Source: Patescibacteria group bacterium
GTDB lineage: Bacteria > Patescibacteriota > Microgenomatia > 0-14-0-10-38-17
Reading direction: 5' to 3'
Assembly: GCA_050947035.1 (NCBI GenBank)
Contig: JBMNVW010000003.1
Span: 25,992-89,991 of the forward strand
Length of the DNA stretch: 64,000 bases
In this document: positions 1 through 64,000 of the stretch, in pieces
Layout of the letters: each line of letters opens with the position of its first letter
Numbering within the stretch: position 1 is the stretch's first letter
Program-made: the position numbers and the translations under genes
The notes under the pieces: model-generated
The model's input: only the letters and a program-made list of their open reading frames with translations
Databases searched by the model: none
Told to the model about the DNA's origin: nothing

Positions 1-169
1 TCGACTCTAAAAAGGTGGCCTCAATTTCTTCTTGAATATTGATTAAGTTTTCTCTGGCTTCTTCCTCTTCAAGTAAAAACTTGATTTTTTCCCAAGAATC
101 AGGGTTATTTTTTTCCAAGAAAAAAGATCGAGAAGGCAAGTTTTTTGTTTTTTTCTTTGGCTGAGTCAT
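1..169 (-). CDS. hypothetical protein, partial (N-terminus MTQPKKKTKNLPSRSFFLEKNNPDSWEK...), runs off the window start
   Basis: ATG at 169-167 on the minus strand is the first start after an in-frame stop and is preceded by AGGAA; the frame stays open to position 1. Truncated, so absent from the ORF track. Confidence 0.3.
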   Translation of the reverse strand, partial: MTQPKKKTKNLPSRSFFLEKNNPDSWEKIKFLLEEEEARENLINIQEEIEATFLES

Positions 170-251
170 TTCCTACCAAGGATTGTATCAATTTTATAAT
201 TTTCAAGCAAGAAAAAAAGTTGTGGGGTGATGATTTTTTGTTTCGGGCTTT

Positions 252-328
252 TGGTCGGGGATGCCGGACTCGAACCGGCGGCCTCACGCACCCCATGCGC
301 GCGCGCTAGCCATCTGCGCCAATCCCCG
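252..328 (-). tRNA. tRNA-Pro (anticodon GGG), CCA encoded
   Basis: Reverse complement folds as acceptor CGGGGAT/ATCCCCG, D-arm GCGC-AGATGGCTA-GCGC, anticodon stem CGCGC/GCGTG with loop AUGGGGU (U33, GGG, G37), T-arm GCCGG-TTCGAGT-CCGGC and ACCA tail. Close to the E. coli tRNA-Pro pattern CGGnGATTGGCGCAG. Confidence 0.85.
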
Positions 329-577
329 ATAATATTAACTTGCCAGACTCAATATCTTTATTAATCAAATCATGGCTTTTTTTATATTTTTTCTCAAATT
401 TAGCCGCTTCCTTGATTGTTTTAAACTTTCTATAGGCATATAGGACCGGGGGTCTTCGATATTTGGTTGAGAAAACCCGTCCATTATTGTGTTGTTTTAA
501 TCTCTTGCCAAGATTAATGGTTGAACCAATATATTTTTTGCTATCTTTCAGATTTTTAATATATAAGTATAGGACAT
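306..577 (-). CDS. GIY-YIG nuclease family protein (small COG2827/YhbQ-like type). Apparent 1-nt frameshift in an A5 run near the N-terminus, and the 3' end overlaps tRNA-Pro
   Basis: Frame A reads ATG(577) MSYTYILKI then stop. The +1 frame continues ...NLKDSKKYIGSTINLGKRLKQHNNGRVFSTKYRRPPVLYAYRKFKTIKEAAKFEKKYKKSHDLINKDI... to TAG at 306-308, which lies inside the tRNA D-loop. Motifs Y-YILK, YIGST-NL-RL--HN-G, RRP, E-F---EA and KK-S match GIY-YIG. No canonical in-frame start exists for the long frame, so it is not in the ORF track. Confidence 0.6.
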
Positions 578-590
578 ATTAAAAATTTCA

Positions 591-700
591 CACTCGCGCA
601 CCCCGTCGGGCAGAGCCGTCAGCTGAAAAGCCTTTAGCTGGTAGCCTTCTGGGCGGCGCCCATGCGCGCGCTAAGCTAAATAATTGCGCCACATCCCGTT
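591..700 (-). other. degenerate tRNA-Pro-like 5' half (pseudo-tRNA fragment) with a ~52-nt insertion at the anticodon-loop position; no T-arm or 3' acceptor
   Basis: Minus-strand GGGATGTGGCGCA..GCGCGCGCATGGG[52-nt insert]GGGGTGCGCGAGTG is collinear with tRNA-Pro CGGGGATTGGCGCA..GCGCGCGCGCATGGGGTGCGTGAGG. The GCGCGCGCATGGG and GGGGTGCG blocks are shared. Confidence 0.45.
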
Positions 701-759
701 TACTTTTTTTAGAGCAAGTTGTATTTTAGCAAAACTTATGTCACAATAAAAGACAAGAT

Positions 760-1779
760 ATGAGCAAGTCTAAAGGAAAAAAAGGGAAAAAATCCTCTTC
801 TTCTCCCCGATTGGAGGCGGTAAAATTGGCGATGGAGCAAATACAGAAGCAATATGGTCAGGGTTCGATTATGAAAATGGGGAAAAATGATGTTGTCAAA
901 GATGTTCCGGCTATTCCTACTGGCTGTTTATCTTTGGACCGGGCTTTGGGAATAGGGGGGATTCCTAAAGGACGAGTTACCGAAATTTATGGTCCTGAAG
1001 CCTCAGGCAAAACCACGCTTTGTTTGCATATTATTGCCGAAGCCCAAAAGCAGGGTGGAGTGGCGGCTTTTGTTGATGTTGAGCATGCTCTCGACCCAGC
1101 CAGAGCCAAAGAAATTGGCGTTGACATAGACGAATTATTAATTTCTCAACCAGATACGGGCGAACAAGCCTTGGAAATTGTTGAAACACTGGTTCGTTCT
1201 GGGGGAATAGATGTGGTGGTTTTAGATTCAGTGGCCGCTTTGGTCCCTCGGGCCGAAATTGAGGGCGAAATGGGCGATGCCCAAGTTGGTGTTCAAGCTC
1301 GATTGATGAGCCAGGCTTTGAGAAAGTTAACGGGGGCAATTTCTAAATCTCACACGGCAGTAATTTTTACCAATCAAATTCGACACAAAATTGGGGTCAT
1401 GTTTGGCAATCCGGAAACTACTTCCGGAGGTTTGGCGTTAAAGTTTTATTCTTCGGTTAGGATTGATATTAGAAAAATCGGCACGATTAAGGAAAAAGAT
1501 GAAATAATCGGCTCTCATCATCGAGCTAGGATTAAAAAAAATAAGGTTGCTCCACCATTTAAAGAAGCAGAGTTTGACATTATGAATAAAGGGGGAATTT
1601 CTTTGGCCGGTGATATTTTAGATTTAGCGGTTGACTTAGATTTGATAGAAAAGTCGGGCGCTTTTTATAAGCAAGACGGTGAAGTTTTGGCTCAAGGGAG
1701 AGAAGCAACCAAAAAATATTTAGAAGATAATCCTAAAGTGGCCAAAAAAATTGTTTCGGCGATCAAGAAAGCTTCTTAA
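760..1779 (+). CDS. recA: recombinase RecA
   Basis: Full-length RecA with Walker [10 protein letters not shown] and the conserved L2 region; 339 aa. Confidence 0.97.
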
Positions 1780-1791
1780 AAAAAGATTAAA

Positions 1792-2412
1792 GTGCCCCAA
1801 GTTACTGCTATAAAAACTCAAAAAAAGGACCCTAGTCGGGTTAGCCTTTATCTTGATGGTAAATTTGCTTTTGGTTTAGGCCGGGACCTATCAACTAAAG
1901 CGGGTTTAGTAGTGGGAAAAAAATTGTCCGAGGAGACCATCGAGAACCTCAAGGGGCAATCTGAAGAAGAAAAGTTTCTTAATTTGACCTATCGCTATCT
2001 TTCTTATCGGCCCCGATCAGAAAAAGAGGTAGTTAATCATTTAACCAAGAAAAAAGTTAATAAAAAAACTATTGCCAAAATTATTAGTCGATTAAAAAAG
2101 CAAGATTATTTAGATGATGAAGAATTTGCCCTTTGGTGGATCGATCAACGTCAACGTTTTCGTCCCAGAAGCCGGTATTTTTTAAAAAGCGAATTAATAA
2201 AAAAGGGCGTTGAAAGAAAAATAATTGATCAAGCTTTGACAAAAGTAGATGAGGAGGCTCTGGTGGATAAGATAATTCTTAAAAGAAAGTCACGATTAAA
2301 GAATCTTGAGCCGTTTCAAGCCAGAAAAAAATTAATTGGCTATTTACAGCGACGAGGCTTTTCTTGGGAGATAATTAAAAAGGGCTTGGGAAAAGCCAAA
2401 ATTTTTGACTAA
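1792..2412 (+). CDS. recX: recombination regulator RecX
   Basis: GTG start 13 nt after the recA stop. Basic helical-repeat protein of RecX size in the canonical position after recA. Confidence 0.75.
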   Translation: MPQVTAIKTQKKDPSRVSLYLDGKFAFGLGRDLSTKAGLVVGKKLSEETIENLKGQSEEEKFLNLTYRYLSYRPRSEKEVVNHLTKKKVNKKTIAKIISRLKKQDYLDDEEFALWWIDQRQRFRPRSRYFLKSELIKKGVERKIIDQALTKVDEEALVDKIILKRKSRLKNLEPFQARKKLIGYLQRRGFSWEIIKKGLGKAKIFD

Positions 2413-2576
2413 AAAAGCCCAAGGGGTTACAATAAGGTTTAGCAAAAGCGTTTTATGAAAACAAGAAAGAAAGACAGCCATCCTCTTAGGTGATAAGCTT
2501 TTTCTTGATTTTTTTAACTCTTCTTGTTTTTCTTTGATGTTTTTTGCTTTCTTAAAATAGATTATTATTATCCTTT

Positions 2577-3752
2577 ATGACTAAAAAAGATCCAAAAAAA
2601 TTAACAGAAAAAGTTAACCAACTAGAAAAAGAGAACAAGGCCCTTAAAGAAAAGCTTCTTTTAGAATTAGACCAAGAGCTAAAAGCCAAGGTTGCTAAAA
2701 AAATCGCTAAGGCCGAAGAAGAGATTAAGTTAACTTCCGAGGAGAAAGCTAAGCAAATTTTGGTTGAGGCGATGAAACACGGGGCAACTGATATTACCGC
2801 TGAATATACCGCTTCTTCAGTTAAGCTTCCTTCAGAAGATATTAAAGGGAAAATTATTGGCCGAGAAGGGCGAAATATTCGTGTTTTTGAACGGGTAACC
2901 GGAGTAGATCTAGACCTAGACGAAGAGGGAGAAATTCGCCTTTCTTCTTTTGATTCTCAAAGAAGAGAAGTAGCCAAAAGAGCCTTAAAAAAGCTAATTC
3001 GTGATGGGCGAATTCAACCTAATCGAATTGAAGAAGTAGTTGATCAGGTTAAAAAAGAGGTCGATAAAATTATTTTGGAAGAAGGCAATAAGCTCTGCCA
3101 AGCGGTGGGGGTTTATGATTTACCCTTAGAGTTAGTGAAGATGATTGGTAAGTTTAAGTTTCGCTTTTCTTACGGCCAAAACCTCCTGGTTCATACTTTA
3201 GAAGAAACTAAAATCGGCATGGAAATTGCCCGTCAATTAAAGGCGGATGTTGAAGTTGTTCGTTTGGGCTGTTTGCTTCACGATATTGGCAAAATAGCCA
3301 GTGACCGCAAAGGTTCTCATGTTGATTTGGGAGTGGAGATTGCCAGAAAACACGATATGCCAAAAAAGGTAATTGCCGCCATTGCCGAGCACCATGAGGA
3401 TAAACCCTTTTCCTCAATTGAATCGGCAATTATTTGGATTGCTGATGCTATTTCCGGCTCTCGACCGGCGGCTCGTTACGAACCCCATGAAGACTATGTT
3501 GAGCGTATGAGCAAGATTGAAGAAGTGGCCAAGTCGTTTTCTGGAGTAGTTGACGTGGCCGCTTATCAAGCAGGAAGAGAGGTTCGAGTGGTGGTTGAGC
3601 CGGATGAAATATCAGATGATGAAGTAACAATTTTAGCTCATGAGATTGCGGAGAAGCTAGAAGAAATGGCTCGTTGGGCCGGTCGAATTAGGGTAACCGT
3701 AATTAGAGAAATTAGGGCCCAAGAAACTGCCCCCTTAACAGAAGAAGACTAA
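2577..3752 (+). CDS. rny: ribonuclease Y (KH + HD domains; short form without a long N-terminal region)
   Basis: KGKIIGREGRNIRVFERVTGVDL (KH GxxG) and LLHDIGK..GSHVDLGVEIARKH..HH (HD) align closely with B. subtilis Rny. The C-terminus AGREVRVVVEP..VTVIRE is conserved. Confidence 0.9.
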   Translation: MTKKDPKKLTEKVNQLEKENKALKEKLLLELDQELKAKVAKKIAKAEEEIKLTSEEKAKQILVEAMKHGATDITAEYTASSVKLPSEDIKGKIIGREGRNIRVFERVTGVDLDLDEEGEIRLSSFDSQRREVAKRALKKLIRDGRIQPNRIEEVVDQVKKEVDKIILEEGNKLCQAVGVYDLPLELVKMIGKFKFRFSYGQNLLVHTLEETKIGMEIARQLKADVEVVRLGCLLHDIGKIASDRKGSHVDLGVEIARKHDMPKKVIAAIAEHHEDKPFSSIESAIIWIADAISGSRPAARYEPHEDYVERMSKIEEVAKSFSGVVDVAAYQAGREVRVVVEPDEISDDEVTILAHEIAEKLEEMARWAGRIRVTVIREIRAQETAPLTEED

Positions 3753-3869
3753 TCTTGACAGCTCGGCCTTAATCGGCTATTCTGTTTCTTGCTTGCCAAA
3801 AAAAACGATAATAATAACCCTTAATTTTAAGTAATATTTTAAATCCATTAAAGGGAGGTGGAAAAGAGA

Positions 3870-4145
3870 ATGATTAAAAGTCAAATTGTTGAAGAAGTCG
3901 CCAAAAAAGCCGACACTACTAAGAAAAATGCTCGAGAAGTGGTTGATATTTTTTTGGATGAAATTCAAAAAGCTTTAGCTCGAGGAGAGTCTAAAGTGGT
4001 AATTTCCGGGTTTGGCACTTTCCGAACCACCATGGTTAAGGAAAAAACAGTCACTGTTCCGGGAACTAACGAGACTGTTAAGGTTAAGGCTCATCGAGCC
4101 GCCCGCTTCAGTCCCGGAAAAGCTTTAAAAAGAGCGGTCAAATAA
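3870..4145 (+). CDS. hup: DNA-binding protein HU
   Basis: MIKSQIVEEVAKKADTTKKNAREVVD...GFGTF..R.AR.GRNP HU fold. The ATG at 3870 with GGGAGGTG 9 nt upstream is preferred over the track GTG at 3858. Confidence 0.85.
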   Translation: MIKSQIVEEVAKKADTTKKNAREVVDIFLDEIQKALARGESKVVISGFGTFRTTMVKEKTVTVPGTNETVKVKAHRAARFSPGKALKRAVK

Positions 4146-4170
4146 GGCCGTTTTTTTAAAGAAATAAAAA

Positions 4171-4196
4171 GCGCTCATTTTTTAGAGCGCTTTTTT
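4171..4196. terminator. bidirectional rho-independent terminator between hup (+) and tatD (-)
   Basis: GCGCTC-attttta-GAGCGC perfect 6-bp stem flanked by an A-run upstream and a T-run downstream. Confidence 0.6.
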
Positions 4197-4217
4197 ATTT
4201 TTGATCACCTTGGGGTA

Positions 4218-5045
4218 TTACACTTTTAAGGTGGAAACTGGAAGGTGTAAGGGGGAGAAAATTTGTTTGGCGTTGGTGGTGGTTTGTTTGGCTATTGTTC
4301 TTAGGGGAAGATTTTTTATTTTAGCCGCAAATTCGGCAATATATTTTAAATTCCTGGGTTCATTGGGAAAGGGTTTTTCTTTTTTGATTGGCTCTGGTGT
4401 TAGATAAGGGCTATCGGTTTCTAAAACCAGCATTTCCAGGGGAACAGTTTTGATAAAGCGAGCCTTTTTGTTCCAATAGGTGATATCACCGTCGACACCA
4501 ATAAAAATTTGGTGTTTTTGGGCAAAAGTTAACAGTTCTTCATCGGGTTCGCAACAATGAAAAACAGCCCGGCCCTCAAAGCCTTTGTGCCAATGTTTTT
4601 TTATTATTGCCAGCATATCTTCTTTGGCCTCACGGTTATGAAAGATGATTGGTTTTTGATATTTTTGGGCGAGTTTTATTTGTTTGATAAATAGGGCCTG
4701 TTGGTTTTTTTTAAATTGGCCATTAATTTGATAATTTTCGTATTTTGTGTTTTGGTATTGGTGGTAGTCAAGGCCGATTTCGCCTACGGCGGTTGTTTTT
4801 GTTTTTTTTATTAAATCTTCTAATTTTTCGAGGTCAATTTTACTTTGAGCGTGGTGAGGATGAATGCCGATAGCAGCAAAAACATTTTTATATTTTTTGG
4901 CTAATTGAAGAGCTTTTTGGGAAGTGGTCATATTTGATCCAGGAACCAAGAAATAATTAATTCCGGCCTTGGAGGCTCGATTAATAATTTCTCTTTCTTG
5001 GTTTTTGAAAACAGCAAAATTAAGGTGGCAATGAGTGTCGAACAT
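4218..5045 (-). CDS. tatD: TatD-family metal-dependent DNase/hydrolase
   Basis: N-terminal MFDTHCHL, internal HxH and D motifs typical of TatD/YcfH; 275 aa. Confidence 0.88.
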   Translation of the reverse strand: MFDTHCHLNFAVFKNQEREIINRASKAGINYFLVPGSNMTTSQKALQLAKKYKNVFAAIGIHPHHAQSKIDLEKLEDLIKKTKTTAVGEIGLDYHQYQNTKYENYQINGQFKKNQQALFIKQIKLAQKYQKPIIFHNREAKEDMLAIIKKHWHKGFEGRAVFHCCEPDEELLTFAQKHQIFIGVDGDITYWNKKARFIKTVPLEMLVLETDSPYLTPEPIKKEKPFPNEPRNLKYIAEFAAKIKNLPLRTIAKQTTTNAKQIFSPLHLPVSTLKV

Positions 5046-5138
5046 AAATTAATTATAACTGATTTACCAGGAGAAGAATTTTTACCAAAAGAAGCTCTTA
5101 CTTTTCAAAGTTTAATTTGCTAAACTGTTTGACAACTT

Positions 5139-6074
5139 ATGAAAAAGCCCAGTTGGGAAAAGCTGAAGAAGTATGATTGGTTTTTTTGTGCTATAGTTAT
5201 TGCCTTAGTAGTTTTGTTTTACAGCCTTCTCATTGGCTATGCGAAATATTCGTTTGAAAAAAAGCTTTCTGAGGCGACCGCTCTTCATCTAAATAGGATT
5301 GTTGCCCTAAGTCAGGTAGAACAAGAAAAACTTTTTAGTAAAGCGCATTTACTACTTGATTCTTTTGCTAAAGAAGATGAGGCGATTTTTTCTTCTCCCA
5401 AACAGTGTCAGGAGGTGGCCAAAAAGATTGTTCATTTTTCCCCGGATTTCTACACTTTGGGTGCTGCCTCGTTAGAGGGAAAAGTGATTTGTGATGCTCT
5501 TTCTTTTGAGGGCGAGATTGATGTTTCTGACCGGAGCTATATTCAGGAAGCAATAGAGAGCAAGGAATTTTCGATCGGCCAATATCAGATTGGTAAAGTT
5601 TCCCATAAGCCCTCCCTTAATTTTGGTTATCCGGTTTTGGATCAGCAAGGCCAGGTTAAGCGGGTTCTGGTTGCCTCTTTAAGCCTTGAGTGGCTGGACC
5701 CTTTTATTAAAGAATTAGATTTGCCAGTCGGCGCTGATGTTTTTGTTTTTGATCGTAAAGGGCGAATTTTATATCATTATTCTGATACAGGCCTAATTGG
5801 CGAATTTGGTTTAGAAACTTCTCTGTTTGCGGCTATTTTAGCTGAGCCCGACGGAACAGCCATGATTACTACCGATGACGGTATTGAAAAGATTTTTGCC
5901 TTTACTCCCATTAAGGGAGAGCAAATGTCTGACACTATCATTGCTCTTGGTGTTCCCAAAGAGGCAGTTTTTTCTAAGTATGGAGTATCTTGGCAGATGG
6001 TTTGGTTGGTTCATGTCGGTATTGCTCTATTTTTGCTAGGGGCCGTTTTTTACTCTCATTATCGTCACCAATAA
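5139..6074 (+). CDS. membrane protein with an extracytoplasmic sensor-like (Cache-like) domain between two TM helices; no output domain
   Basis: N-terminal TM (FFCAIVIALVVLFYSLLIGY), ~240-aa periplasmic region, C-terminal TM (MVWLVHVGIALFLLGAVFY). The domain call is by architecture only. Confidence 0.35.
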   Translation: MKKPSWEKLKKYDWFFCAIVIALVVLFYSLLIGYAKYSFEKKLSEATALHLNRIVALSQVEQEKLFSKAHLLLDSFAKEDEAIFSSPKQCQEVAKKIVHFSPDFYTLGAASLEGKVICDALSFEGEIDVSDRSYIQEAIESKEFSIGQYQIGKVSHKPSLNFGYPVLDQQGQVKRVLVASLSLEWLDPFIKELDLPVGADVFVFDRKGRILYHYSDTGLIGEFGLETSLFAAILAEPDGTAMITTDDGIEKIFAFTPIKGEQMSDTIIALGVPKEAVFSKYGVSWQMVWLVHVGIALFLLGAVFYSHYRHQ

Positions 6075-6129
6075 ACTTTCTTTAAAAGATAAAGCTTCTT
6101 GAAAAAACAGGGAGTGATAAAATAGGTTA

Positions 6130-7203
6130 ATGGCGCTTAAAGTCGGAATAGTGGGCTTGCCCAATGCTGGCAAATCAACTTTATTTAATGCCCTTTTGGG
6201 GCGACAGGTGGCTCGAGCCGAAAATTATCCTTTTTGTACTATTGAGCCCAATGTTGGTGTGGTAGAAGTCCCAGACAACAAATTACCTCTTTTGGCTAAA
6301 ATTGAAAAAAGTCAAAACATTGTCCCGGCAGTGGTGGAGTTTGTTGATATTGCCGGTTTAGTTAAAGGAGCGGCAAGGGGTGAGGGCTTAGGTAACAAAT
6401 TTTTGGCCCACGTTAGAGAAGTTGATCTGATTTGTTATGTTTTACGTGCTTTTGATGATGATAATGTTGATCGAGCTGGTTCGGTTAGTCCTCGGGAAGA
6501 CTTGGCGGTTTTAAGAACGGAAATGGCCTTAAAAGATTTGGAGACTTTAGAAAAAATTTTAACTAAGAATCCCAAGGATGAGGAAGAGGCGCTGCGTTTT
6601 CGAACAGCCCAAAAGGCAAAAGAGTTTCTAGAATTTGACCAGCGTCTTATTGATAAGGATTTTACCAAGGAAGAAAAAGAGGCTTTGGCTAGCTTTTTTT
6701 TGCTAACTGGTAGGCCAGAAATTATTACTCTGAATGTTGCCGAAGAAAATTTGACAGAACTTAGCAGTTGGTTGGATGATTTTTCTGATCTTAACCCGAT
6801 TATTATTTGTGCTAGGCTTGAAGAAGAGCTTTTTTCTCTTACCCCAAAAGAACAAAGAGAATATTTGGACAACTTAAAGATCAAACAGTCGGGACTAGAA
6901 AGGCTGATAAAGCAAGCATATAAAAAACTAGGGTTAGTTAGTTTTTATACTGCCGGTGAAAAAGAGGCTCGGGCTTGGACAGTTGAAAAAGGGACATCTG
7001 CTTCTCGAGCGGCTGGAGTAATTCATACTGATTTTGAAAAGAACTTTATCAAAGCAGAAGTGGTTGGTTTTGATGATTTTGTTCAATTTGGCGGTTGGAC
7101 CAAGTGTCGTTCTTTAGGGAAAACCAGGTTTGAAGGCCAAGACTATCAATTTGTAGGCGATGAAGTGGTAGAGTTTAAGGTGGGGAAGTCGGAAAAAAGC
7201 TAA
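6130..7203 (+). CDS. ychF: ribosome-binding ATPase YchF (Obg-like GTPase family)
   Basis: [22 protein letters not shown]...[11 protein letters not shown]...; C-terminal TGS domain. Confidence 0.95.
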
Positions 7204-7211
7204 ATTCTAAA

Positions 7212-7254
7212 GGTCCGAAGCTGTTTGACCCTAAGGGTCGGATAGCTTCGGACC
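7212..7254 (+). terminator. two-tier stem-loop downstream of ychF (terminator-like, lacks a clean U-tract)
   Basis: GGTCCGAAGC...GCTTCGGACC outer stem enclosing GACCC-TAA-GGGTC. Confidence 0.4.
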
Positions 7255-7290
7255 TTCGTTAAAGAGGCTTGTGCTATACTAAAAAAAGAG

Positions 7291-7812
7291 ATGAAGAAGA
7301 TTGCAGAGGCGATTAGAAAGCGGCGTAGTATTCGAGTTTTTCAAGATAGGCCGGTTGAGCAAGAAAAGATAGAGGCAATTTTAGGGGCGGCCCAGTTTGC
7401 TCCTTCGGCCAATCATAAAAATCCTTGGCAATTTTGGGTGGTAAGAGATGAAGAAGTTTTGGAAAAGCTGGCCCAAAGCACCCCTTGGGGATCATTTATT
7501 GCTCAAGCGCCGATCGCTATTGTTGTCGGGGCCGATCAGGGCTTGTCTTCGGAATGGCTAGAAGACGCCTCAATTGCTGGGGCCCATATTTATTTGGAAA
7601 CAACTAACCAAGGCTTGGGAACTTGTTGGGTTCAGAATAGAGGGGCAAAAACTCCTCATGGCGAGGACAGCGAAAATTATGTTAAAAATTTGCTTAATAT
7701 TTCTGAGGATCTTCGTATTGTGGCTACTTTCCCGATTGGCTATCCTAATGAAGAAAAAGCTCCTCATTCTGATCAGAATTATCAAAAAGACAAAGTTCAT
7801 CTTATTGACTGA
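7291..7812 (+). CDS. nitroreductase family protein
   Basis: RRSIRVF near the N-terminus and the overall NADH nitroreductase fold pattern. TGcTATACT extended -10 upstream. Confidence 0.75.
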   Translation: MKKIAEAIRKRRSIRVFQDRPVEQEKIEAILGAAQFAPSANHKNPWQFWVVRDEEVLEKLAQSTPWGSFIAQAPIAIVVGADQGLSSEWLEDASIAGAHIYLETTNQGLGTCWVQNRGAKTPHGEDSENYVKNLLNISEDLRIVATFPIGYPNEEKAPHSDQNYQKDKVHLID

Positions 7813-7882
7813 TCTTAATTTCTCCCCTGCCCTCTTCAATGATAAAATTTAGCCAGATTTATTTTGGATAAAAATATAAACA

Positions 7883-8977
7883 ATGATTCCTAGCCAAGCC
7901 AAAACCTATTATATTAAAACCTTTGGTTGCCAAGCCAATGTGGCCGATTCGGAAAAAATTGCCGGTTTTTTGGCCCAGGCTGGTCTAAAAAAAGCCAAAA
8001 CGATTGATAAGGCTGACATTATTGTTATTAATTCTTGCGCCGTTCGTCAATCGGCTGAAGATCGGGCCATTGGTTTAGCTCATAATTTAAGCCAAAAAAA
8101 GAGCTTGGGGCTAGTTATTGTTACCGGTTGTCTTCTCTATCATAAGAAAAAATATTTGCAAGAAAAGCTAAAAGAGAAGGTCGATCTGATGGTTAAAACA
8201 AAGGACTGGCCGAAATTTATTCTGGATAACTGGTCAATTAAAGTCAAAGATCAACCATTAAGAGACACTCAAGAAATAGCCCATATTCCTATTATGGAGG
8301 GGTGTAATAATTTTTGTACTTATTGTGTTGTCCCCCATGCTCGTGGTCGGGAGCGATCAGTTTTGCCAGAAGAAGTAGTTTGCCAAGTAAGTCGAGCAAT
8401 AAAGCTTGGTTATCGGGAGGTTTTACTTTTGGGTCAAAACGTTAACAGTTATGGCAAAGATCAAACCGCTAAGTCTTGGGAGAAATTAAAAAAGGAAACC
8501 GGCTTTGATACCCCCCTGGCTGGTTTATTAGTCAAGTTAAGCCGTTTTAATAAGCTTAAGAAAATTTCTTTTTTGACTTCTAATCCACAAGATTTGGATG
8601 ATGACATTATTCAAGCGATGAGGGGAGAAAAAATTGATCGTCAGCTTCACCTACCAGTTCAATCTGGTGATGATGAGATTTTGGCAGCTATGAATAGAAA
8701 ATATACTACTGTTCAATATATTGAACTAGTGAAAAAAATTAGAAAGAAAATTCCTGAGATCAAAATAAGCACCGATATTATTGTTGGTTTCCCCGGAGAA
8801 ACTAAAAAACAATTTCAAAAAACCGTCGACCTTTGTCAAAAAATTGGCTTTAATAAAGCTTATATAAATAAATATTCTCCCCGACCCCAAACTGCTGCTT
8901 CCAAATTGGTTGATAATGTTTCTCATTCAGAAAAAAAGCGCCGCTGGCGTATTTTGGACAAGATGATTAATAATTAG
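7883..8977 (+). CDS. MiaB-family radical-SAM methylthiotransferase (MTTase N domain + radical SAM; short C-terminus)
   Basis: FGCQAN...INSCAVR N-terminal MTTase cysteines, CxxxCxxC radical-SAM motif EGCNNFCTYCVVP. Confidence 0.8.
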   Translation: MIPSQAKTYYIKTFGCQANVADSEKIAGFLAQAGLKKAKTIDKADIIVINSCAVRQSAEDRAIGLAHNLSQKKSLGLVIVTGCLLYHKKKYLQEKLKEKVDLMVKTKDWPKFILDNWSIKVKDQPLRDTQEIAHIPIMEGCNNFCTYCVVPHARGRERSVLPEEVVCQVSRAIKLGYREVLLLGQNVNSYGKDQTAKSWEKLKKETGFDTPLAGLLVKLSRFNKLKKISFLTSNPQDLDDDIIQAMRGEKIDRQLHLPVQSGDDEILAAMNRKYTTVQYIELVKKIRKKIPEIKISTDIIVGFPGETKKQFQKTVDLCQKIGFNKAYINKYSPRPQTAASKLVDNVSHSEKKRRWRILDKMINN

Positions 8978-8998
8978 TTTTTATGATAAGGTTGTCTT

Positions 8999-10405
8999 AT
9001 GAGTGGATTGTTTGGGGTTGTTGCTGAGAAAAATTGTCCCGAGATTTTATTTTATGGTACTGATTACCATTCCCACTTGGGAGCAAAGCGGGCCGGTTTG
9101 GCTGTTTTAAATAATAAAATTGAGAGAAGTATTCATAATATTAGCACCTCTCAGTTTAAATCAAAATTTATTGACGAGTTACCCCAGCTAAAAGGTGGCG
9201 CTGGTATTGGTGTTATCAGCGATTCTGAGCCTCAGCCGATTATTATTAGTTCTTCTTTCGGAACTTTTGGGCTAGTTTTTAATGGTCTTTTGGCTAACAA
9301 AGACAAGTTGGCTAAGGACCTGATGAGGAAAGGAAAAAGCTTTTCGGAAATGTCCAATGGTCAGATTAATTCTGTCGAGGTAGCCGGCAAAATGATTGCC
9401 AGTCAAAAAAATATCTTGGCCGGAATTAATCATTTTTTTGATAAGATGACCGGTTCCGCCTCGATGCTTGTTTTGGCTAGGGAGGGTGTTTATGCCATTC
9501 GTGATAAATTGGGAAGAACCCCTTTAGTGGTTGCTAAAAATGCCCGTCAGTTAGCGGTGGCCTCCGAGAATAGTGCTTTTGCCAATTTAGGTTTTGAGTC
9601 GATCAAAGAGCTGCTTCCTGGAGAAGTGGTCTTGTTGACAAAAAAAGGGGTAAAAACAAAGATAGCGGGAAAAGAGAATGAGAAAATTTGTGCCCTTTTA
9701 TGGATTTATAATGGTTTTCCGACCTCTTCTTATGATGGCCAGTCGGTTGAATTGGTTCGAGAGCGATCTGGTAAAAATTTAGCCAAAAATGATCAAGTAG
9801 AGGCAGATTTAGTTTCTGGTGTGCCCGACTCCGGTATTGCCCATGCTCTAGGGTACGCTAGGGCATCGGGTATTCCTTATCGGCGGCCGCTGGTAAAATA
9901 TACTCCTGGTTACGGTCGAAGTTATACTCCTTTGAGGCAAGCAACCAGAGACCAAATCGCTAAAATGAAGCTAATTGCCAACAAAGAGGTTATTAAGGGG
10001 AAACGGATTATTATTTGTGACGACTCGATTGTCAGAGGAACCCAGCTTAAGAATCAAGGGGTCAAGAAGTTGTGGCAGGCTGGGGCAAAAGAAATTCACG
10101 GCCGAATTGCTTGTCCGCCCCTAATGTTTCCTTGTCAATATTGCCTAGCAACTAGAACAAGAAAAGAATTAATAACAAGACGGGTTTTGGCGCAATTGGT
10201 TGGAAAAAAAGTTGGTGACGATCAGGCTAAAAAATATAGCGACGATAAGAGCAAAGAACACCAAAAGATGGTTTCCCTGATTGGCAAAGAATTAGGATTG
10301 ACCTCATTAAAGTACCAAACGGTTGATGATATGGTTGCTGCGATTGGCTTACCCAGGGAAAGGCTTTGTTTGGAGTGCTGGCTGGGAAGGGGGGGACAAA
10401 AATGA
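8999..10405 (+). CDS. amidophosphoribosyltransferase-like protein (PurF family) with Ser in place of the N-terminal catalytic Cys
   Basis: N-terminal MSGLFGV (PurF has MCGI(V/F)G), PRTase motif RIIICDDSIVRGTQ, C-terminal Cys cluster CPPLMFPCQYC. Confidence 0.6.
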   Translation: MSGLFGVVAEKNCPEILFYGTDYHSHLGAKRAGLAVLNNKIERSIHNISTSQFKSKFIDELPQLKGGAGIGVISDSEPQPIIISSSFGTFGLVFNGLLANKDKLAKDLMRKGKSFSEMSNGQINSVEVAGKMIASQKNILAGINHFFDKMTGSASMLVLAREGVYAIRDKLGRTPLVVAKNARQLAVASENSAFANLGFESIKELLPGEVVLLTKKGVKTKIAGKENEKICALLWIYNGFPTSSYDGQSVELVRERSGKNLAKNDQVEADLVSGVPDSGIAHALGYARASGIPYRRPLVKYTPGYGRSYTPLRQATRDQIAKMKLIANKEVIKGKRIIICDDSIVRGTQLKNQGVKKLWQAGAKEIHGRIACPPLMFPCQYCLATRTRKELITRRVLAQLVGKKVGDDQAKKYSDDKSKEHQKMVSLIGKELGLTSLKYQTVDDMVAAIGLPRERLCLECWLGRGGQK

Positions 10406-11400
10406 AGAAGATTTTAGTAGTTTGCGGTCCGACCGCAACCGGGAAAACGGCCCTGGGCTTGAAGTTGGCAGAAAAGTTTAAGGGAGAGCTGGTGAACGCT
10501 GATTCCCGGCAGGTTTATCGGGGTATGGATATTGGGACCGGGAAGGAAGTTGACAAATTTTCAATTTTCAATTTTCAATTTTCAATTGGAGAGAAAAAAG
10601 TTGGCTATCGGCGTATTGCCGATATTCCGATTTGGCTATTGGATGTGGTTTGGCCCGATTATCGTTTTAGCGTGGCTGATTATATTAAGGTGGCAGTTCC
10701 AGTAATAAAGGACATTTGGCAAAGAAATAAGTTGCCCATTTTAGTTGGCGGAACAGGTTTTTATCTTCGAGCCTTGTTGGGGGGAATAGAAACGATTGGC
10801 GTTGCTCCTGATTGGGATTTACGAAGAGAATTGGGAAAATTAACTGTAATTAAATTACAGAAAAAGCTAAAAAAGATAAGTCCTGATCGATTTAATAGAA
10901 TGAATCATTCCGATCAAAACAACCCCAGGCGCCTGATTCGGGCAATTGAAATAGCCAGTGAAAATAATAAGGACAACCCGAATAAAATAGCGACTTTCAG
11001 TTTGACAAAAGAGGCTGTTTTTTGGTTAGGATTAAAGTTACCCCTCGAAAAACTAGATAAAAAAATTGCCCAAAGAGTAGAAAAAAGATTATCGGCGGGG
11101 GCAGAAAAGGAAATAGAAGAACTTTTAAAAAAGTTTAGTTTTGCTGACAGTGTTTTGGGGGAAACGATTGGTTATCAAGAATGGGAAAGATATTTTTCTT
11201 CTTCCCAAGAGGAAAGAGGGGAAATATTACCAGAAATAATCGACAATTGGCGAAGAGCTGAGCGTCAATACGCTAGACGCCAAATGGTTTGGTTTAAGAA
11301 AAATAAGCAAATTAATTGGTTCCTTGCTGATCAAAAAGATTTGTTTTCCAGGGTAGCCAAGAAGGTCGGGCAGTGGTATATTAAAAGCAACAATGATTAA
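10402..11400 (+). CDS. miaA: tRNA dimethylallyltransferase MiaA
   Basis: MKKILVVCGPTATGKT P-loop, DSRQVYRGMDIGTGK. The ATG at 10402 with a G-rich SD is preferred over the upstream track start. Confidence 0.88.
   Translation: MKKILVVCGPTATGKTALGLKLAEKFKGELVNADSRQVYRGMDIGTGKEVDKFSIFNFQFSIGEKKVGYRRIADIPIWLLDVVWPDYRFSVADYIKVAVPVIKDIWQRNKLPILVGGTGFYLRALLGGIETIGVAPDWDLRRELGKLTVIKLQKKLKKISPDRFNRMNHSDQNNPRRLIRAIEIASENNKDNPNKIATFSLTKEAVFWLGLKLPLEKLDKKIAQRVEKRLSAGAEKEIEELLKKFSFADSVLGETIGYQEWERYFSSSQEERGEILPEIIDNWRRAERQYARRQMVWFKKNKQINWFLADQKDLFSRVAKKVGQWYIKSNND
10557..10584 (+). repeat. (ATTTTCA)x4 perfect heptanucleotide tandem repeat inside miaA
   Basis: attttca attttca attttca attttca, encoding FSIFNFQFSI within an insertion relative to canonical MiaA. 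Confidence 0.9.
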
Positions 11401-12379
11401 GAAAGTAGAGGTTTCTCACAAAACGATTTTTTTTGCTTTAGCAGTTTTATTTATTTTATGGTTTGCTTATTTAATTTGTGATATTATTCTTCTTTTTTAT
11501 ATTGGCCTGTTGTTGATGTTGGCCCTGGATCCGGGAATTGATCGATTAGAGAGTTGGGGATTACCAAGGTTTTTGGCAATTTTATTAAATTATTTGGGCT
11601 TTTTTTCTTTAGTTGGCTTGTCTATTTTTCTTTTGGCTGGGCCCTTGTTGCAGCAAAGTGGTTTGCTTTTACAGCAAATTGTTAAATTGGCGGAAGCGGC
11701 TGGAGCTGGGGATTGGCTTTCCGAGATCCTTCGTGATCCACTAAAAAATATTTTACCTCTTTCTGGTAATATTTTTCGAGTAACTCAAACAATTTTCAAC
11801 AATCTGGTCCAAGTTTTTTCAGTTTTTGTTGTTAGTTTTTATTTAGTTTTAGATAGAAAAAAGCTACCCAATCGTTTAGAGCAGTTTTTCGGTAAAAAGA
11901 GAATAAGAAAAATAGAGCGAGTTATTGAGGGGGCGGAAAAAGAAGTTGGCCATTGGCTTTGGGGCCAAGTGTTATTAATGGTAATTGTGGCAATTTTAAC
12001 TTATTTAGTTTTATTGCTATTAAATCTTCCCTATGCCCTGCCCTTGGCTTTTTTAGCCGGATTATTGGAAATATTGCCTAATATTGGGCCGGTTTTGGCG
12101 GCCATTCCGGCCGTTATTATTGGTTTTACCATCAATCCGGCGATGGGGTTTTTGGTTGTTTTGGCTTTTGTTGTCGTTCAACAATTAGAAAGTAATTTTA
12201 TTACTCCGAAAGTAATGCAAGGAGTAACTGGAGTCAGCCCAATTGTTACTCTTTTGGGTTTAATGATTGGTTTTCGTTTAGCCGGAGCCGTGGGAGCAAT
12301 ATTTGCTTTACCGACAATTTTAATTATCAAGGTTTTGCTTGGCGAGTTGGTTTTACCCCGAATTAAAAGGATAAATTAG
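11393..12379 (+). CDS. AI-2E family transporter (PerM/YhhT-like permease)
   Basis: Eight predicted TM helices and the conserved LLEILPNIGPVLAAIP and ALPTILIIKVL regions typical of UPF0118/AI-2E. Confidence 0.75.
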   Translation: MIKKVEVSHKTIFFALAVLFILWFAYLICDIILLFYIGLLLMLALDPGIDRLESWGLPRFLAILLNYLGFFSLVGLSIFLLAGPLLQQSGLLLQQIVKLAEAAGAGDWLSEILRDPLKNILPLSGNIFRVTQTIFNNLVQVFSVFVVSFYLVLDRKKLPNRLEQFFGKKRIRKIERVIEGAEKEVGHWLWGQVLLMVIVAILTYLVLLLLNLPYALPLAFLAGLLEILPNIGPVLAAIPAVIIGFTINPAMGFLVVLAFVVVQQLESNFITPKVMQGVTGVSPIVTLLGLMIGFRLAGAVGAIFALPTILIIKVLLGELVLPRIKRIN

Positions 12380-12411
12380 TAATTTAATCCCCTTTTTGCT
12401 ATAATATCTTT

Positions 12412-12747
12412 GGCCCTTGAAAGAAGGATGGATACTGTAAACCAATATGGTTTTATAGAGGAAAGTCCAGGCAACAGGAAGCACGGTGCCCCAATTAAGG
12501 TTTGGGGGACCCGCCCGTTTTTGGGTGGGGACAGTGAGAGCCACAGAGACGAGTTCTTGCCTTTTTTAAATAAAAGGCAGAGGTGAAACGATCGCTAAAA
12601 AACGATACGCCCGCCCTTGGCGGACGGGGCAATCCTCCCGGTTGCAATCCAGAGTGAAGATGACCGCTTTCGTCATAATCTTCAAGTTTGGAGCGTTAGA
12701 TAGATTTCCATCAAAAACAGAACCTGGCTTATTTTCTTTTAAGGGCC
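12412..12747 (+). ncRNA. rnpB: RNase P RNA (bacterial type A, compact)
   Basis: GAGGAAAGTCCAGGC (CR-I/P4), AGGCAGAGGTGAAACG (GNRA/P14 region), ACAGAACCTGGCTTA (CR-V/P4') and a P1 pairing GGCCCTTGAAAGAA/TTCTTTTAAGGGCC. TGcTATAAT -10 at 12397-12405. Confidence 0.85.
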
Positions 12748-12803
12748 CTTTTTTTATCAAAACCTTGACGACCGGCTTTTTTTTAGAGTAATCTATCGTT
12801 AAT

Positions 12804-14321
12804 ATGTTGGCCAAGGTTACTTCGGCAGCAATTTTGGGTTTAGAGGCCGTTGGGGTCGATATTGAGGTTGATGTCTCTAATCGAGGTCTACCAAGCTTTA
12901 CCGTTGTTGGTTTAGCTGATAAGGCAGTAGAAGAAGCCAAAGAAAGAGTTAGAAGTGCTATCAAAAACTCTGGTTTTGATTTCCCCGGACACAAGACGAT
13001 TATTAATTTAGCCCCGGCCGATATTCCTAAAATGGGGACATTTTATGATTTACCAATTGCTTTGGGAATATTAAAGGCTTCTGGTCAACTAAAAGGAAAA
13101 TTATCCGGTCTTTTTTTAGGAGAATTATCTTTAAATGGTGATCTTCGTCAGGTTAAGGGTTGCTTGTCAACAGCCCTTTATGCCAGAGAAAGAAAAATAG
13201 AAAAGGTTTTTGTCCCCCACAATAATTATAATGAAGTGGCCATTATTAAAGGAATAGGAATTTTTCCAGTTAGAAACTTAAAAGATTTAATGCTTCATTT
13301 TAATAAAGTTAAGGAAATTAAACCAGGGAAAATTAATAAAAAATTAGCCGATCCTTCTTTTGAGCCAGAATTAGACTTTTCTGATATTAATGGTCAATCT
13401 CAGGCGAAGAGGGCCCTAGAAATTGCCGCTGCCGGTGGACACAATTTGTTTTTTTTCGGTCCGCCAGGATCTGGAAAGACACTTTTGGCTCGAGCCTTAC
13501 CGGGAATAATGCCGATTATGACTGAAGAGGAAGTTTTGGAGGTAACCAGGATTTATTCTGTCTCCGGTAATCTAAAGGGGAAGCTAGTTAATTATCGTCC
13601 GTTTAGAAGCCCTCACCATAGCGTCTCTCGAGTTGGATTAATTGGCGGGGGTAGCTTTCCCTTGCCAGGAGAAGTGTCATTGGCTCATCGGGGAACACTT
13701 TTTTTGGACGAGTTACCAGAATTCCCTCGTCATGTTTTAGAAGCTTTACGGCAGCCAATGGAAGACGGCTTTGTTACTATCGCTCGATCTCGGGGGCGTT
13801 TTTCATATCCGGCCCAATTTAATTTGGTGGCGGCCTCTAATCCTTGTCCTTGTGGTTTTTATGGTGATCCTAAAAACGCTTGTCGTTGTTCTTCGGCAGA
13901 GATTAATCGATACCAAAAACGGCTTTCCGGACCGCTAATGGATAGAATCGATATTCATGTCGAAGTGCCGGCAGTACCAGCCAAAAAATTGGTTCAAAAA
14001 ACTACCGGTCAATCTTCAAAACAAATTCGGGTTAGAGTAGAGGCGGCCAGGCGAAGGCAGCGTCGTCGCTTTAACGAAAGCCGGTTAACTTGTAACGCTG
14101 AAATGGGTAGTCGAGAGGTAAAAAAATATTGTCAAATGGAAAATTCTTCTTGGCAAAAACTGATTGATTCTTCGGAAAAGCTTGGTCTTTCAGCTCGAGG
14201 GTTCTATCGGGTGGTTAAAGTGGCCCAAACAGTGGCCGACCTTGCCGGCAAAGATAAGATTGACCAGGAACATCTTATTGAAGCTCTTAATTTTCGTTCA
14301 AAAGGCCTTTCTTATCATTAA
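12804..14321 (+). CDS. comM: Mg-chelatase-like AAA+ ATPase ComM/YifB
   Basis: N-terminal Lon-like domain, Walker A GPPGSGKT, and the typical ComM C-terminal zinc-finger region. Confidence 0.88.
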   Translation: MLAKVTSAAILGLEAVGVDIEVDVSNRGLPSFTVVGLADKAVEEAKERVRSAIKNSGFDFPGHKTIINLAPADIPKMGTFYDLPIALGILKASGQLKGKLSGLFLGELSLNGDLRQVKGCLSTALYARERKIEKVFVPHNNYNEVAIIKGIGIFPVRNLKDLMLHFNKVKEIKPGKINKKLADPSFEPELDFSDINGQSQAKRALEIAAAGGHNLFFFGPPGSGKTLLARALPGIMPIMTEEEVLEVTRIYSVSGNLKGKLVNYRPFRSPHHSVSRVGLIGGGSFPLPGEVSLAHRGTLFLDELPEFPRHVLEALRQPMEDGFVTIARSRGRFSYPAQFNLVAASNPCPCGFYGDPKNACRCSSAEINRYQKRLSGPLMDRIDIHVEVPAVPAKKLVQKTTGQSSKQIRVRVEAARRRQRRRFNESRLTCNAEMGSREVKKYCQMENSSWQKLIDSSEKLGLSARGFYRVVKVAQTVADLAGKDKIDQEHLIEALNFRSKGLSYH

Positions 14322-14340
14322 AAAAAATAATTAAACCTAA

Positions 14341-15330
14341 GTGAATATTTTTAAAAATAAAAATTTTTACTGGCTGATTTTTCTCTGGCTGATTTTGGGG
14401 TTTATTTTTTGGAGAAGTGATTTTATTGGTTCTTATTTTTCAATTAAGCCCCATGATCAAAGAGAAAATGATCGAACCACTTCTTCAGAAGAGCCGGCCC
14501 CCACTATTAAAATTCTCTTTGGTGGGGATCTGATGTTTGATCGTCATATTCGTTTTTTTGCCGACAAAGAAGGCGGCTATGATTTTGTTTTGGCCGATTT
14601 AAAAAATCTTTTTTTTGATTATGACCTAGTTATAGCTAATTTAGAAGGACCGATAACGAACAATAATTCTATTAGTTTAGGAACTGTACCCGGAACACCC
14701 AATAATTTTATTTTTACTTTTGATCCTCAAGTTGCTCAAGCCTTGTTCGATCATAATATTAGGTTAGTTAATTTAGGCAATAACCATATTTTAAACTTTG
14801 CCCAGTCAGGTCTGGTTTCAACTAGGCAATATTTACTTGACGCTGGAGTAGATTATTTTGGTTTTGCCGGTGATGATCAGAATCGAACCTTTAGCAGAAA
14901 AATAGACGGGGTAACCCTGGGTTTTGTTAATTACAATCAATTTATAGAAGGGGGTTTAGTGGCCGCCAAAGAAGATATTGACTCTCTTGCGGGCATGGTT
15001 GATTGGCTGATTCTTTACGCTCATTGGGGGAGTGAATATCAGCCTCAAGCGGGAGCCTCCCTTAAGGAGTTGGCTAAAAATTTTGTTGATCGGGGGGTAG
15101 ATTTGATTATTGGCTCTCACCCTCATGTTGTCGGAGAAAAAGAAACTTATCAGGGCCGGACCATTTATTATTCTTTGGGCAATTTTGTTTTTGATCAGTA
15201 TTTTTCTTCTGAGGTAATGACTGGGCTTTTGTTGGGAATAGAAATTGATAAGAAAACAAAAAAGATTGTTGATATCCAAGAATGGTCAATTAAAATGGTT
15301 TCTGATGGAAGGACAATTCTTGATTCTTAA
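14341..15330 (+). CDS. CapA/PgsA-family metallophosphatase (poly-gamma-glutamate synthesis-type)
   Basis: N-terminal TM, GGD.MFDR, NLEGP, GNNH, HWG.E, GSHPHV motifs of the CapA family. GTG start. Confidence 0.7.
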   Translation: MNIFKNKNFYWLIFLWLILGFIFWRSDFIGSYFSIKPHDQRENDRTTSSEEPAPTIKILFGGDLMFDRHIRFFADKEGGYDFVLADLKNLFFDYDLVIANLEGPITNNNSISLGTVPGTPNNFIFTFDPQVAQALFDHNIRLVNLGNNHILNFAQSGLVSTRQYLLDAGVDYFGFAGDDQNRTFSRKIDGVTLGFVNYNQFIEGGLVAAKEDIDSLAGMVDWLILYAHWGSEYQPQAGASLKELAKNFVDRGVDLIIGSHPHVVGEKETYQGRTIYYSLGNFVFDQYFSSEVMTGLLLGIEIDKKTKKIVDIQEWSIKMVSDGRTILDS

Positions 15331-15423
15331 TTTACTTCGGGGCTTTTTTTAATTTCAAAAGGGGACAAGACACCAAAAAACCCACCTGTCTTAACTTAAA
15401 AAAAAGTTCAAATTAAGCAAGTG

Positions 15424-15456
15424 AGTTGTTTTGGTTGTTTGAAAAGAAACAACTCG
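15424..15456 (-). terminator. stem-loop downstream of the minus-strand zinc-ribbon gene
   Basis: GAGTTGTTT...AAACAACTC perfect 9-bp stem. Confidence 0.45.
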
Positions 15457-15462
15457 AGCCGT

Positions 15463-15606
15463 TTATGCCATGGGCAAAACTCGGTACATACCAGTTCCAC
15501 AAGTGGGACAATTGGCTTTAGCGGCGCGGCGGCCGTTTTTCCAAGTAACGGTTTCGTAGTTGTCAACTTCTTTCTTTTCGCGACATTTAACGCAATAAAA
15601 GGTCAT
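15463..15606 (-). CDS. small zinc-ribbon protein (CxxC...CxxC; DUF5679-like), 47 aa from the internal Met
   Basis: MTFYCVKCREKK..ANCPTCGTGMYRV. AAGGAGGTG SD 6 nt upstream of the ATG at 15606. The track start at 15657 has no SD. Confidence 0.5.
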   Translation of the reverse strand: MTFYCVKCREKKEVDNYETVTWKNGRRAAKANCPTCGTGMYRVLPMA

Positions 15607-15670
15607 TCTTGTCACCTCCTTCCGGGCAGATTGATAAAAATTTAAATTAACTGACAAATTTTAGCCTTAT

Positions 15671-15877
15671 CTACAGTTGCCAGTATAGCACAAGCTGAAA
15701 GACAAGGACAAGTAAGGCTAAAAAAAGGCTTTTGGCTAAGTCTTTTTTTACCCATAAAGTTTCTGAGGAAATTAATTTAGTTTCTGACTGGTTTGCCGAG
15801 GAAGACAATTTAGAAGAAAATAGGGCTTTTTTTCTTAGATCGGAGGCTTGTTTTTCTTTTTTAGTTTTCTTAACCAT
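15671..15877 (-). CDS. possible small membrane-anchored protein (Lys-rich N-terminus, C-terminal TM); doubtful
   Basis: ORF only. Weak SD, and it lies in a repeat/structured intergenic zone. Confidence 0.2.
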   Translation of the reverse strand: MVKKTKKEKQASDLRKKALFSSKLSSSANQSETKLISSETLWVKKDLAKSLFLALLVLVFQLVLYWQL

Positions 15878-15956
15878 TAGCCTTATCTTAGCCTAAGTGT
15901 GGCTAGTTTGCAAGAAGCAAGAGAAAAAAAACTGTCTTGTTCCAACCGAGAAAAGA

Positions 15957-15995
15957 CGAGATCCTTCGGCCGCTTGAGGCGATCTCAGGATGAGG
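15957..15995 (+). repeat. half copy (3' arm) of the GTCATCCTGA..CGAAGGATC hairpin repeat family
   Basis: GAGATCCTTCGgccgcttgaggcgaTCTCAGGATGAGgg aligns with the 3' halves of the copies at 25381 and 55888. Confidence 0.4.
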
Positions 15996-16175
15996 GAAAA
16001 GAAAGGTGCCAAGTCAGACCTGACTACTTTGAACAATGGAATAGCGAACTTGTGCCGTGTACCCTTTGTGGCACTGCGGTTAGTTCGTGCTAGTTATATA
16101 ACCATATAACCATCTAGCCATTATTCTTTTTTTTTATTGACATTATCATCATGAGAAAGTTATTATAAGGTTGAG

Positions 16176-16646
16176 ATGATTGAGGAGAATTTTTTATCTA
16201 GCCTTAATTTTGTTTGGCTGGTGGTTTTTATTTGGTTGTCAATAATAACCATTTTATTAATTTTGGCCATCAAGCGCTATCGAAAGCTAACCAAAGGAGT
16301 CAAATCAGGAAGCCTGGATAAGATTATTCAAAAATTAATCGCCGATCAAGAAAAAAATCAAAAAGATTTTACCGCCACACAAGAAGAACTCTCCCAGCTG
16401 CAAGAAAAAATCCAGTTTCATTTTCAAAAAAAAGCTTTAGTAAGATATAATCCCTTTAACCAAACTGGCGGTAATCAGAGTTTCTCTTTGGCCTTGTTAG
16501 ATGGAAAAAACAATGGTATAGTTATTTCTAGTTTTCATAGCCGAGAAGGAACAAGACTTTATGCTAAAACCGTGGTGTTAGGAAAGGCAGACAATTCCTT
16601 TTCCAAGGAAGAAAAGTCGGCAATAAAAGAAGCGGTTAAAAAATAA
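16176..16646 (+). CDS. membrane-anchored hypothetical protein (single N-terminal TM; DUF4446-like)
   Basis: ORF with an N-terminal hydrophobic helix. Putative TTGACA promoter at 16135. Confidence 0.4.
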   Translation: MIEENFLSSLNFVWLVVFIWLSIITILLILAIKRYRKLTKGVKSGSLDKIIQKLIADQEKNQKDFTATQEELSQLQEKIQFHFQKKALVRYNPFNQTGGNQSFSLALLDGKNNGIVISSFHSREGTRLYAKTVVLGKADNSFSKEEKSAIKEAVKK

Positions 16647-16649
16647 TTT

Positions 16650-17840
16650 ATGAGTAAAGCAAAGAAAATCCTTATCATTGGGGGAGTAGGCTTATATTTG
16701 ATTGCTACTAGTATTTCTTGGGCAGTTTTTGCTTATTTTAATCAAGACACGGTGGTAATATCCCCTGATAACAGGGATGATTTAGAAACAGTTGAGGCCT
16801 TGGGGCCGCGAGACCAGGAATGTCCGATTAATGGAGCTTATTTTACTAAAACGGAGAGAGAAATTTGGGAAACTCGTCGTCCTCTGACAATAACAGTAGA
16901 AAATCATCTTGACTCTCGACCGCAATCTGGTCTGTCTCGAGCAGATGTTGTTTATGAGGCTGTCGCTGAGGGAGGAATTACTCGGTTTTTGGCGGTTTTT
17001 TATTGTGGGGCCGCTCTTCCTGGGGAGCAAAAATATGATATCGGTCCGGTTCGTTCCGCCCGGACTTATTTCTTAGATTGGGTTTCTGAATACGGTGATT
17101 ATCCTCTTTATGTTCATGTTGGCGGAGCCGGTGAATGCGCTGATCCGACTGTTTATGAGGAGGCTAAGGCTCTATGCCAAATTCGCCAGTATGGCTGGAT
17201 GAATGAGGGCACCTGGGGTGATTTAAATCAATTCTCTCTTTCTTATGAAGAATGTCGTCGGGATACGCGCTTGGGAACCAATGTGGCGACGGAGCATACA
17301 ATGTATTGCGATACAGTTACTCTTTGGGAAAAAGTAGCAGAAAATCGGGGCCTAACAGCCAAAACAGCGGCTTCAGGGGATAGTTGGGACAAGAATTTCC
17401 GTTCTTGGCTATTTAAAGAAGAGGCCAAGTTGGCTGATCGTGGCGAAACTGACGAGATTGGTCTTTACTTTTGGAAAAACCAACCCAATTATAATGTTAC
17501 TTGGCGGTATGATCGAGAAAATAATATTTATCAGCGTTATCAGGGTGAAGTTGCTCATAAAGATCTGGTAGCTGATGATATTTTAGCGGCCAAAACGGTA
17601 ATTGTCCAATTCGTTAAAGAAAGAGGTCCGGTTGATGAAAAAAAGCACCTTCTCTATGAGACGATTGGCTCTGGTCGGGTTTTAATTTTCCAGGATGGTC
17701 AAGTTGAAGAAGGGGTTTGGGAAAAAGAGGCTCGCACCAGCCGAACTCGTTTTTATGACAGTTCAGGAGCAGAAATTCGTCTAAATCGGGGATTAATTTG
17801 GGTGGAGATTGTTCCAGCCGGCAACCAAATCGATTTTTAA
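16650..17840 (+). CDS. secreted/membrane-anchored DUF3048-like protein (YerB-like)
   Basis: N-terminal signal anchor and the long conserved extracytoplasmic domain RP.SGLS.ADVVYEA.AEGGITRF. Confidence 0.5.
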   Translation: MSKAKKILIIGGVGLYLIATSISWAVFAYFNQDTVVISPDNRDDLETVEALGPRDQECPINGAYFTKTEREIWETRRPLTITVENHLDSRPQSGLSRADVVYEAVAEGGITRFLAVFYCGAALPGEQKYDIGPVRSARTYFLDWVSEYGDYPLYVHVGGAGECADPTVYEEAKALCQIRQYGWMNEGTWGDLNQFSLSYEECRRDTRLGTNVATEHTMYCDTVTLWEKVAENRGLTAKTAASGDSWDKNFRSWLFKEEAKLADRGETDEIGLYFWKNQPNYNVTWRYDRENNIYQRYQGEVAHKDLVADDILAAKTVIVQFVKERGPVDEKKHLLYETIGSGRVLIFQDGQVEEGVWEKEARTSRTRFYDSSGAEIRLNRGLIWVEIVPAGNQIDF

Positions 17841-17844
17841 TTTT

Positions 17845-18420
17845 ATGCTTCGCCAACTTTTTGTTTCTAAGGTAAGGGTTAAACTGCTAAAAACCTATTT
17901 TGCCAATCCTGACAAGCCTCACTATGGTCGACAGTTGTCTCGCCAGTTAGAGGAACAAATTAACGCTATCCGTCGAGAACTAGACAACTTGAAAACGATT
18001 GGGTTGTTAGAAAGTGAAAAAAGAGGCAACAGAATTTATTTTTATTTAAACCACGATTTTATTCACTACGAGGCCCTGTTATTATTATTTTTAAAATCTA
18101 CTGATTTAGGTGGGGCAATAATTAAAAATCGGTCTCGTTTGGGAAAATTAAAATGGGTCTTTTTTTCAAAAAGTTTTGCCGAAGGCAAAGCCAGTCAAAA
18201 AGAGGCGATTGATATTTTTGTGGTTGGGGAAGTTATTTTGCCAGAATTATCGGCTCTTGTAGCTCAAGAAGAGAAGAAAAGAGGCCAAGAAATTAATTAC
18301 TCAGTTATGGATGAGGCTGAGTTTCGTTTTCGTTATTCAGGCAAAGACCCCTTTTTAACCCGCCTGCTCATGTTGCCCCGATTTACAATTTTGGGAAATG
18401 AAGACCACCTTTTAAATTAA
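17845..18420 (+). CDS. putative winged-helix transcriptional regulator
   Basis: The N-terminal ~70 aa look like a wHTH (KLLKTYFANPDKPHYGRQLSRQL..IRRELDNLKTIGLL). Start moved to the ATG at 17845. Confidence 0.35.
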   Translation: MLRQLFVSKVRVKLLKTYFANPDKPHYGRQLSRQLEEQINAIRRELDNLKTIGLLESEKRGNRIYFYLNHDFIHYEALLLLFLKSTDLGGAIIKNRSRLGKLKWVFFSKSFAEGKASQKEAIDIFVVGEVILPELSALVAQEEKKRGQEINYSVMDEAEFRFRYSGKDPFLTRLLMLPRFTILGNEDHLLN

Positions 18421-18430
18421 GTTTTTTTAA

Positions 18431-19762
18431 ATGAAACCAGTTAAAAATTTTCTTATTATTCTTTTTTTAACCCTTTTTTGCCTTTATCTTAATTTACCCG
18501 ATCAACTGTCTTGGCCGAAAAATTTTTTGGGTCAAAATTTTGATGGGCAGATTAACATCCCTCATCCAACCCTATCTTTGGCCGGATGGCAAATTCCTAC
18601 CCGCTACCCTTTGCGTTTAGGTCTAGATTTGGCCGGCGGCAGTCATTTAGTTTTTGAAGCTCAAACTCAAGATTTACCGGAGGAGGAAAAAAGCCGCCTA
18701 TCGGAATCGTTGATAGAAAATATTAGAAGAAGAATTGATATTTATGGTGTTTCTGAAAGCCTGGTTCAATCAGCCTGGGAGGAGGAGTCTTTAAGGGTTA
18801 TTGTTGAATTACCGGGGGTTGAGGATACCCAAGAGGCAATTAATTTAGTTGGTCAAACTGCCCAACTTGATTTTCGTCGTCAAATTGATGAGGCCTCTGC
18901 CTCCGCCGGTTTTGTATCTACTGATTTGACCGGGGCGGATTTAGAATCGTCGGGGGTTGATTTTAATCCTAACACTAATCAGCCGGTAGTAACCTTAGAG
19001 TTTACTAGTCAGGGAAAAGATAAATTTGCTCAAATTACCCAAGAGGTTAGGGGCCAAATTTTGGCTATTTTTTTGGATGAAGTGCCCTTGTCTTTTCCAG
19101 TGGTAGAAGAACCAATTACTCAGGGCCAGGCCTTAATTAGTGGCGACTTTAGCCTTGAAGAGGCAAAAAAACTTTCGGCCCAACTTAACGCTGGGGCTTT
19201 GCCAGTTTCTTTGGATTTAATTAGTCAAAAAACCGTTGAGGCAACCTTGGGTAACCAGGCGATTCAAAAAAGCATTCGGGCCGGTATGGTTGGCTTGGCG
19301 GCGGTGCTAATTTTTATTTTAGCCTTTTACGGTAAATTGGGCCTTTTGACTTGTTTTTCTTTATTTATTTATACCTTAGTTTCTTTTTTCTTGTATCGGG
19401 CTATTCCCATTACTCTGACTTTACCGGGAATTGCTGGTTTTGTTCTTTCGGTGGGAATGGCGGTTGACTCTAATATTGTTATTTTCGAAAGAATAAGGGC
19501 CCAAAAACGGTCTGGCAAAAGCGGTCGAGTTGCCCAAGAGCTGGCTTTTGGCAAGGCCTGGGAGTCTATTAAAGATGCCAATATTTGCACCCTTATTGTT
19601 GGTTTTGTCTTGTTTAATCCTTTTGATTGGTCTTTTTTACCCCTAGCTGGAATGGTTCGCGGCTTTGCTTTAACCCTAAGCTTGGGGGTAATTGTTTCTT
19701 TATTTACGGGGATTATTGTTACTAGGAATTTAATGAGAGTATTTTCGAGGAACACGAATTGA
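18431..19762 (+). CDS. secD: protein translocase subunit SecD
   Basis: LGLDLAGGSHLVFEA, six C-terminal TM helices. Confidence 0.9.
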   Translation: MKPVKNFLIILFLTLFCLYLNLPDQLSWPKNFLGQNFDGQINIPHPTLSLAGWQIPTRYPLRLGLDLAGGSHLVFEAQTQDLPEEEKSRLSESLIENIRRRIDIYGVSESLVQSAWEEESLRVIVELPGVEDTQEAINLVGQTAQLDFRRQIDEASASAGFVSTDLTGADLESSGVDFNPNTNQPVVTLEFTSQGKDKFAQITQEVRGQILAIFLDEVPLSFPVVEEPITQGQALISGDFSLEEAKKLSAQLNAGALPVSLDLISQKTVEATLGNQAIQKSIRAGMVGLAAVLIFILAFYGKLGLLTCFSLFIYTLVSFFLYRAIPITLTLPGIAGFVLSVGMAVDSNIVIFERIRAQKRSGKSGRVAQELAFGKAWESIKDANICTLIVGFVLFNPFDWSFLPLAGMVRGFALTLSLGVIVSLFTGIIVTRNLMRVFSRNTN

Positions 19763-19796
19763 ACGAATTTAATCACTAATTAAACGAATAAATAGA

Positions 19797-20654
19797 ATGA
19801 ATTTTATCAGATATCGATTTGTTAGTTTTATTTTTTCGGGTTTGTTAATTTTGGCCTCAATTTATGGTTTGGCCCGTTTTGGTCTACTTTTAGGAGTGGA
19901 TTTTACTGGTGGCTCATTAGTGGAGGTTTTGTCAGAGGAAGACAAGGATCAACTTAAAAAGGAGCTTGAGGAAGTTGGCCTAGTTGTTGATCAAATTCAA
20001 GAAACAGGTAGTGGCAGCTTGCTGATTCGCCTTGAAGGGGCCTGGCAGGAAAAAGATGACTTGATTTCTTTTTTTGAAAATAGAGAGGCTCAGATTTTAC
20101 GTTTTGAGACCGTGGGGCCTACTTTTGGCCAAGAATTATTCAAAAAAGCCCTAACCGCAATTGGTTTGACAATAGTTCTGATTCTTGCTTTTATTGCCTG
20201 GCGATTTGGCGATTTTAATTTTGGTTTAGTGGCAATTATTGCCATGATTCATGATAATCTGGTTCTTTTGGGGGCTTTTTCTTTTTTGGGCCAATTTTTG
20301 CTGGCCCCGGTGGACTCTTTGTTTATTACCGCTGCCCTAACCACCTTGGCCACTTCAGTTTATGATACGGTAGTTACTTTTGGTTATATTGGTGATCAAT
20401 TAAAGCATTCTTTTTCCTCGACCAATATTGAAGAAGCGGCCAATGAAGCTATTAATGCTACGGTGGTAAGAAATATTAATAACTCCTGGACAATTATTTT
20501 TATGTTAATAGCAATTTTGCTTTTAGGGGGAGAGACAGTAAGCTGGTTTGCCGCCGCTTTATTGATAGGGACAATTTTAGGGACTTATTCCTCAACTTTT
20601 TTGGCTGTGCCCCTTTTGGTAGTTTGGCAAAAGGCAAGGGCGAAAGAAAAATAA
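19797..20654 (+). CDS. secF: protein translocase subunit SecF
   Basis: GVDFTGGSLVEV, SecF TM bundle, immediately after secD. Confidence 0.9.
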   Translation: MNFIRYRFVSFIFSGLLILASIYGLARFGLLLGVDFTGGSLVEVLSEEDKDQLKKELEEVGLVVDQIQETGSGSLLIRLEGAWQEKDDLISFFENREAQILRFETVGPTFGQELFKKALTAIGLTIVLILAFIAWRFGDFNFGLVAIIAMIHDNLVLLGAFSFLGQFLLAPVDSLFITAALTTLATSVYDTVVTFGYIGDQLKHSFSSTNIEEAANEAINATVVRNINNSWTIIFMLIAILLLGGETVSWFAAALLIGTILGTYSSTFLAVPLLVVWQKARAKEK

Positions 20655-20659
20655 ATAGC

Positions 20660-22051
20660 CTATTCTTGGGTCTTAGAGGAAGAAGAGAACTGCTTTTCCA
20701 GCTTCTCTAATAAGGCTTTTTTATTGTTGGGGATTTGACCTTCTTCAACTTGATTAAAAAGAGCCGATAGAATTTCCCCCACTCGAGGGCCAGGAGGAAT
20801 ATTTAATTTTTCCATAACGTCATGACCGTTAATTTTTAGGTCTTTAATTGAAAAGGGTTCTTTTTGGACCTCAACTAATCTTTTTTTGAATAATTCCGTT
20901 CGCCAGGAAGTTTGTTTGGCGCCACTGCCTAGGCGATCGCCAGTACGAAGGGAAAGCATATCAGGGACATCCTTTTTGCCGACTCGACGAATAAATCTTT
21001 TAATGGCTTTATCAGTTTGTTTTTCAGAAACAGAAAATTGATGGTGGCGGACCAATTTTGTTAGACGATCTTGATCTTTTTTGGACAGCTTTAGTCTTTT
21101 ACCAATTTGACGAGCCAGCGAAGCCCCGACCACCTCGTGATTATGGAAAGTTCTTTGGCCATTTTTATCTTCAACAACAATGGGTTTACCGACATCATGA
21201 ATGAGGGCGGCTAGTTTAACAACAGGGTCTTGGCTGGGGCAGTATTGGGCGGATAAAAGAGAGTGTTTCCAAACTCCCCAAATATGATGGCCTTTTTGCT
21301 CCATTTGATAGCCCTTAATTAACTCTGGTAAAAGATAATTAATTAGGTCAGTTTTTCTTAGAGTTTCGAAAGCTGATTCAATCTGATCAGTAAGAAGAAT
21401 TTTGAATAATTCTTGGCGAATTCTTTCCCAAGAAACATTTTTAATTAATGAGGCTTGGTTTTTAATGGCCGATAAGGTTTTTTTTTCGATTTTAAAATTA
21501 AGTTGGGCTGATAGACGAACGGCTCGCAATAATCGCAAGGCATCTTCAGCAAAGCGCTTTTGAGGTTCACCCACGGTCCTGATTAGGCCGGCTTGTAAAT
21601 CTTTTTGACTAGAAAATTCATCGACTAGTTTTGGCTGAAAAGATTTTTGTTTAGCCCAAACCCCCAAAGCCAGAGCGTTGATAGTAAAGTCCCGTCGGGA
21701 GAGATCTTCCTCAATGCTTTTTCCCCAGGTAATTTGGTTGGGGTGGCGGTGGTCTTGATAGCCAGATTCGGATCGGAAAGTGGTAATTTCGATTTGTCTT
21801 TTTTTTTGGGCAATTTTAACCGTACCATAGGTATTATCATAAAAGCTTTTCGGGAAAAGTTCTTGAGTTTTTTCTGGTGGGGCTGATGTGGCCAGGTCCA
21901 AATCTTCTATCGGCCGATCAAGCAAAAGATCTCGAACTGCCCCGCCGACCAAAAAAATATCAAAACCGGCTTGATAGAATATTTTTAATATGGGCAGTAT
22001 TTCTTTGGGAAGTTTTTTAAGTAGGTTTTTGGTAATTGTGTCTTTTTTCAT
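20660..22051 (-). CDS. cca: CCA-adding tRNA nucleotidyltransferase with C-terminal HD domain
   Basis: FLVGGAVRDLLLDRPIEDLDLAT head domain motif. HD domain HDVGKP. Confidence 0.9.
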   Translation of the reverse strand: MKKDTITKNLLKKLPKEILPILKIFYQAGFDIFLVGGAVRDLLLDRPIEDLDLATSAPPEKTQELFPKSFYDNTYGTVKIAQKKRQIEITTFRSESGYQDHRHPNQITWGKSIEEDLSRRDFTINALALGVWAKQKSFQPKLVDEFSSQKDLQAGLIRTVGEPQKRFAEDALRLLRAVRLSAQLNFKIEKKTLSAIKNQASLIKNVSWERIRQELFKILLTDQIESAFETLRKTDLINYLLPELIKGYQMEQKGHHIWGVWKHSLLSAQYCPSQDPVVKLAALIHDVGKPIVVEDKNGQRTFHNHEVVGASLARQIGKRLKLSKKDQDRLTKLVRHHQFSVSEKQTDKAIKRFIRRVGKKDVPDMLSLRTGDRLGSGAKQTSWRTELFKKRLVEVQKEPFSIKDLKINGHDVMEKLNIPPGPRVGEILSALFNQVEEGQIPNNKKALLEKLEKQFSSSSKTQE

Positions 22052-22099
22052 TATAATAAAAAAAAGAATTACTGTTTATATTAACAAACTCATTCTATC

Positions 22100-23782
22100 A
22101 TGAAAGACTGGCAAGTTAAGTTTAGGCCTCTTGGTCAAACGACCAAAAAGCGTCAAAAAGAAATAATTGATTTTTTGTTAGCTGATCGAGGAATTATGAA
22201 GGAAAAGGATTTTTTTTCTCCTCCTCGTCCGACTAATATTTTGCCCCAAGATGTGGGTATCAATCCTAAGAAGATTGATCAGGCGATTAAAATAATTTTA
22301 GCGACTAAAAAATCGGGTCAGAAAGTTCTAATTTGGGGAGATTATGATGCTGACGGCATTGTCGGCACCAGTCTTCTCTGGGAGGCTTTGTGGAAATCAG
22401 GAATTGAAGCAATTCCTTTTATTCCCGACCGATCGGAGGGTTATGGTCTTAGTTTTTCCTCTTTTAAAAAAATTTATCAAGAAAATCCCGATATTAATTT
22501 AGTAATTACGGTTGACAATGGTATCGTTGCCCACAGTGAGGTTGATAAGATTGCCTCTTTGGGACCAAAAGTTATTATCACTGATCATCATACCAAGGGA
22601 AAAAAACTTCCTTTGGCCAAGACCATTGTTTGGAGTGACCAGGTTTGTGGAGCGACAGTGGCTTGGTTTTTAGCGCGAAAAATAGTCGACCAGGATGATT
22701 ATGGCTTAGATTTAGTTGCCTTAGCGACAGTGGCCGATATGATGCCCCTTTTGGGGCCAAATCGAAGTCTAGTTAAGTTCGGTCTAGACTATTTGGCTAA
22801 AACTGATCGGCCAGGCCTAAAGGCTTTGATGAAGCAAGCCGGAATTGATAGTCGCCAAGGCCTATCAGTCTATCATTTAGGATTTTTGCTTGGGCCCCGG
22901 CTTAATGCCATGGGTCGGCTTTATAATGCTTTGGATTCGGTTCGCCTTCTTTGTACCATCGATTCAGATCGAGCCCAGAAATTAGCCGAAAAATTAGATT
23001 TAGCTAATCGTAAGCGGCAAACCATGACCACCAAGGCCCTAGAGATTGCCAAAAAATCTTTGCCGGAAAAGATTGATCAAGAAAAACTAATTTTTGTTCA
23101 TCATCCCTCTTTTCATCCTGGAATTATTGGCTTAGTGGCTGGAAAGTTAACCGAAAGTTTTTATCGGCCCAGCGTAGTTTTGGCCGAAGAAGATGGCTTT
23201 TGTCGGGCCTCTTGTCGATCGGTTAAGGGTTTTAATATTATCAAGGCCCTAAAAGATCTCGATGGACTAATTGATGTTGGCGGTCACCCTTTGGCCGCCG
23301 GATTTACTATTAAAAAGAAGGATTTGGCTAAAGTAAAGAAACAACTTTTATCTTTGGCCCAAAAAAGGATTAAGGCCAAAGCACTTCAACCAGCCTTGAC
23401 TATTGACGCTAAGGTTAATTTTCCCGATCTTAATTATGGTTTTTGGAAAAAATTGAATCGTTTTGCCCCTTTTGGTCTTGGTAACCCGGAACCGGTTTTT
23501 TACACCTCCCAAGCTATTATTAAAAGTCTAAGGCGGGTGGGGCGAAACGGTGATCATTTGAAATTAATTCTTGATGATAGCCAAACCAAGAAGGTAGAGA
23601 AAACTCCGGCCCAATTTGATATTGGCCAACAATTATTGCCAGGAATTGGTTTTGGTTTAGGTCAGGAAGATCTACAGGTTGGTGATCAGGTTGATTTGGC
23701 CTTTAACCTAATTCTTAATCGCTATCGAGGTCAGGAAAACTTAGAATTGAAAATAAAAGGAATAAAAAAATATGAAGGCTGA
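22100..23782 (+). CDS. recJ: single-stranded-DNA-specific exonuclease RecJ
   Basis: DHH motifs (GDYDADGI, ITDHH), DHHA1 domain GGHPLAAG. Confidence 0.9.
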   Translation: MKDWQVKFRPLGQTTKKRQKEIIDFLLADRGIMKEKDFFSPPRPTNILPQDVGINPKKIDQAIKIILATKKSGQKVLIWGDYDADGIVGTSLLWEALWKSGIEAIPFIPDRSEGYGLSFSSFKKIYQENPDINLVITVDNGIVAHSEVDKIASLGPKVIITDHHTKGKKLPLAKTIVWSDQVCGATVAWFLARKIVDQDDYGLDLVALATVADMMPLLGPNRSLVKFGLDYLAKTDRPGLKALMKQAGIDSRQGLSVYHLGFLLGPRLNAMGRLYNALDSVRLLCTIDSDRAQKLAEKLDLANRKRQTMTTKALEIAKKSLPEKIDQEKLIFVHHPSFHPGIIGLVAGKLTESFYRPSVVLAEEDGFCRASCRSVKGFNIIKALKDLDGLIDVGGHPLAAGFTIKKKDLAKVKKQLLSLAQKRIKAKALQPALTIDAKVNFPDLNYGFWKKLNRFAPFGLGNPEPVFYTSQAIIKSLRRVGRNGDHLKLILDDSQTKKVEKTPAQFDIGQQLLPGIGFGLGQEDLQVGDQVDLAFNLILNRYRGQENLELKIKGIKKYEG

Positions 23783-25277
23783 TAAACAAAAAGAAATTAC
23801 CATTGACCAATTGGTTGAAAAAATAGCCGGTTATCATCCCAAGTCAAATAAGAAGCTAATCGAGCGGGCTTATGATTTTGCCAATCGTTATCATCAGGGC
23901 CAAAAAAGACTTTCTGGTGAACCAGTAATCAACCATAGCTTATCAGTTGCCGATATTGTGGTTGATTGGCGGTTAGATTCGGCCTCAGTCGCGGCCGCCT
24001 TACTACATGACGTGGTCGAAGATACTCCAGCCAAGATCGAGACTATCAAGAAAAAATTTGGTCGAGAAATGGCTAATTTGGTAGATGGTCTAACTAGAGT
24101 TAGTCGGGTAAGATTGCGCGGCTCTAACAATGAACAATTTATCGAAAACTTAAGAAAGATGTTTTTAGCCATGTCACGGGATTTGCGAGTGGTGTTTGTT
24201 AAATTGGCTGATCGTTATCATAATATGCAAACTTTGGAGCATCTTCCGCCCGATAAACAGTTTGGCATTGCCGAAGAGACTTTAGAGGTTTATGCCCCTT
24301 TGGCGGAGCGGTTAGGGATGGGTCGGGCTAAGGGAGTCTTAGAGGACTTGGCCTTTATGTATTGTCACCCGGCCGACTATGAGTGGCTGATTGATTATTC
24401 AGCCTCCTATTATAAGAAAGCGGAGAAGAGAATTAAAAAGTTAAAGAGAACTATTCTTAAAGAGTTGGCTCAAGAAGGGGTTCGAGTCAAGGTCGATGGT
24501 CGAGCCAAACACCTTTACAGCCTGTGGCGGAAGTTATTGCGGCCGGAAAACGAGAAAGATATTAATAATATTCACGACTTAATGGCCCTAAGAATTATAA
24601 CTTCTGATATTAATGAATGTTATTTGGCTCTAGGTTTGGTTCATAAGTTGTGGCGCCCGGTGCCCCATTTGGGAGTTCGAGACTGGATTGCCCAGCCCAA
24701 ACCCAACGGTTATCGATCAATTCATACCAATGTTTTTTTGGGTGATGGTCAAATTATTGAGATTCAAATTAGGACGGAGGAAATGCACGAACAGGCCGAA
24801 CACGGAGCAGCGGCCCATTGGCATTTGGCAGAAATTAAATCTAAAAATAAAATAGACTCTCAAGGAATTGATCAAGGAAAATTTTTTTCTCCAACTCAAA
24901 AAATGGCTTGGGTTAAACAGCTGGCGGCCTGGCAAGATGAAATTATTGATTCGGGTGATTTTATTGCCTCAGTTAAATTTGATGCTCTAAAGCATCGGAT
25001 TTTTGTTTTTTCTCCCAAGGGCGATGCCTTTGATTTGCCTGATGGGGCCACTCCGGTTGATTTTGCCTACAAGATTCACACCAAAATGGGTCATCAGGCT
25101 TGTGGGGCCAAGGTTAATGGTCGGATGGCGAGCTTAGACTATCAGCTTAAAAATGGAGAAATTGTGGAGATTTTACTTGACCGTAACCGAAAAGGACCGG
25201 CTTCTTCTTGGTTGGATTTTGTCAAAACCCGCTTGGCAAAGAGGAAAATTAAATCGGCCCTGAGAACTAGCATCTAG
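23772..25277 (+). CDS. rel: bifunctional (p)ppGpp synthetase/hydrolase, RelA/SpoT family (short form)
   Basis: HD hydrolase domain (HSLSVA..HDVVEDT), synthetase domain (RAKHLYSLWRK, YRSIHT), TGS region. Confidence 0.9.
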   Translation: MKADKQKEITIDQLVEKIAGYHPKSNKKLIERAYDFANRYHQGQKRLSGEPVINHSLSVADIVVDWRLDSASVAAALLHDVVEDTPAKIETIKKKFGREMANLVDGLTRVSRVRLRGSNNEQFIENLRKMFLAMSRDLRVVFVKLADRYHNMQTLEHLPPDKQFGIAEETLEVYAPLAERLGMGRAKGVLEDLAFMYCHPADYEWLIDYSASYYKKAEKRIKKLKRTILKELAQEGVRVKVDGRAKHLYSLWRKLLRPENEKDINNIHDLMALRIITSDINECYLALGLVHKLWRPVPHLGVRDWIAQPKPNGYRSIHTNVFLGDGQIIEIQIRTEEMHEQAEHGAAAHWHLAEIKSKNKIDSQGIDQGKFFSPTQKMAWVKQLAAWQDEIIDSGDFIASVKFDALKHRIFVFSPKGDAFDLPDGATPVDFAYKIHTKMGHQACGAKVNGRMASLDYQLKNGEIVEILLDRNRKGPASSWLDFVKTRLAKRKIKSALRTSI

Positions 25278-25380
25278 TATTTAACATTCAGTATTTAGTA
25301 TCTGGTATTTAGGTTAAAGGTTTAACAGGGGAAAAACTAGATCTTTTTATTTCTTGTCTTGAGATTGCTTTTTTTACTTT

Positions 25381-25508
25381 GTCATCCTGAGCCCTTAGGC
25401 GAAGGATCCCGTGCTTGGCTGCCTTTTCGGTTGGGATTCTTCTGTCGCCTGAGGCGGCCTCAGAATGACGGGGGAAAGACCCCTTAGAATAAAAAACAAT
25501 TTAACAAT
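25381..25508 (+). repeat. full copy of a ~90-nt nested inverted-repeat (hairpin) element plus the conserved downstream AAAAACAATTTAACAAT box
   Basis: GTCATCCTGAG..CGAAGGATCC..GGGATTCTTC..CTCAGAATGAC. The same architecture recurs at 55888. Confidence 0.7.
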
Positions 25509-25534
25509 TTAGCCATTGAATAATTTTTCCTTAT

Positions 25535-25610
25535 TTGGAATTTAGAAAATTGGAATTTGTTTGGAAATTGGGTTAATTGGAAATTGAAAATTTTCTTGAG
25601 GTGTTATAAT
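25535..25610 (+). promoter_or_regulatory. four direct repeats TTGGAA(A)TT(T)G followed by TTGAAA -35-like and a TGtTATAAT extended -10 immediately upstream of aspS
   Basis: Repeats at 25535, 25550, 25561 and 25577. TATAAT at 25605-25610. Confidence 0.4.
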
Positions 25611-25616
25611 TTAACT

Positions 25617-26999
25617 ATGTTGGCAGAACGAACCCTAATCGGCGAAACAGTGGATAAGGTTGGTCAGGAAGTAACTCTTTATGGCTGGGTTAACAGCGTT
25701 CGTGATCATGGCAAATTGGTTTTTTTTGATCTTCGCGATCGATCCGGCCTAATTCAGGTGGTAGGGGATAAAGAGCTTTTTGGTGAGGTCAAGAATGAGT
25801 TTGTTTTAGTTGTTAGGGGAGAAGTAAAAAAACGACCCGAACGCTTGGTTAATGACAAAATTGCCACCGGCAAGGTCGAAATAGAGGCCAAAAAGGTGAC
25901 CGTTTTGGCCAAAGCCAAAGATTTACCCTTTGATATTTACGGTTCAGGCAAAAAAATAAACGATGATCTTCGTTTGCGTTATCGATATCTTGATCTAAGA
26001 CGACCCAGACTGAAGAAGAACTTAGAGTTTCGTCACCGATTAATGCAGGCGGTGCGTCAATCATTATCAAATCGTGGTTTTTGGGAAATAGATACTCCTA
26101 ATTTATCTAAATCAACCCCGGAGGGGGCGCGGGATTTTTTAGTTCCCTCTCGCCTTCATCAGGGTAAGTTTTATGCCTTGCCTCAATCACCCCAGCAATA
26201 CAAACAATTGTTAATGGTGGCGGGAATAGAAAAATATTTTCAGATTGCCACCTGTTTTCGCGATGAGGATTTACGGGCTGATCGAGGCTTGGAGTTTAAA
26301 CAAATTGATATAGAGATGTCATTTGTTTCTCGAGACGAAATGTTAACTTTGGTTGAGGAGATTATTATTGAAGTAGTGGAGAAGGCCTTGGGTAAAAAAA
26401 TAAGCCAAAAACCCTTTCCAAAAATTTCTTATCAAGAGGCAAGAGAAAAGTATCAAACCGATAAGCCGGATTTAAGAAAAGACTCTAGTGATCCCCAGGA
26501 GCTGGCTTTTGCTTGGATTGTTGATTTCCCTCTTTTTGAAAAAACAGCCACTCGCCAAATTAATCCGATGCACCACCCTTTTACCAGCCCCAATCCGGAA
26601 GATTTAGATAAATTAACTACCGAGCCGCTAGCTGTTCGATCTTGGCAATACGATTTAGTTCTTAATGGTCAGGAAATTGCTGGTGGCAGTATTAGGATTA
26701 CTGATCCAGTTGTTCAAAAACAGGTTTTTAAAGTTTTGGGCCACAAGGACAAAGAAATAGCAGACCGGTTTGGCCATCTTTTGGAAGCTTTTACTTATGG
26801 GGTGCCGCCTCATGGGGGAATTGCTTTTGGGTTTGATCGTTTGGCGGCAATTTTATCAGGAGAAGACAGCATTCGGGAAGTAATTGCTTTTCCGGTTAAT
26901 TCTTCTGGTCGAACTTCGGTTATGGCGGCTCCTTCTGGGGTTAGCCCCTCTCAGCTGAAGGAGTTGGGTTTAGAAATTATTGATGAAGATACGGATTAA
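25617..26999 (+). CDS. aspS: aspartate--tRNA ligase (compact form)
   Basis: Class II motifs FRDEDLRADR, GGSIR, GFDRL. The ATG at 25617 directly after the -10 is preferred. Confidence 0.9.
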   Translation: MLAERTLIGETVDKVGQEVTLYGWVNSVRDHGKLVFFDLRDRSGLIQVVGDKELFGEVKNEFVLVVRGEVKKRPERLVNDKIATGKVEIEAKKVTVLAKAKDLPFDIYGSGKKINDDLRLRYRYLDLRRPRLKKNLEFRHRLMQAVRQSLSNRGFWEIDTPNLSKSTPEGARDFLVPSRLHQGKFYALPQSPQQYKQLLMVAGIEKYFQIATCFRDEDLRADRGLEFKQIDIEMSFVSRDEMLTLVEEIIIEVVEKALGKKISQKPFPKISYQEAREKYQTDKPDLRKDSSDPQELAFAWIVDFPLFEKTATRQINPMHHPFTSPNPEDLDKLTTEPLAVRSWQYDLVLNGQEIAGGSIRITDPVVQKQVFKVLGHKDKEIADRFGHLLEAFTYGVPPHGGIAFGFDRLAAILSGEDSIREVIAFPVNSSGRTSVMAAPSGVSPSQLKELGLEIIDEDTD

Positions 27000-27963
27000 A
27001 CTGCCCAGGATTTCTTTAAAAAAAGAAAAGATTAAAAAGGTTTTTTCTTGGCCCTTTTGGCCCCTTTTTATTGCCCTGTCTTTTTTGTTTTTGCCGGGAA
27101 ATTCTTTTTATGAGACCCTAGATCTTTCTTCTGGTGTTGTCGCCCTAGATGAGAAAAATAAAAGCTTACCTTCTTTACCCGATCTCCAGGTTAAGGTTCT
27201 TTCCGGTGAGCCCCAAATTGCCGCCCGATCAGCTCTTTTGGCTGATTATGATTCCGGCCAAGTTTTATACCAAAAAAATATTAATCAGGCTTTACCTATG
27301 GCCTCGTTAACTAAAATTATGACTGCCTTAATTATTTTGGAGGAGATTCCCGAAGAAGAAATTATTACTGTTGGTCAAGTTTGGACAGAGGGAAAAAGTG
27401 TCGGCCTATCAGCCGGTGAACAGTTTTTGGTTTCTGATCTTGTTTATGCTCTTTTAGTCATGTCAGGAAACGACGTGGCCGAAGTTTTAGCTCAAAACTA
27501 TCCTGGTGGTCGAATTGCTTTTATGGCCCGGATGAACGAAAAAGCTAGGCAGTTGGGTCTTGTTGATACTTCTTTTGTTAATCCTCATGGCCTGGACCAG
27601 GTGGGTCATTATAGCAGCGCCCGAGACCTGTTTGCTTTAACTAACTATGCCCTAAAAAATGATCTTTTTAGGGAAATTATCAAGAAAGATAATGGTTTGA
27701 TTTGCGATTTGACAGGAAATAGTTGTTATCAGATCGAAGCCACTAACGAATTAATTAATTTTCCTGGTGTTTTGGGGGTAAAAACTGGTTATACCGATCA
27801 GGCGGGAGGGTGTTTTGTTGGTTTTTGGGAACAAGAAGACCGGCGATTTTTAAGTGTTGTTTTGGGGTCAAACAATCGATTTTGGGAAACCCAAAACTTA
27901 TTAGGTTGGGGCATGGTTAGCTTTTTACCAGAAGAGGTTAATTTGCTTGATTTTCTTGACTAA
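26983..27963 (+). CDS. D-alanyl-D-alanine carboxypeptidase (peptidase S11, PBP5-like)
   Basis: SxxK (ASLTKIM), SGN, KTG motifs. N-terminal TM/signal. Confidence 0.8.
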   Translation: MKIRIKLPRISLKKEKIKKVFSWPFWPLFIALSFLFLPGNSFYETLDLSSGVVALDEKNKSLPSLPDLQVKVLSGEPQIAARSALLADYDSGQVLYQKNINQALPMASLTKIMTALIILEEIPEEEIITVGQVWTEGKSVGLSAGEQFLVSDLVYALLVMSGNDVAEVLAQNYPGGRIAFMARMNEKARQLGLVDTSFVNPHGLDQVGHYSSARDLFALTNYALKNDLFREIIKKDNGLICDLTGNSCYQIEATNELINFPGVLGVKTGYTDQAGGCFVGFWEQEDRRFLSVVLGSNNRFWETQNLLGWGMVSFLPEEVNLLDFLD

Positions 27964-29011
27964 CCGCGGAAGGGTCAAGAGCTGGCAGATAAGCTAAAAA
28001 ATTATTTAAGCCCTCAAAAACAAAAATAGGTTGTAAAAAACTTTGCGGCACTTCAGGATCAAAGTAGGCCAGGTAAATATTTCGGATAGTAATTGATTTA
28101 TCCTGGTCATTATCACCTAATCGAGCAATAAAACCTTGGCCAGAGTTTAATTCTTCCCAGGCGGTGACGGAAGATTTGATTGGATAGGTGCCAAAACGGT
28201 CATAGTTAATTGGATAGCGAAGATATTTACCAAAAATAAATTGCTGATAGCCGGACGAGGAAGTAACAATAAAAGAAATGTTGGCTTCATTAGGGTTGGG
28301 AGGCATGATGGGTCGATCATCGAGATCGGCTCGTCTTAAGTTAATTTTTAATAATTGACTTTCCGAAAGAGAAACAGTCTGGATTAATTGTTGTTTTTTA
28401 GAATCGTATTTTAAAAATAAATAGGTGGTTTTTTGGGGATCGATATCCTCAGGCCACATTTTGGCTTTGCCGAGAAGATTTTGGACAGCCCTAAGGGCTT
28501 GGGCCTGGCCTGGCCCTTGAGAGTTTACAAAAAAAGGTTTATTTTCCCAGGGGTAGTTAATCTCAAAATTATTATTAATAGTGTCAATTTTTAGAGTGGC
28601 CCCCGTTTCTTTGTTGCTAAAAGCAAACCGGGTTGAACTGATTTTTCCCAGTTCTCTACTAAAACCAAGGGCGGCAGCAGTTTCCCTGGTTTTATCTTCA
28701 TCGAAAAACTTTGGTCCTAAAATAGGAATAAAATAAACTCTTGCTTGAGTGCCGAGGTTGGGCAAATTACCATCAATAGTTTGCAATGAAAAAGAAAGAT
28801 CGTCCTTTTGATATTTTTCTGATCCAAAATTAAGGGAGGGAATTTTGCCTAAGGCTAAGTTGGGAGGCGGAGGTGGTTGGGGGTGACGCTCTTCCCAATA
28901 AGAACGAAAAGCTCTAGTGGCAGGAACAAGAATAATAATCGCCGCCAGACCAATAAGAGAAAATTTAATGAACTTTCGGGCATAGTGGGCAGTTTGGCTT
29001 AGTTGACTCAT
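27938..29011 (-). CDS. membrane-anchored hypothetical protein with a proline-rich segment
   Basis: ORF with N-terminal TM and a PQPPPPPN linker. No recognised domain. Confidence 0.3.
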   Translation of the reverse strand: MSQLSQTAHYARKFIKFSLIGLAAIIILVPATRAFRSYWEERHPQPPPPPNLALGKIPSLNFGSEKYQKDDLSFSLQTIDGNLPNLGTQARVYFIPILGPKFFDEDKTRETAAALGFSRELGKISSTRFAFSNKETGATLKIDTINNNFEINYPWENKPFFVNSQGPGQAQALRAVQNLLGKAKMWPEDIDPQKTTYLFLKYDSKKQQLIQTVSLSESQLLKINLRRADLDDRPIMPPNPNEANISFIVTSSSGYQQFIFGKYLRYPINYDRFGTYPIKSSVTAWEELNSGQGFIARLGDNDQDKSITIRNIYLAYFDPEVPQSFLQPIFVFEGLNNFLAYLPALDPSAVSQENQAN

Positions 29012-29076
29012 TTATTCGGCAGTGGATGATTTTCATGTTTGAGTATAGCATTGGCAAGTGATAAAATTCAAACCAA

Positions 29077-30493
29077 GATGAAACCTGTTCGTGTTCGTTT
29101 TGCCCCCTCACCCACTGGTGTTCCTCATATTGGCAATACCAGAACGGCTCTTTTTGCCTGGCTACTAGCTCGTCAAACCGGCGGCCAATTTATTGTTAGA
29201 GTGGAGGACACTGACCAAAAAAGATACCAAGAAAAATCTTTAGAAAAAATTTTAGCGATTTTAGAATTTTTAGATCTTTTCTGGGATGAGGGGCCAAAGG
29301 TTGGCGGTCCCCACCAACCCTACTTTCAGTCTCAGCGTCTAAAGCGCTACCAAGAAGTGGCTCAAAAACTGGTTGATAAGGGGGTTGCTTATTATTGTTT
29401 CTGTTCTTCGGCTCGGTTAAAAAATCTTCGCCAAGAACAAAAAGCCACTGGTAAAATTCCCAAATATGATCGCCATTGTTTGTCCTTATCAAAGTCAGAA
29501 ATTGAAAAGAAGAAAAAAACTACCCCCTATGTTATTAGATTGAAGATGCCCGATAATCAGGATTTTACCTGGAAGGATTTAGTCCAGGGTGAAATTACCA
29601 TTAATTCTAAAGATTTAGATGATCAGGTCTTGCTAAAATCAGACGGTTTTCCCACCTATCACTTAGGTGTAGTTGTTGATGATCACGATATGGAAATTAC
29701 CCACATTATTAGGGGAGTAGAATGGATTTCCTCGACTCCCAAACACCTCTTGCTGTATCAAGCTTTGGGTTGGGAGGTGCCCCAGATTATGCACCTGCCG
29801 CTTATTTTGGGGCCAGATAAGAGCAAATTGTCCAAAAGGCATGGAGCTAAGTCAATTCTTGATTATCGGGATGAGGGTTATTTAAAAGAAGCTCTGATTA
29901 ATTTTATGGCTTATCTTGGCTGGTCTTATCAAGATAACTCCCAACTGCTTTCCCTAGAAGAATTAGTAGGGGTTTTTGATTATAAAAAGATCCAAAAACA
30001 AAATGCTGTTTTTGATATTAAAAAACTAGATTGGTTTAATGCTCAATATATTAGAATGAAGAGCGATAAAGAATTAACTAAATTATTAAAACCCTTTGCT
30101 CCCGAAGAGGCGGATAAAGAGTTATTGATTAAAATTGTCCCTCTAGTTAAGGATCGGATGACGAAATTATCAGAATTTAGAAATTTAGCCGGGTTCTTTT
30201 TTGAGACTCCAAAAGTAGAAGAGACCCTTTTAGTCGAGAATGTTAAGGGGGATTATAAGAATTATTTGGCTAAAGCCATTGAGGCTCTTCAACCTATTAA
30301 AGAATGGCAGGAAAAAGAAATAACCCCAAGGTTAATGGATTTGATTGAAGAAAATGATTGGCCAACGGGCGATTTTTTTATGAGTTTGCGGATTGCTATT
30401 GCTGGTTCTCGTTATACCCCGCCGATTAACGAGTCAATGGAAATTTTAGGTAAGGAGGAAGCCTTAAAGAGAATAAAAAAACTACTTGACTGA
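29077..30493 (+). CDS. gltX: glutamate--tRNA ligase
   Basis: RFAPSPTGVPHIGN (HIGH), KLSKR (KMSKS). The ATG at 29077 is preferred. Confidence 0.9.
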
Positions 30494-30543
30494 TTTTTTT
30501 CCCCTCTTTTGATAAAATAGCATTGTTTATTGTTTTATTCTAT

Positions 30544-30615
30544 TGCCGGGTGGAGTAATGGTAGTCTCATCGCGCTCTGAACGCGAAGATCTAGGTTCGA
30601 GTCCTAGCCCGGCAA
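30544..30615 (+). tRNA. tRNA-Gln (anticodon CUG), CCA not encoded
   Basis: U1-A72 acceptor TGCCGGG/CCCGGCA, 3-bp D-stem, anticodon stem TCGCG/CGCGA with loop CUCUGAA, T-arm CTAGG-TTCGAGT-CCTAG. Confidence 0.8.
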
Positions 30616-30845
30616 CATTAGTTGCTGGGCTTAGACGAGAACCTAGTAAAGGCTCTGATTAACAAGACGAAAAAGCCGGTCGAGCTGTTGTTATATTAAT
30701 TAACAAGGCAAGAATACGGTCCTTGTCGTCTTCGAGTCCTAGCCGGGCAACATTAGTTGCTGGGTTTAGACGAGAACCTAGTAAAGGCTCTGATTAACAA
30801 GACGAAAAAGACAATCGTGTTGTTGTTATCTCAACCAAGCTATCA
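30597..30845 (+). repeat. ~134-nt tandem direct duplication (about 1.9 copies) beginning inside the tRNA-Gln T-loop
   Basis: TTCGAGTCCTAGCCCGGCAACATTAGTTGCTGGGCTTAGACGAGAACCTAGTAAAGGCTCTGATTAACAAGACGAAAAAG at 30597-30675 is repeated at 30731-30810 with 2 substitutions. The following ~30 nt are also similar. Confidence 0.75.
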
Positions 30846-30920
30846 CCTCAGGGTTTCCACCTTAAAGGTGTCAAAAGGGTTTTTTTTGAATAATAGAGGA
30901 CAAGGGGTTAAAATATAGCT

Positions 30921-31904
30921 ATGGTCAGAAAAGATATTCGTCAAGGACTTGGCCAAATCTCAAAAGAAACGGGGGCGCCAGTAAAGAAAATTTTGGACTT
31001 GTTGTTTATTTTAAAAGACGGCAAGGCGATTGAGAATAATCAACTGGTTTGCAAAATTGGCCTGTCTAGAAATGTTTTGAACCAGATAAAAGAAAGGTTG
31101 ACCTCAATCTTAGAGCCGGTATCAAAAAACACCCAGCTTAATGTTAATCAAACTAAACCAGTGCAAGCGCTTTTTGAGGCTAATTATAAACCCGAAGAGG
31201 TTCTTTGGGATGTTTTTGAGGGAGAGGCCTATAAGGGATTGGTCGCCTTTTTAAAAACTGTTGACAAGAAAAGACCATCGCCGGAAAGAAAATACGACCA
31301 ATTTGGGGCCACCATAGAAACAATTGCTCGTCGAGCCTGTTTACTTCAGTTTTTTGGTGATATTCAAAATAAAAGGCTCTTGTTTATTGGCGATGATGAT
31401 TTTGTTTCGGTTGCCGTTGCTAAAATGGGAGGGGCAGAAAATATAACCGTTGTCGATATCGACAAGCGAATTTTGGGCAGAATAAATTTTCTTTCAGATG
31501 AGAAGGGTTTAGGGATTAAGACCTTCCATTATGATGCTAGAAAAAAACTACCCGCCGACCTTGAGAAAAAATTTGACGTTGTTTTTACTGATCCTCCATA
31601 TACCCCGGAGGGTATTAGACTTTTTATTTCTCGAGCGATAGAGTCCTTGGACGGGGATAATAGGGCGGCCAGAATATACTTTTGCTATGGTAATAGCGAC
31701 AAAGCCAAAGAAAGATTTTTACCGATTTATGAAATTTTAATCAATTCGGGCCTGATGGCCAGATGGATATTTGATAAATTTAATCGATATCAAGGGGCAG
31801 AATCAATCGGCAGCGCCAGCTCTTTATTTATTGCCGAAACCACCCCTCAAACAAAATTATTAATTAAGGGAAATTATGACAAACTCATCTACACCAATAA
31901 TTAA
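30921..31904 (+). CDS. DUF43/BpsA-like aminopropyltransferase (branched-chain polyamine synthase family) with an N-terminal winged-helix-like domain
   Basis: GDDDF and DPPYT motifs, and translational coupling to a SAM decarboxylase gene. Assignment from motif memory, not a search. Confidence 0.5.
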   Translation: MVRKDIRQGLGQISKETGAPVKKILDLLFILKDGKAIENNQLVCKIGLSRNVLNQIKERLTSILEPVSKNTQLNVNQTKPVQALFEANYKPEEVLWDVFEGEAYKGLVAFLKTVDKKRPSPERKYDQFGATIETIARRACLLQFFGDIQNKRLLFIGDDDFVSVAVAKMGGAENITVVDIDKRILGRINFLSDEKGLGIKTFHYDARKKLPADLEKKFDVVFTDPPYTPEGIRLFISRAIESLDGDNRAARIYFCYGNSDKAKERFLPIYEILINSGLMARWIFDKFNRYQGAESIGSASSLFIAETTPQTKLLIKGNYDKLIYTNN

Positions 31905-32229
31905 TCAATACGTTGCCCTAGTCAAGCTTGATTCCGAAGTTGCTTTGTGGGATCAAGTCGAGAGGGTTGCTAAAGATTTAATTATTGGCCTTAATCTTAA
32001 TGTTGTTAAAAAAACAGGCTATTCGTTTCATCCTGAGGGAATTACTCTTGCCTATATTTTGTCTGAATCTCATCTTTTAATCCACACTTGGCCGGAATCA
32101 GGGCTAATTCATATTGACCTGGTCACTTGTAGTTATCGTAGTAAAGAAGAATTTAAAAAATCTTTGGAAAAAGCCTTTTCCGAATACAATGTGGTTTCAA
32201 TTAAGATAAAAGAGGTTGTCTTTGACTAG
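31876..32229 (+). CDS. speH: S-adenosylmethionine decarboxylase proenzyme (small pyruvoyl-dependent SpeH type)
   Basis: ILSESHLLIHTWPE self-cleavage (ES) motif, ~117 aa, HIDLVTC. Confidence 0.8.
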   Translation: MTNSSTPIINQYVALVKLDSEVALWDQVERVAKDLIIGLNLNVVKKTGYSFHPEGITLAYILSESHLLIHTWPESGLIHIDLVTCSYRSKEEFKKSLEKAFSEYNVVSIKIKEVVFD

Positions 32230-32263
32230 TAAGAAGGTTATTTATTTACCTAAAAGATTAGCT

Positions 32264-33061
32264 CTAAATAGCAAAAATTGGGTCTTGGCCGCATTCTTCT
32301 CGATATAAACCCCAGTTTTTTAATTGGCTTAAAATTATCCCCAAAGAAAAATAAACATCATTTATTTTCAAAGAAGATAGGGTTTCTTGAGCCCTTCCTC
32401 CTTGGCCGACAAGAGCACCAAAGCGGAGACGATGATATTCGGATAGTCTTTGGGCGCCGAAGGCAAGCTCTTGGTGGTATTGGCTGTTTTCTTGGGGCGG
32501 GACAATTGCTTCAGTATCGTATTTAATTTTTAGAGCCTCAGCACTAAGAGTGCGCCAATCAACTCGATGGTCATTTTCTGAAGAAGAAAAGCTTATTGGC
32601 TGGGGAATAATTTCTGGCGGCTCAATAGGAAGGCTGATTTGGGGAGTTTTTTTAAATAATTTAAGAAAATCCAAACCCAAATTTCCGGCCTGGGATTGAT
32701 ATAGTTTTGGAGATTCTGACAAATCCTTTTCTTTTGGCAAAATAAGGGGGATAACTAGCCGGGAGACTTTATTTAAGGAGTTTCCTCTTAGACCGTTCAT
32801 TTTTTTAATTGAAGCGGTGGTGGCTCCTAAAATTGACCATCTTTGGCTAATTTCTTCCAAGGTATCTTGAGGATAAACGGAGATAAAAACACGGGATTTT
32901 CTAAGACCTTCTTGATTGGGCGGCCTCTCTTTGGATAAAGAAAGGCCTGATTCTTTTAAACTGGCCCCCGCGGCGATTAGGGCTAATTTATAGGAAAAAG
33001 ATAAAAACTTTCTTCGATTAATTTTATTTTGAAAATTTTTACCAGTTTCGGCGCCAACCAT
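32264..33061 (-). CDS. secreted LysM-domain protein with a twin-arginine-like signal
   Basis: RRKFLSFSYKLALIAAGA N-terminus. LysM-like YPQDTLEEISQRW...NSLNKVSRLVIP. Confidence 0.45.
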   Translation of the reverse strand: MVGAETGKNFQNKINRRKFLSFSYKLALIAAGASLKESGLSLSKERPPNQEGLRKSRVFISVYPQDTLEEISQRWSILGATTASIKKMNGLRGNSLNKVSRLVIPLILPKEKDLSESPKLYQSQAGNLGLDFLKLFKKTPQISLPIEPPEIIPQPISFSSSENDHRVDWRTLSAEALKIKYDTEAIVPPQENSQYHQELAFGAQRLSEYHRLRFGALVGQGGRAQETLSSLKINDVYFSLGIILSQLKNWGLYREECGQDPIFAI

Positions 33062-33232
33062 TTGTTAATATTATACCCATAATAATTGAATTTGTTAAAG
33101 ACAATTCTAAAGCGTTTAGGATGAGAAAGTTAACTGTAAAGATAGAAGTATGGTCTTATTTTTGCGGTTATATTGGCCAAATTGCATTAAAGGATCTAGT
33201 AGTTAATGATATAATAAGATTAAGTTAGCTTT

Positions 33233-33442
33233 ATGAATAAAGAATCTCGCCCTTTTGACCAGGAGAAAGACTTCAATCGAGTCATGTCAGAGTTGGAGGA
33301 GTTAAGAAGAGAAGGGCGAAATGTTGCTTCGGTTGAAAAAGATATTTGGCAAAAACGTCAAAAGCAAATTAACGATTTTCATTCGGAGAAGAATAAAGCT
33401 CCTTCTGTTTTTGAGGAAAATAACCAAGGAAAAATAAAATAA
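33233..33442 (+). CDS. small charged hypothetical protein
   Basis: ORF only. Confidence 0.2.
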   Translation: MNKESRPFDQEKDFNRVMSELEELRREGRNVASVEKDIWQKRQKQINDFHSEKNKAPSVFEENNQGKIK

Positions 33443-33526
33443 GAAGAAAGCTGGGAAATTATTAATTTTTTACTTGGTTTTTTCTTTTCTGATAGTTAAT
33501 TAGGAATATAATAATAAGTATTAATT

Positions 33527-34396
33527 ATGCCCGATCGTTATAGCGCTGTTTGGTTGTCCCATTCGGCAATTGCTGATTTTCAAAACTGTCCTCGAGCTTA
33601 TTTTTTGAAACATGTTTACCGGGATCCCAAAACTGGTCATAAAATAAAGTTAGTTTCTGCCCCCTTAACCTTAGGCCAAGTAGTTCACGAAACAATCGAG
33701 GAGATTTCTATTCTTCCTAAAGAGAAAAGATTTAACCAGCCCTTGATGAGTCGCTTTGAAGAAATTTGGCAAAAATTTTCTGGCCTCCGGGGTGGATTTG
33801 CTAACCTAGAAATAGAAAATCGTTATCAGCAGCGAGGCAGGGAGATGATTGCTCGTTTGACCAAACACCCTGGCCCCCTAAAAGAGTTGGCCGTAAAAAT
33901 TGATTTGGATTTACCCCACTTTTGGCTTTCTAAAGAAGACAATTTAATGCTTTGTGGCAAGATTGACTGGTTAGAGTATTTACCGGATGATGATGCCGTT
34001 GGCATTATTGATTTTAAAACTGGCAAAGGAACAGAAGAGGGCGACTCATTACAGTTGCCGATTTATCAATTAATTGCTCAAAAGTGTCAAGAAAGACCAG
34101 TAAAGCGAGCCGCGTTTTGGTATTTAGAACGGCAAGATTATCCTCAAGAGGTGGAGTTGCCAGACGAGAAAGAAACGAAAAAAAGGTTAATAAAAATCGG
34201 CAAGAAAATTCGCCTTGGTCGGCAAATGGATCGTTTTCCTTGTCCCAAAGGCGAGGCTGGTTGTCGGTATTGTTCTTCTCTTGAAGCCGTGGTTGCCGGT
34301 CAGGGAAAACTGGTCGGAACGGATGACTTTGGGGCTGATCTTTATTTTCTAGAAGAAAGCAGAACAAAAAAAACTCCCCAAAGCCGGATTCTTTAA
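33527..34396 (+). CDS. PD-(D/E)XK nuclease with a Cas4/RecB-like four-Cys cluster
   Basis: N-terminal Cys (FQNCPRAYFL), motifs GIIDFKTGK and QLPIYQL, C-terminal C..C.YC..L cysteines. Confidence 0.6.
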   Translation: MPDRYSAVWLSHSAIADFQNCPRAYFLKHVYRDPKTGHKIKLVSAPLTLGQVVHETIEEISILPKEKRFNQPLMSRFEEIWQKFSGLRGGFANLEIENRYQQRGREMIARLTKHPGPLKELAVKIDLDLPHFWLSKEDNLMLCGKIDWLEYLPDDDAVGIIDFKTGKGTEEGDSLQLPIYQLIAQKCQERPVKRAAFWYLERQDYPQEVELPDEKETKKRLIKIGKKIRLGRQMDRFPCPKGEAGCRYCSSLEAVVAGQGKLVGTDDFGADLYFLEESRTKKTPQSRIL

Positions 34397-34450
34397 TAAC
34401 TGTCTTCTTCCCCTTGACTAAACAAGGGGAGTTTTTGTATAGTTTTACCC

Positions 34451-34855
34451 ATGGCCCAACAAGACAATAAAGATCAGACTTCCGCCTTGGCTTTAGAGAA
34501 AAAAATTAGACGAACCCACAATTTAATTAAAGATGCCAAAGATAAACTAAAGGAGCAAAGAGACATGTTCAAAGATGCTTTTGAAAATGACTCTGTTTAT
34601 CAAGACCATCAGACCAAGTATGACGAAGCTAGGAATATTCTTTCGGCAACTAAAAAACAAATTTTAAAAGATCCGGCGGTGGGGGCTATGGATGAAAGGG
34701 TCAAAGAAATGCGCTTGGCCATAAGACAGCTGCAAGATTCTTTGTCTTCTGATTTGCAACAATATCAAAGTTTAACTGGTGAAAAAGTTATCGAAACAGA
34801 CGAGGGGCGATTAATGGAGATTGTTAGTAAGGCAAAGTTAGTTCGACGTTCCTGA
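34451..34855 (+). CDS. hypothetical coiled-coil protein
   Basis: ORF only. Confidence 0.25.
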   Translation: MAQQDNKDQTSALALEKKIRRTHNLIKDAKDKLKEQRDMFKDAFENDSVYQDHQTKYDEARNILSATKKQILKDPAVGAMDERVKEMRLAIRQLQDSLSSDLQQYQSLTGEKVIETDEGRLMEIVSKAKLVRRS

Positions 34856-34859
34856 TTTT

Positions 34860-35600
34860 ATGAAAAAGCAAAGTTTGGCTTTGGGAGTTATTATTTTGTT
34901 GATTTTGGCTGGAGCGGGCTTTGCTTTGCGGCCTCAGGGTGAAAAAATTCCTGGCCAAGGTGATTTTTTAACCGATGAGCTTGGTCTTGAGGAGAACAAC
35001 ACTACTGATGACAATCTAAATTTAGCCAAGAATAATTCTTATCAAGAGAAGCAAGAAACGGAAATGGAGAATAAGCAAAAACAAACTAGCTGGTCTTCCC
35101 CACCATCCCAGATTATTGATCCAGGCCGGAACTATCAGGCGGTTTTGACCACCTCGGTTGGTCAGATCACTATTGATCTGCTGGAAAAAGAGACTCCAAT
35201 AACGGTTAATAATTTTGTTTTTTTGGCTAATGAGGATTTTTATGAAGGAGTTATTTTTCATCGAGCAATCGAGGGCTTTATGATTCAGGGGGGTTGCCCT
35301 AAAGGCGATGGCACCGGTGGTCCGGGTTATCAGTTTGCTGATGAACCGTTTGAGGGTCAATATACTCGAGGAACGGTGGCCATGGCCAATTCCGGCCCCA
35401 ACACCAATGGCAGTCAATTTTTTATTATGCATCAGGATTATCAGCTTCCTCCTGATTATGTTATTTTTGGTCAGGTAGTTTCCGGAATGGAAACGGTTGA
35501 CAAGATTGCCTCAAGCCCGGTTAAGAGCAGCCCCAACGGCGAGGCTTCATTGCCGGTTGATCCGGTTACGATCACTAATATAGAAATTATTACCCGCTAA
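34860..35600 (+). CDS. ppiB: secreted cyclophilin-type peptidyl-prolyl cis-trans isomerase
   Basis: FHRAIEGFMIQGG, GPNTNGSQFFI. N-terminal signal/TM. Confidence 0.9.
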   Translation: MKKQSLALGVIILLILAGAGFALRPQGEKIPGQGDFLTDELGLEENNTTDDNLNLAKNNSYQEKQETEMENKQKQTSWSSPPSQIIDPGRNYQAVLTTSVGQITIDLLEKETPITVNNFVFLANEDFYEGVIFHRAIEGFMIQGGCPKGDGTGGPGYQFADEPFEGQYTRGTVAMANSGPNTNGSQFFIMHQDYQLPPDYVIFGQVVSGMETVDKIASSPVKSSPNGEASLPVDPVTITNIEIITR

Positions 35601-35611
35601 TCTATTTTTTA

Positions 35612-35659
35612 TTTACACCCCGGGGGTGTCGTGCCTAAAACACCCCCGGGGTGTAAAAG
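35612..35659 (+). terminator. long perfect hairpin after ppiB
   Basis: TTTACACCCCGGGGGTGT..ACACCCCCGGGGTGTAAAA, an 18-bp stem. Confidence 0.6.
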
Positions 35660-35695
35660 GGCCTTTGGGTATTATTTGCTATACTAATAAGTATT

Positions 35696-36169
35696 ATGGT
35701 TTTGGGTATTGATCCGGGTTTGGCTTCTTGTGGTTGGGCGATTTTGCCTGATAGTAAAACCCTTTCTTATTGCGGTTGTTTAGAAACAAAAAAAGCTGAT
35801 AGCTTGGCTAATCGCTTGGGTCAAATTTATGATCAAGTTATTGACCTTTGCCAAAAACACCAGGTTGAGGAACTAGCCATTGAGTCGCTTTTTTTTGCCA
35901 AAAACACCAAAACAGCTCTTTTAGTGGCCCAAGCCATGGGAGCAATTAAAGCGGCTGCTTATAAAAAGGGAGTAAGGGTTTTTGAATATACCCCCTTGCA
36001 AATTAAAATTGCCATTACCGGTTATGGTCGAGCCGAAAAAGATCAAGTTATTAGTATGATTAAGGAGGAGTTGGGGAATAACCAGCAGTTAAATAATAAT
36101 CATGCCGCCGATGCGGTAGCTGCCGCCCTGACCCATTTTTTTACCCTTAAAAAGGAGGTCTTGTCATGA
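35696..36169 (+). CDS. ruvC: Holliday junction resolvase RuvC
   Basis: MVLGIDPGL..GWAI, catalytic D/E pattern. Confidence 0.9.
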   Translation: MVLGIDPGLASCGWAILPDSKTLSYCGCLETKKADSLANRLGQIYDQVIDLCQKHQVEELAIESLFFAKNTKTALLVAQAMGAIKAAAYKKGVRVFEYTPLQIKIAITGYGRAEKDQVISMIKEELGNNQQLNNNHAADAVAAALTHFFTLKKEVLS

Positions 36170-36741
36170 TTAGTGCTTTAAACGGAACAATAAGTTTTAA
36201 AAATTTATCAGGAGTAGAGGTTCGAGCCGGCCAGGTTGGTTATTGGGTTTTGGTCCCAGCCGGACTATTGGCTGATTTGGCCCTTGGGGAAAAGGTAACT
36301 CTTTATACCAATTTAATAGTTAGCGAGAAGATGGTAGAAATTTATGGCTTTTCCTCTAGAAATGAAGTGAGAATTTTTAAAATGTTAACTTCTGTTTCTG
36401 GCGTTGGCCCCAAAACCGCTTTGCAAATTTTTAATAACCATCAAGGGGAAGAAGTTGAGCAAGCAATTGATAAGGCCGATGTCGCCTTTTTTCAATCGAT
36501 TAAGGGGATTGGTAAAAAAACCGCCCAAAGATTAATTGTTGACCTGAGATCAGTTTTAGACCAGGATCGGGTTCGAGAGGAAAAAGAAGCGGAAAGTAAA
36601 GAGCCAACTGTTTATCAGGCCTTAACCCAACTTGGTTTTAGTAAAGAAGAGATTCGTTTGGTAATTGATAAGATTAATCCCGACCAAAAAGAAGAAGAGA
36701 AAATTTCTCAAGCCTTAAGGTTTTTATCTGCTGATGACTAA
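36166..36741 (+). CDS. ruvA: Holliday junction helicase subunit RuvA
   Basis: Overlaps ruvC (ATGA). HhH motifs [19 protein letters not shown]. Confidence 0.9.
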
Positions 36742-37741
36742 AAAAAAGAGTCTCGACCAGGACCGATCAGAAAAAGACCTTCTTAATAGTCTGCGTCCTA
36801 AAAATTTGTCTGGTTTTATTGGCCAAAATTCATTAAAAAAACAATTAAAAATTTTTATTAAGGCGGCTAAGCAAAGAGAGGACCCCTTGGAGCATGTTTT
36901 GTTTTATGGTCCGCCCGGTTTAGGCAAAACTACCTTGGCTTGTATTTTGGCTCACGAAATGGCCACTGATATTAAAATTATTTCCGGACCAACCCTTTCT
37001 CGAGCTGGTGATTTGGCTTCGATTTTAACCAACCTTAAAGAAGGAGATATCTTGTTTATTGATGAGGTTCATCGTCTTAACAAGATAGTCGAGGAGACTC
37101 TTTATCCGGCCATGGAAGATTATGCTCTAGATATTATTGTTGGCAAAGGCCCATCAGCCCGGTCAATTAGACTAAAACTAAAACGTTTTACTGTGGTGGG
37201 GGCGACCACCCGAATTGGTCTTATCTCTTCGCCGATGAGGGATCGTTTTGGCCTGGTTCACAAATTAGGCTTTTATCAGTCGGAGAGCTTAATGGAGATT
37301 ATTACCAATTCGGCCAAAGTTTTATCAATTGATATTGATTCTAGTGGGGCCTTAGAAATTGCTCGTCGCTCTCGAGGGACGCCCAGAATTGCTAATCGTC
37401 TATTAAAAAGGGTTCGTGATTTTGCTCAAGTTAAAGGTAATGGCAAAATTGATAAAAAGACCGCCAAAAAAGCCCTTTCCGATTTGGGTATTGATAAAAT
37501 TGGCTTAACCGGTGTTGATCGAAAATTATTACGCTTGATTATTAAGAATTATCAAGGTGGTCCGGTGGGAATTGATAATTTAGGGGCGGGATTAATTGAA
37601 GATACGGGGACGATTGTTGATGTTTATGAGCCGTATTTAATGAAATTGGGTTTTTTGAAAAGAACTCCTCGAGGACGAATAGCCACCGATCGGGCTCGAG
37701 AACATTTGGGTCTATCGGTCGATCAAAAAAAGCTTGTTTAG
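36734..37741 (+). CDS. ruvB: Holliday junction helicase subunit RuvB
   Basis: [24 protein letters not shown], sensor motifs. Confidence 0.95.
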
Positions 37742-37786
37742 ATTTTTTCCTCTTCTTGTTGGGGGAGTGGTACAATAGCCAAAAAC

Positions 37787-38821
37787 ATGTCTTTCTGGAA
37801 AAACCCCACCCCCATTATTGGTCTTGCCCCAATGGATGGGATAACCGATGCGCCAATGCGGCAAATTACCGCTCATTACGGCCAGCCGGAGGTTATTTTT
37901 ACTGAGTTTATTAACGTTGAATATGCCGCCGCTCGGCCAAAGAAGCTTTTTTGTCGTTTTTGGTATTCTTCTGATCAACGACCCATCGTTGCCCAACTTT
38001 CTGGAGTTAATACCGACCTTTTTTATCAATTTGCCCTAATTGCCGCTGAATTAGGTTTTGATGGGGTTGATATTAATATGGGTTGTCCGGCCAAAAGTGT
38101 TACCGCTCGAGGTGGTGGAGCCAAATTGATTGGTAATAAGAAATTGGCCGAAGAGTTGGTTTTATCGGTTAAAAAAGGCCTTGACGATTGGCAGAAAGGA
38201 AAAGGCCTTGACGATTTAGATAAGAGCTTGCTCTTGGGTTTAGAAAAAACCAAACAAACAAATCGGCAGTGGGGAGGGGTAAAAAAGGCTAAAAAGTCCC
38301 CCCCGGCTTTATCGATAAAAACAAGACTAGGGGTTGATCGGCCTCTAATTAAAGATTGGTTGGAATTTTTATTCTCTTTACCGATTGAGGCCTTAATCGT
38401 TCATGGTCGTCTGGTAAGCCAAGGCCATTCTGGGCCGGTGGATTGGGCTAGTTTGGGTAAGGTGGCTGACCTTGCTGGTCAGAAAAACAAGGTGTTGATT
38501 GGTAATGGCGGGATTGGTTCTTTTGAGGAAGCCAAAGAAACTTGCCAAAAATATAATCTGGGGGGGGTTTTGATTGGACAAAGAGCCTTGGGTAACCCTT
38601 GGGTTTTTACCGACCAGGCAGTAACGAAGGAGAAAAAGCTTTTAGTGATGATGGAGCATGCTCGTTGTTTTGTTGATTTATTTGGTGAGGAGAATTTTAT
38701 TGTTTTGCGCAAACACCTAGCTTGGTATGCGGCTGGTTTTCCGGGAGCTAAAAAATTAAGAATCAAACTGGTTAGAGCTAGCCGCTTGTCTGAGGTAGAG
38801 GAAATAATAAATAATTTCTAA
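37787..38821 (+). CDS. dus: tRNA-dihydrouridine synthase
   Basis: LAPMDGITD, GVDINMGCP, catalytic region of the Dus family. Confidence 0.85.
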   Translation: MSFWKNPTPIIGLAPMDGITDAPMRQITAHYGQPEVIFTEFINVEYAAARPKKLFCRFWYSSDQRPIVAQLSGVNTDLFYQFALIAAELGFDGVDINMGCPAKSVTARGGGAKLIGNKKLAEELVLSVKKGLDDWQKGKGLDDLDKSLLLGLEKTKQTNRQWGGVKKAKKSPPALSIKTRLGVDRPLIKDWLEFLFSLPIEALIVHGRLVSQGHSGPVDWASLGKVADLAGQKNKVLIGNGGIGSFEEAKETCQKYNLGGVLIGQRALGNPWVFTDQAVTKEKKLLVMMEHARCFVDLFGEENFIVLRKHLAWYAAGFPGAKKLRIKLVRASRLSEVEEIINNF

Positions 38822-38912
38822 TGAAGATCATTTATAATGAAACAAAACAACAAATTTTATCGTTAGCTTCTTCTTGAATACTAATGCCTGAAGGGTTATT
38901 ATTAGACTCGTT

Positions 38913-39491
38913 ATGGCCAAACTTTCTATTGCCGATTTTAAACCCGGAGAAGTCCTAATCTTTCGTGGTGAACCCTTTGTGATTTTGTCGATTAGATCCA
39001 AACATTTGGGTCGGGGTGGAGCAATTTATCGCACTAAGATGAAAGGTTTAAAAAGTGGGACAGTTTTGGAAGAAGCTTTTCGGCCAACCGATAAATTTGC
39101 TACAGTTGATCTGTCTTTGGAAACCATGAATTTCATGTATCGGGCCGGCGATGAGGCTTTTTTTATGCACCCTCGCACCTATGAGCAAATTAATTTGTCG
39201 ATAAAAAAGATTGGTGATTTTTCTCGATTTTTGAAAGAAGGGGAAAAATATCGTTTGCAGTTTGTGGCCGATGAGCTAGTGGGAATTCTGCCTCCGGCTA
39301 AGGTTAAGCGTCGAGTTGTCCGAGCGCCTGAGGCGGTGGCGGGCAATACGGCCGTTTCGGCCACCAAGAAGGTGATGGTTGAGGGTAATATTGAAGTGGA
39401 GACACCTCTTTTTATTAAAACCGGCGATACTATTATTATCAGAACCGAAGACGAAACTTATGTTAGCAAAGCCCAAGAGGAGAAAAAATAA
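38913..39491 (+). CDS. efp: elongation factor P (Arg-type loop: SKHLGRGGA)
   Basis: EF-P three-domain pattern. The loop carries Arg where Lys34 sits in E. coli. Confidence 0.88.
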   Translation: MAKLSIADFKPGEVLIFRGEPFVILSIRSKHLGRGGAIYRTKMKGLKSGTVLEEAFRPTDKFATVDLSLETMNFMYRAGDEAFFMHPRTYEQINLSIKKIGDFSRFLKEGEKYRLQFVADELVGILPPAKVKRRVVRAPEAVAGNTAVSATKKVMVEGNIEVETPLFIKTGDTIIIRTEDETYVSKAQEEKK

Positions 39492-39502
39492 CCCCATCTA
39501 TT

Positions 39503-40717
39503 ATGGATTATAAAGACTTAACCGGTCAGGTTTTATCAGTTGCCCAATTTAACAAATTAATTAATGAGATTATTTCTCCTCTTCAGGTTGTTGTTGAGGG
39601 AGAACTGGCTCAAATTAATACTAGCTCTGGTCGTTGGTTTTTTGCCACCCTAAAAGACGATCAGGCCAGTGTTAATCTTTTTTCTCCCCAAGATCGTCTT
39701 CCCAACTGGCAAGTATTACAAGAGGGAATGAGGGTTAGGGTAGATGGCTGGCCAAGACTTTATCAAAAAAATGGCCGTTTTTCTTTATTTGCTCGATCAA
39801 TCCAGCCGGCCGGAAAAGGAGCCCTGAAAGAAGCTTATGAGAAATTAAAAAAGGAATTGGCGCTTTTGGGATATTTTGATCCGGCCAGAAAAAGAAAGCC
39901 CCCTCGTTTTATTAGAAAAATTGGCTTAATTACTGCCCCTGATTCTCGAGCCTATTCTGATTTTGTTACCGTTTTAGCCAACCAGCCGGCCGGGATAGAA
40001 GTTAATTTTTATCCTGTTTTAGTTCAAGGAGATAAGGCGATTGATCAAATTAGGCAGGCCCTGACCTTTTTTAATAATCACAAGCCCTTAGAGTATGATC
40101 TTTTAATTTTGACTCGAGGTGGTGGTAGTCTGGAAGATTTATTACCCTTTAACAGTCGGGCCCTAGTTGAGGCCATTTATGGGAGCAGGATTCCTGTTTT
40201 AGCGGCGATTGGCCATGAGGCTGATGACTGTTTAGTTGATTTGGTGGCCGATTTACGGGCCCCGACGCCAACGGCCGCCGCTGAGATAATCAACCAGTAT
40301 AATAAAGAAAATCTTTTAGAAATTGACAACTTGTCCTCTTCCTTAGTTGATTCTTACCAGGAGATAATTTTTTTACAAAAAAATAATTTGATAAGATTGG
40401 TTAATTCTCTAAATCTTTTTTATCAAACCCAATTTCAAGAAACAGCTTTATTGTTAAGTCGTTTTGCTAATGGCATTGGTTCTTTTTTGAGCCAAATCCA
40501 ATATCAAAAAAAGGCTCTTTATTCGCTAGAGAAGTTGCTATTAAGTTTTGATCACCAAGCCATTTTAAAGCGAGGGTTTAGCCTGACCCTAAACAATCGT
40601 GCTAAAATAATTAAGAGTTCTGATCAGGTTTCTTTAGGGGAAGAAATTATTACTCGGTTTTGGCAAGGACAGATAACCTCAGAAATTAAGAAAAAAAATG
40701 ACAACCAAGAAAGTTAA
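39503..40717 (+). CDS. xseA: exodeoxyribonuclease VII large subunit
   Basis: OB-fold N-terminus, catalytic core GLITAPDS..RGGGS. Confidence 0.88.
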   Translation: MDYKDLTGQVLSVAQFNKLINEIISPLQVVVEGELAQINTSSGRWFFATLKDDQASVNLFSPQDRLPNWQVLQEGMRVRVDGWPRLYQKNGRFSLFARSIQPAGKGALKEAYEKLKKELALLGYFDPARKRKPPRFIRKIGLITAPDSRAYSDFVTVLANQPAGIEVNFYPVLVQGDKAIDQIRQALTFFNNHKPLEYDLLILTRGGGSLEDLLPFNSRALVEAIYGSRIPVLAAIGHEADDCLVDLVADLRAPTPTAAAEIINQYNKENLLEIDNLSSSLVDSYQEIIFLQKNNLIRLVNSLNLFYQTQFQETALLLSRFANGIGSFLSQIQYQKKALYSLEKLLLSFDHQAILKRGFSLTLNNRAKIIKSSDQVSLGEEIITRFWQGQITSEIKKKNDNQES

Positions 40718-40916
40718 CCAGCAAGACTTATCAGAAGCCTTTGGCAAATTAGAAAAAATTGCCGAGGAGTTTGAGAAAGGGGAAGTTGATCTAGAAGAGG
40801 GGATTGCCAAACTTGAGACAGGCTTGGAGCTGGCCGCCTTTTTGAAAAAACAATTGTCTAAGATGGAAAATAAAGTGACTAAGATTAAAGAAAAATACCA
40901 GGAAATTGACGATTAG
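40698..40916 (+). CDS. xseB: exodeoxyribonuclease VII small subunit
   Basis: 72-aa helical protein overlapping the xseA end. LEE.I..LE.G.L.LEE. Confidence 0.8.
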   Translation: MTTKKVNQQDLSEAFGKLEKIAEEFEKGEVDLEEGIAKLETGLELAAFLKKQLSKMENKVTKIKEKYQEIDD

Positions 40917-41025
40917 CAGTTTTTATGTTAGACTGCTAAATAACTCATTAAATTAGCCTCTTTTGTCTTAATCTTCTAAAAAAGAGAGCAAATTTTAAAA
41001 CGAATTTTTATAAAATAATTTTTTT

Positions 41026-43410
41026 ATGTCTCTGATTTTAAAACCAGAAAAGAAAAACCAAGAACAAAAAGAAATGACCGTTGTTGCTCTTAGAGATACG
41101 GTTATTTTCCCTCGTACCGAGGCAACGCTTACCTTTGGCCGACCTCAATCAGTAGCGGCAGTTAATCAGGCTTATAAAGAGAAAAAGGCTGTTTTGTTAG
41201 TTTGCCAAAAAAACCCTCGAGTTAATAATCCCGACCAAGACGACCTTTATCAAATTGGCACTATTGCTAAAATTGATAATATCTTAAAGTCTGGTAAGGC
41301 TATTTATGTTATTGTCAGAGGGGAAAGTCGGGCTCGTCTAGAAAGTCTTTCTCAGAAAAAACCCTTTTTAGCCGGACAAATTAGCTCCTTACCAAAAGGG
41401 AAAATTGCCTCTGGAAAAGATATTAATGTTTTGGCTGGGCTTTTAATTGAGCAGTTAAAGAAAGCGATGAGTTTGGGTAAACCGGTTGATCCTCAAGCTT
41501 TGGGTAATTTGTCTTCAGATGACCCTCAGGAACTGGTTAATCGAATTGCCATGGTGGTGGAGATTTCTGGTAAAGACAAACAGTCTTTATTGGAAATTGA
41601 TGATTTGGCCAAGCGAGCCAAAAAAGTGGTTGAATATTTGGTCCAAGAGATTAAAATTTTGGAGCTTGATCAAAAGATTAGTTCTAAGGCCCAAGACAAG
41701 TTTGATAAGTCAATGAGGGAGGCAATTTTAAAACAGCGTCGAGAGATGATTGATCGGGAATTAGGGAAAATAGGCTCTAAGTCCGGTAACCCCGAAATTG
41801 AAAAATTAAGAAAAAAAATCTCGGCCAGTAAGATGCCCAAAAAAATTGCCAAAAAAGCCAAATCGGAGCTGTCTCGATTGGCCAAAATGTCGCCCATGAA
41901 CCCGGAAAGTGGCTATATTCATTCTTATTTAGAGTGGTTAACCGACATTCCTTGGGTTAAAAAATCTAAAAGCAACCTTGATATTAAAAAGGCCAAAAAA
42001 ATTCTTGATCAAGACCATTATGGTTTAAAAAAAATTAAAGAGAGAATTTTAGAGCACTTGGCGGTAATTCAGTTGCAAAATAAACAAAAAGAAGAAGCTT
42101 GTTCACCGACCATTCTTTGTTTTATTGGCCCCCCCGGAGTAGGAAAAACTTCGGTTGGTAAGTCAATCGCTCGAGCAATGGGAAGAGAGTTTGTTCGTAT
42201 TTCTTTGGGGGGCTTGCGAGATGAAGCCGAAATTAGAGGTCATAGAAGGACTTATGTTGGTGCTTTGCCGGGGCGCTTGATTCAGGGCATGAAAGAGGCG
42301 GGGACAATTAATCCGGTTTTTATGTTGGATGAGATCGACAAGGTGGGCAATGATTTTCGTGGCGACCCGTCGGCGGCCCTATTGGAAGCTTTGGATCCAG
42401 AGCAAAACAAGGAGTTTTCCGATCATTATTTGGGAGTGCCCTATGATTTGTCCCAAGTCTTTTTTATTACTACCGGCAATGTTTTAGACACTATTCCGCC
42501 GGCTCTTCGAGATCGAATGGAAATAATTCGTTTTCCCGGCTATACCGGTGAAGAAAAATACCATATTGCCAAAGACTATCTTTGGTCCAAAGAGACCCAA
42601 AACCGTGGGTTAGGCAAAAATAAATTTAAATTAACAACAAAAGCCTATTACGAAATTATCGATCGTTATACTAAAGAAGCTGGAGTTCGTCAGTTGCAAA
42701 GAGAGATGGCTCGTTTAGCTAGAAAATTGGCTAGAGAAATTGCTGAAGGAAAAAAGATGGAGGAAAAGATTGGCGTTAATCGGGTCCGTTCTTTGTTCGG
42801 GCCAGCCCAATTTTCTAAAACTGCTGCCGATAGTCAGGATGAGATTGGTAAGGCCACTGGTTTGGCTTGGACTCAGGCAGGAGGAGAAATTTTGTTTATC
42901 GAAGTGGCTCTAATGCCCGGCAAAGGGAAAGTTTTATTAACGGGGAAATTGGGCGATGTGATGAAGGAATCTTGTCGAGCGGCTATTTCTTACGTCCGCT
43001 CCCATTGGCAGATCTATAAGCTAAAGAAGGATTTTGCCGAAAAAATTGATATTCATGTTCACGTGCCAGAGGGGGCGGTTTCTAAGGATGGTCCCTCAGC
43101 TGGTGTGGCTATTGCCTCGGCGGTTGTTTCGGCTTTAACCAAAAAACCCCTAAAGCACGAAATCGGCATGACCGGAGAGATCACCCTTCGCGGACGAGTT
43201 TTGGAGATTGGTGGGGTAAAGGAAAAGGTTTTAGCTGCCCACAGAGCTGGTCTAAAAACAATAATTTTGCCCAAGAGTAATAAAAAGGACCTGGAAGATA
43301 TTCCTTCTCGAATCAAGAAAGAGTTAGAGTTTATTTTTGCTGAACATCTAAGTCAGGTTCTTGATCAAGCTTTGGTAAAGAAAAAACCTGACAAAACAAA
43401 GTCTTCTTAA
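41026..43410 (+). CDS. lon: ATP-dependent protease Lon
   Basis: LON N domain, GPPGVGKTS, catalytic PKDGPSAG..KEK dyad region. Confidence 0.95.
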   Translation: MSLILKPEKKNQEQKEMTVVALRDTVIFPRTEATLTFGRPQSVAAVNQAYKEKKAVLLVCQKNPRVNNPDQDDLYQIGTIAKIDNILKSGKAIYVIVRGESRARLESLSQKKPFLAGQISSLPKGKIASGKDINVLAGLLIEQLKKAMSLGKPVDPQALGNLSSDDPQELVNRIAMVVEISGKDKQSLLEIDDLAKRAKKVVEYLVQEIKILELDQKISSKAQDKFDKSMREAILKQRREMIDRELGKIGSKSGNPEIEKLRKKISASKMPKKIAKKAKSELSRLAKMSPMNPESGYIHSYLEWLTDIPWVKKSKSNLDIKKAKKILDQDHYGLKKIKERILEHLAVIQLQNKQKEEACSPTILCFIGPPGVGKTSVGKSIARAMGREFVRISLGGLRDEAEIRGHRRTYVGALPGRLIQGMKEAGTINPVFMLDEIDKVGNDFRGDPSAALLEALDPEQNKEFSDHYLGVPYDLSQVFFITTGNVLDTIPPALRDRMEIIRFPGYTGEEKYHIAKDYLWSKETQNRGLGKNKFKLTTKAYYEIIDRYTKEAGVRQLQREMARLARKLAREIAEGKKMEEKIGVNRVRSLFGPAQFSKTAADSQDEIGKATGLAWTQAGGEILFIEVALMPGKGKVLLTGKLGDVMKESCRAAISYVRSHWQIYKLKKDFAEKIDIHVHVPEGAVSKDGPSAGVAIASAVVSALTKKPLKHEIGMTGEITLRGRVLEIGGVKEKVLAAHRAGLKTIILPKSNKKDLEDIPSRIKKELEFIFAEHLSQVLDQALVKKKPDKTKSS

Positions 43411-43416
43411 AGCAAA

Positions 43417-43445
43417 TTGATTAATGTTAACTTCCGAGGTATAAT
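43417..43445 (+). promoter_or_regulatory. near-consensus sigma70-type promoter (TTGATT-17-TATAAT) immediately after the lon stop
   Basis: TTGATT 43417-43422, 17-nt spacer, TATAAT 43440-43445. Confidence 0.4.
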
Positions 43446-43579
43446 ATTAGCTATAGGTCTTATTTCAAGAGACCGTTTTCATTCTTAAAAACAAAAAACC
43501 AAGCTGATAAGCCAGCGACTGTTTTTTTGTTTTGAACTTTTATAAACAGGCGGTAGGAAGTTTCTTCTAGGAGGAAAAA

Positions 43580-43957
43580 ATGAAGAAAAGAGGAAGAACC
43601 GGGTGTTGGTTTGTTTTTTTGATTTTGTTATTTATTGTTTGCTACGTGTTTATTAACACCTTTTGGCAACCCCTCTCGGAAGGAACGAGGGTAAAAATTA
43701 ACGGCAAGGGTTATTTTAATCCCCTTTGCTGCGGCGATTATCCGTTCGAGAACTGGAGTGGAAGCCAGCGCCGGCAGTGGTGTTGGAACAGAGCCACTCT
43801 AGTGGAAGAAACCATTGGAGTGATTGAGGCCGGAGGGGATTATGAAACCCACTACAGTAGCCGGGGAGGATCGGCCTATAGAGTGGTTTTCACCACTACT
43901 TTAGGTAATCAGAGAACCTTGTGGTTCTCGGTTGATTCTCTAGAAAAGATTGACTAG
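43580..43957 (+). CDS. Cys/Trp-rich membrane-anchored hypothetical protein
   Basis: AGGAGG SD. N-terminal TM. Confidence 0.35.
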   Translation: MKKRGRTGCWFVFLILLFIVCYVFINTFWQPLSEGTRVKINGKGYFNPLCCGDYPFENWSGSQRRQWCWNRATLVEETIGVIEAGGDYETHYSSRGGSAYRVVFTTTLGNQRTLWFSVDSLEKID

Positions 43958-43964
43958 GCTTGTA

Positions 43965-44004
43965 GGGGGTCGTGTTCAAAATTTTGCGTTTTAACGCGAC
44001 CCCC
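43965..44004 (+). terminator. GC-rich hairpin terminator
   Basis: GGGGGTCGTG..CGCGACCCCC, a 10-bp stem, then ATTTTT. Confidence 0.5.
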
Positions 44005-44062
44005 CCAGCCATTTTTCAATTCTTCCTACCGCCCCTTTTCTTTCCCCAAAGCCTTCTTTTGG

Positions 44063-44080
44063 AGAGATCCTGGATCTATC
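44063..44080. repeat. copy of the GATAGATCCTGGATCTATC palindrome family (imperfect left arm)
   Basis: agAGATCCTGGATCTATC. Confidence 0.7.
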
Positions 44081-44202
44081 ACGGCTTATTGTGAGGGTTA
44101 TTTTTGAGGTTCTGGTAAACTCGGCCCAGTTTCAAGCGATCCGGTTTCTTTAGAAATTGATTTTTGTTTCACCAGGATATTTTTTTAGGCTATGGGACTA
44201 AG

Positions 44203-44290
44203 GATAAATACGACACCGTATTTATTAATAAAAGAATAAAAATATTATTTATCGCTTTATCCTGACAAGTAAATACTTTACCGTATTTAG
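44203..44290. promoter_or_regulatory. bipartite palindrome pair: GATAAATACGACACCGTATTTATT, then TAAATACTTTACCGTATTTA 65 nt downstream
   Basis: Same two-site arrangement and spacing as at 61163-61249 and 61800-61887. Confidence 0.6.
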
Positions 44291-44350
44291 AAAGAAGAGT
44301 TTACAAATATCCGCTAACAATTTTCTATCGGAATTTTATTTAATGGTTTT

Positions 44351-44373
44351 AAGTAGCCCCAACCAGATTCGAA
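44351..44373 (-). repeat. 23-bp direct repeat of the tRNA-Glu 3' end (T-loop + acceptor 3' strand + 3 nt), 110 nt downstream of the tRNA
   Basis: AAGTAGCCCCAACCAGATTCGAA is identical at 44351-44373 and 44481-44503. Confidence 0.8.
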
Positions 44374-44483
44374 GATGACACGGACCATTTTCTTGCCGTG
44401 AGGGTTGGTGTAATGACAGCGCGGTTGTTTTTCTTGTTTTGATTGTCAGAATTCTTGACCAGTTCGGATCCGATTGGGCCAAG

Positions 44484-44555
44484 TAGCCCCAACCAGATTC
44501 GAACTGGTATTACTAGGATGAGAACCTAGCGTCCTAACCATTAGACGATGGGGCC
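44484..44555 (-). tRNA. tRNA-Glu (anticodon CUC), CCA not encoded
   Basis: Reverse complement: GGCCCCA-TC-GTC-TAATGGTTAG-GAC-G-CTAGG-TTCTCAT-CCTAG-TAAT-ACCAG-TTCGAAT-CTGGT-TGGGGCT-A. G1-U72 wobble. Confidence 0.8.
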
Positions 44556-44720
44556 TTGAGAAAAATTCCTAATTTTTAATGATTTAAATGGCCTAATTAC
44601 TTTTTTTGAAATTTGGGACTTGGGATTTATTTAGAATAATTAAAAACTATTTTCTTAATTATACTAAACCAGCCCCAATTTTACCAAAAAATCGATTTTT
44701 GACTAATCCCAGATTTTAAT

Positions 44721-44749
44721 TTGACAATTGTCAATAAGAATAATATAAT
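44721..44749 (+). promoter_or_regulatory. perfect consensus sigma70 promoter (TTGACA-17-TATAAT); its -35 lies in the 14-bp palindrome TTGACAATTGTCAA
   Basis: TTGACA 44721-44726, spacer 17, TATAAT 44744-44749, ~110 nt upstream of greA. Confidence 0.5.
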
Positions 44750-44860
44750 TTTCTTCACTGTTTTGTGACGCACCCCCTAAAAGGGTCCATTTAATCGGGA
44801 TTTTTCCTTACCTCTTTTTAGTGTTTTTAACAAAAAGATTATTTAATTAAAAATTATTGT

Positions 44861-45322
44861 ATGAATCAAAAAAAGCTAATTACCAAACAAGGACTAGCCG
44901 ATCTTAAGGACAAGCTGGCTAAGCTTGAGGCTCGGCGACCCAAGGTGGTTGATCGAGTAGAAACGGCCAGACAAATGGGCGATTTAAGAGAAAATAGCGA
45001 ATATCATGCCGCCAGAGAGGATTTGGTTCTTTTAGATACTCAAGTTAATGAGCTAAAAGAAATTTTACTTAATGCTAAGGTTGTTGATAAAAATAACGGA
45101 TCATCTTTTGTTTCTTTGGAGAGTCTGGTTACCGTTAAGAACGGTCAAAACAAGAAAATAGATTATCGTGTTGTTGGCGAGCACGAATCTGATCCACTAA
45201 AGGGCAAGATTTCTTATACTTCTCCCTTGGGCCAGGCTCTGATGAATAAAAAAGTTGGTGAAAAGGTGGCTGTTAAAACCCCCAAGGGTAAGAGTAAATA
45301 TGAAATTGTGGCCATTAAATAA
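44861..45322 (+). CDS. greA: transcription elongation factor GreA
   Basis: Coiled-coil N-terminus with ARQMGDLRENSEYHAARE. FKBP-like C-terminus. Confidence 0.9.
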   Translation: MNQKKLITKQGLADLKDKLAKLEARRPKVVDRVETARQMGDLRENSEYHAAREDLVLLDTQVNELKEILLNAKVVDKNNGSSFVSLESLVTVKNGQNKKIDYRVVGEHESDPLKGKISYTSPLGQALMNKKVGEKVAVKTPKGKSKYEIVAIK

Positions 45323-45352
45323 GTCTTCTTTGTATGATAAACTAATAGCCAA

Positions 45353-46798
45353 ATGGCTGGTCGTTTAGAAAACATTAAAGAAGAAAGGATTGCCAAACTT
45401 AAAAGGCTTCGTTCTTTAGGAATTGATCCTTATCCTCCCCGCTCTCCAAAACATGATTTAATTATTAAGGCCCGGAAAAAAACCGGTCAAAAAACGACCG
45501 TAGTAGGAAGAGCGATGGCCTGGCGGGCTCATGGTGGGATGACCTTTGCCGATTTAAAAGATAGTTCAGGCCAGATTCAGCTGGCTTTTTTTTCTGATGA
45601 TTTGCCAGAAAAAGCCTATCAACAACTCGAGTTGTTGGATATTGGTGATTTTTTGGCCGTTTCCGGTTTGGTTTTTAAGACTAAACGAGGCGAAATAACC
45701 GTGCGAGTCTCCTCTTGGCAAATTTTGGCCAAATCGCTAAGGCCGCTGCCCAATAAGTGGGAGGGGCTGCAAGATGTTGAAACTCGTTCGCGTAAAAGAT
45801 ATTTAGATCTTCTTGTTAACGAACAGTCACGAAAAACCTTTATTTTAAGAAGCCAAATCGTTAGGGCAATGAGAGAAATTCTAGACGATGAGGGCTTTAT
45901 GGAAGTAGAAACTCCCACTCTTCAACCAATTTATGGTGGCGCCTCGGCCCAGCCTTTTGTTACTCACCACAATACCCTTGACGCCGATCTTTATTTAAAA
46001 ATTTCTGACGAGCTTTATTTGAAACGCTTGATTATTGGTGGCTTAGATAAAGTTTATGAAATTGATCATAATTTTAGAAATGAGGGGGTTGATAAAAGTC
46101 ATAATCCGGAATTTACTCTGATGGAATGCTATTGGGCTTATGCTGATTACAACGATATGATGGATTTGACGGAAAAGATTTATTCTCAAATTGCCCAAAA
46201 AGTTTTAGGAACAACAAAAATTGTTTTTGGGAAACAAAAAATTGATCTTAAAACCCCTTGGCCCAGGCTGTCGATGTTTGCGGCGATCGAAAAATATTTG
46301 GGTTGGAATCCAGAAGAAATCTCTGACCAGGAACTAAAAGAAAAGCTGGCCCAGAAAGGAGAAGAGCTGGTTAATGGTTATAATCGGGGCTTGGCGATAG
46401 CCAAAATTTTTGAGGAAGTTGAACCCCAATTAAAGGGGCCAATTTTTATTACCGATTTTCCTAAAGAGACCACTTCTCTTTGCAAGCTAAAACCGGATAA
46501 CCCGGATTTAGTTGAGCGTTTTGAACCTTACATCGCCGGTTTTGAGATTGGCAATGCTTATTCAGAGCTAAATGATCCGCTTTTACAACGTCAGTTTTTT
46601 GAGGAGCAAGTAAAAATGCGAGAAGCCGGCGATAAAGAAGCCTCACCCATGGATGAAGATTTTTTGGAAGCGATGGAGCATGGTATGCCTCCAACTGGAG
46701 GCTTGGGCCTGGGCGTTGATCGATTAGTGATGCTTTTGACCGGTCAGGAAAATATTCGCGATGTAATTCTTTTTCCCACTCTTAAGCCAAAAAAATGA
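45353..46798 (+). CDS. lysS: lysine--tRNA ligase (class II)
   Basis: OB anticodon-binding domain, motifs 1-3 (FRNEG, GGLGLGVDRL). Confidence 0.95.
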   Translation: MAGRLENIKEERIAKLKRLRSLGIDPYPPRSPKHDLIIKARKKTGQKTTVVGRAMAWRAHGGMTFADLKDSSGQIQLAFFSDDLPEKAYQQLELLDIGDFLAVSGLVFKTKRGEITVRVSSWQILAKSLRPLPNKWEGLQDVETRSRKRYLDLLVNEQSRKTFILRSQIVRAMREILDDEGFMEVETPTLQPIYGGASAQPFVTHHNTLDADLYLKISDELYLKRLIIGGLDKVYEIDHNFRNEGVDKSHNPEFTLMECYWAYADYNDMMDLTEKIYSQIAQKVLGTTKIVFGKQKIDLKTPWPRLSMFAAIEKYLGWNPEEISDQELKEKLAQKGEELVNGYNRGLAIAKIFEEVEPQLKGPIFITDFPKETTSLCKLKPDNPDLVERFEPYIAGFEIGNAYSELNDPLLQRQFFEEQVKMREAGDKEASPMDEDFLEAMEHGMPPTGGLGLGVDRLVMLLTGQENIRDVILFPTLKPKK

Positions 46799-47355
46799 AC
46801 AGAGACCAAATTTTAGCGATTATTAAGCGTCGAGTTGATAACGAAAATATTATTAAGCACATGTTGGCCATGGAGGCTTTTATGAGAGGTTTGGCCCGGC
46901 ATTTGGACAAGGATGAGAAAGCTTGGGGTTTGGCCGGTCTAGTTCATGATATAGACTATAATGACCAAACTTCCCCCCAAGAACATGGCTTAAAAACAAG
47001 AGAAATTTTAGCTGAAGAAAAAATAGATTTGTCAGGCGATATTCTTCAAGCCGTTGCGGCCCATAATTGGCACAATAATGGAGTTAAACCAAAGACCCTA
47101 ATGGATTGGGCCTTGTTTTGTGGCGACTCATTAACAGGCTTGGTTGTTGCTTGTGCTCTGGTAAGACCGGATAAAAAATTATCCTCGGTTACGGTGGAAT
47201 CAGTTTTAAAAAAATTTCCTCAAAAGCGTTTTGCCGCTGGCACCAGAAGAGAAGACATTAAAATGTGCCAGGATAAATTAGGGATTTCTTTGAAAGAATT
47301 TGTTAAAATTGCTCTTGAATCAATGCAAGAAATAAGTGAAGAGTTAGGTTTATAA
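46795..47355 (+). CDS. HD-domain phosphohydrolase
   Basis: HMLAMEAFMRGLA...LVHDIDY...AHNWH. HD superfamily. Confidence 0.6.
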   Translation: MNRDQILAIIKRRVDNENIIKHMLAMEAFMRGLARHLDKDEKAWGLAGLVHDIDYNDQTSPQEHGLKTREILAEEKIDLSGDILQAVAAHNWHNNGVKPKTLMDWALFCGDSLTGLVVACALVRPDKKLSSVTVESVLKKFPQKRFAAGTRREDIKMCQDKLGISLKEFVKIALESMQEISEELGL

Positions 47356-47388
47356 AAAACTATAGGAAATTCAGCCTAAGATTATTAA

Positions 47389-47407
47389 TAGATCCTGGAT
47401 CTCTATC
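47389..47407. repeat. copy of the GATAGATCCTGGATCTATC palindrome family, 7 nt upstream of the serS start
   Basis: TAGATCCTGGATCTCTATC. Confidence 0.7.
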
Positions 47408-47413
47408 AATATT

Positions 47414-48685
47414 ATGCTCGATATTAATTTCATCCGCCGGAATCAAGAGCTAGTTAAGAAGGCGGCTCGTGACAAACAAATGAACGAGGGGATAGTTGAT
47501 AAGCTTATTATTGTTGATGATAAACGTCGAGAGCTTATTAAAGCCATAGATGACCTGCGGGCCAAAAGAAACGAGGCGGCCAAGAACAAAGACATTCCTT
47601 TGGGAAAAGAGGTTAAGGTTAAGCTTAAAAAGCTAGAACCGCAGCTAAGAGAAGTTCAAGACCAGTATCGACAGTTAATGCTTCAAGTTCCCAACTTGCC
47701 ATCCGATGACACCCCAATTGGTAAAACTAGTGAAGATAATCAAGAGATTGAGACATGGGGGAAAATACCCGAATTTGATTTTCCTGTTCAGGACCATATT
47801 GCTTTGGGAGAAAAATTAGATTTAATTGATTTGGAAAAGGGGGCGCAAACAGCCGGTTTTAGAGGCTATTATTTAAAAAATGCCGCGGCCAAACTTCATT
47901 TTGCTGTTCTTTTTTACGCTTGGCAAAAGATAATTGAGGCTGGTTTTACTCCCATGGTGCCGCCAACAATTTTACGAGAATTTGCCCTGGTCGGTAGTGG
48001 CCATTTTCCTTTTGGCAAAGAAGACGTTTATCAAATTGCCAACCCCTCTCGTCTTGCTTCAGGTGAAGAATCAGGAGAACCAGAATATTTGGCCGGGACG
48101 GCTGAACCATCCCTATTGGCTTATTTTGCCAATACCACCTTGGAAGAAAAGGATTTACCAGTTATGGTCGCCGGCTGGACCCCCTGTTATCGGTCAGAGG
48201 CGGGTAGTTACGGTAAGGACACCCAAGGGATTTATCGGATTCACGAATTTTCTAAGGTCGAACAGGTGGTTCTTTGTCAGGCCGATAATCAAGTTTCTGA
48301 TCAGTGGTTAGAAAAGATGAAAGATGTTTCGGTTGGGATTTTACAAGATTTTGGGCTTCCCTATCGAGTGGTTAAGGTTTGTACCGGTGATATGGGAGCA
48401 GGAAAGCGGAAAATGTATGATGTTGAGACCTGGATGCCGTCTCGAAAAGGCTATGGTGAAACCCACTCAGACTCAAACCTGACCGATTGGCAATCGCGGC
48501 GGTTAAATATTTCCTATAAAAACAAAAAAGGTCGAAAAACACTTGTTCACGCTTTAAATAATACCGTTTTGGCTAGCCCCAGGATTTTAATTGCTATTTT
48601 AGAAAACAATCAACAAAAGGATGGTTCTGTTATTATCCCCAAAGTATTAAGAAGCTTGGTTGGCCTTAACAAAATTACCCCATAA
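47414..48685 (+). CDS. serS: serine--tRNA ligase
   Basis: N-terminal coiled-coil. Class II motifs including TPCYRSEAGSYGKDT. Confidence 0.95.
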   Translation: MLDINFIRRNQELVKKAARDKQMNEGIVDKLIIVDDKRRELIKAIDDLRAKRNEAAKNKDIPLGKEVKVKLKKLEPQLREVQDQYRQLMLQVPNLPSDDTPIGKTSEDNQEIETWGKIPEFDFPVQDHIALGEKLDLIDLEKGAQTAGFRGYYLKNAAAKLHFAVLFYAWQKIIEAGFTPMVPPTILREFALVGSGHFPFGKEDVYQIANPSRLASGEESGEPEYLAGTAEPSLLAYFANTTLEEKDLPVMVAGWTPCYRSEAGSYGKDTQGIYRIHEFSKVEQVVLCQADNQVSDQWLEKMKDVSVGILQDFGLPYRVVKVCTGDMGAGKRKMYDVETWMPSRKGYGETHSDSNLTDWQSRRLNISYKNKKGRKTLVHALNNTVLASPRILIAILENNQQKDGSVIIPKVLRSLVGLNKITP

Positions 48686-49990
48686 AAACTTGTCTTCAGA
48701 ATCGATTATTTTAACAGGAAGGATTTCACCGATTAAATCTTTTTTCTTGTTTTCTTTAGTCTTGATTTTGGTTGGCCAATAGTTATCAGAAAGCCCCCAC
48801 CAACCGTAAGAAGTAGGTTTTAAAATTAATATTTTTCTGGTTGTGCCAAGCAAAAAGTTTCTTTCTTTTTTTCGATTTTTCTTGATGAGGGTAAGAAGTT
48901 TATTTCTTCGTTTCTTTTTGATTTGATCAGAAATTTTGGACCAGGCTTTATTTTTAACCATTTTTTTAGCTTTAGTTTGCGGACGAGGAGAATAAGAAAA
49001 AAGATGGCCAAAGGAAAATCGGTTTTTTTTAATAAATTCTTGAGTTTGGTCAAATTCTTGATCGGTTTCGCCGGGAAAACCAATCATAATGTCGGCCCGA
49101 AGAGTAAAATAAGGAAGAATTTCTTTAATATAATGTAGCGATTGGCTCAATTGTTTTAAATTGGTCTGGCGGTTCATGCGCTCTAAAACCGTTTCTGATC
49201 CGGACTGAAGGGCCAAATGCCAATATGAAGATAAGCGTTGATTTTTTTCTTGATCGGTAATAAAAATATTGATTAGTTTTTGATCGATTAATTTGGGGGT
49301 TAGTGAGCTTAGTGACAATCGGGGGATTTTAGTTTTTTTTAAGATTTCCTCAATTAAATCGGCAAAAGTAGTCGGCGAATCAAGATCCTGACCAAAAAGA
49401 GAAAGATTGATACCACAAATAATAGCCTCTTTTGCTCCGGCCTGATGAGCCTGATTAATTTCTTTGACGATTTGTTTTGGTTTTTTACTAGTTTGCTTTG
49501 TTCTTAAATAGGGAACAATACAATAAGAACAAAAATGGTTACAACCATCCTGAATTTTAACAAAAGCTCGCTTGATAGATCCTGGATCTATCAGAGCCTT
49601 TTGTATAGGGAGATCCTGGATCTGGCAAGAAAAAGCGAAGTGTTTGGTAATAATTTTAGGGATGGTTGATTTTTTTTCGTTGGTAATGAATAAATCAGCC
49701 GGTGGTAATTGCTTTTTTTTAGAAACTTTGAGCCAGAGGTTGGCCGCACAACCGGTAGCGATTAAGAAACAATTAGGGTAAATTTTTTTAAAATGGCGAA
49801 TGGCTTTAGCGCTTTCTCGTTCTCCTTTTTGGGTAATAACGCAGGTATTGATAATAACAATATCGGGTGACTGGCCATCTTTGGCCTTCTGATAACCAAG
49901 GTTGATAAGCTGATTACTGATTTTTTTAGTTTCGGCTTGGTTAACTCGGCAACCTAAGGTTTGGGTTAAAAAAGTAGCTTTGGCGGACAT
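48647..49990 (-). CDS. MiaB-family radical-SAM methylthiotransferase (MtaB/RimO-like, with a C-terminal TRAM-like region)
   Basis: TLGCRVNQAE..INTCVIT, IQDGCNHFCSYCIVP radical-SAM motif. Confidence 0.8.
   Translation of the reverse strand: MSAKATFLTQTLGCRVNQAETKKISNQLINLGYQKAKDGQSPDIVIINTCVITQKGERESAKAIRHFKKIYPNCFLIATGCAANLWLKVSKKKQLPPADLFITNEKKSTIPKIITKHFAFSCQIQDLPIQKALIDPGSIKRAFVKIQDGCNHFCSYCIVPYLRTKQTSKKPKQIVKEINQAHQAGAKEAIICGINLSLFGQDLDSPTTFADLIEEILKKTKIPRLSLSSLTPKLIDQKLINIFITDQEKNQRLSSYWHLALQSGSETVLERMNRQTNLKQLSQSLHYIKEILPYFTLRADIMIGFPGETDQEFDQTQEFIKKNRFSFGHLFSYSPRPQTKAKKMVKNKAWSKISDQIKKKRRNKLLTLIKKNRKKERNFLLGTTRKILILKPTSYGWWGLSDNYWPTKIKTKENKKKDLIGEILPVKIIDSEDKFLWGNFVKANQAS
49574..49623. 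repeat. two copies of the GATAGATCCTGGATCTATC-family palindrome inside the MTTase CDS (perfect 19-mer at 49574-49592, AGATCCTGGATCT at 49611-49623)
   Basis: These encode ..CQIQDLPIQKALIDPGSIKRAF.. in the minus-strand protein linker. Confidence 0.8.
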
Positions 49991-50049
49991 GGATTAATTA
50001 TATAATATGATTTTTGATTTTTAGTATGGATTGCTATAATTAGAAAGAC

Positions 50050-52791
50050 ATGAAAAATATTTTGACGAAATTGTTTTCTTCTCAAAAACGAGAACTGGCT
50101 CGTCTTCAGGACTTGGTAGATAAGATTAACGGTTGGGAAAAAAATTTAGAGAAATTAACCAATAAACAGATTGAAAAAAAGAGCCGAGAGTTAAAAAAAA
50201 GATTAAAAAAAGAAAAGCCGGAGGCTCTTTTGCCAGAAGCCTTTGCTTTGGTTAGGGAAGCGGCCAAAAGAACTATTGGCCAGCGGCACTTTGATGTTCA
50301 AATGATAGCCGCCATTGCTCTTTTTGAGGGTAAGGCGATTGAACAAAAAACCGGCGAGGGTAAAACCCTGGCAGCTACTCCGGCTCTTTTTTTACGGGCC
50401 CTAGAGGGTAGGGGAGTTCATTTGGTGACGGTCAATGATTATTTGGCCAGGCGAGATGCCGGTTGGATGGGACAAATTTTTAATCTTTTGGGTTTGTCAA
50501 CAGGCGGCATAATTCATGACCAGGCCTTTATTTACGATCCTGAATTTAGTCAGAAAGCCGATGATGATCGTTTGCGCCACCTGCGGCCAGTAGAGAGAAG
50601 GGCAGCCTATCAGGCTGATATTACTTACGGGACCAATAATGAATTTGGTTTTGATTATCTTCGTGATAATATGGCTCATAATTTGGCCGATAAAGTTCAG
50701 CGGCCCCATTATTTTGCCATTGTTGATGAAGTTGATTTTGCCTTAATCGACGAGGCTCGGACCCCGTTGATTATTTCTTCTCCCGAAGCCGAACCAACGG
50801 AAAAATATTATCAATTTGCTCGCCTAATCCGTTCACTTTCTTCTCAAACCGATTATTCGATTGATGAGGAATCGCGAAGCGTTTCCTTAACCGATCACGG
50901 TATTACCAAGATAGAAAAATCTTTGGGGGTGGATAATCTTTACGAAAAGGATTTCGAAACCATTCACCATATTGAAAATGCCCTAAAAGCCAAAGAGCTT
51001 TTTCGTTTAGATAGAGATTATGTTGTTAAAGAGGGGGAAATTGTTATTGTTGACGAGTTTACTGGCCGGTTAATGTTTGGTCGGCGTTGGTCCGGGGGCT
51101 TGCATCAAGCCGTAGAAGCCAAGGAGGGAGTCGAAATAAAGCAAGAGTCTAAGACTTTGGCCACTATTTCTTTTCAAAATTATTTTCGTCTTTATCAACA
51201 TCTTTCGGGTATGACCGGGACGGCCATGACCTCGGCGGAGGAATTTCGAAAAATTTATCATTTAGAAACTTTGGCCATCCCCACCAATCGGCCGGTAATT
51301 AGAAAAGATTATGAAGACGCTATTTTTAAAAATCAACGAGCCAAATATACGGCTGTTGCCAATGAGGTGGCTCAATACCACCAAAAAGGTCAACCGGTTT
51401 TGGTGGGGACTACCTCAATTGAAAAAAACGAAATTGTTTCCCGGCTGTTAAAACATAAAAAAATTCCTCATCAGGTTCTTAATGCCAAAAATCATGAAAA
51501 AGAAGCTTCAGTTTTGGCCCAAGCCGGAGCCAAGGGGGCAGTGACCGTGGCTACCAACATGGCCGGGCGGGGGGTGGACATTGTTTTAGGGGGAGAAGAG
51601 CCGAAACAAGCTCGAAGTTCAAAGTCCAAAAATCAAAGTAATTATGAAAAAGTCCGCCAGGCCTGGCAAAAGAAACATGATGAGGTGGTCGCCCTGGGGG
51701 GTTTGCATGTTATCGGAACCGAAAGGCATGAGGCCAGAAGGATTGATGACCAACTTCGGGGTCGGGCTGGCCGTCAAGGCGATCCTGGTTCTAGTCGATT
51801 TTTTATCGCCCTAGATGACGATATGATGCGGGTATTTGGCGGCCAACAAATTGCTTCTTTGATGAATCGATTTAATTTTCCTGATGATGTCCCGATAGAA
51901 AACCGATTTATTTCTCGCTCGATTGAGCAAATTCAGTCTAAGGTAGAAGGAGTTCATTTTGATGCTCGAAAGCGGTTGGTGGAATATGATGATGTGGCCA
52001 ACAAACAAAGAGAAATTGTCTATCGACTTCGTGACCAAATTTTAACTTTAGCCGATCAAGAAAAATTCGAAAGCTTGAAAAATAATTTATTAGGCCGGAT
52101 TAATGAAGAAGTTGATAGTTTGGTTGAGGCTAATTTTATTACTGTTCCTAATTCTGAAGCGGATGAAAAAAAGGTTAATTTTGAGGCCTTGATTCGTGAA
52201 TTTGCCGAGATTTTACCCCTTGACAACGATTCCCAGCAAAAGTTAATAAAAACCCTAGCCGGAAAGGAAAAGGCGGGTGTAAGGGAATATCTTAAAAATA
52301 TGGCCAAGAAATTTTTTCAAGAACTGACCGAAAAGTTGGGTGAGCGAAGAATGATTGAGGTTGGCAAGTTGGTTTTGTTGGGGACTATTGATCGTCTTTG
52401 GGTTGATCATTTAGACCAAATGGAAGAATTAAGAGAGGGGGTAGCCGTCCGTTCTTATGGCCAACAAGACCCCTTATCAATTTATCGTCATGAGGCTTTT
52501 GATCAATTTGAGCAGTTAATGGGCCAGATCGATTATCAGGTGGCGAGAAAAATTTTCCGGGTTCAGTTTGCTGGTTCGGCTCGGCCATCATTTTTCCAAA
52601 GTGCCCAAACCAACGTTGACAGTCAAGACGGGATGGGTTTGGTTGGCAATCAAAACCTTCTCGGTCAGGAAAGAAAAAAAACCAAAGTTAAAACCGTGGT
52701 TAACAAAGTGAAGTCGCCGGGTCGCAATGATCCCTGCCCCTGTGGGAGCGGAAAAAAATATAAGAAATGTTGCTACCCAAAATATGGTTGA
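50050..52791 (+). CDS. secA: preprotein translocase ATPase SecA
   Basis: DEAD motor motifs, PPXD, C-terminal zinc finger CPCGSGKKYKKCC. Confidence 0.97.
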   Translation: MKNILTKLFSSQKRELARLQDLVDKINGWEKNLEKLTNKQIEKKSRELKKRLKKEKPEALLPEAFALVREAAKRTIGQRHFDVQMIAAIALFEGKAIEQKTGEGKTLAATPALFLRALEGRGVHLVTVNDYLARRDAGWMGQIFNLLGLSTGGIIHDQAFIYDPEFSQKADDDRLRHLRPVERRAAYQADITYGTNNEFGFDYLRDNMAHNLADKVQRPHYFAIVDEVDFALIDEARTPLIISSPEAEPTEKYYQFARLIRSLSSQTDYSIDEESRSVSLTDHGITKIEKSLGVDNLYEKDFETIHHIENALKAKELFRLDRDYVVKEGEIVIVDEFTGRLMFGRRWSGGLHQAVEAKEGVEIKQESKTLATISFQNYFRLYQHLSGMTGTAMTSAEEFRKIYHLETLAIPTNRPVIRKDYEDAIFKNQRAKYTAVANEVAQYHQKGQPVLVGTTSIEKNEIVSRLLKHKKIPHQVLNAKNHEKEASVLAQAGAKGAVTVATNMAGRGVDIVLGGEEPKQARSSKSKNQSNYEKVRQAWQKKHDEVVALGGLHVIGTERHEARRIDDQLRGRAGRQGDPGSSRFFIALDDDMMRVFGGQQIASLMNRFNFPDDVPIENRFISRSIEQIQSKVEGVHFDARKRLVEYDDVANKQREIVYRLRDQILTLADQEKFESLKNNLLGRINEEVDSLVEANFITVPNSEADEKKVNFEALIREFAEILPLDNDSQQKLIKTLAGKEKAGVREYLKNMAKKFFQELTEKLGERRMIEVGKLVLLGTIDRLWVDHLDQMEELREGVAVRSYGQQDPLSIYRHEAFDQFEQLMGQIDYQVARKIFRVQFAGSARPSFFQSAQTNVDSQDGMGLVGNQNLLGQERKKTKVKTVVNKVKSPGRNDPCPCGSGKKYKKCCYPKYG

Positions 52792-53578
52792 CGAAGATCT
52801 AACCGTTTTTTCTTTTAATTTTGCCGGCTTGCCGTTAATAACCAAAAACTATCGGAGCCGGTTAAAATATTTACTTGATCTTTTGCCTAAAGTTGGTGCC
52901 GATGTTTTTTGTTTTCAAGAAGTTTGGTCAAAAAGAGCCCAGAAGAAAATAATTGCCTGCCTTGAAGATAATAATTTTCCCTATCATTATCGGGTTTCCG
53001 GTTTTTGTTTTAACGGTCTATTGATAGTTTCTCGTTATCCGATAAAAAAAGGCCAGTTTTATCCAATTAAGGGCTATTTTTATGATCTTAAGCGGTTTAT
53101 TATGGAGCTGCCTCTTTTTTCTAAAGGCTATCAGGTGGTGGATTTGGTTTTGCCCAAAACAGAAATTAAATTGTTTAATATTCACCTTCGAATTGACTGG
53201 AGTCAGGAGTTATGGCGAGAAAGTAAGCCTAAAGTTGTCAATCGTCAGGCAGTTGCCAACCTGATTAATCATGTTAATCTTTTGGGGAGAAAAAAGGTTG
53301 TTTTGGCCGGAGATTTTAATATTCGACCTGGGGATGAGCTTTATAAACAGCTTGTTGATTTGGCTGGACTTGGACCCGTTAGTCCTGTTGAGGGCCAAAT
53401 AGTTTTGCCGCTTATTTTCCGTTGGCCAATTGCTTCCGGGGTGGGAATTAGTGATCATATTTTCGCCAAAAACTTTTTTGATCTTAGCTATCAGGCGCAA
53501 ATTGTTGCCAATCAGCCAATTAAAAATGGGGTTTATTTATCAGACCACGCGGCTATTTTAACCAAAATATCTTGGTGA
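52784..53578 (+). CDS. endonuclease/exonuclease/phosphatase (EEP) family protein
   Basis: FSFNFAGL, CFQEVW, GDFN and SDH motifs. The ATG at 52784 overlaps the secA stop (ATGGTTGA). Confidence 0.6.
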   Translation: MVDEDLTVFSFNFAGLPLITKNYRSRLKYLLDLLPKVGADVFCFQEVWSKRAQKKIIACLEDNNFPYHYRVSGFCFNGLLIVSRYPIKKGQFYPIKGYFYDLKRFIMELPLFSKGYQVVDLVLPKTEIKLFNIHLRIDWSQELWRESKPKVVNRQAVANLINHVNLLGRKKVVLAGDFNIRPGDELYKQLVDLAGLGPVSPVEGQIVLPLIFRWPIASGVGISDHIFAKNFFDLSYQAQIVANQPIKNGVYLSDHAAILTKISW

Positions 53579-53691
53579 AAATAGTCATTTTTCTTGGCTA
53601 GATTGAAGGCATGTTATAATTTACTAGGGTAAAACTTCTTTTAGATAGAAGCTCTTTTTGGGGCCCTTCTTTTAATTTAGCAAAGTTTTTT

Positions 53692-55428
53692 ATGAGAATT
53701 TTTTCTTTATTTTTCCAGTTCCTGTGGCGCTATAAAAAGCGTTTTATTTTTTTTATTTTTGTTTTGCTGGCTGGCTCGGTTTTAACGGCCATTCAACCTT
53801 ATTTTTACAAAATTTTTGTTGATAATTTACCCTCGTTAGATTATTCGTTTCTTTTGAAAACTTTGGCCGCTTATATTGGTATTAGGCTGTTGGACAATTT
53901 GGTTTCAGTGGTGACTCACTTTTTAGCAGACAAAGTTTTAATTCCTGTTGCCCGTGATGCTCGATTAAAAGTTTTTGCTCAGGTTCAAGACCTCGACTTT
54001 GCTTATCATACCGAGAAAAACACCGGCTCATTAATCAGTGCCTTTAAAAGAGGCGACAACGCTCTTTTTGACATCTTTCATAACGGCATGAGCCTTTTTC
54101 GAATTATGGTTATTTTTATTGTCATGTTGTTCTTTTTTGTTGATGTTGACTATTGGGTAACTTTGCCCTTGGTTTTAGTGGTTATTATTAATCTTCTTTT
54201 AATTTATCGATTGATTTTGATAAACATGGATAGGCGCAAAGAGTTTAATGATGCCGAAGACAAGGTTTCGGCAATTATTACTGACAACTTGATTAATTTT
54301 GAAACAGTTAAGTATTTTGCTAAAGAAAACTGGGAGCGTTGGCGTTTGAAAAAAACTTTTCGATCCTGGTCTGATAAGCTTTGGCGGTTTTCCAACTCTT
54401 TTCGCTTAATGGACATTTCTTTAGGAAGTGTTTCTAATTTGGGGGTGGGGATAATTTTGTTGATCGCCCTAAGGCGTTTAGTGGCTGGTCAAATTGGCCC
54501 GGGCGATTTTGTTTTAGTGTTGGGTTTTATCAATAGCTTTTTTCCGCGCCTTTTTGAAATCTTTTTTAATTTGAGAAGTTTAACTTCTCGTCATGTTGAC
54601 CTAAGGCGTTATTTTGAAGTTTTAACCAAGCCGGTTTTAGTCAAAGATCCGGTTAAGCCAGCCTCTCTTAAAAATGTTAAGGGAGAAATTGTTTTTTCTG
54701 ATGTTGATTTTTCTTATCCAGGCGGCAAAGAGGGGGCGGTGGCTGATCTTGACTTAACCATTAGGCCGGGGGAAACAATTGCCTTTGTGGGGGCTTCCGG
54801 GGCTGGTAAATCAACAATAGTCAAGCTCTTGATGCGTTTTTATGATGTTGATCAGGGAAAAATTTTGATTGACGGGATTAATATTAAAAAAATTACCAAG
54901 AGCGATTTACGTTCTTTGATTGGCATTGTCCCTCAAGAGCCAATTCTTTTTAACGATACCATTGCTTACAACATTGGTTATGGCTTAGAAAAAGAAGATT
55001 TAGAAAAAATTAAAAAGGCGGCAAAAATGGCCAATTTGGCTGAATTTATTAATTTATTACCTAAAAAATATCAAACAATGGTTGGGGAAAGAGGGGTAAA
55101 ATTATCCGGTGGTCAAAAACAGCGATTAGCTATTGCTCGAATGATTTTAACCAATCCCCAAATTATTGTTTTTGATGAAGCCACTTCTCAATTAGATTCG
55201 GACTCGGAAAAATTGATTCAAAAATCTTTTTGGCAGGCAAAAAGAGGCAAAACGGCCATTATTATTGCTCATCGCCTTTCGACGGTAAGGCGGGCCGATA
55301 GAATAGTGGTTTTAAAAAATGGCCGGATCGTGGAAACCGGCAGTCATAAAAACTTACTTCGTCGACAAAAAGGTATTTATCGACGGCTTTGGCAAATTCA
55401 AACCCAAGCAGAAGAGGGCCATAAGTAA
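53692..55428 (+). CDS. ABC exporter, fused permease/ATP-binding protein (MsbA-like)
   Basis: Six-TM domain followed by Walker A GASGAGKST, LSGGQKQR, Walker B and H-loop. Confidence 0.9.
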   Translation: MRIFSLFFQFLWRYKKRFIFFIFVLLAGSVLTAIQPYFYKIFVDNLPSLDYSFLLKTLAAYIGIRLLDNLVSVVTHFLADKVLIPVARDARLKVFAQVQDLDFAYHTEKNTGSLISAFKRGDNALFDIFHNGMSLFRIMVIFIVMLFFFVDVDYWVTLPLVLVVIINLLLIYRLILINMDRRKEFNDAEDKVSAIITDNLINFETVKYFAKENWERWRLKKTFRSWSDKLWRFSNSFRLMDISLGSVSNLGVGIILLIALRRLVAGQIGPGDFVLVLGFINSFFPRLFEIFFNLRSLTSRHVDLRRYFEVLTKPVLVKDPVKPASLKNVKGEIVFSDVDFSYPGGKEGAVADLDLTIRPGETIAFVGASGAGKSTIVKLLMRFYDVDQGKILIDGINIKKITKSDLRSLIGIVPQEPILFNDTIAYNIGYGLEKEDLEKIKKAAKMANLAEFINLLPKKYQTMVGERGVKLSGGQKQRLAIARMILTNPQIIVFDEATSQLDSDSEKLIQKSFWQAKRGKTAIIIAHRLSTVRRADRIVVLKNGRIVETGSHKNLLRRQKGIYRRLWQIQTQAEEGHK

Positions 55429-55467
55429 AATTAGACCGGTCTTAATCGATTGTATTATAATGGGCCT

Positions 55468-55863
55468 ATGGCGAAGTCTTGGTTTTTTAAGCTTCTTATT
55501 TTAGTTATTTTGATAGGCGCTTTAGCCTATTTTTTTGATTCCAATTTGGTTAAAAATTGGTTTGGCTATTCTCAGGTGTTAGGAGAGGAGGCCGGCCCGA
55601 TTTTTGAAGAAAAATTATTATCACCGGCCAAAGATGTTGTCAATCGTCATTTTCGTTGGCCTCAAAAAGAAGACCTGGAACCCCTGCCAAGGTTAGTTGT
55701 CGAAGAAAAAAACCAAGAATCTCCCCCCAGTCAGGCTGAGTTTGATCAGTCTTTGGAAACCCTAACCGAAGAAATTAAGAAACTGCCCCAACAACAGTTA
55801 ATAAAAGTTAAAGAACAGTTAATTAAGGAAATTTTTCCCGATTGTCATTGTGTGTGCGAATAG
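55468..55863 (+). CDS. membrane-anchored hypothetical protein
   Basis: ORF with N-terminal TM. TATTATAAT box ends 7 nt before this ATG, so the start is uncertain (track start 55450 is TTG). Confidence 0.3.
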   Translation: MAKSWFFKLLILVILIGALAYFFDSNLVKNWFGYSQVLGEEAGPIFEEKLLSPAKDVVNRHFRWPQKEDLEPLPRLVVEEKNQESPPSQAEFDQSLETLTEEIKKLPQQQLIKVKEQLIKEIFPDCHCVCE

Positions 55864-55887
55864 GAAAGAAGCTTGTTCTTTTTTTTC

Positions 55888-56022
55888 GTCATCCTGAAGG
55901 AGCGGCAAACGACCGAAGGATCTCTTTTTTGAGCAAAAGGATGGGATCCTTCGCCTAAAGGCTCAGGATGACAGGGGTAGAGGTTGGTCTAAAAACAACA
56001 TTTAAAAAAACAATTTAACAAT
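55888..56022 (+). repeat. full copy of the ~90-nt nested hairpin element plus the downstream AAAAACAA..TTTAACAAT box, upstream of prfB
   Basis: GTCATCCTGA..CGAAGGATC..GGATCCTTCG..TCAGGATGAC. The outer 10-bp and inner 9-10-bp stems are both perfect. Confidence 0.75.
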
Positions 56023-56042
56023 ATAGTAATTAGATTTTATTT

Positions 56043-57059
56043 ATGGACAAGCAAGAACTAGAGAAAAAACTAGCGGTTATTTTTCAAAAATTAGCGATTG
56101 AGGAGAAAACCAAGAAATTGGCGAAACTAAAAGAAAAAATTAAAGATCAATCTTTTTGGGATGATCACAGGGCGGCCAGCCAGGTTATGCAAGAAATTTC
56201 CACTTTGGAAGCCCTTATTGATCGGGTGACCATGGCCCAACTTTTAGTTGAAGAGGAGAATTGGCCAAAGGCTCGGAAAATAATTAAAACTCTAGAGAGA
56301 GAGCTTTATTTTTCTGGCAAGTATGATTCGGGTCCGGCCATTATGACAATTCAGGCTGGTCAAGGAGGAACCGAGGCGATGGATTGGGCCTCGATGTTAG
56401 TAAGAATGTACCAACGCTTTTTTGAAAGAAAGGGCTGGCAGTATCGAATTTTGGATCGTTCTGCCGGAGATGAGGCTGGTATTAAAAACCTTACTATGAA
56501 GATTGATGGCCCCAACGCTTATGGTTTGTTAAAATTTGAACAAGGAGCTCATCGTTTGGTTCGTCAGTCCCCTTTTAACGCCGATAATCTAAGACAGACC
56601 TCTTTTGCTCGAGTTGAAGTGTTACCGGTTTTACCGGAAGCCGATTTTACTCTAAACGAAGACGAGATTGAGTTTGAGGCCTTTCGAGCTGGTGGTCATG
56701 GCGGTCAAAACGTTAACAAGGTGGCCACAGCGGTTCGTTTGCGTCATAAACCAAGCGGAATCGTGGTTACTTCTCAATCAGAAAGACGGCAATTGCAAAA
56801 TCGCAAAATTGCCCTTGATCTATTAAGAAACAAGCTTTGGGCGCTGGCTGAAGAAGAAAGAGAAAAAACTGCCGCTCAGGTTCGCGGAGAGTATCGCCCC
56901 GCTTCCTGGGGAAATCAGATTCGTTCTTATGTTTTACATCCTTATAAAATGATTAAAGACTTACGAACCAATCAAGAAACCTCGGATGTTGAGAGTTTTT
57001 TAGATGGTGATTTAGAAACTTTTCTTGAGGCTAACCTTAGGCTCTTGGCAACAGTTTAG
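56043..57059 (+). CDS. prfB: peptide chain release factor 2 (no programmed frameshift)
   Basis: SPF and GGQ motifs. Continuous ORF from M1. Confidence 0.9.
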   Translation: MDKQELEKKLAVIFQKLAIEEKTKKLAKLKEKIKDQSFWDDHRAASQVMQEISTLEALIDRVTMAQLLVEEENWPKARKIIKTLERELYFSGKYDSGPAIMTIQAGQGGTEAMDWASMLVRMYQRFFERKGWQYRILDRSAGDEAGIKNLTMKIDGPNAYGLLKFEQGAHRLVRQSPFNADNLRQTSFARVEVLPVLPEADFTLNEDEIEFEAFRAGGHGGQNVNKVATAVRLRHKPSGIVVTSQSERRQLQNRKIALDLLRNKLWALAEEEREKTAAQVRGEYRPASWGNQIRSYVLHPYKMIKDLRTNQETSDVESFLDGDLETFLEANLRLLATV

Positions 57060-57092
57060 GGTTTATGATATAGTGAATAAAGTCTTACCTAT

Positions 57093-57590
57093 ATGATTGA
57101 AGAAATTAATCTTGACAACCAGACCTCAAAAGACAAAAATTTAGCCAATAAGCCCGGCAAATCTTTTAGTTGGCCCTCTTTTTTATCAAAGAAAAATTTA
57201 ACGATTGGTTTAGGTAGTTTAGCCATAGTTGGCTTGGGGGTTTTCTCTGGCTGGTTTTTATCTGGGGCTGGTTCCTTAGGTCAGGGGAGACCAATTCAAA
57301 CTGAAGTGAGTCAAGGCGAAAAACCCGAAAAAGGGGAAGAATTTGGTGTTCAGGACAAGGACACTTTTTCTGATCATGCCGTTGGCGAAGTGGCCGAGGG
57401 GGGGGTCAACGGTGAGGGCACCCATCATCTTTTAAGAGAAGGCGGGCCATCACAAACAGTTTTTTTGTTTTCCTCTGTTTTGAATCTTGATGATTTTGTC
57501 GGTCGTAAAGTCGAGGTTTGGGGAGAAACCTTTAGTGCCGAAAAAGCCGGTTGGTTAATGGATGTTGGTAAATTAAAAGTCCTAGATTAG
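57093..57590 (+). CDS. membrane-anchored hypothetical protein
   Basis: ORF with one TM. Confidence 0.3.
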   Translation: MIEEINLDNQTSKDKNLANKPGKSFSWPSFLSKKNLTIGLGSLAIVGLGVFSGWFLSGAGSLGQGRPIQTEVSQGEKPEKGEEFGVQDKDTFSDHAVGEVAEGGVNGEGTHHLLREGGPSQTVFLFSSVLNLDDFVGRKVEVWGETFSAEKAGWLMDVGKLKVLD

Positions 57591-57607
57591 AAAAATGAAA
57601 TTTTTTT

Positions 57608-58324
57608 ATGGCAAAAAAGACGCCTATACTCTCTCTAAAAGAAGTTACTAAAAAGTTTGGTCAAGAAACAATTTTAGACTCAGTTAGTTTTGATTTGACC
57701 CCAAAAGAGACTGTTTTTTTGGTTGGACCCTCAGGAGCGGGCAAAACGACCCTATTTCGCCTTTTGTCTTGCGAATTTCTCCCAACTTCAGGAGAAATTC
57801 ATTTTTTAGAAGAAAAAATTTCTGATCGTTTGTCCAACCGGCGAATAGTCTGGCTACGACGACAAATTGGCCGAGTTTTTCAAGATTTAAAATTAATTGC
57901 TGACCGGACCATTAAAGAGAACATCGAGATTTCTTTTGATATTTTTGCTACCCCTCACCAGACCTTAGAAGAGGTTTTGGCCTTAGTTGGTTTAGAAAAT
58001 AAGGCCAACCTTTTTCCGGCTCAACTGTCAGAAGGAGAAAAGCAACGAGTCGGAATTGCCCGGGCCTTAATTTATCAACCCAAAATTTTATTAGTTGATG
58101 AGCCAACCAGCAATTTGGATCCAGCCAATTCTTGGCAAATAATTAAACTATTAAAGAAAGTTAACCAAGAAGGAACAACGTTGATGATTGCCACCCATGA
58201 TGAAGATGTGGTTAACTCTTTACAAGCCCGAGTGATTGAAATTGATCAAGGGAAAGTTGTTCGAGATGAGGCCGAATCAAAATATCAAAAAACCCCTTCC
58301 CAGGAAGATAAAAAAGACCAATGA
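57608..58324 (+). CDS. ftsE: cell-division ABC ATPase FtsE
   Basis: GPSGAGKTT, LSEGEKQRV, overlaps ftsX. Confidence 0.85.
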   Translation: MAKKTPILSLKEVTKKFGQETILDSVSFDLTPKETVFLVGPSGAGKTTLFRLLSCEFLPTSGEIHFLEEKISDRLSNRRIVWLRRQIGRVFQDLKLIADRTIKENIEISFDIFATPHQTLEEVLALVGLENKANLFPAQLSEGEKQRVGIARALIYQPKILLVDEPTSNLDPANSWQIIKLLKKVNQEGTTLMIATHDEDVVNSLQARVIEIDQGKVVRDEAESKYQKTPSQEDKKDQ

Positions 58325-59214
58325 AAACGATAAAAGTTGCCCTAAGCCATATTAGACGATCTCCCTACCAATCGTTGTTGGTGGTAATGGTTTTGTCTTT
58401 TGCCTTTTTCTTAATTTCCTCTTTTGCTACCCTGTCTTTTATTTCTCAGCGGGTATTAACCTTTTTTGAAAGCCGGCCCCAAGTTATTGCTTATTTAAAA
58501 GATTCAGCCGAAAAGGAAGAAATTGATAATTTAATTTCTCGCTTGGAGGCAACCGGCAAAATTGACGAAGTAACTTATATTTCCAAAGAAGAAGCGTTAG
58601 AAATTTATCAAGAGGCCAATAAAGATAATCCTCTGCTTTTGGAAATGGTTAGCGCCGAAATTTTACCAGCCAGTATTGAAATTTCAACTTTAAAAATTGA
58701 TTATTTGAGAGAAGTGGCGGATATTTTAGAAGAAGAGGCGATTATTTCCGTTTCTGAGGGGGGTAGAAAAGAGATTGATTTTGCCGAAAGCATTGCCGAT
58801 TCTCTAAGAGATTGGACGCAAGCAATCAGACGGGTGGGTTTGGGGGGAGGAGCATTGTTGGTGGTTCAAACCTTATTATTAATGATTGTGGTTACCTCAA
58901 TGAAAATTGCTTTAAGAAAAGACGAGGTGGAAATTTTAAAGCTTTTAGGCGCTTCGTCTTGGCAGACTCGTTCGCCGTTTTTGGTGGAGGGAATAATTTA
59001 TGGTCTTTGGGGAGCAGTTCTTGGTTTTGGCGGGATGTATTTGGCTCTGACTCAATTGGGCCAGGCCCTAATTGGCTTTTCTTTTTTTGCCGATATTGGT
59101 GTTTTCCCGGTTGATCAAAACTTCTTGTTGCTTCTTTTAGGAGGTGTGGCCTTCTTTTCTTCTTTTATTTGTGGTTTAGGCAGCTACATTGCCACTCGTC
59201 GCTATTTGCGATAA
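58321..59214 (+). CDS. ftsX: cell-division ABC permease-like protein FtsX
   Basis: One N-terminal TM, extracellular domain, three C-terminal TMs. Directly after ftsE. Confidence 0.85.
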   Translation: MKTIKVALSHIRRSPYQSLLVVMVLSFAFFLISSFATLSFISQRVLTFFESRPQVIAYLKDSAEKEEIDNLISRLEATGKIDEVTYISKEEALEIYQEANKDNPLLLEMVSAEILPASIEISTLKIDYLREVADILEEEAIISVSEGGRKEIDFAESIADSLRDWTQAIRRVGLGGGALLVVQTLLLMIVVTSMKIALRKDEVEILKLLGASSWQTRSPFLVEGIIYGLWGAVLGFGGMYLALTQLGQALIGFSFFADIGVFPVDQNFLLLLLGGVAFFSSFICGLGSYIATRRYLR

Positions 59215-59234
59215 TCTAGAAAGGGGAAGCTTTT

Positions 59235-60428
59235 ATGAGAAAAAAAATATTTTGGGGACTAATTGTCTTGGGTTTTTTAGCTAGTTTATTGTGGCGGCCC
59301 CTAACTTGGGCGGTCTCCTCGGATGATTTAGAAAAAATTCAGCAGGAAATAAAAGAGCTAGAAGAAAAGGTGGCCCAAACCAGGGAACAAAAACAAACCC
59401 TATCTTCGCAAATTGCCCAAATGAATCAACAGATTCAGCTGGCGACTTTAAGAATTGCCCAAACCGAGACCAGTATTGTCGTTTTGGAAGAAGAAATTGC
59501 TTCATTATCAGAAAAAATCGATAAGCTTGATCTTTCTTTGGATAAAATTTCCCAGGTTTTGCTGCGGCGAATTGTGGCTACTTATAAAGGCTCCCAGATT
59601 GACCCGGCTTTTTATTGGTTGACAACGGATAGCGCTGAGGATTTTATCAGGAATCAACAGTATCTGAAAGTGGCCCAAAAGCATGACAAGATGTTGATGA
59701 TGGCCGTTGAGGAAGCCAAGCAAGATTTTGATCGCCAAAAGAGCCTAAAGGAGGAAAAACAGGCCGCTCTGGAAGGCTTAAGGGTCCAACTGAAAGAACA
59801 AAATATTGCTCTTGATTTACAGAAAAAAGAAAAAGAACGACTTCTGGAGGTGACTAAAAATAATGAGGTTCGCTACCAGCAGTTATTAGCTCAGGCCCAA
59901 AGAGAGCTGACTAGCCTTCTTTCTTTTACCAGGACCAGGGTTGGAATAGCTGGCTCAACTTGTGCTGGCGAATTTTCCTCTGGAAATACGGGGTGGTTTT
60001 TTAGTCAGCGAGATTCTCGTTGGTGTAATAGTTTAATTGGTCATTCTGATATGACAATTGGCCAGGTGGGTTGTCTTATCAATAGTGTGGCCATGGTTAA
60101 TAAAAGTAAAGGGGTCGATATTACCCCTCTTGGAATAGCCAATAACTCTTCTTTCTTTTTTTTAAACACCGCCTATATGCTTCTTCCTTTTCCTTCTTTT
60201 GTTGACCAAAATTTTGTGGAGATATCAAAGGCCTCTATCGATGGTGAATTAGCCAAAGACAATCCGGTTATTGTTCATCTTGGTTTGGGCGGTGATGGCC
60301 ATTGGGTCGTTTTAGTTAAAAAAGATGGTGATGATTATATTATTAACGATCCCTGGTACGGTCCGGATAAAAAATTAACCGATTACTATAGTTGGGGGCT
60401 AGTAGGAAGGCCATATGTTTTAAAGTAG
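59235..60428 (+). CDS. secreted coiled-coil protein with a C-terminal papain-like cysteine-peptidase domain (C39-like/CHAP-like); candidate FtsEX-controlled cell-wall hydrolase
   Basis: Signal/TM, ~200 aa of heptad-rich coiled coil, C-terminal Cys (GQVGCLINS), His (GHWVVL) and Asp (NDPWYG). Confidence 0.5.
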   Translation: MRKKIFWGLIVLGFLASLLWRPLTWAVSSDDLEKIQQEIKELEEKVAQTREQKQTLSSQIAQMNQQIQLATLRIAQTETSIVVLEEEIASLSEKIDKLDLSLDKISQVLLRRIVATYKGSQIDPAFYWLTTDSAEDFIRNQQYLKVAQKHDKMLMMAVEEAKQDFDRQKSLKEEKQAALEGLRVQLKEQNIALDLQKKEKERLLEVTKNNEVRYQQLLAQAQRELTSLLSFTRTRVGIAGSTCAGEFSSGNTGWFFSQRDSRWCNSLIGHSDMTIGQVGCLINSVAMVNKSKGVDITPLGIANNSSFFFLNTAYMLLPFPSFVDQNFVEISKASIDGELAKDNPVIVHLGLGGDGHWVVLVKKDGDDYIINDPWYGPDKKLTDYYSWGLVGRPYVLK

Positions 60429-60445
60429 TTATGATAAAGAGGTTT

Positions 60446-60466
60446 TTTACACCTTAAAGGTGTAAA
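60446..60466. terminator. perfect 21-bp palindrome between convergent genes
   Basis: TTTACACCTTAAAGGTGTAAA. A related CACCTTAAAGGTG core occurs at 30860. Confidence 0.45.
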
Positions 60467-60533
60467 TCGGAAGGTGTCAGAAAGGTCTTAGGGAAAAACA
60501 CCGGACGAACAAGAATTTTAAACTTTAATTAAA

Positions 60534-61046
60534 CTATTTTTTAGAGTCAGGCTCTATTTTTTCTTGCCAATATTTTTGCCAGCGGCGAAATTCGGTTTTA
60601 GACAGAAAGTAGCTTTTTAAAGGGTCATTATTTTTTTGTCGGGAATCATTAAAACAGTTAACTCGGGCGCTGAAATCATTGACAGCCTGGTAAAGAGTTT
60701 GGATTCTTGGCCCGGATAAGGGCTCATTGTTGATAATTTTTTCGTTTCTATTTTCAAAAAATTGGCAGACTTGGCTGGTCAATTCCCTGCTATTGGCTAA
60801 TGTTTCTATTAGGCCTCTAAGAGAAGCCCTCTTCCAAAAACCAACCTGCCCTTTTCGATAATAACGATTGGCCTTAGCAATTCTTTCAGCCAAAAAGGAA
60901 CAAGCTGCCCCCATTTCCTTTTCTTCAAGATTAAGATGTTTTTTAAGGTTTATTGTTTTGGCGATTTTTTTAGAGTGAGCAAGAATATAGTCGGCATAAA
61001 TTTCGAGAAAGGGATTAGACCAGGTTTCTCTTTCTTTTTTAACCAT
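60534..61046 (-). CDS. hypothetical protein
   Basis: ORF only. Divergent from the TrpR-like gene across an operator-bearing intergenic region. Confidence 0.3.
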   Translation of the reverse strand: MVKKERETWSNPFLEIYADYILAHSKKIAKTINLKKHLNLEEKEMGAACSFLAERIAKANRYYRKGQVGFWKRASLRGLIETLANSRELTSQVCQFFENRNEKIINNEPLSGPRIQTLYQAVNDFSARVNCFNDSRQKNNDPLKSYFLSKTEFRRWQKYWQEKIEPDSKK

Positions 61047-61162
61047 CTTAATCTAATTATACAATAGCCTATATTTATTTTTTTCAACTTATTTTATTAA
61101 GTTTTATCAGAACAAAGCATTTTTTTTGAAAAAAATGATAAAAAAAAGACTGATTTCAAGCC

Positions 61163-61249
61163 TTAAATACGGTACCGTATTTAAAAAATTAGGTATCTTT
61201 TTTAAAAAAATGCCGAGATATTAGTATTTAAATACTTTACCGTATTTAA
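61163..61249. promoter_or_regulatory. bipartite palindrome pair: perfect 22-bp palindrome TTAAATACGGTACCGTATTTAA, then variant TTAAATACTTTACCGTATTTAA 65 nt downstream
   Basis: Lies in the divergent promoter region between the 60534 (-) and 61337 (+) genes. Confidence 0.65.
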
Positions 61250-61336
61250 ATAGCAAATGGGGTTGAAAAACTATTTCAGTTTGGGGTAGGATTAAGTTAT
61301 TAATTTTTAGTTTGCCAAATTGGCCAATCTGCCCAA

Positions 61337-61780
61337 GTGACCAAGTTACCCAAAAAACCGTTATCGATAAAAAAGGAAAAAGAAATCTTGGCTAATTTTG
61401 ATCAGTTTTTAGGGGCGATTGATAAAAAAGACGATTGGCAAATAATTTGTGAAAGTCTCTTAACCCCCACCGAAAGGTTAGTTTTGGCCAAAAGACTGCA
61501 AATGGGAATTTTGCTTCTTAAAGGCTATTCTTATCAAAAAATTGAACAAGAACTAGACACCAGCTCTACCACCATTGCCAAAATTGCCAATATTTTTTCT
61601 CGCCAGACCCGATTAGCGGACCTAGTTCATTTCATTTTTCTTTATCCAGAAGAAAATAAACCGCCGAAAGAAAAACTTTCCCCTCATCCTAAAGTAAACC
61701 GGGCCCTAAAAATGATGGGTTTTAAAGAAAAAACTTTTTATGAAAAGTTAGGCCAAAAAGAGAAAGAAAAAAGGGGCTAA
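61337..61780 (+). CDS. TrpR-like/YerC-YecD-family DNA-binding protein
   Basis: LLTPTERLVLAKRLQMGILLLKGYSYQKIEQELDTSSTTIAKIAN HTH region. Confidence 0.5.
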   Translation: MTKLPKKPLSIKKEKEILANFDQFLGAIDKKDDWQIICESLLTPTERLVLAKRLQMGILLLKGYSYQKIEQELDTSSTTIAKIANIFSRQTRLADLVHFIFLYPEENKPPKEKLSPHPKVNRALKMMGFKEKTFYEKLGQKEKEKRG

Positions 61781-61799
61781 ATTTTTAAGAGGAGTTGAA

Positions 61800-61887
61800 G
61801 ATAAATACGGTACCGTATTTATCAGAAAAATAAATGATTTTAAAAAAAGGGCTATGTTTAGGCTTTTAAATACTTTACCGTATTTAA
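61800..61887. promoter_or_regulatory. bipartite palindrome pair: perfect 24-bp palindrome GATAAATACGGTACCGTATTTATC, then TTAAATACTTTACCGTATTTAA 66 nt downstream
   Basis: Immediately upstream of the 61915 gene. Confidence 0.65.
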
Positions 61888-61914
61888 AATTTGGTAAAAA
61901 ATTAAGATTTTTTT

Positions 61915-63213
61915 ATGAAAAAGCTTTTTTACTTTTTGGTTAGTTTAGGAATATTTTTCTTTGGGGGTGGGGTTTATTGGCCGGTTCGGGCGATTACCTT
62001 ATCGTTGACAAATGTTCCGGAAACAATTACCTTTGATCAAGAGTTTTTGGTCCAAGTTTATTTTGAAATTAATGCCCAAAATACCACCTATTATCTCCGG
62101 CCTTGTTTTTATCCTCAGGGAAGCACAAGATATTTTGGTTGTATTAAGGTGGGGGGAAACTTTATTTGTGACAGCCAGGGGGATAAAACCGCCTATTTAC
62201 CCATCACCACTGATGATCAGGGTATTTGGCAGGGGGAAATACTAGTTCTGGTTGGTCGTGAGGAGACAGGAGAGTTTAATTTTAAAGTTCGCCGCTATAC
62301 GGCTGGAGGCAGTGTTTTTGACTCTGAGTCGGTAGTGGTTAATTTGGTTGCTCCTGTTTTGGAAACAACACCAACACCTTCATCGATCCTCAGTCCAAGC
62401 CCCGTACCAGTTCCGACTGTATCCGGTTCGACGATAACACCAATCGTCTCACCAACACCGGTCCCCACTCCCACTCTGACCTCTTTACCGACCCCGACAC
62501 CGACTCCAACTCCAACATCGCAAAACTCTACTCCTACCAACCCGCCCCAAGATTATAACAACATTTTTCTTAATGAGGTGATGGCTAACCCCAGCGAGGG
62601 GCCAGAATGGGTGGAATTTTATAATGCTAATAGTTTTACTGTTGATTTAGAAAACTGGTTTTTAGATGATTTGGTTGATGGCGGCAGTGCTTGGCAGGAG
62701 TTTTCTCTAAGAATAGCCCCCTACGGTTACGGGGTTGTTAATTTGAGTAAAAATATTTTTAATAATACCGGCGATGAGGTTCGGTTGGTTAACCCCCCTG
62801 GAGAGGAAAAAGACATCTTTTCTTACTCTAAAACGGTGTCTGGTCAAAGCTGGGGCAAGGACGAGGATGGTAGTTGGTGTTTGCAGGAGCCCACCCCTCA
62901 GAAAATTAATTTGACTTGTTTTCCCCCTAACCCAACCATAATGCCGACACCAATAGTTGAAAACCAGACAACTGATCAAGAAGATCAAGAAAAAAGTAAA
63001 ATTTTAGGAAATTATCAACACTATCAAATTAACCAAACCCCTCCGTCTCTTGAAACTTATTTAATAGCAGAAGATCACCCTAAGGAAAAGTTAAGAAAAG
63101 AGCAGACCCCTTTACCTAGGAAAAATTGGCTACCGGACTGGCTATTATTATCCGGTGGGTTGTTAAATTTTGGGGTGGGACTATTAAGGGTTTTTAAAAG
63201 AATGACACCTTAG
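61915..63213 (+). CDS. secreted protein: N-terminal beta-rich domain, Pro/Thr/Ser-rich linker, lamin-tail domain (LTD), C-terminal TM anchor
   Basis: Signal anchor, PTP(S/T) repeats, LTD-like NEVMANPSEGPEWVEFYNANSFTVDLENWFLDD...GDEVRLVN, C-terminal hydrophobic segment plus basic tail. Confidence 0.55.
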   Translation: MKKLFYFLVSLGIFFFGGGVYWPVRAITLSLTNVPETITFDQEFLVQVYFEINAQNTTYYLRPCFYPQGSTRYFGCIKVGGNFICDSQGDKTAYLPITTDDQGIWQGEILVLVGREETGEFNFKVRRYTAGGSVFDSESVVVNLVAPVLETTPTPSSILSPSPVPVPTVSGSTITPIVSPTPVPTPTLTSLPTPTPTPTPTSQNSTPTNPPQDYNNIFLNEVMANPSEGPEWVEFYNANSFTVDLENWFLDDLVDGGSAWQEFSLRIAPYGYGVVNLSKNIFNNTGDEVRLVNPPGEEKDIFSYSKTVSGQSWGKDEDGSWCLQEPTPQKINLTCFPPNPTIMPTPIVENQTTDQEDQEKSKILGNYQHYQINQTPPSLETYLIAEDHPKEKLRKEQTPLPRKNWLPDWLLLSGGLLNFGVGLLRVFKRMTP

Positions 63214-63270
63214 GTTTTTCCACCCCCGAGGTGGGTTAGGAATATGCAGGAGGAAGGATGATACGCTATA

Positions 63271-63696
63271 ATGACTGTTATGAAAAAAGCCTTAAGGGTA
63301 ATTATTTTTTGGCTGCCGCCCCTAGCTCTAATGGGGTTAATTTTTTACCTTTCTTCTCAACCCGCTTTTGCCGTTAGTCCCAAAGATTGGCTTAATTTTC
63401 TTGTTTTTAAAAGTTTACACTTTCTAGAATATGCTCTGCTTTTTATTCTTTGGCATCGAGCCCTTAAGAACACTATTGATAAACCCTCTTCTTTTTTGTG
63501 GTCGGCCCTAATAGCTTTTACTTGGGCGGTAATTGATGAAATTCATCAGCTTTATGTTCCCACCAGACAAGGAAGTCTAAGGGATATTATAATTGATTCT
63601 TTGGGAATTTTGTTTGGCGTACTTTGCTTATGGATTATCTTACCCAAAGCGCCCAAGAGACTAAAACTCTGGGCCGAAAAATTGGCACTAATTTAA
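63271..63696 (+). CDS. VanZ-like family membrane protein
   Basis: Four TM helices. DEIHQLYVPTRQGSLRDIIIDSLGILFG motif. Confidence 0.6.
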   Translation: MTVMKKALRVIIFWLPPLALMGLIFYLSSQPAFAVSPKDWLNFLVFKSLHFLEYALLFILWHRALKNTIDKPSSFLWSALIAFTWAVIDEIHQLYVPTRQGSLRDIIIDSLGILFGVLCLWIILPKAPKRLKLWAEKLALI

Positions 63697-64000
63697 AACC
63701 CGGCACCACGATCGCTTTATACGGAGATTTGGGTGGAGGCAAAACCACCTTTTTACAAGGACTGGCTGAAGGGTTGGGGATAAAGGAGCCAATTTTGAGC
63801 CCCACTTTTATTATTGCTCGTGATTATCCCCTAAAGAACGGCGGCCGTTTTTATCATTTTGACTGGTACCGAATTGATAATGAGAAACAGGCCCGAGCCT
63901 TAGGCATGGAGGAGCTTTTTGATAATGATAACATTGTGGCCATTGAGTGGGCTGATCAAGCTCCCAAAATATTGCCTAAAAAAAGGCTTGATATATACTT
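63630..64000 (+). CDS. tsaE: tRNA threonylcarbamoyladenosine biosynthesis protein TsaE (YjeE), partial, runs off the window end
   Basis: ATG at 63630 in the +2 frame inside the vanZ-like 3' end. LGRKIGTNLKPGTTIALYGDLGGGKTTF P-loop. Confidence 0.7.
   Translation, partial: MDYLTQSAQETKTLGRKIGTNLKPGTTIALYGDLGGGKTTFLQGLAEGLGIKEPILSPTFIIARDYPLKNGGRFYHFDWYRIDNEKQARALGMEELFDNDNIVAIEWADQAPKILPKKRLDIY

Follow-up and report, generated by a model that had tools for sequence, protein, structure and literature searches.

A locus on the minus strand of the window (the whole 64-kb stretch of DNA that was analysed) contains a gene for a small GIY-YIG nuclease that runs into a complete tRNA-Pro gene and is preceded by an incomplete tRNA-like stub. 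We consider that this is probably an old and decaying selfish cassette of the homing type, and put the probability of this reading at about 0.6. The cassette would consist of a gene for an ~85-90-aa GIY-YIG protein joined head-to-tail with a canonical gene for tRNA-Pro(GGG), referred to here as N, and would lie inside a resident, non-canonical tRNA-Pro-like gene, referred to as V, whose function it would replace. The first 45 nt of V would have been left upstream as the stub, with a mini-element in its anticodon G-run.

Anatomy of the locus

The features found are listed in Table 1. Within the unit of ~450 bp (252-698, minus strand), a domain match was obtained for one ORF only, the GIY-YIG frame, and the remaining short ORFs overlap either this frame or the tRNA sequences. 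An earlier sequence-only reading had noted the complete tRNA, the GIY-YIG frame between it and an upstream tRNA-like piece, and a nuclease stop codon within the first 23 nt of the tRNA, and all three were recovered. N is called by ARAGORN and scored 54.6 bits with RF00005 (255-328; threshold, 29 bits), the frame-corrected 90-aa product matches PF01541 (57.3 bits; cut-off, 22.6; E=1.9e-15), a six-frame HMM search places the GIY-YIG match at 318-563, and the TAG at 308-306 is tRNA nt 21-23. The general anatomy thus stands, but the intact ORF, the identity of the stub, and the length and nature of its insert had to be revised. The empty site of L171, a related locus, has a single tRNA-Pro, from which N differs by one base change, A9G.

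Table 1. Features of the tRNA-Pro locus in the window
Feature	Position	Strand	Basis or comment
Canonical tRNA-Pro(GGG), N	252..328	minus	ARAGORN; Rfam RF00005; functional-looking; fused to 3' end of nuclease ORF
GIY-YIG ORF, minimal Slx1/UPF0213 type	306..577	minus	ATG 577-575, TAG 308-306; PF01541; frameshifted
AT-rich spacer TGTGAAATTTTTAAT, 15 nt	578..592	minus	Stub to ATG; sequence
GGGTGCGCGAG, V positions ~37-45, 3' anticodon stem	593..603	minus	Last tRNA-derived bases before cassette junction
55-nt insert in anticodon G-run	604..658	minus	Degenerate copy of 26-nt element CGCCGCCCAGAGGGCTCTGCCCGGCG
V 5' part, nt 1-36	659..698	minus	2 substitutions and 3-nt D-loop insertion; alignment to V of L174
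Extended -10-like element TGCTAAAAT	723..731	minus	Conservation among related loci

The ORF had been described as 90 intact codons. However, as read, the ATG at 577 leads to MSYTYILKI and then a stop, and the GIY-YIG domain continues in the next frame. The A5 run at 557-553 is one base short relative to the intact homologue P0002 in the syntenic locus L001 (82 % identical), and the window copy is therefore probably a pseudogene; the missing base may also be a sequencing error. Programmed frameshifting at this run is unlikely, as a slippery heptamer is absent. The NCBI annotation includes only an 84-aa product (P0001), which is missing the first strand, and exact-sequence look-up of P0001 and of the window RecA returned no record. 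The family shows no variation at Tyr16, Arg26, His30 and Glu62 and hardly any at Tyr5, and from their order in the motifs these residues may be the catalytic and metal-binding set of GIY-YIG nucleases. The first strand of the window copy, including Tyr5, is out of frame.

The structure was modelled with AF2 on the L001 protein (82 % identical to the window product; pLDDT, 86.8), and the order of elements is beta-beta-alpha-beta-alpha-alpha. The top PDB matches of this model are all GIY-YIG domains, the best being At-HIGLE, Slx1 and UPF0213 BH0048. Slx1/UPF0213 proteins are the nearest relatives (profile E 5e-9 to 1e-4: 1zg2, 5.1e-9; 1ywl, 3.3e-7; SLX1 homologue 7wme, 1e-4), with Foldseek probabilities of 1.0 for 7wme, 7cq3 and 6sei, TM-scores of 0.58-0.68 and 30-35 % identity, whereas I-TevI is matched only weakly (probability 0.13). 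On these profiles and the predicted fold, the nuclease is assigned to the Slx1/UPF0213 (URI) branch of the GIY-YIG superfamily. The C-terminal PHD/RING zinc finger and the Slx4-like partner were not found; the protein is 85-90 aa and comprises the GIY-YIG domain only, and in this it resembles stand-alone UPF0213 proteins, unlike Slx1 proper. Domain and NCBIfam searches also revealed no DNA-binding extension of the I-TevI/Seg type, and the NCBIfam 'group I intron endonuclease' model matches residues 1-32 only (31.3 bits; cut-off, 56.05 bits). Because this extension is lacking and the fold is nearer to the structure-selective Slx1 than to I-TevI, sequence-specific homing is not assured. The family is large, with 22,510 cluster representatives at E<=1e-3.

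The stub (698-593) corresponds to the 5' 45 nt of V, interrupted by the insert at 658-604, and no T arm or 3' acceptor follows position 593. It had been read as a copy of the 5' half of the neighbouring tRNA. Its likeness to N is indeed above chance, with a local score of 31 where 1000 dinucleotide shuffles gave a mean of 16.6 (sd 2.8) and a maximum of 30. However, the score against the complete V of L174 is 55 (shuffle maximum 28; 35/37 bases identical plus a 3-nt insertion), far above that for N, and the alignment identifies the stub as the probable remnant of a resident V split by the cassette, with N as the cassette's own tRNA. The further suggestion, that the tRNA-like piece now acts as a processing or stability element of the nuclease mRNA, found no favour: the stub is degenerate, RF00005 at E up to 10 gave no tRNA match on 591-700, and the type-A loci (L003 and L011) do not have a stub. 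The cassette junction is at tRNA position 42-45 in the window and in L001, L007, L012 and L162. As a separate observation, each of the three tRNA genes in the window has an adjoining partial copy.

No Shine-Dalgarno-like sequence was found in the 15-nt spacer at 578-592, and spacers of 7-25 nt are found at the equivalent place in L001, L007, L010 and L012. Upstream of the stub-ORF-tRNA unit is a conserved element, TGnTAAAATACAA. In L173, L174, L175, L177 and L001 the -10-like element is conserved ahead of V or N, and in L003 and L011 it immediately precedes the ORF. A strict scan for the sigma-70 consensus did not call the conserved TGnTAAAAT, and the promoter is proposed from conservation. 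The 723-731 element probably drives the stub, ORF and tRNA as one transcript, so that the cassette would be expressed via the tRNA promoter. Release of the tRNA from this transcript by RNase P, as in the sequence-only reading, is plausible given the upstream TGnTAAAATACAA, the lack of intergenic space and the ORF stop inside the tRNA. Since the stop codon is inside the tRNA, the RNase P cut would leave a non-stop mRNA and nuclease levels would be kept low.

Alleles at the RecA-adjacent site and recurrence elsewhere

V lacks the GG of the D-loop and has the T-loop GGCGGAG. In L174 and L177 it falls under the 29-bit RF00005 threshold, and is called as tRNA-Pro by ARAGORN. At the RecA-adjacent locus of close relatives (RecA 93-99 % aa identity), a complete V is the sole copy and there is no nuclease gene (L174, 99 %; L175, 96 %; L177-179, 93 %). 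N alone, again with no nuclease gene, occupies the site in L171/L172 (RecA 91 % aa) and L173 (85 %), and these are empty sites. The window and L001 have the third allele, made up of V stub(s), ORF and N. The cassette is thus present or absent within two close pairs, window/L174 (RecA 99 % nt) and L001/L177 (94 % nt), and the orthologous RecA-adjacent site is polymorphic for it. In L001, both halves of V flank the ORF and N, and the 5' acceptor CGGGATG is complementary to a downstream CATCCCG. In L174, a 3' fragment of N lies downstream of V.

As outgroups carry N natively, a reading in which N was the resident and V the incoming gene was considered, but V-only alleles in five relatives ruled against it. 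This restored the reading in which the stub is the old resident and N came in as a second round of replacement. Native N would have been displaced by V, leaving the 3' remnant of N, and V would then have been invaded by ORF+N; the window cassette would have decayed since its insertion.

The layout of tRNA stub with GC-rich insert, ORF and complete tRNA recurs at Pro, Leu, Trp, Phe, Met, Gln and Lys tRNAs, in uncultured Patescibacteria and in some genomes labelled as other phyla. In the loci found from the protein at 52 % identity or more (L001-L012), a tRNA-Pro(GGG) on the same strand abuts or overlaps the end of the ORF in differing neighbourhoods, and in pairwise comparison between loci the flanks of the ORF-tRNA unit are unrelated. 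The ORF stop coincides with tRNA nt 8-10 (U8-A9-G10) in 11 of 21 unique cassettes. Old 3' tRNA remnants are found downstream of the new tRNA in L001, L010, L018, L024 and L128, and stubs or 3' remnants persist in L010, L012, L018, L024, L032 and L128. Where distant homologues adjoin tRNA genes for Leu, Trp, Phe, Met and Gln, the stub, a GC-rich or palindromic insert, the ORF and the complete tRNA are again present, and mirror-image cassettes occur in L015, L039 and L049. Among 42 sampled family loci, 29 have a tRNA on the same strand not more than 300 nt upstream or 150 nt downstream of the ORF, against 2.7 % expected (P ~1e-35).

Both the polymorphism and the unrelated neighbourhoods support the earlier idea of a mobile or formerly mobile GIY-YIG cassette at tRNA-Pro, though not the part of it that made the flanking piece a duplicate of the adjacent tRNA. 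Given the nuclease-free alleles and the ORF-tRNA units in unrelated neighbourhoods, the arrangement is not one that all relatives share unchanged.

Under the preferred reading, the minimal Slx1/UPF0213-type nuclease, which has no separate DNA-binding domain, would break the tRNA-gene DNA of cassette-free alleles. The break would be repaired off a cassette-bearing allele via tRNA-derived homology at both sides, and ORF and tRNA would be copied in together, which would split the resident gene and leave the cassette tRNA to take over its function. The mode of homing would be that of a mobile ORF with a replacement gene end. We note that direct repeats of tRNA pieces and insert flank the cassette in L001 and L024, and these are not predicted by simple two-armed gap repair, which counts against this scheme. 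A highly identical ORF in unrelated flanks, the mark of a recent transfer, was not found in the sample, in which ORFs of unrelated loci share at most 79 % nt identity; as all are diverged, the sample includes no case of recent horizontal transfer. The ORF (~82 % nt) and RecA (84 % nt) have diverged to a similar extent between the window and L001, and repeated gain and an ancient presence followed by repeated loss are equally compatible with this.

The 26-nt element and competing explanations

The insert in the stub had been described as an insertion of ~52 nt. It is 55 nt, and is a variant of a recurrent, dispersed element, differing from CGCCGCCCAGAGGGCTCTGCCCGGCG by 2 substitutions and a 27-29-nt central expansion flanked by a GGCT repeat. 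An alternative MAFFT alignment of the insert to the T arm was rejected because of this match. Canonical copies occupy the same position in L001, L010, L012, L064 and L082, and centre-expanded variants are found in L007, L122 and L137. The exact 22-mer of the element is present at G-runs in at least 120 metagenome stretches, always in the form gg-CGCCGCCCAGAGGGCTCTGCCC-ggcggg. The 5-nt ends, CGCCG/CGGCG, are flanked by G-runs, the net insertion in L012 is 28 nt, and the sites include D-loops, anticodon loops and 5' ends of tRNA genes. With its many dispersed copies and constant ends, the element is MITE/REP-like in these respects.

There is no GIY-YIG gene within 900 nt of the element at ~86 of 106 unique loci, and 32 of the 86 solo copies are in frame inside long ORFs. 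The GIY-YIG subfamily of the window is the only consistent protein partner of the element, and the element or a centre-expanded variant lies beside the ORF in every close homologue of the window nuclease. Stub junctions are 7-17 nt 3' of the element, whatever tRNA position it occupies, and its centre is a hot spot for duplications and insertions (window, L007, L122 and L137). The canonical element at up to 3 mismatches was not found in the 64-kb window apart from the centre-expanded copy. None was found in viral contigs, so there is no sign of a phage vector. The predicted hairpin is no more stable than that of shuffled sequences (z = -0.5), and the 26-nt element is therefore not called a true palindrome. 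The inserts of L024, L029 and L032 are palindromic (z = -3.4 to -7.2). Rfam searches of eight related loci gave tRNAs only, and no described family for the hairpin inserts.

These properties raise the possibility that the GC-rich element, and not the ORF-tRNA unit, is the primary mobile agent. It would insert at G-runs and loops of tRNA genes, and hairpin breakage or stalled replication would duplicate part of the gene in tandem and so restore an intact tRNA, with the GIY-YIG protein as a nuclease acting in trans (as RAYT does for REP) or as a passenger. We regard this as unlikely, although it accounts for several findings: the abundance of copies away from any GIY-YIG gene, the constant position between G-runs, the junctions close to the element, the hot spot at its centre, and the presence of the element beside the ORF of all close homologues of a nuclease of the structure-selective, Slx1-like class. 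In L093, L103 and L121, stub, element and complete tRNA are found with no ORF, which means that the duplication can exist without the nuclease gene, through loss of the ORF or another cause, and this also speaks against the preferred reading. However, the hairpin is not especially stable, distant nuclease subfamilies share the architecture with unrelated inserts, and the window holds only the degenerate copy. Moreover, N and V are different genes, and a purely local duplication fails to explain this.

It is improbable that the ORF is an immobile, vertically inherited housekeeping gene co-transcribed with tRNA-Pro and encoding, say, a factor for repair or processing, and that the stub arose by an accidental local duplication. 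The tight and conserved fusion of ORF and tRNA, the intact state of most family copies, the size of the family, and the rough agreement of ORF and RecA divergence between the window and L001 are in keeping with such a gene. Against this, nuclease-free alleles are present in relatives with up to 99 % RecA identity, neighbourhoods vary by locus, and decayed copies are known (the frameshift in the window, and in-frame stops in L011 and L117). Nuclease subfamilies are associated with different tRNAs, two of them in one MAG (L009 and L020), and the stub and the adjacent tRNA are different genes.

We also considered whether the locus is what remains of a group I intron that sat in the tRNA-Pro anticodon loop and encoded a GIY-YIG homing endonuclease, as the insert is in the anticodon loop, tRNA genes of Patescibacteria often have group I introns (PMC13011429), and there is the sub-threshold NCBIfam match. 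This idea was dropped because a search of 1-1200 against Rfam, at E up to 10, found the canonical tRNA only, and no group I intron or ribozyme. The insert belongs to the 26-nt class, a complete tRNA and not a 3' exon follows the ORF, and the complete V genes of relatives are intron-free, making this explanation very improbable. Least probable of all is an assembly or binning artefact, or an integrase-mediated islet at a tRNA gene: though the genome is metagenome-assembled and tRNA genes are classic integration sites, dozens of assemblies made independently in different projects share the architecture, the unit of ~450 bp has GIY-YIG as its only domain-bearing ORF and no integrase, and it is the 5' part of the tRNA that is duplicated, not a 3' att core.

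Relation to known systems and significance

The literature searched gave no account of UPF0213-type GIY-YIG cassettes linked to tRNA genes, or of the sequence of the element, and likewise no reports were found of tRNA-gene linkage or mobility for Slx1/UPF0213 proteins. The earlier reading also knew of no such arrangement, and for bacteria and tRNA genes none was found. However, the endonuclease mORFs of fungal mitochondria, known from atp6 of Allomyces macrogynus and from atp6, atp9, cox2 and nad3 of Glomus, are a close analogue (PMC3630166). They bring in a foreign replacement end of atp6, atp9, cox2 or nad3, and the native end stays as a duplicate (PMC3630166). In both cases, a free-standing endonuclease ORF (GIY-YIG at atp9) is located in a conserved gene with a foreign gene part attached, the native part adjoins it as a diverged duplicate fragment, and close relatives have an empty site. 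On our reading of the stub, the window locus would share with mORFs a replacement carried with the element and a native part kept as a fragment. It differs in that the host is bacterial, the target is a tRNA gene, a whole tRNA is fused to the 3' end of the ORF, mainly the 5' end is displaced, the nuclease is a single Slx1-like domain of 85-90 aa, and there is a mini-element at the junction.

SegB of phage T4 is also a GIY-YIG nuclease that homes within a tRNA cluster, where it recognises a motif of the T-psi-C stem-loop, cuts the tRNA genes of relatives that lack it, and drags neighbouring tRNA genes along (PMC2330249). The likeness is a GIY-YIG gene among tRNA genes. By description, segB is a free-standing phage gene between two tRNA genes, and a split target, an overlap of ORF and tRNA, and a palindromic element are not described for it. 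The group I introns reported from anticodon loops of Patescibacteria tRNA genes share the phylum, the tRNA-gene target and the anticodon-loop interruption, with no mention of GIY-YIG or tRNA-Pro (PMC13011429). In contrast to them, the window locus has no ribozyme, and the gene is replaced by a second complete copy, not spliced. The 26-nt element resembles the REP/RAYT and Rickettsia palindromic elements in being short, GC-rich, dispersed and partly self-complementary. Those are short palindromic insertions, the Rickettsia ones in frame within ORFs, and are much longer than the 26-nt element. Relative to both, the 26-nt element has a preference for G-runs, no Y1 transposase in view, and a hairpin that is not extra stable.

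More tentatively, nuclease, mini-element and replacement tRNA may together be one split-and-replace system, and such systems may be undescribed but widespread parasites of tRNA genes in Patescibacteria and in some genomes labelled as other phyla. A nuclease with no sequence-reading domain would then recognise the hairpin or cruciform form of tRNA genes and of the GC-rich or palindromic mini-elements, the RecA-adjacent locus would have turned over serially from N to V to N, and V-like variants, whose D- and T-loops are altered, could be resistance alleles favoured by selection.

Some consequences are practical. Some tools call stubs and non-canonical copies as tRNAs, and nuclease ORFs are annotated with a false extension through the stub (P0002) or with a wrong start (P0001). 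The G-run-seeking 26-nt element, found in frame in proteins, opens a second line of study, on how very small insertions shape the proteins of these genomes, and the stop codon inside the tRNA is a testable case of RNase P processing versus translation. If the preferred reading is right, 'split and replace' homing would extend from protein genes of fungal mitochondria to tRNA genes of bacteria, the large and uncharacterised UPF0213/COG2827-type GIY-YIG family would have its first biological context, and the litter of tRNA fragments at tRNA loci in the reduced genomes of Patescibacteria would be explained.

Layout of the tRNA-Pro locus and its GIY-YIG nuclease gene

The feature at 252-700 is real, but the window copy is a relic: its ORF is frameshifted, its stub (the tRNA-Pro-like 5' part left upstream of the ORF) is decayed and its copy of a 26-nt GC-rich mini-element is disrupted. 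The canonical tRNA-Pro(GGG), here called N, is complete, as proposed in the sequence-only reading, and the ORF stop does fall within its first 23 nt. The 90-codon GIY-YIG ORF proposed there contains the domain but is broken as read. Translation from the ATG gives MSYTYILKI and a stop; the domain resumes in the frame after that, which reads ...NLKDSKKYIGST...SGIGADG and ends in a stop. An A5 run is one base short relative to the intact homologue in the related contig L001 and, with that base added back, the 90-aa product matches PF01541 (57.3 bits). The NCBI annotation, P0001, comprises only 84 aa and begins past the frameshift.

Rfam found no tRNA in the region upstream of the window ORF. The stub resembles the adjacent tRNA above chance (local score 31; shuffles mean 16.6, sd 2.8, max 30). 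However, it is not a copy of that tRNA's 5' half, as had been thought, but derives from V, a non-canonical tRNA-Pro(GGG)-like gene found in relatives, which it matches far better (score 55, 35/37 bases plus a 3-nt insertion). The insertion in the stub, previously put at ~52 nt, is present but longer, and is a degenerate copy of the widespread, undescribed mini-element, with two substitutions and a GGCT-flanked expansion of 27-29 nt at its centre.

Coordinates of features in the window and in related contigs
Feature	Contig	Position	Strand	Details
tRNA-Pro(GGG), N	window	328-252	minus	ARAGORN; Rfam tRNA model 54.6 bits (threshold 29 bits)
Stub, 5' part	window	698-659	minus	reads CGGGATGTGGCGC...CATGGG
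Insert in stub	window	658-604	minus	55 nt
Last stub bases	window	603-593	minus	GGGTGCGCGAG
Spacer	window	592-578	minus	15 nt, between stub and ORF start
ORF ATG	window	577-575	minus	
A5 run	window	557-553	minus	
ORF stop, TAG	window	308-306	minus	tRNA nucleotides 21-23
tRNA self-copy region	window	30544-30834	plus	
tRNA self-copy region	window	44351-44555	minus	
Complete V	L174	2864-2938	minus	
Complete V	L175	2266-2342	minus	
Complete V	L177	2365-2439	minus	
Interrupted N fragment	L174	~2760-2830	minus	downstream of V
Nuclease homologue P0002	L001	5001-5381		

Tyr16, Arg26, His30 and Glu62 are invariant in the nuclease family and Tyr5 nearly so. The confident structure model (pLDDT 86.8) is closest to At-HIGLE (7wme), Slx1 (7cq3, 6sei, 4xm5) and UPF0213 BH0048 (1zg2), in agreement with sequence profile comparison, and matches the I-TevI catalytic domain weakly. 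The nuclease includes neither a zinc finger nor a DNA-binding extension. It falls within the structure-selective URI/Slx1 branch, and it may read DNA shape (tRNA-gene hairpins, palindromic inserts) and not long sequence. The family includes 22,510 cluster representatives at E<=1e-3 and 4,641 at E<=1e-10, mostly of 85-120 aa. Gene prediction stretches these small ORFs upstream across stub and element. P0002 has a 36-aa false N-terminus with AAQRALPSGVRE twice within it, and many members are recorded at 105-130 aa with the domain beginning at residue 20-47. The C-terminus of another protein, P0005, is a read-through of the element.

V, N and the history of the site

The equivalent RecA-adjacent site was read in relatives found by a RecA homologue search. 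L171/L172 (RecA 91 % identical to that of the window at the amino acid level; CGGGGAT...TTCGAGT...ATCCCCG) and L173 (85 %) have N only; nuclease, stub and insert are all absent and these are therefore empty sites. Complete V is the only complete tRNA-Pro in L174 (99 %), L175 (96 %) and L177-179 (93 %), with a 3' N fragment downstream in L174, whereas the window and L001 (93 %) contain V stub(s), ORF and N. V (CGGGATG..., D-loop AGTTAGTTA, T-loop GGCGGAG, ...CATCCCG) is a tRNA-Pro according to ARAGORN, yet scores below the Rfam threshold. It has compensated acceptor changes and a D-loop lacking GG, and is the sole copy at the site in several relatives. Candidate explanations for V are an unusual but functional gene, a pseudogene and an allele that resists the nuclease.

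The syntenic L001 has an intact nuclease gene (82 % identical), fused to N as in the window. The two halves of V enclose this cassette (ORF plus tRNA), and the 5' acceptor CGGGATG on its upstream side is complementary to CATCCCG on its downstream side. In L174, the N fragment starts 33 nt past V and is followed by aaaagccc, the flank also found after N in the window. The 33-nt spacer includes GTCGCCTGAGGCGAC, and a further small palindrome, CCCGCCTAAAACGGCGGG, interrupts the T-loop of the fragment; tRNA loops are thus home to tiny GC-rich palindromes of different kinds.

N would have been native, as it still is in outgroups, and V would have displaced it, leaving an N remnant; V would later have been invaded by ORF plus N in the lineages of the window and of L001. 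An L174-like allele may have given rise to the window allele by repair, with the 5' part of V and the remnant of N as arms; alternatively, deletion between repeats of N in an L001-like allele may have done so. Because cassette presence differs within close pairs (window/L174, 99 % RecA nucleotide identity; L001/L177, 94 %), relatives do not all share the identical arrangement that would mark it as vertically inherited and immobile. The core of the earlier proposal, a mobile or formerly mobile GIY-YIG cassette at tRNA-Pro, is supported. Divergence between the window and L001 is similar for the ORF (~82 % nt) and RecA (84 % nt), so on these sequences ancient presence with repeated loss would be as compatible as repeated gain.

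Recurrence at other tRNA genes and the mini-element

A tRNA-Pro stub is upstream of the ORF in 14 of 21 unique tRNA-Pro cassettes. At one extreme, in L012, L064 and L082, it shares 35 identical nt with the downstream tRNA, and at the other, in L145 and the window, the two differ greatly. The ORF stop is U8-A9-G10 of the tRNA in 11/21, and an A9G change in the window and L001 shifts it to a D-loop TAG. The element lies between ORF and tRNA at six loci, namely L003, L011, L087, L162 and, reversed, at tRNA-Lys in L100 and L140. In L001, L010, L018, L024 and L128, the new tRNA is followed by remnants of the displaced 3' end.

Distant homologues (36-50 % identity) share the design with other tRNAs and inserts, including tRNA-Trp (L032, 24-nt perfect palindrome), tRNA-Gln (L029, 32-nt perfect palindrome), tRNA-Phe (L018), tRNA-Met (L036) and tRNA-Leu(TAG) (L078). 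In L024, tRNA-Leu(CAA) is identical over 1-37 and interrupted at 35/36 by a 62-nt double hairpin; the insert-bearing arm recurs after the new tRNA. The inserts of L024, L029 and L032 fold much more stably than shuffled sequence (z = -3.4 to -7.2). The order is mirrored (complete tRNA, ORF, palindrome, 3' fragment) in L015, L039 and L049. A same-strand tRNA lies <=300 nt upstream or <=150 nt downstream at 29 of the 42 family loci taken from species-representative genomes (2.7 % expected from the loci's own flanks, P about 1e-35).

A two-hairpin element of ~90-130 nt (TGAACyACTCGC...GAGTTCATGGCA...) separates a complete tRNA from a distant GIY-YIG subfamily, directly following tRNA-Asn, tRNA-Gln or tRNA-Gly (L028, L030, L037, L040, L041, L042, L046), and L035, L047 and L050 (tRNA-Tyr, tRNA-Asn) have a similar TGAAGT... 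form. The L024 insert looks related to it. No Rfam family matched at L024, L030, L037, L041 and L042.

The mini-element, CGCCGCCCAGAGGGCTCTGCCCGGCG, lies no more than about 60 nt from the ORF in all protein-first matches with >=52 % identity (L001-L012), being centre-expanded in L007/L008; it is nearly invariant beside nucleases diverged to 52 %. A metagenome scan with a 22-mer found at least 120 stretches bearing it. Among the matches listed, a nuclease is close by at only 20 of 106 unique loci, G-runs flank the element everywhere (gg to the left, ggcggg to the right) in unrelated contexts, and 32 of 86 solo copies are inside a long reading frame (stop-free for >=60 codons on both sides), encoding GAAQRALPGG, or PAGQSPLGGA on the other strand. 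A CPKCG motif precedes it in L081 and L168, where ...ILRRTRKGRKFYGC lies downstream of it. Its sites within tRNA genes are the anticodon GGGG, the D-loop GG and the 5' CGGGG. Further centre-expanded variants are in L007 (+5), L137 (+13) and L122 (+33). As single-stranded DNA the element folds no better than shuffles (z = -0.5), and we therefore call it GC-rich with partial self-complementarity and avoid the term hairpin. It was not found in viral contigs or in the searchable literature.

Stubs or 3' remnants also occur beside a complete copy of the same tRNA with no nuclease ORF between them, in L103 (tRNA-Gly, tRNA-Pro UGG), L167 (tRNA-Arg), L093 (tRNA-Ile) and L121 (tRNA-Ala), several of these stubs having the mini-element in the D-loop. 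Partial self-copies also accompany both remaining tRNA genes in the window. A 104-nt unit beginning within the T-loop of tRNA-Gln(CTG) is repeated 135 nt downstream (91 % identity), and the final 23 nt of tRNA-Glu(CTC) are repeated exactly, 130 nt downstream. A small hairpin (loop CAAGAAnAyGGT) precedes both repeats, and neither site includes a GIY-YIG gene.

Proposed mechanism and possible specialization

The best-supported reading is a cassette of homing type, which breaks up a tRNA gene and provides the replacement. There are two precedents. Endonuclease mORFs in fungal mitochondria bring in a foreign gene end, the native end being kept as a duplicate (PMC3630166), and the GIY-YIG enzyme SegB targets a tRNA-gene T-loop motif and spreads neighbouring tRNA genes (PMC2330249). 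As far as we found, such a split-and-replace cassette is undescribed for bacteria and tRNA genes.

A rather unlikely rival gives the primary role to the mini-element and to breakage provoked by hairpins, with the nuclease as its partner. This reading is kept alive by three misfits with simple two-armed repair: in L001 and L024, direct repeats of the arm that bears the insert flank the cassette; L093, L103 and L121 have stub, element and tRNA without an ORF; and the distance from insert to junction is constant at 7-17 nt. A vertically inherited housekeeping gene is disfavoured by the nuclease-free alleles and empty sites in close relatives. A group I intron remnant is disfavoured as Rfam shows only the canonical tRNA at the locus, and an assembly artefact by recurrence of the layout in other loci.

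A conserved TGnTAAAATACAA precedes V or N, and in the stubless L003 and L011 it immediately precedes the ORF. Together with the overlap of ORF and tRNA, this argues for a single transcript, from which RNase P cleavage at tRNA +1 would remove the ORF stop codon.

Some MAG records assign contigs with Patescibacteria-like content and RecA (L009, L010, L012, L020-L022; RecA matches P0088, P0094) to Gammaproteobacteria, Pseudomonadales or Bathyarchaeia. This is probably mis-binning or mislabelling, and breadth across phyla should therefore be treated with care. One MAG (CAZPUR01; L009 and L020) includes two family members, one with tRNA-Pro(GGG) downstream and the other with tRNA-Trp upstream, which suggests that nuclease subfamilies are specialized on different tRNA genes.

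Follow-up and report, generated by a model that had tools for sequence, protein, structure and literature searches.

The tRNA-Gln(CUG) gene in the stretch of DNA analyzed here (the window, 64,000 nucleotides in full) is followed by 1.6 tandem copies of a ~135-nt gene-less module, one of a family of such modules that lie 3' of several tRNA genes in a Shapirobacteria-like lineage of CPR bacteria. The module runs from the tRNA through a loop of 4-6 nt (in most copies), an arm of 16-26 nt that is the reverse complement of the T-arm and acceptor 3' strand of its own tRNA, and a spacer of ~85 nt that is conserved in primary sequence and ends in GTGTCRTC, to a direct copy of the tRNA 3' end beginning at base T54. 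Full-text literature searches returned no description of such a module, and this tRNA-anchored arrangement appears to be undescribed. We tentatively lean toward the view that it represents a family of miniature, non-autonomous, site-specific elements that integrate at the T-loop of tRNA genes and build up beside them.

The tandem repeat behind tRNA-Gln

A direct-repeat search of this region found one pair (30596-30699 and 30731-30834; 104 nt, 91% identity) whose starts lie 135 nt apart, where an earlier reading of the sequence alone had given a period of 134 nt. That reading had placed the start of the repeat inside the T-loop of tRNA-Gln, and the exact base proves to be T54, the first base of the loop (TTCGAGT, position 30596). 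The part of the tRNA that is repeated is 20 nt long to A73, or 21 nt with the C that follows, rather than 19 nt as first proposed. The identity between the two units is uneven, with 78 of 80 positions matching over the first 80 nt (97.5%), ~67% identity over the following 24 nt, and a final ~30-55 nt that cannot be aligned; the ~97% originally quoted over 115 nt was therefore too high. A 51-nt probe taken from copy 1 had only 2 matches in the 64-kb window and 0 in 100 shuffles. The array was missed by Tandem Repeats Finder, which is no surprise with fewer than two copies and a decayed second unit. The features of this locus, and of the tRNA-Glu locus described below, are collected in Table 1.

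Table 1. Features of the tRNA-Gln and tRNA-Glu loci in the window
Feature	Position	Strand	Basis
tRNA-Gln(CUG), intact, without encoded CCA (3' end at 30615/6)	30544..30615	+	ARAGORN; Rfam RF00005, 62 bits
X1, the tRNA-Gln's own 3' part from T54 (T-loop, T-stem 3' strand, acceptor 3' strand, A73, C); repeat copy 1	30596..30616	+	
Arm 1, imperfect reverse complement of tRNA-Gln positions ~49-74	30621..30646	+	
Spacer 1, 84 nt, homologous to tRNA-Glu and tRNA-Met spacers; 3' end GGTCCTTGTCGTC	30647..30730	+	
X2, displaced tRNA-Gln 3' end from T54, 20/21 identical to X1; begins unit 2	30731..30751	+	
Arm 2, 25/26 identical to arm 1	30756..30781	+	
Spacer 2, 5' portion only	30782..30840	+	nhmmer (profile positions 1-82 of 119); alignment
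Sequence R (TATCACCTCAGGGTTTCCACCTTAAAGGTGTC...T8), small hairpin and T-run closing the region	30841..30887	+	
tRNA-Glu(CUC)	44481..44555	-	ARAGORN, Rfam
tRNA-Glu 3' part from T54 plus CTT; first copy of 23-nt direct repeat	44481-44503	-	
Arm, reverse complement of tRNA-Glu T-arm and acceptor 3' strand	44459..44480	-	
Spacer, 85 nt; 3' end GGTCCGTGTCATC	44374..44458	-	
Displaced tRNA-Glu 3' end from T54, 23/23 identical	44351..44373	-	

The duplication of the tRNA-Gln tail is real, as judged by the direct-repeat search, the shuffles, and an independent assembly. The repeat does not collapse in this assembly: contig NPIE01000344.1 of the sister genome (GCA_015657915.1; L050/L060) has the same two-unit structure with the same junction (GTCGTC/TTCGAG), and hence the tandem is not an assembly artefact. 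Within each of the two genomes, the two Gln copies share 4 substitutions that separate the window from the sister genome, which indicates ongoing exchange between the copies; they evolve in concert. As a test of selection the comparison between the window and L050 was uninformative, the trailer being 92-94% identical and third codon positions 76-97%.

Each copy had also been described as opening with a hairpin around an ATTA loop. In copy 1 this hairpin is present but longer than described, its 26-nt arms (30591-30616 and 30621-30646, on either side of the 4-nt loop at 30617-30620) being 81% complementary and extending into the T-stem 5' strand, whereas in copy 2 it is weakened by a C-to-G change within the fragment. 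The predicted duplex of arm 1 with its cognate tRNA-Gln reaches -38.6 kcal/mol, compared with -12 to -22 kcal/mol for other tRNAs. Spacer 2 lacks the conserved right end and is not followed by a third fragment, and its middle (GACAATCGTG) is nearer tRNA-Met spacers than spacer 1. A terminator scan did not call sequence R as a terminator; in the sister genome two copies of R flank a mechanosensitive-channel gene, which the window lacks.

The module at other tRNA genes and in relatives

The window contains a second example of the system, at tRNA-Glu, which the sequence-only reading had missed. The arm of this module is predicted to pair with its cognate tRNA at -34.8 kcal/mol, against -9 to -24 kcal/mol with others. 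The same architecture is found at tRNA-Gln (window, L050, and L059), at tRNA-Glu (window, L061, L062-64, and L065-67), and at tRNA-Met (L058, L069, and L070-72), and in every intact case, whichever the tRNA, the fragment starts at T54. Arm:tRNA duplexes across these loci have predicted energies of -27 to -39 kcal/mol (-19.4 for the short arm of L065), and in 11 of 11 cases the arm pairs best with its cognate tRNA, consistent with a hairpin that imitates the target duplex. Modules are carried by half of the eight tRNA genes in the window and sister genome; those seen without one are Pro, Met2, and Ile-UAU. A scan with the pattern AAGAANANGGTCCNTGTCNTCTTCRA recovered only spacer-fragment junctions, plus one chance match.

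Conservation in the spacer is concentrated at its right end (..CAAGAAA..GTGTCRTC), directly upstream of the fragment. The right half is 67-87% identical even between ancient paralogues, compared with 44-65% for the left half. Between tRNA types the module copies are 57-75% identical, and the spacers group by tRNA type rather than by genome, which suggests that the copies are old and mostly vertically inherited, with no sign of recent transposition. RNAalifold found no conserved fold in alignments of 7 and 10 spacers (for the 10 sequences, -0.65 kcal/mol with a covariation term of 0). Conservation as sequence and not as an RNA fold would fit predicted protein-binding sites. The arm:tRNA pairing does co-vary between tRNA types, although templated copying would yield the same pattern. 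All lineages examined have the tRNA-Glu module, even those whose GreA is only 74% identical, and its arm and fragment follow the T-stem variant of each lineage's tRNA. The length of the direct repeat varies, from 23 nt at tRNA-Glu through at least 33 nt at tRNA-Met in L058 to 80-104 nt at tRNA-Gln, and large insertions are located at junctions or loops, namely after the tRNA (L069/70), after the arm (L065), and in the T-loop of the fragment (L065).

Sites with and without the module are both seen among relatives. In L073 two tRNA-Met genes are separated by 64 nt that include neither arm nor spacer nor fragment, the corresponding sites of L058, L069, and L070-72 being filled, and the module is absent from tRNA-Gln in L002 and L056. 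Where there is more than one unit, the intact unit adjoins the tRNA and the decayed one lies distally, which supports serial accretion: at tRNA-Gln the second unit is truncated and carries an older spacer type, and at tRNA-Glu in L062-64 a remnant of an L065-type module lies distal to the current module. At tRNA-Met of L058 a second, diverged arm follows the fragment. The fragment in L059 has 3 mismatches to its own tRNA-Gln over 21 positions, and in its acceptor strand it agrees with the tRNA-Gln allele of L002 and L052, as expected of a displaced resident tRNA end. Both strands of the tRNA-Glu T-stem differ between L062 and L065, which implies that at least that replacement crossed upstream of T54.

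A candidate mobile element and its alternatives

If the module is a miniature element, it would be an "attP-only" unit whose crossover with the tRNA gene falls between G53 and T54, where the T-loop begins on its 5' side. Along with a replacement tRNA 3' end (X), the element would supply a loop of 4-5 nt, an arm (X') complementary both to X and to the T-stem 5' strand, and a spacer of ~85 nt whose conserved right end would abut the crossover, and the resident tRNA 3' end would be displaced downstream to become the fragment. Each subfamily would be matched to one tRNA (Gln, Glu, or Met). New copies would enter beside the tRNA, with older copies shifting distally and decaying to give the two tRNA-Gln units, and gene conversion would keep the first 80 nt of these two units alike. 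Insertion would be carried out by a recombinase acting in trans, and the X:X' hairpin, folded from a single strand, may serve as the recombination site in the way that CTX-phi attP(+) and integron attC do. A simple target-site duplication running from T54 to the insertion point fits tRNA-Glu but not tRNA-Gln or the tRNA-Met loci of L058 and L069, and was rejected.

The unit itself is devoid of coding potential, in agreement with the earlier statement that neither integrase nor cargo is present: no ORF is conserved in any frame across copies of the 135-nt unit, the 53-aa ORF at 30757-30918 has no Pfam match, and tblastn with the clade's Xer-like protein gave no match in the 64-kb window. This Xer-like gene is conserved, has thousands of homologues, and looks like a housekeeping-type gene. 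Exact and degenerate pattern scans of viral contigs gave no true match to the module, nor did blastn against phages and plasmids yield a counterpart; L068, L074, and L075, considered as phage or plasmid counterparts, proved to be chance matches inside coding regions. No circular form of the module was found, and no autonomous relative using the same att site was found in viral contigs, metagenome scans, or the phage and plasmid blastn, the clade being poorly sampled.

A mobile origin is weakened by the lack of a recombinase in or beside the module and by these failures to find an autonomous relative, a circular form, or a phage or plasmid counterpart. A double-stranded circle of 135 bp is uncomfortably small as a recombination substrate, so that a single-stranded or replicative route must be assumed, and the variable right edge of the repeat means that a single clean crossover would need to be combined with earlier insertions or gene conversion. 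The apparent age and mostly vertical descent of the copies also count against mobility, as does the T-stem difference between L062 and L065. The presence of the tRNA-Glu module in all examined lineages of these streamlined genomes would fit a host function as well.

Such a function would be that of a cis-acting RNA module of the tRNA transcript, i.e. a tRNA-trailer RNA. This is the main rival, which we regard as somewhat unlikely, and the sequence-only reading had offered it in the form of a tRNA-linked small RNA. Its arm would pair either with the 3' half of the tRNA or with the fragment, the latter giving a ~20-bp panhandle that closes the spacer. The trailer could set the 3' processing site (an RNase III-, RNase P-, or RNase Z-type cut a few nt past the tRNA), control the folding or maturation of these tRNAs, or yield a stable small RNA of ~130 nt whose conserved single-stranded spacer would bind a protein; the Gln tandem would then be the product of an unequal crossing-over in which the tRNA end recombined with the fragment, with the second unit decaying. 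The modules do lie within tRNA transcription units, that of tRNA-Met between two tRNAs (those 64 nt apart at the empty site) and that of tRNA-Gln downstream of the tRNA promoter region and ahead of the next promoter-like site. The persistence of the tRNA-Glu module to 74% GreA identity, with arm and fragment tracking the T-stem variant, is in keeping with an RNA role, the excess conservation of the right half of the spacer over the left argues for purifying selection, and the large insertions occur at places that structured RNAs tolerate. Of 10 trailers folded in isolation, 9 form arm:fragment panhandles, although the panhandle follows trivially from the repeats and the trailer z-scores are modest (-0.6 to -3.9). 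Arm changes that keep pairing through G:U number 5 on the tRNA-sense strand and 3 for the other strand, a difference that is not significant and leaves the strand of function undecided.

Against a trailer RNA, the spacer shows neither conserved secondary structure nor the covariation by which a structured non-coding RNA is recognized, and it belongs to no Rfam family: a search with Rfam 15 at gathering and permissive thresholds, run on the window as well as on the three modules (Gln, Glu, Met) and on five related loci, returned only tRNA and RNase P (the window's RNase P RNA lies at 12416-12747), the best other matches having E>1 and lying far below the gathering score. Nor does any RNA role demand a stem made from the tRNA's own sequence or a start exactly at T54. 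Half of the tRNAs are seen without a module, close relatives lack it at tRNA-Met and tRNA-Gln, and repeated accretion with decaying older units is unexpected of a purely functional element. A riboswitch or leader for bpsA-speH was rejected, given that the gene has its own promoter-like site (30886-30914, ~7 nt before the ATG) and that the modules of tRNA-Glu and tRNA-Met are followed by unrelated genes.

It is improbable that the modules are ordinary scars, left when full-size islands or prophages bearing an integrase entered at the T-loop and were internally deleted to fused attL/attR, twice over at tRNA-Gln. The geometry of a tRNA with a displaced fragment and a T-loop boundary is that of such insertions (PMC4383910), and the neighbourhood of tRNA-Gln is a hot spot: L056 has a serine recombinase, a DUF4238 gene, and an IS3 transposase between tRNA-Gln and bpsA, and in L052 a tRNA-Gln 3' fragment adjoins a non-syntenic gene block. 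Unrelated genomes, too, have short cargo-less duplications of a tRNA 3' end (a Sphaerochaeta-like tRNA-Arg with up to 3 copies; L041). However, the island in L056 contains no tRNA direct repeat and is thereby ruled out as an att-bounded island, and the modules hold no integrase remnant or ORF. Independent deletions would leave neither a same-ended spacer of 84-85 nt at three tRNAs in several lineages nor an arm matched to each tRNA, and a neutral scar would not stay more conserved than its flanks over such a distance. Of the proposal that the tRNA-Gln repeat is an integrase footprint and a scar of serial integration and excision, some parts hold, namely the intact tRNA with a same-direction 3' fragment displaced from the T-loop, as in site-specific integration, the serial accretion from intact proximal to decayed distal units, and the existence of genomes with nothing at the same tRNA (L073, L002, and L056). 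No recombinase was found, and a passive scar of ordinary islands is unsupported in view of the same-length spacer (~85 nt) at three tRNAs, the arms matched to their own tRNAs, and the tRNA-Glu unit kept at 74% GreA identity.

Finally, a plain local tandem duplication of neutral DNA by slippage or unequal crossing-over, or an assembly artefact, is highly improbable despite the head-to-tail order, the 135-nt period, and the TT/TTC microhomology common to both Gln junctions, being largely refuted by the same junction in the independent sister assembly, by the tRNA-Glu module, and by the cognate arms. The uneven identity along the unit (97.5% over 80 nt, then ~67%, then none) speaks against it as well, and local slippage does not account for the recurrence of the single-unit form at other tRNAs with tRNA-specific arms.

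Known systems and implications

Among the known systems closest to the module are tRNA and tmRNA islands. In the Islander collection an intact tRNA and a cognate same-direction 3' fragment mark the island ends, and 1836 of 3919 islands have an attP in the T-stem region (PMC4383910). Dehalococcoides ssrA islands carry a 15-bp motif upstream of each ssrA direct repeat (PMC3146451), and the attB of mycobacteriophage Ms6 lies in the T-loop (PMC1762012). The module shares with these systems the regenerated tRNA with a displaced direct 3' fragment and the T-loop boundary, arrays downstream of the target gene, and filled and empty sites among relatives, and with the ssrA islands a conserved motif just upstream of each displaced fragment (PMC3146451). 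Of the features by which Islander recognizes an island, it has the intact tRNA with its fragment, the T-loop/T-stem sublocation, and presence or absence among relatives, and it has no integrase inside. These islands are kilobases long with an integrase, whereas the module is ~135 nt and gene-less with none nearby, has an arm complementary to its target tRNA, and uses one spacer for three tRNA targets.

CIMEs are stretches of DNA flanked by attL and attR that lack an integrase, are moved in trans, and are built by accretion; they are decayed ICEs or IMEs of kilobase size (PMC3146451). The module likewise has attL/attR-type repeats flanking recombinase-less DNA, is bounded by direct repeats derived from its target, and accretes in tandem beside that target. 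A CIME, however, has a related autonomous element on the same att site, of which none was found for the module in the viral, metagenome, phage, and plasmid searches above, and here it is the minimal unit itself that is conserved in length and sequence.

The inverted arm brings to mind sites that recombine as single-stranded hairpins, such as CTX-phi attP(+), used by XerCD (PMC3442271), and integron attC, used by IntI (PMC4792948). Like the module, both have an imperfect inverted repeat that resembles the duplex target once the strand is folded, and an inverted copy that adjoins the regenerated target site after insertion. Integrons share a further feature with it, in that insertion always takes place at the proximal site and older cassettes are pushed distally. 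The target of the module is a tRNA T-arm and not dif or attI, it has no IntI gene or phage genome, and single-stranded recombination would for the module be an inference. Integron attC was rejected on inspection, as GTT stands in the 5' strand of the module hairpin and AAC in the 3' strand, the reverse order, with no R''/R' (RYYYAAC/GTTRRRY) boxes, no GTTRRRY, and no integrase gene. As in CTX-phi-type elements (IMEX), two inverted target copies fold into a target-mimicking hairpin, to judge by predicted duplex energies, but those elements target the chromosomal dif site and are single-stranded replicons recombined by XerCD, whereas the target here is a tRNA T-arm and the 135-nt unit lacks replicon genes.

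MITEs are recognized by terminal inverted repeats that do not vary, by a target-site duplication of short, fixed length, and by numerous dispersed copies that are nearly identical. The module resembles them and other small intergenic repeats in being small, non-coding, and dependent on functions supplied in trans, and its arm and fragment form inverted repeats that bracket the spacer. In contrast to MITEs, its "terminal repeats" copy the host tRNA and differ from site to site, its direct repeat of 21-104 nt takes the place of a short fixed duplication, and its divergent copies lie only at tRNA 3' ends; the MITE class was rejected on these grounds. We would cautiously entertain the possibility that the module represents an undescribed class, a gene-less cassette of ~135 nt composed of a target-hairpin copy and a conserved, predicted protein-binding spacer, which would insert between G53 and T54 via a folded single strand and build proximal-to-distal arrays in an integron- or CTX-like manner with tRNA genes as the docking site.

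tRNA genes are classic docking sites for mobile DNA, and to our knowledge the units that dock there are kilobase-size islands with their own integrase. The module is pared to ~135 nt, has a built-in target complement, and has been kept over a long evolutionary span in very small genomes. If mobile, it would be a minimal substrate for T-loop recombination, and its existence would point to a recombinase of CPR bacteria that works in trans and may act on single strands in folded form. As an RNA device, it would represent a new handling of tRNA 3' ends or of tRNA folding in organisms whose RNase set is reduced, and a dedicated tRNA-trailer RNA that pairs with the 3' half of the tRNA would be as novel as a mobile cassette. 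The modules create pseudo-tRNA fragments, repeats, and contig breaks beside tRNA genes in metagenome-assembled genomes, and island-finding software would misread them as degraded islands. Whichever of these two readings is true, tRNA loci of a CPR lineage would commonly carry the module.

The tRNA-Gln repeat and its neighborhood

The trailer of tRNA-Gln(CUG) had been read from the sequence as a tandem duplication of about 134 nt starting inside the T-loop. A repeat search recovered one direct-repeat pair there, beginning at T54, the first base of the T-loop, and upheld that claim with its extents corrected to 104 nt, 91% identity, and a spacing of 135. In a pairwise alignment, the two units are identical at 78 of 80 positions at their start and at about two-thirds of the next 24, after which there is no real alignment. 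Across the window, a 51-nt probe of the repeat matched these two units only (none in 100 shuffles). The hairpin noticed earlier at the copy start is present but longer than claimed, with arms of 26 nt (81% complementary) that extend into the 5' strand of the T-stem.

Features of the two module loci in the window
Feature	Position	Strand	Remark
gltX	29039-30493		ends 50 nt before tRNA-Gln
tRNA-Gln(CUG)	30544-30615		ARAGORN; Rfam, 62 bits
Hairpin arms	30591-30616, 30621-30646		
Direct repeat	30596-30699, 30731-30834		
Single copy of a ~35-47-nt repeat	30841-30887		no channel gene
Promoter-like TTGAAT-17-TAAAAT	30886-30914		ends ~7 nt before the bpsA ATG
bpsA/AdoMet-decarboxylase pair	30921-32229		Pfam; ~300 nt past tRNA-Gln
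tRNA-Glu(CUC)	44483-44555	minus	followed by CTT
Arm, tRNA-Glu module	44459-44480	minus	22 nt; reverse complement of tRNA-Glu T-arm and acceptor 3' strand
Spacer, tRNA-Glu module	44374-44458	minus	85 nt
Displaced fragment, tRNA-Glu	44351-44373	minus	23/23 copy of the 3' end from T54

The same two units, with the same GTCGTC-TTCGAG junction at the same tRNA, are found in an independent assembly, contig NPIE01000344.1 of the sister genome GCA_015657915.1 (L050), which was reached through BpsA homologues (92% identity for BpsA and 88-98% DNA identity for the flanking genes); the structure is hence not an assembly artefact. Four substitutions between the genomes are shared by both unit copies of each genome, namely ATTA in the window versus ATCA in L050 in the loop, GGGC/TT versus GGGGC (two positions), and GGCTCTG versus GGTTCTG. 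The first 80 nt of the units are thus, as judged from these shared changes, undergoing homogenization within each genome. The whole trailer is 92-94% identical between the two, which at such a short distance is indistinguishable from neutral change.

L050 carries a 300-residue LAGLIDADG-domain ORF (3794-4696, also in L060; PF14528, E=4e-7) located between the promoter region on the gltX side and tRNA-Gln; it overlaps the tRNA start by 15 nt and is a candidate driver of allele replacement for the tRNA-Gln and module cassette. A 5'-truncated remnant lies in L059 (552-995), another tRNA-Gln locus, and the window has only a 50-nt promoter region at that place. On the other side, L050 has a mechanosensitive-channel gene (5094-5774, minus strand; PF05552) between two direct copies (~4969-5010 and ~5920-5965) of the ~35-47-nt repeat TATCACCTCGGrGyTTCCACCTTAAAGGTGTTAA. 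The single copy and missing gene in the window suggest loss by deletion between the repeats; the channel gene likewise adjoins bpsA in the bpsA contigs L051-54. The position of the promoter-like site suggests that the bpsA mRNA is leaderless or nearly so, and its -35 region may derive from a third tRNA fragment, now decayed (TTGAATAATAGAGG versus TTCGAGTCCTAGCC).

A module family at three tRNAs

As a control, we inspected the remaining tRNA trailers of the window. That of tRNA-Pro has no module-like structure, and that of tRNA-Glu carries the same arrangement as tRNA-Gln, which places the module at two of the window's three tRNAs. For the greater part of their length the spacers at Gln and Glu give a gap-free alignment; they end in GGCAAGAATACGGTCCTTGTCGTC and GGCAAGAAAATGGTCCGTGTCATC, respectively. 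Among metagenome contigs, a degenerate pattern of the shared right end gave one chance match and three true instances, at a tRNA-Met locus (L058), at the tRNA-Gln locus L059, and in the sister genome again (L060). A spacer profile then located the module in every syntenic tRNA-Glu locus examined, at GreA identities of 98% (L061), 87% (L062-64), and 74% (L065-67), and at the tRNA-Met loci L069 and L070-72. The sister genome has it at three of the five tRNAs seen (Gln, Glu, and Met1; none at Met2 or Ile-UAU). The tRNA-Gln repeat is therefore a member of a tRNA-matched module family at three tRNAs, and the "scar of serial integration and excision" of the sequence-only reading is not borne out.

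Each unit comprises X (the tRNA 3' part from T54), a loop of 4-6 nt (~74 nt in L069/70), an arm X' of 16-26 nt, a spacer of ~85 nt, and a displaced fragment starting at T54. The duplex between an arm and the 3' region of its cognate tRNA reaches -27 to -39 kcal/mol (the short arm of L065 gives -19.4), and for 11 of 11 arms, each set against four other tRNAs, the cognate duplex was the strongest. RNAalifold yields no conserved fold for the spacer (-3.5 and -0.65 kcal/mol, with next to no covariation), which also has no Rfam match and no open frame common to the copies. Blocks of conserved sequence are nevertheless present (CGyGsTGTTATTACACCAA, CAAGAAA, and GTGTCrTC), and the right half of the spacer is 67-87% identical even across modules on different tRNAs, compared with 44-65% for the left.

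Several loci show further variation. The near-identical tRNA-Glu contigs L065 (9626-9698), L066 (9626-9698), and L067 (2532-2604), from different samples, share the module and the rest of the tRNA but have a wholly different anticodon arm, UUC in L065 (..ACACCACTCTTTCAAGGTGGTAAC..) and CUC in the others (..ACGCTAGGTTCTCATCCTAGTAAT..). The L065 module (~9300-9625, minus strand) has a short arm (GCCCCG TAGA CTCGC), an extra ~75 nt between arm and spacer, and an insertion of ~75 nt closed by a stem (CCCACC...GGTGGG) that splits the T-loop of its displaced fragment between TTCG and ATT. An ORF of 109-122 residues lies between the tRNA-Met module and a second tRNA-Met (L069 9103-9432, L070/L071 8948-9316, L072 344-673); it belongs to the 23S rRNA intervening-sequence protein family (PF05635, E=1e-26), is absent from the tRNA-Met loci L073 and L058, and has inverted arrays of TAGTCTTTAGTCGTTAGTC-type repeats on both sides; repeats of this type recur between tRNA-Met1 and the arm. 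NrdD (anaerobic ribonucleotide reductase) has 1094 residues with intein and LAGLIDADG matches in the sister genome (L069 15674-18958) versus 686 in a related Shapirobacteria genome (L070 15838-17898). The motif GGkTATTrAAGAAAAAy directly follows the end or displaced fragment of different tRNAs in this clade (L002 8750-8775, L052 2640-2665, L061 ~9480-9500 on the minus strand) and is a candidate for a shared trailer or terminator signal.

Evidence for gain, loss, and stacking of units

Both filled and empty sites were found. In L073 the two tRNA-Met genes are separated by 64 nt that contain neither arm, spacer, nor fragment, the site being filled in L058, L069, and L070-72, and tRNA-Gln lacks the module in the loci L002 and L056. 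Of 21 positions in the L059 fragment, 3 do not match its own tRNA, and its acceptor strand is that of the L002/L052 tRNA-Gln allele; the fragment thus looks like a displaced resident tRNA end. Where units are stacked, the intact one is next to the tRNA. The second Gln unit matches profile positions 1-82 only, with a mid-spacer (GACAATCGTG) of the type found at tRNA-Met; L062-64 retain, distal to the current module, what is left of an arm and spacer start of the L065 type; and L058 has a second, diverged arm past its fragment. L052 has a degenerate remnant only, with no tRNA.

The channel gene and bpsA are downstream of that remnant (2560-2660; CTAGGTTGAGAACCTAG, 27 nt, AAATCCTAGCTGGGCAAC). All three assemblies L051/L052/L053, from different samples, break ~3.75 kb upstream of bpsA, and contigs L001/L002 end shortly past gltX/tRNA-Gln, a possible sign of repeated or variable DNA at this place. 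In L056 (796-5010), which is more distantly related (BpsA 70%), the interval between tRNA-Gln and bpsA holds a DUF4238 gene, a large serine recombinase, and an IS3-type transposase, with no tRNA direct repeat found as a boundary.

Other findings speak against recent movement. Spacers group by tRNA type and not by genome (orthologues 79-96% identical, Glu_L065 68-73%; paralogues 57-75%), so the Gln, Glu, and Met subfamilies are old and for the most part inherited with their tRNA. As in the sequence-only reading, which saw no integrase or cargo at the duplication, there is no integrase inside or beside any module. Just one tyrosine recombinase was seen, a conserved Xer-like gene close to the tRNA-Met locus; it has thousands of homologues but none in the window. 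The spacer was not found in any phage, plasmid, or larger element when viral and metagenome contigs were scanned by pattern and phages and plasmids by blastn.

We also sought a downstream copy of the last 18 nt for all 26 tRNAs in the collected loci. In unrelated Sphaerochaeta-like genomes, tRNA-Arg(UCU) genes (L005 12556-12950, L007 12589-13000, L011 10354-10700, L020 12450-12828) are followed by a terminator, a ~100-nt GC-rich spacer, and, 136-146 nt downstream, one to three copies of their end from within the T-loop (GCGAGCCCAAGTCGCCGT), with no cargo visible between them. In L041 (4850-5053, minus strand) a tRNA-Gln gene is followed, after 22 nt, by an exact repeat of its final 53 nt, which start on the 3' side of the D-arm. 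Short duplications of tRNA ends with no cargo are thus not unusual in MAGs, but these cases have no tRNA-complementary arm and nothing in common with the module spacer.

Proposed insertion at the tRNA and its rivals

The regenerated tRNA, the displaced fragment starting in the T-loop, the conserved motif abutting it, accretion at the target, and the filled and empty sites are marks of site-specific tDNA insertion (PMC4383910). Of the integrase footprint proposed earlier, the tRNA/fragment geometry and serial accretion stand. An RNA role for the trailer, through arm:tRNA or arm:fragment pairing, is the main rival; it is favored by the long retention at tRNA-Glu and by selection on the right half of the spacer, but sits poorly with the absence of a conserved fold, with presence/absence polymorphism (seen at two tRNAs of the three), and with the stacking and decay of units. 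An ordinary-island scar and a plain slippage duplication both leave the recurrence of one tRNA-matched unit at three tRNAs unexplained.

Given the target-complementary arm, we infer that in such an insertion the module site would be used in folded form, by analogy with what is described for CTX-phi attP(+) (PMC3442271) and integron attC (PMC4792948). Crossing-over at the 5' edge of X in the folded site, by a putative recombinase, would give the order tRNA(1-53)-X-loop-X'-rest-X(resident), exactly as observed. The closest system is the tandem ssrA islands of Dehalococcoides, which insert in the T-loop, have a conserved 15-bp motif before each direct repeat, and in 15 cases are without an integration module (PMC3146451). 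What is new here is the reduction to a conserved, gene-less unit of ~135 nt, together with an arm complementary to its target.

Follow-up and report, generated by a model that had tools for sequence, protein, structure and literature searches.

A gene-free spacer behind tRNA-Glu in a tiny-genome Shapirobacteria bacterium, plausibly a composite of ordinary regulatory DNA, a putative operator pair and a repeat module tied to tRNA 3' ends

Introduction

The terminal repeats are the conserved part of MITEs, and the target duplication that accompanies these elements measures 2-10 bp. Sequence lying behind tRNA genes can also act as RNA: the 3' external transcribed spacer of an E. coli tRNA operon reportedly serves as an sRNA sponge. 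CPR bacteria have tiny, tightly packed genomes, and the gain, loss and regulation of DNA in them are little understood. Following the Islander definition, an intact tRNA gene together with a displaced fragment of its 3' end in direct orientation is the mark of an integrase island (PMC4383910). With regard to regulation, the proteins of the TrpR family recognise palindromes of 20 bp, and a candidate site precedes the gene itself in about half of the hisR cases (PMC9413887).

The DNA analysed in this work, hereafter the window, is a 64-kb stretch from a Shapirobacteria bacterium. An earlier note had singled out the interval 43958-44860, between ORF125 and greA, as a gene-free island dense in repeats, and had proposed that it might be the remains of an excised or decayed mobile element, or a recombination hotspot. 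Here, we compare this spacer with the systems described above and with the corresponding loci of relatives, which are designated by L and a number.

Results

The interval 43958-44860 is a genuine gene-free spacer in this tiny-genome bacterium. It contains no ORF of at least 50 aa (the longest have 48, 47 and 40 aa), its small ORFs gave no Pfam match, and none of them stays constant in length and sequence in L043-L046, barring those that coincide with the tRNA or with ultra-conserved promoter DNA. It is the biggest gap in the window, as the earlier note had stated; the second, at 15330-16176, carries small ORFs of 64 and 68 aa. All the features listed in that note were found in the sequence (Table 1), and the repeats greatly exceed chance expectation. 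As to the refuting test set beforehand, a match to a known family in Rfam, nothing but the tRNA was recognised: the Rfam 15 covariance search of 43300-45000 with E up to 10 returned the tRNA alone, the whole window at gathering score gave three tRNAs and RNase P and nothing else, and the four relatives searched gave tRNAs only.

Table 1. Features of the spacer, with positions in the window
Feature	Position	Strand	Remarks
Intrinsic terminator hairpin of ORF125	43965..44004	+	16-nt arms, 88% complementary; T run to ~44018
Right arm of 17-nt inverted repeat bracketing ORF125	44022..44038	.	left arm 43544-43560; 88% complementary
19-bp palindrome GAGAGATCCTGGATCTATC, core AGATCCTGGATCT	44062..44080	.	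core 4x in window vs 0.1 expected
Putative operator O1 TAAATACGACACCGTATTTA, 20-bp palindrome, TrpR-family type	44205..44224	.	TAAATAC-N6-GTATTTA
Putative operator O2 TAAATACTTTACCGTATTTA	44270..44289	.	start 65 bp from O1 start; identical to O2 at 61229 and 61867
Block after displaced tRNA end, minus orientation TTAAAACCATTAAATAAAATTCCGATAG	44323..44350	-	related to GGTYATTAAAGAAAAAT
Exact direct repeat of tRNA-Glu, T-loop first base to 3' end plus 2-3 nt	44351..44373	-	2 exact copies, 0 expected
Module core, minus orientation: CAAGAATTCTGAC, AACAACCGCGCTGTCATTACACCAAC, small hairpin CACGG/CCGTG, GTCATC	44374..44457	-	homologous copies (nhmmer)
Inverted copy of tRNA 3' half (acceptor 3' strand and T arm), 2 nt after tRNA	44458..44480	-	21 nt, 86% complementary
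tRNA-Glu(CUC), no encoded CCA	44483..44555	-	ARAGORN; Rfam tRNA 63.8 bits; orthologous in all relatives
Promoter-like site of tRNA-Glu, TTGGTA-18-TATAAT	44658..44687	-	10/12; transcription start inferred
greA promoter TTGACA-17-TATAAT (predicted)	44721..44749	+	12/12
greA 5' leader, ~105 nt	44756..44860	+	identical in L043, nearly so in L044

The spacer had been described as lying between two plus-strand housekeeping genes. The left one, ORF125 (43580-43957), is a real and conserved small gene, but it belongs to no known family and the label 'housekeeping' is unsupported. The left end of the spacer (43958-44100) consists of the ORF125 terminator and a conserved 3' flank. The GC-rich terminator hairpin of the earlier note could be located and assigned to ORF125: over 43965-44018 it has a GC-rich stem, a U tract and a stem that is compensated in L044, where GGGGGTC/GACCCCC has become GGGAGTC/GACTCCC. 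It is kept in L043, L044 and L045 together with its T run, and it was missed by a simple terminator scanner, probably because its loop exceeds the length limit of the scanner. Pairing of the repeat that brackets ORF125 is maintained in L045 by two compensatory changes (GGCGGTAGG/CCTACCGCC to GGCAGCAGG/CCTGCTGCC), and L044 shows one change, which is G.U-compatible. The palindrome-family copy announced for the spacer is present with one mismatch relative to the family sequence; further copies lie at 47387 and 49574, and the 13-mer core occurs additionally at 49611 (0 to 0.1 expected). The copy at 44062 is kept in L043 and L044 and found as a variant in L045, and the same palindrome stands upstream of a serS-like gene, where it is conserved in L002, L003, L043 and L045.

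At the other end, the right third (44556-44860) reads as ordinary, strongly conserved regulatory DNA, in which the promoters of tRNA-Glu and greA would stand back to back and a long greA leader would follow. Both ARAGORN and Rfam recovered the minus-strand tRNA-Glu(CUC) at the place where it had been proposed. The -10 block of its promoter-like site, TTTAGTATAAT, is conserved in L001-L004 and L043-L045. The textbook promoter that had been seen before greA obtained the full score, and this predicted sigma-70 promoter combines both hexamers and a 17-bp spacing with orthologous conservation, TTGACAA(T) and a near-TATAAT -10 being kept in L001-L004 and L043-L045. That its -35 sits within the palindrome TTGACAATTGTCAA holds in part: among relatives, the palindrome is exact only in L043 and has one change each in L044 and L045, and elsewhere only TTGACAA(T) is kept. 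The stretch 44660-44860 is nearly identical among the window, L043 and L044, and conservation of the leader in these three exceeds that of neighbouring coding DNA; it is partial in L045, L002, L001 and L004. A structured greA leader was considered and set aside, as one weak consensus hairpin was predicted and no more. The terminator, the promoters and the leader are ordinary. Conserved promoter and leader DNA makes up about one third of the spacer, and the remainder is a fast-changing patch behind tRNA-Glu.

Within this patch, 44351-44480 is a single copy of a small repeated module associated with the 3' ends of tRNA genes. In this module of ~107 nt, the tRNA 3' half is repeated in inverted orientation at the start, and the segment from the T-loop to the 3' end is repeated directly at the close. 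The direct copy is the 23-bp duplicate of the tRNA-Glu 3' end of the earlier note; it is exact (44351-44373 and 44481-44503), and none is expected by chance. The sequence GGTYATTAAAGAAAAAT, related to the block that comes after it, lies directly 3' of tRNA-Gln in L135 and L136 and 3' of the direct repeat in L043 and L044. A hairpin of -34 kcal/mol is predicted between the tRNA-Glu 3' half and its inverted copy. Similar ones (-28 to -39 kcal/mol) are predicted wherever such a copy adjoins the tRNA, and loci that lack it give none. A second unusual tRNA or a tmRNA-like gene in 44351-44482 was also considered and rejected, since neither ARAGORN nor Rfam made a call there and the copy has the T-loop and the 3' strand, the T-stem partner being absent.

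Core copies were found with nhmmer behind tRNA-Glu in L002 (two copies), L003, L045, L112, L004, L043 and L044, and directly 3' of tRNA-Gln in the window, L134, L142 and L139, with E values from 1e-36 to 6e-9 over the Glu and Gln copies. In the window, the trailer of tRNA-Gln (30617-30840) contains the same core in tandem with glutamine-specific ends, and the 7-copy nhmmer profile matched it at 30635-30752 (E=4e-15) and 30769-30837 (E=5e-6). The core is shared, and the ends of the module track the local tRNA, as seen from L045-Glu (TCAACAAGGCAAGAAAACGACCCTTGTCGTCTTCG) vs window-Gln (TTAACAAGGCAAGAATACGGTCCTTGTCGTCTTCG). Two of the three tRNA genes examined in this genome have modules, and tRNA-Pro does not. 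The tRNA-Gln gene stands next to the gene of a GluRS, by which both tRNA-Glu and tRNA-Gln are presumably charged. Literature searches found no specific description of an equivalent module.

The copies differ in completeness and in how closely they fit their tRNA. Direct repeats of the tRNA-Glu 3' end are present in L043 (22/23), L044 (25/25), L002 (a 55-nt repeat, 98%) and L045, where the repeat is split inside the T-loop by an 80-nt insert. Modules stand in tandem in L002 and behind tRNA-Gln of the window, L134 and L142. The tandem Gln copies of the window share three substitutions relative to the two L134 copies, which indicates homogenisation between tandem copies. The second half-module of L044 has the T-stem type of other lineages (GCGAG), the host type being CCAG. 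In L142, the direct repeat is the exact end of the local tRNA and the inverted copy did not track a change in the acceptor stem; the predicted hairpin amounts to -28 kcal/mol, vs -38 to -39 kcal/mol in L139 and at tRNA-Gln of the window. Truncated modules that lack the 3' copy were found in L004, L139 and L046, and no module in L001, L047, L137 and L141.

A comparison of synteny, which the earlier note had suggested, showed that the order Lon, tRNA-Glu, greA, lysS, HD-domain gene is kept in L001-L004 and L043-L048, and that the Lon-to-tRNA-Glu interval varies from ~0 to 1.7 kb with differing content. It is practically absent (~0 nt) in L047 and L048 and measures 160 nt in L001; it holds the module only in L004, two tandem modules and a PP2C-like gene in L002, and ORF125 plus modules in the window group and in L045.

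The bipartite TAAATAC..GTATTTA operator pair of the earlier note is complete, with its sites at 44205 and 44270, and the statement that it has no gene to regulate agrees with the lack of an ORF downstream of O2. There are six exact TAAATAC-N6-GTATTTA sites in the window, which form three pairs, all with a 65-bp spacing, against a chance expectation of 0.67 loose matches; the spacer within a site is 6 nt long, and a spacer of 7 nt gave no site. One pair (61164/61229) is located in front of an ORF at 61337-61780 that matches the Pfam Trp_repressor domain (5.7e-9), and another (61802/61867) before the next gene. In L043 and L044, the O1 orthologue is the perfect palindrome TAAATACGGTACCGTATTTA, which matches O1 at 61164 and 61802 in every base. 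Homologues of the regulator at 84, 51 and 38% identity have ATAC-N6-GTAT palindromes both upstream and downstream of the gene. Over ~1 Mb of loci compared, operators of this kind were confined to these regulator genes and to the flanks behind tRNA-Glu or tRNA-Gln: the pair beside tRNA-Glu is conserved in L043, L044 and L046, and a single operator in the same orientation stands behind tRNA-Gln in L135. The site at the regulator gene has a promoter, TTGAAA-18-TAGGAT, which is conserved in L127; at 44205-44289, no promoter downstream of O2 is conserved among the window, L043 and L044.

Discussion

A composite intergenic region made of four parts, rather than one decayed relic, is an explanation of the spacer that we regard, taken as a whole, as moderately probable. 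The proposal of the earlier note fared differently in its two halves. A single decayed element with many independent repeat families is not supported, since the right third (44556-44860) consists of conserved divergent promoters and leader DNA, the hairpin is a normal terminator whose stem is compensated in L044, other species keep the 44062 palindrome at the orthologous place, the operator pair is a putative TrpR-family site that L043, L044 and L046 conserve in the same location, and no similarity to an integrase, a transposase, a phage or a plasmid was found. On the other hand, a recombination hotspot is supported for the left half (43958-44482) only, given the variation in length of the hypervariable Lon-to-tRNA-Glu interval among relatives.

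For the module itself, we propose that it arose at the DNA level, by recombination or insertion at the tRNA 3' boundary, each copy being set directly 3' of a tRNA with the inverted copy first, the core shared by Glu and Gln next and the direct copy last. The direct repeat would stem either from displacement of the tRNA end, in the manner of integrase-type integration, or from duplication of the target, and tandem amplification and homogenisation between copies may have come afterwards. Such events at the tRNA 3' boundary would make the Lon-to-tRNA-Glu interval a recombination hotspot. The tandem copies and their homogenisation, the foreign T-stem type in L044, the unadjusted inverted copy in L142 and the interruption of the T-loop in L045 point to recombination that is ongoing. 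As regards the enzyme that might be involved, the Pfam lists of flanking genes contained no recombinase, integrase or transposase in or near the examined loci. The module, the junction and the operator pair were on no phage, plasmid or viral contig searched, and an origin from phages or plasmids was rejected: viral contigs contained neither the operator pair, nor the junction of module and repeat, nor either of two core motifs, blastn against phage and plasmid collections found nothing, and the tRNA 3' end matched viral contigs only within complete tRNA genes of tRNA-rich contigs. To our knowledge, neither a 23-bp target duplication nor a 107-bp 'island' corresponds to a well-described bacterial element.

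The module resembles MITEs and REP/BIME-type elements in being short (~110-130 nt), non-coding, intergenic and present in several copies per genome, with mutually inverted ends and with tandem and truncated copies. Unlike in MITEs, however, it is the core that is conserved here, and the ends, although inverted within a copy, follow the neighbouring tRNA and are wholly different between Glu and Gln. Moreover, the sole flanking repeat is 21-25 bp long and coincides with one terminal repeat, and insertion was seen only at tRNA 3' ends.

The resemblance to tRNA-integrated islands and prophages goes further, and the direct repeat and the 107 nt could be read as the fused ends (attL plus attR arms) of a larger integrase-bearing element in tRNA-Glu that was deleted to a stump, in the sense of the decayed element of the earlier note. 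An intact tRNA with a displaced direct copy of its 3' end that starts in the T-loop is the textbook mark of a tyrosine integrase (PMC4383910). Hypervariable flanking genes and tandem accretion at one tRNA are further traits in common. The flank is indeed hypervariable in our case, and defence-type cargo is present downstream of tRNA-Gln in relatives (GmrSD, Fic and type I restriction-modification genes in L136, DpnI in L137). However, no examined locus has an integrase, the 107 nt between the repeats have no ORF, and neither kilobase cargo nor a related free element was found among the viral contigs and the phage and plasmid records. An inverted tRNA-half copy abutting the tRNA is foreign to classical att sites, and one core behind two tRNAs, with ends that match each of them, likewise departs from such islands. 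A stump of about the same length (~107 nt) and with the same core recurs behind another tRNA, in tandem, in several species, a pattern that separate decay of islands would not yield. We consider a deleted island quite improbable.

It is also conceivable, but in our opinion doubtful even when its two variants are counted together, that the module acts as an RNA which is produced along with tRNA-Glu. Its inverted and direct copies (~20 nt each) would then pair, the closing stem would mimic the acceptor/T-arm helix, and RNase P, RNase Z and the CCA-adding enzyme could yield a stable RNA of ~130 nt with defined ends; in the variant, the inverted copy would pair with the tRNA 3' half in the precursor and delay its maturation. 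Functional tRNA trailers likewise have conserved sequence immediately 3' of the tRNA on what is here predicted to be the same transcript, and release by tRNA-processing enzymes is possible; the module follows the tRNA after 2 nt with no terminator between. All complete units fold with an inverted:direct closing stem, and the Gln units reach -46 and -50 kcal/mol vs -31 (sd 4) for shuffles. Yet this stem exists by construction and is not independent evidence, because both ends derive from one tRNA, and the folding of the whole unit is not consistently better on the tRNA strand. The hairpins of the tRNA 3' half with the inverted copy are always more stable on the tRNA strand, by 3-12 kcal/mol, through G.U pairs; the stem of the T-arm-like hairpin fits the T-stem type of the host tRNA (GCGAG or AYCGG/CTGGU), and the small inner hairpin shows the compensated variants CACGG/CCGTG, TGACA/TGTCA and ACAAGG/CCTTGT. 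The core is conserved over species with 65-74% GreA identity, more than would be expected of a neutral scar, and together with the strand preference of the hairpins this hints at selection at the RNA level, against a purely DNA-level origin. Nevertheless, the RNAalifold consensus is nearly nil (-3.6 kcal/mol for seven Glu copies, -7.6 kcal/mol for seven complete units), and Rfam gave no match. Truncation of the 3' copy in three loci, absence of the module from four others, and inverted copies in L142 and L044 that are not tuned to the local tRNA also speak against such an RNA. Such weak predicted structure, tandem repetition and absence in some close relatives set the module apart from functional trailers.

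The operators follow the geometry of TrpR-family sites (TrpR, HisR/YerC), with a 20-bp palindrome, conserved outer half-sites and a location before the regulator's own gene, the sequence being lineage-specific and the geometry shared (PMC9413887). The half-site TAAATAC/GTATTTA is neither the TrpR nor the HisR consensus (PMC9413887), and in contrast to the described systems the sites are paired 65 bp apart, one pair stands behind a tRNA gene with no ORF to control, and the host is an organism with little biosynthesis. The co-occurrence of these sites with the gene at 61337-61780 suggests that the pair at 44205-44289 is bound by the TrpR/YerC-like regulator which that gene is predicted to encode. 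This pair would most likely govern transcription near the trailer, perhaps by giving rise to an antisense transcript that runs toward the tRNA, or else by stopping read-through that comes from the tRNA. The absence of a conserved promoter downstream of O2 counts against this part of our explanation, and it favours, along with the absence of an ORF there, the alternative that the operators are orphans, the decaying trace of a regulated gene that a rearrangement removed, and would at most titrate the regulator. The lost gene might be the PP2C-like one, found at this location in L002 and L046; the L046 pair stands ~360 nt upstream of that gene and on its reading strand, and the centre of O1 in the window differs by two changes from the perfect palindrome. 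Decay is, however, difficult to reconcile with an O2 that is identical in all three pairs, with intact half-sites in both operators, with the perfect O1 of L043 and L044 and with a well-conserved spacer between the operators. L002 has the PP2C-like gene and no operator, and the pair is present behind tRNA-Glu in four genomes whose left neighbours differ. Retention of the pair in several species, and of one operator behind tRNA-Gln elsewhere, is on this comparative evidence that of a probably maintained site and no leftover, and we judge the orphan alternative unlikely.

Only tentatively do we go one step further and suggest that the trailer module is a previously undescribed small tRNA-3'-end element of Shapirobacteria, and possibly of other CPR bacteria. 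Its arm complementary to the tRNA 3' half may be guide-like or structure-forming; the element would insert or recombine precisely at the 3' boundary, duplicate ~23 bp between the T-loop and the 3' end, and spread in tandem, or else would be a tRNA-processed RNA with an acceptor/T-helix mimic, and in either case a TrpR-like regulator would act at tRNA-Glu and tRNA-Gln. The candidate regulon of this uncharacterised TrpR/YerC-like regulator would comprise its own gene, a secreted LTD-domain protein and the trailers of tRNA-Glu and tRNA-Gln, and tRNA trailers are an unusual place for such operator sites.

To conclude, our results indicate that in Shapirobacteria recombination is active behind two tRNA genes at least, at 3' flanks marked by a shared module and by copies of tRNA ends, and the same flanks in relatives carry variable cargo, defence genes included. 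If the module is mobile or recombination-competent, it would point to a route of integration that does without an element-borne integrase; if it acts as RNA, a new kind of non-coding RNA linked to tRNAs would have to be added to those known.

Results

Read in the orientation of tRNA-Glu, the gene-free spacer carries behind this gene a repeat module of about 107 nt. After 2 nt the tRNA is followed by a 21-nt inverted copy of its T arm and of its acceptor 3' strand, predicted to fold with the tRNA 3' half into a hairpin of -34 kcal/mol; motif CAAGAATTCTGAC and a conserved core come next, and a direct copy of the tRNA-Glu T-loop through 3' end closes the module. Among the relatives' loci (L numbers), one such unit stands behind tRNA-Glu in L043 and L044 and two in tandem in L002 (55-nt repeat, 98% identity); L003, L045 and L112 have one unit in which an 80-nt insert divides the direct copy within the T-loop, L004 has one unit that lacks the direct copy and L046 the first part only, and the unit is absent from L001, L047 and L048.

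The tRNA sites inspected were those of 3 genes in this genome and, in relatives, about 20 flanks. A profile built from seven module copies found the unit also behind tRNA-Gln(CUG) in the window, a gene preceded by that of GluRS: a full copy, a copy of the tRNA-Gln end (22 nt, 1 mismatch), a partial second unit and a terminator-like hairpin follow one another there. Repeats are about as dense in this flank as they are in the spacer. The module recurs behind tRNA-Gln in L134, L142 and L139; wherever it stands behind tRNA-Gln, both of its end-pieces, inverted and direct, are glutamine-tRNA sequence, and the core is clearly of the same family as at Glu. A one-off scar is ruled out by this shared core with ends from the local tRNA.

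Features located in the window
Feature	Position	Strand	Remark
tRNA-Pro(GGG)	252-328	minus	
GIY-YIG-like nuclease ORF	about 330-590	minus	read by eye
Partial tRNA-Pro copy (about its first 40 nt)	about 590-700		upstream of tRNA-Pro
GluRS gene	29039-30493		
tRNA-Gln(CUG)	30544-30616		
Full module copy behind tRNA-Gln	30617-30733		
tRNA-Gln flank, to terminator-like hairpin	30617-30890		
Lon gene	41026-43410		
ORF125 promoter-like site and leader	43417-43579		
17-nt inverted repeat, arm in ORF125 leader	43544-43560		with other arm, brackets ORF125 and terminator
ORF125	43580-43957		125 aa
Gene-free spacer	43958-44860		
Terminator hairpin, ORF125 side	43965-44004		conserved; compensatory pair in L044
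17-nt inverted repeat, other arm	44022-44038		just past terminator hairpin
19-bp palindrome	44062-44080		core AGATCCTGGATCT
tRNA-Glu promoter-like site TTGGTA-18-TATAAT	44687-44658	minus	-10 block conserved
greA promoter	44721-44749	plus	12/12 match
greA leader, about 105 nt	44756-44860	plus	identical in L043, nearly so in L044
GreA gene	44861-45322		
Further palindrome copies	47387-47405, 49574-49592, 49611-49623		core AGATCCTGGATCT
Operators and promoter TTGAAA-18-TAGGAT before the regulator gene	61164-61300		conserved
Trp_repressor-domain ORF	61337-61780		E=5.7e-9

Several observations bear on recombination at these flanks. Tandem copies in one genome have common substitutions that are absent from the orthologous copies, and L044 has a second half-unit, the hairpin of which has a T-stem of the kind seen in other lineages. 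L142 has a direct copy identical to the tRNA end beside it, but its inverted copy did not track a change in the acceptor stem. A different block of about 110 nt lies behind tRNA-Gln in L135 and L136, and its opening motif is also found after the displaced tRNA-Glu copy in the window group. The gene content past tRNA-Gln, defence-type genes included, is different in each relative and suggests a putative defence-island hotspot. Taken together, the shared substitutions, the foreign-type half-unit, the L142 mismatch, the different block and the variable gene content show the 3' flanks of these tRNA genes to be recombination hotspots.

Downstream of tRNA-Gln, L136 (10970-20699) holds Ham1, GmrSD, RadC, Fic and a type I restriction-modification system, and L137 (11530-14311) a DpnI-like gene. 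In L134 (11461-12363) and L139 (2532-3143), a LAGLIDADG-like ORF with faint or weak Pfam matches is inserted in the interval that separates the GluRS gene from tRNA-Gln; the same interval in the window is only 50 nt. At tRNA-Pro, the ORF read by eye as GIY-YIG-like sits between the tRNA and the partial copy, as if here too part of a tRNA had been duplicated about the insertion of a nuclease gene. Finally, a GC-rich element of about 115 nt (GAAAACCAYGG...GATGAARCCGATATCAATAG...GGGCGAAACG) occupies different intergenic places in the Microgenomates contigs L044 (2330-2445), L046 (3850-3965), L048 and L129; it looks structured and mobile, has no Rfam match and is absent from the window.

The operator TAAATAC-N6-GTATTTA occurs six times in the window, always exactly and in three pairs at 65-bp spacing, where about 0.67 loose matches were expected. 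One pair lies beside tRNA-Glu, the second upstream of the Trp_repressor-domain ORF and the third upstream of the next gene, which encodes a secreted LTD-domain protein; the three sites have only the two 20-bp palindromes in common, and not the surrounding DNA. A regulator homologue of 84% identity has TAAATACTATATAGTATTTA pairs, also 65 bp apart, at the same two positions, and homologues of 51% and 38% identity have ACATACGGTACCGTATGT and GATACGGCAGCGTATC palindromes, respectively, upstream and downstream of the gene. Since this palindrome footprint holds at three identity distances, the TrpR-like protein is the likely binder. Members of the TrpR family have 20-bp palindromic sites, with candidate sites before their own gene, and the sites predicted in the window agree with this habit at the sequence level (PMC9413887).

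The pair beside tRNA-Glu is no peculiarity of this genome: L043, L044 and L046 have it at the corresponding position, L046 even though the left neighbour there is a different, PP2C-like gene. L135 has a single operator behind tRNA-Gln in the same orientation, and among the loci fetched, about 1 Mb in all, operators of this kind were found only at regulator genes and behind tRNA-Glu or tRNA-Gln. At the regulator gene a conserved promoter lies just downstream of both operators, placing the second, O2, near -60 and the first, O1, near -125; such a predicted geometry would fit activation or looping better than simple occlusion. Alignment with L043 and L044 revealed no equivalent conserved promoter downstream of O2 at the tRNA-Glu site. 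The operator asymmetry faces the tRNA at every tRNA site, and we therefore considered that the pair might act there on an antisense transcript or as a block to read-through.

The closest relatives of GreA (65-74% identity) are in metagenome-assembled Candidatus Shapirobacteria genomes (L001-L004), with two nearer ones among metagenome contigs, L043 (98%) and L044 (87%); all six keep the order Lon, tRNA-Glu(CUC) on the minus strand, greA, lysS and HD-domain gene. Positions 44660-44860 are almost invariant in the alignment of the window, L043 and L044, and better conserved than the adjoining coding DNA. The textbook greA promoter of the earlier note was confirmed, on the opposite strand 34 bp from the tRNA-Glu promoter-like site. 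The -10 block of the latter and TTGACAA(T) of the former are retained in L001-L004 and L045; the palindrome described at the greA -35 is unchanged only in L043, with a single change in L044 and likewise one in L045. In the greA leader, consensus folding gave one weak hairpin only, and a T run follows it; this may be a regulatory leader, for which we take the greA leader of E. coli to be a comparison. The right third is, as judged from the alignment, ordinary, conserved DNA.

The left end belongs to ORF125, with what is predicted to be an ordinary terminator. Clear homologues in L043, L044 (122 aa) and L045 (119 aa) indicate a real gene for a lineage-specific small protein; it has no Pfam match and is not the known housekeeping gene that had been assumed on this side. 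Pairing of the 17-nt inverted repeat is preserved in L045 by two compensatory changes, so that selection acts either on the pairing or on a shared binding site; L044 has a G.U-compatible change. The repeat may serve an RNA interaction between 5' and 3' regions, be a pair of protein sites or mark the two ends of a small cassette. A promoter-like site (TTGATT-17-TATAAT) lies just 3' of the Lon stop codon, and two terminator-like hairpins with T runs lie between it and the ORF125 start codon. Both hairpins are conserved in L043 and L045; this leader, which has no Rfam match, may be of attenuator type. The window has four copies of the palindrome core AGATCCTGGATCT (0.1 expected). The spacer copy is conserved in place in L043 and L044, and L045 has a variant of it; another copy precedes the start of a serS-like gene by 9 nt and is conserved there in L002, L003, L043 and L045, and two are within a MiaB-like gene, encoding IDPGS and QIQDLP. 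The core may act as a binding site or form an RNA hairpin.

Discussion

All eight features of the earlier note were recovered in their places, including the 23-nt duplicate of the tRNA-Glu end, which is exact (0 expected by chance). The spacer is indeed gene-free, with zero ORFs of at least 50 aa. Its small ORFs have no Pfam match, and none keeps its length and sequence in relatives, bar those on near-identical promoter DNA or tRNA. It is also the largest non-coding stretch, because the next gap (15330-16176) contains small ORFs. The Rfam search, proposed as a check that could go against the earlier reading, matched the tRNA alone.

On whether the module acts as DNA or as RNA the evidence is split. 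We rank first, at slightly better than even, that it is a DNA-level recombination module, supported by the classic signature of a displaced tRNA end, by copies that stand in tandem and have been homogenised, and by the half-unit of foreign type. Against such an origin, no recombinase gene was found at any locus examined, and viral, phage and plasmid collections gave no match. A processed or structural RNA, which we rank second and consider unlikely, would agree with the position of the unit inside the tRNA transcript, with a closing stem in every unit that would mimic the tRNA acceptor/T helix, with hairpins always stabler on the tRNA strand owing to G.U pairs, and with a core kept among fairly distant species. 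However, its consensus structure is almost empty, copies are truncated or missing in places, and the ends are complementary by construction. That the stretch is a decayed large island, our third reading, appears improbable. The earlier suggestion of mobile-element remains or a hotspot holds as a hotspot at tRNA 3' flanks, but not for the right third, which is ordinary conserved DNA; in all, there is clearly nothing unusual about roughly one third of the stretch.

The module resembles integrase-mediated insertion at tRNA genes in its signature, but differs in two defining respects, having no integrase and no cargo. Its size and the way its copies behave recall small repeats of the MITE type, whose conserved termini and short target duplication it lacks. 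Overall, the stretch is a variation on known kinds of features and not a new category.
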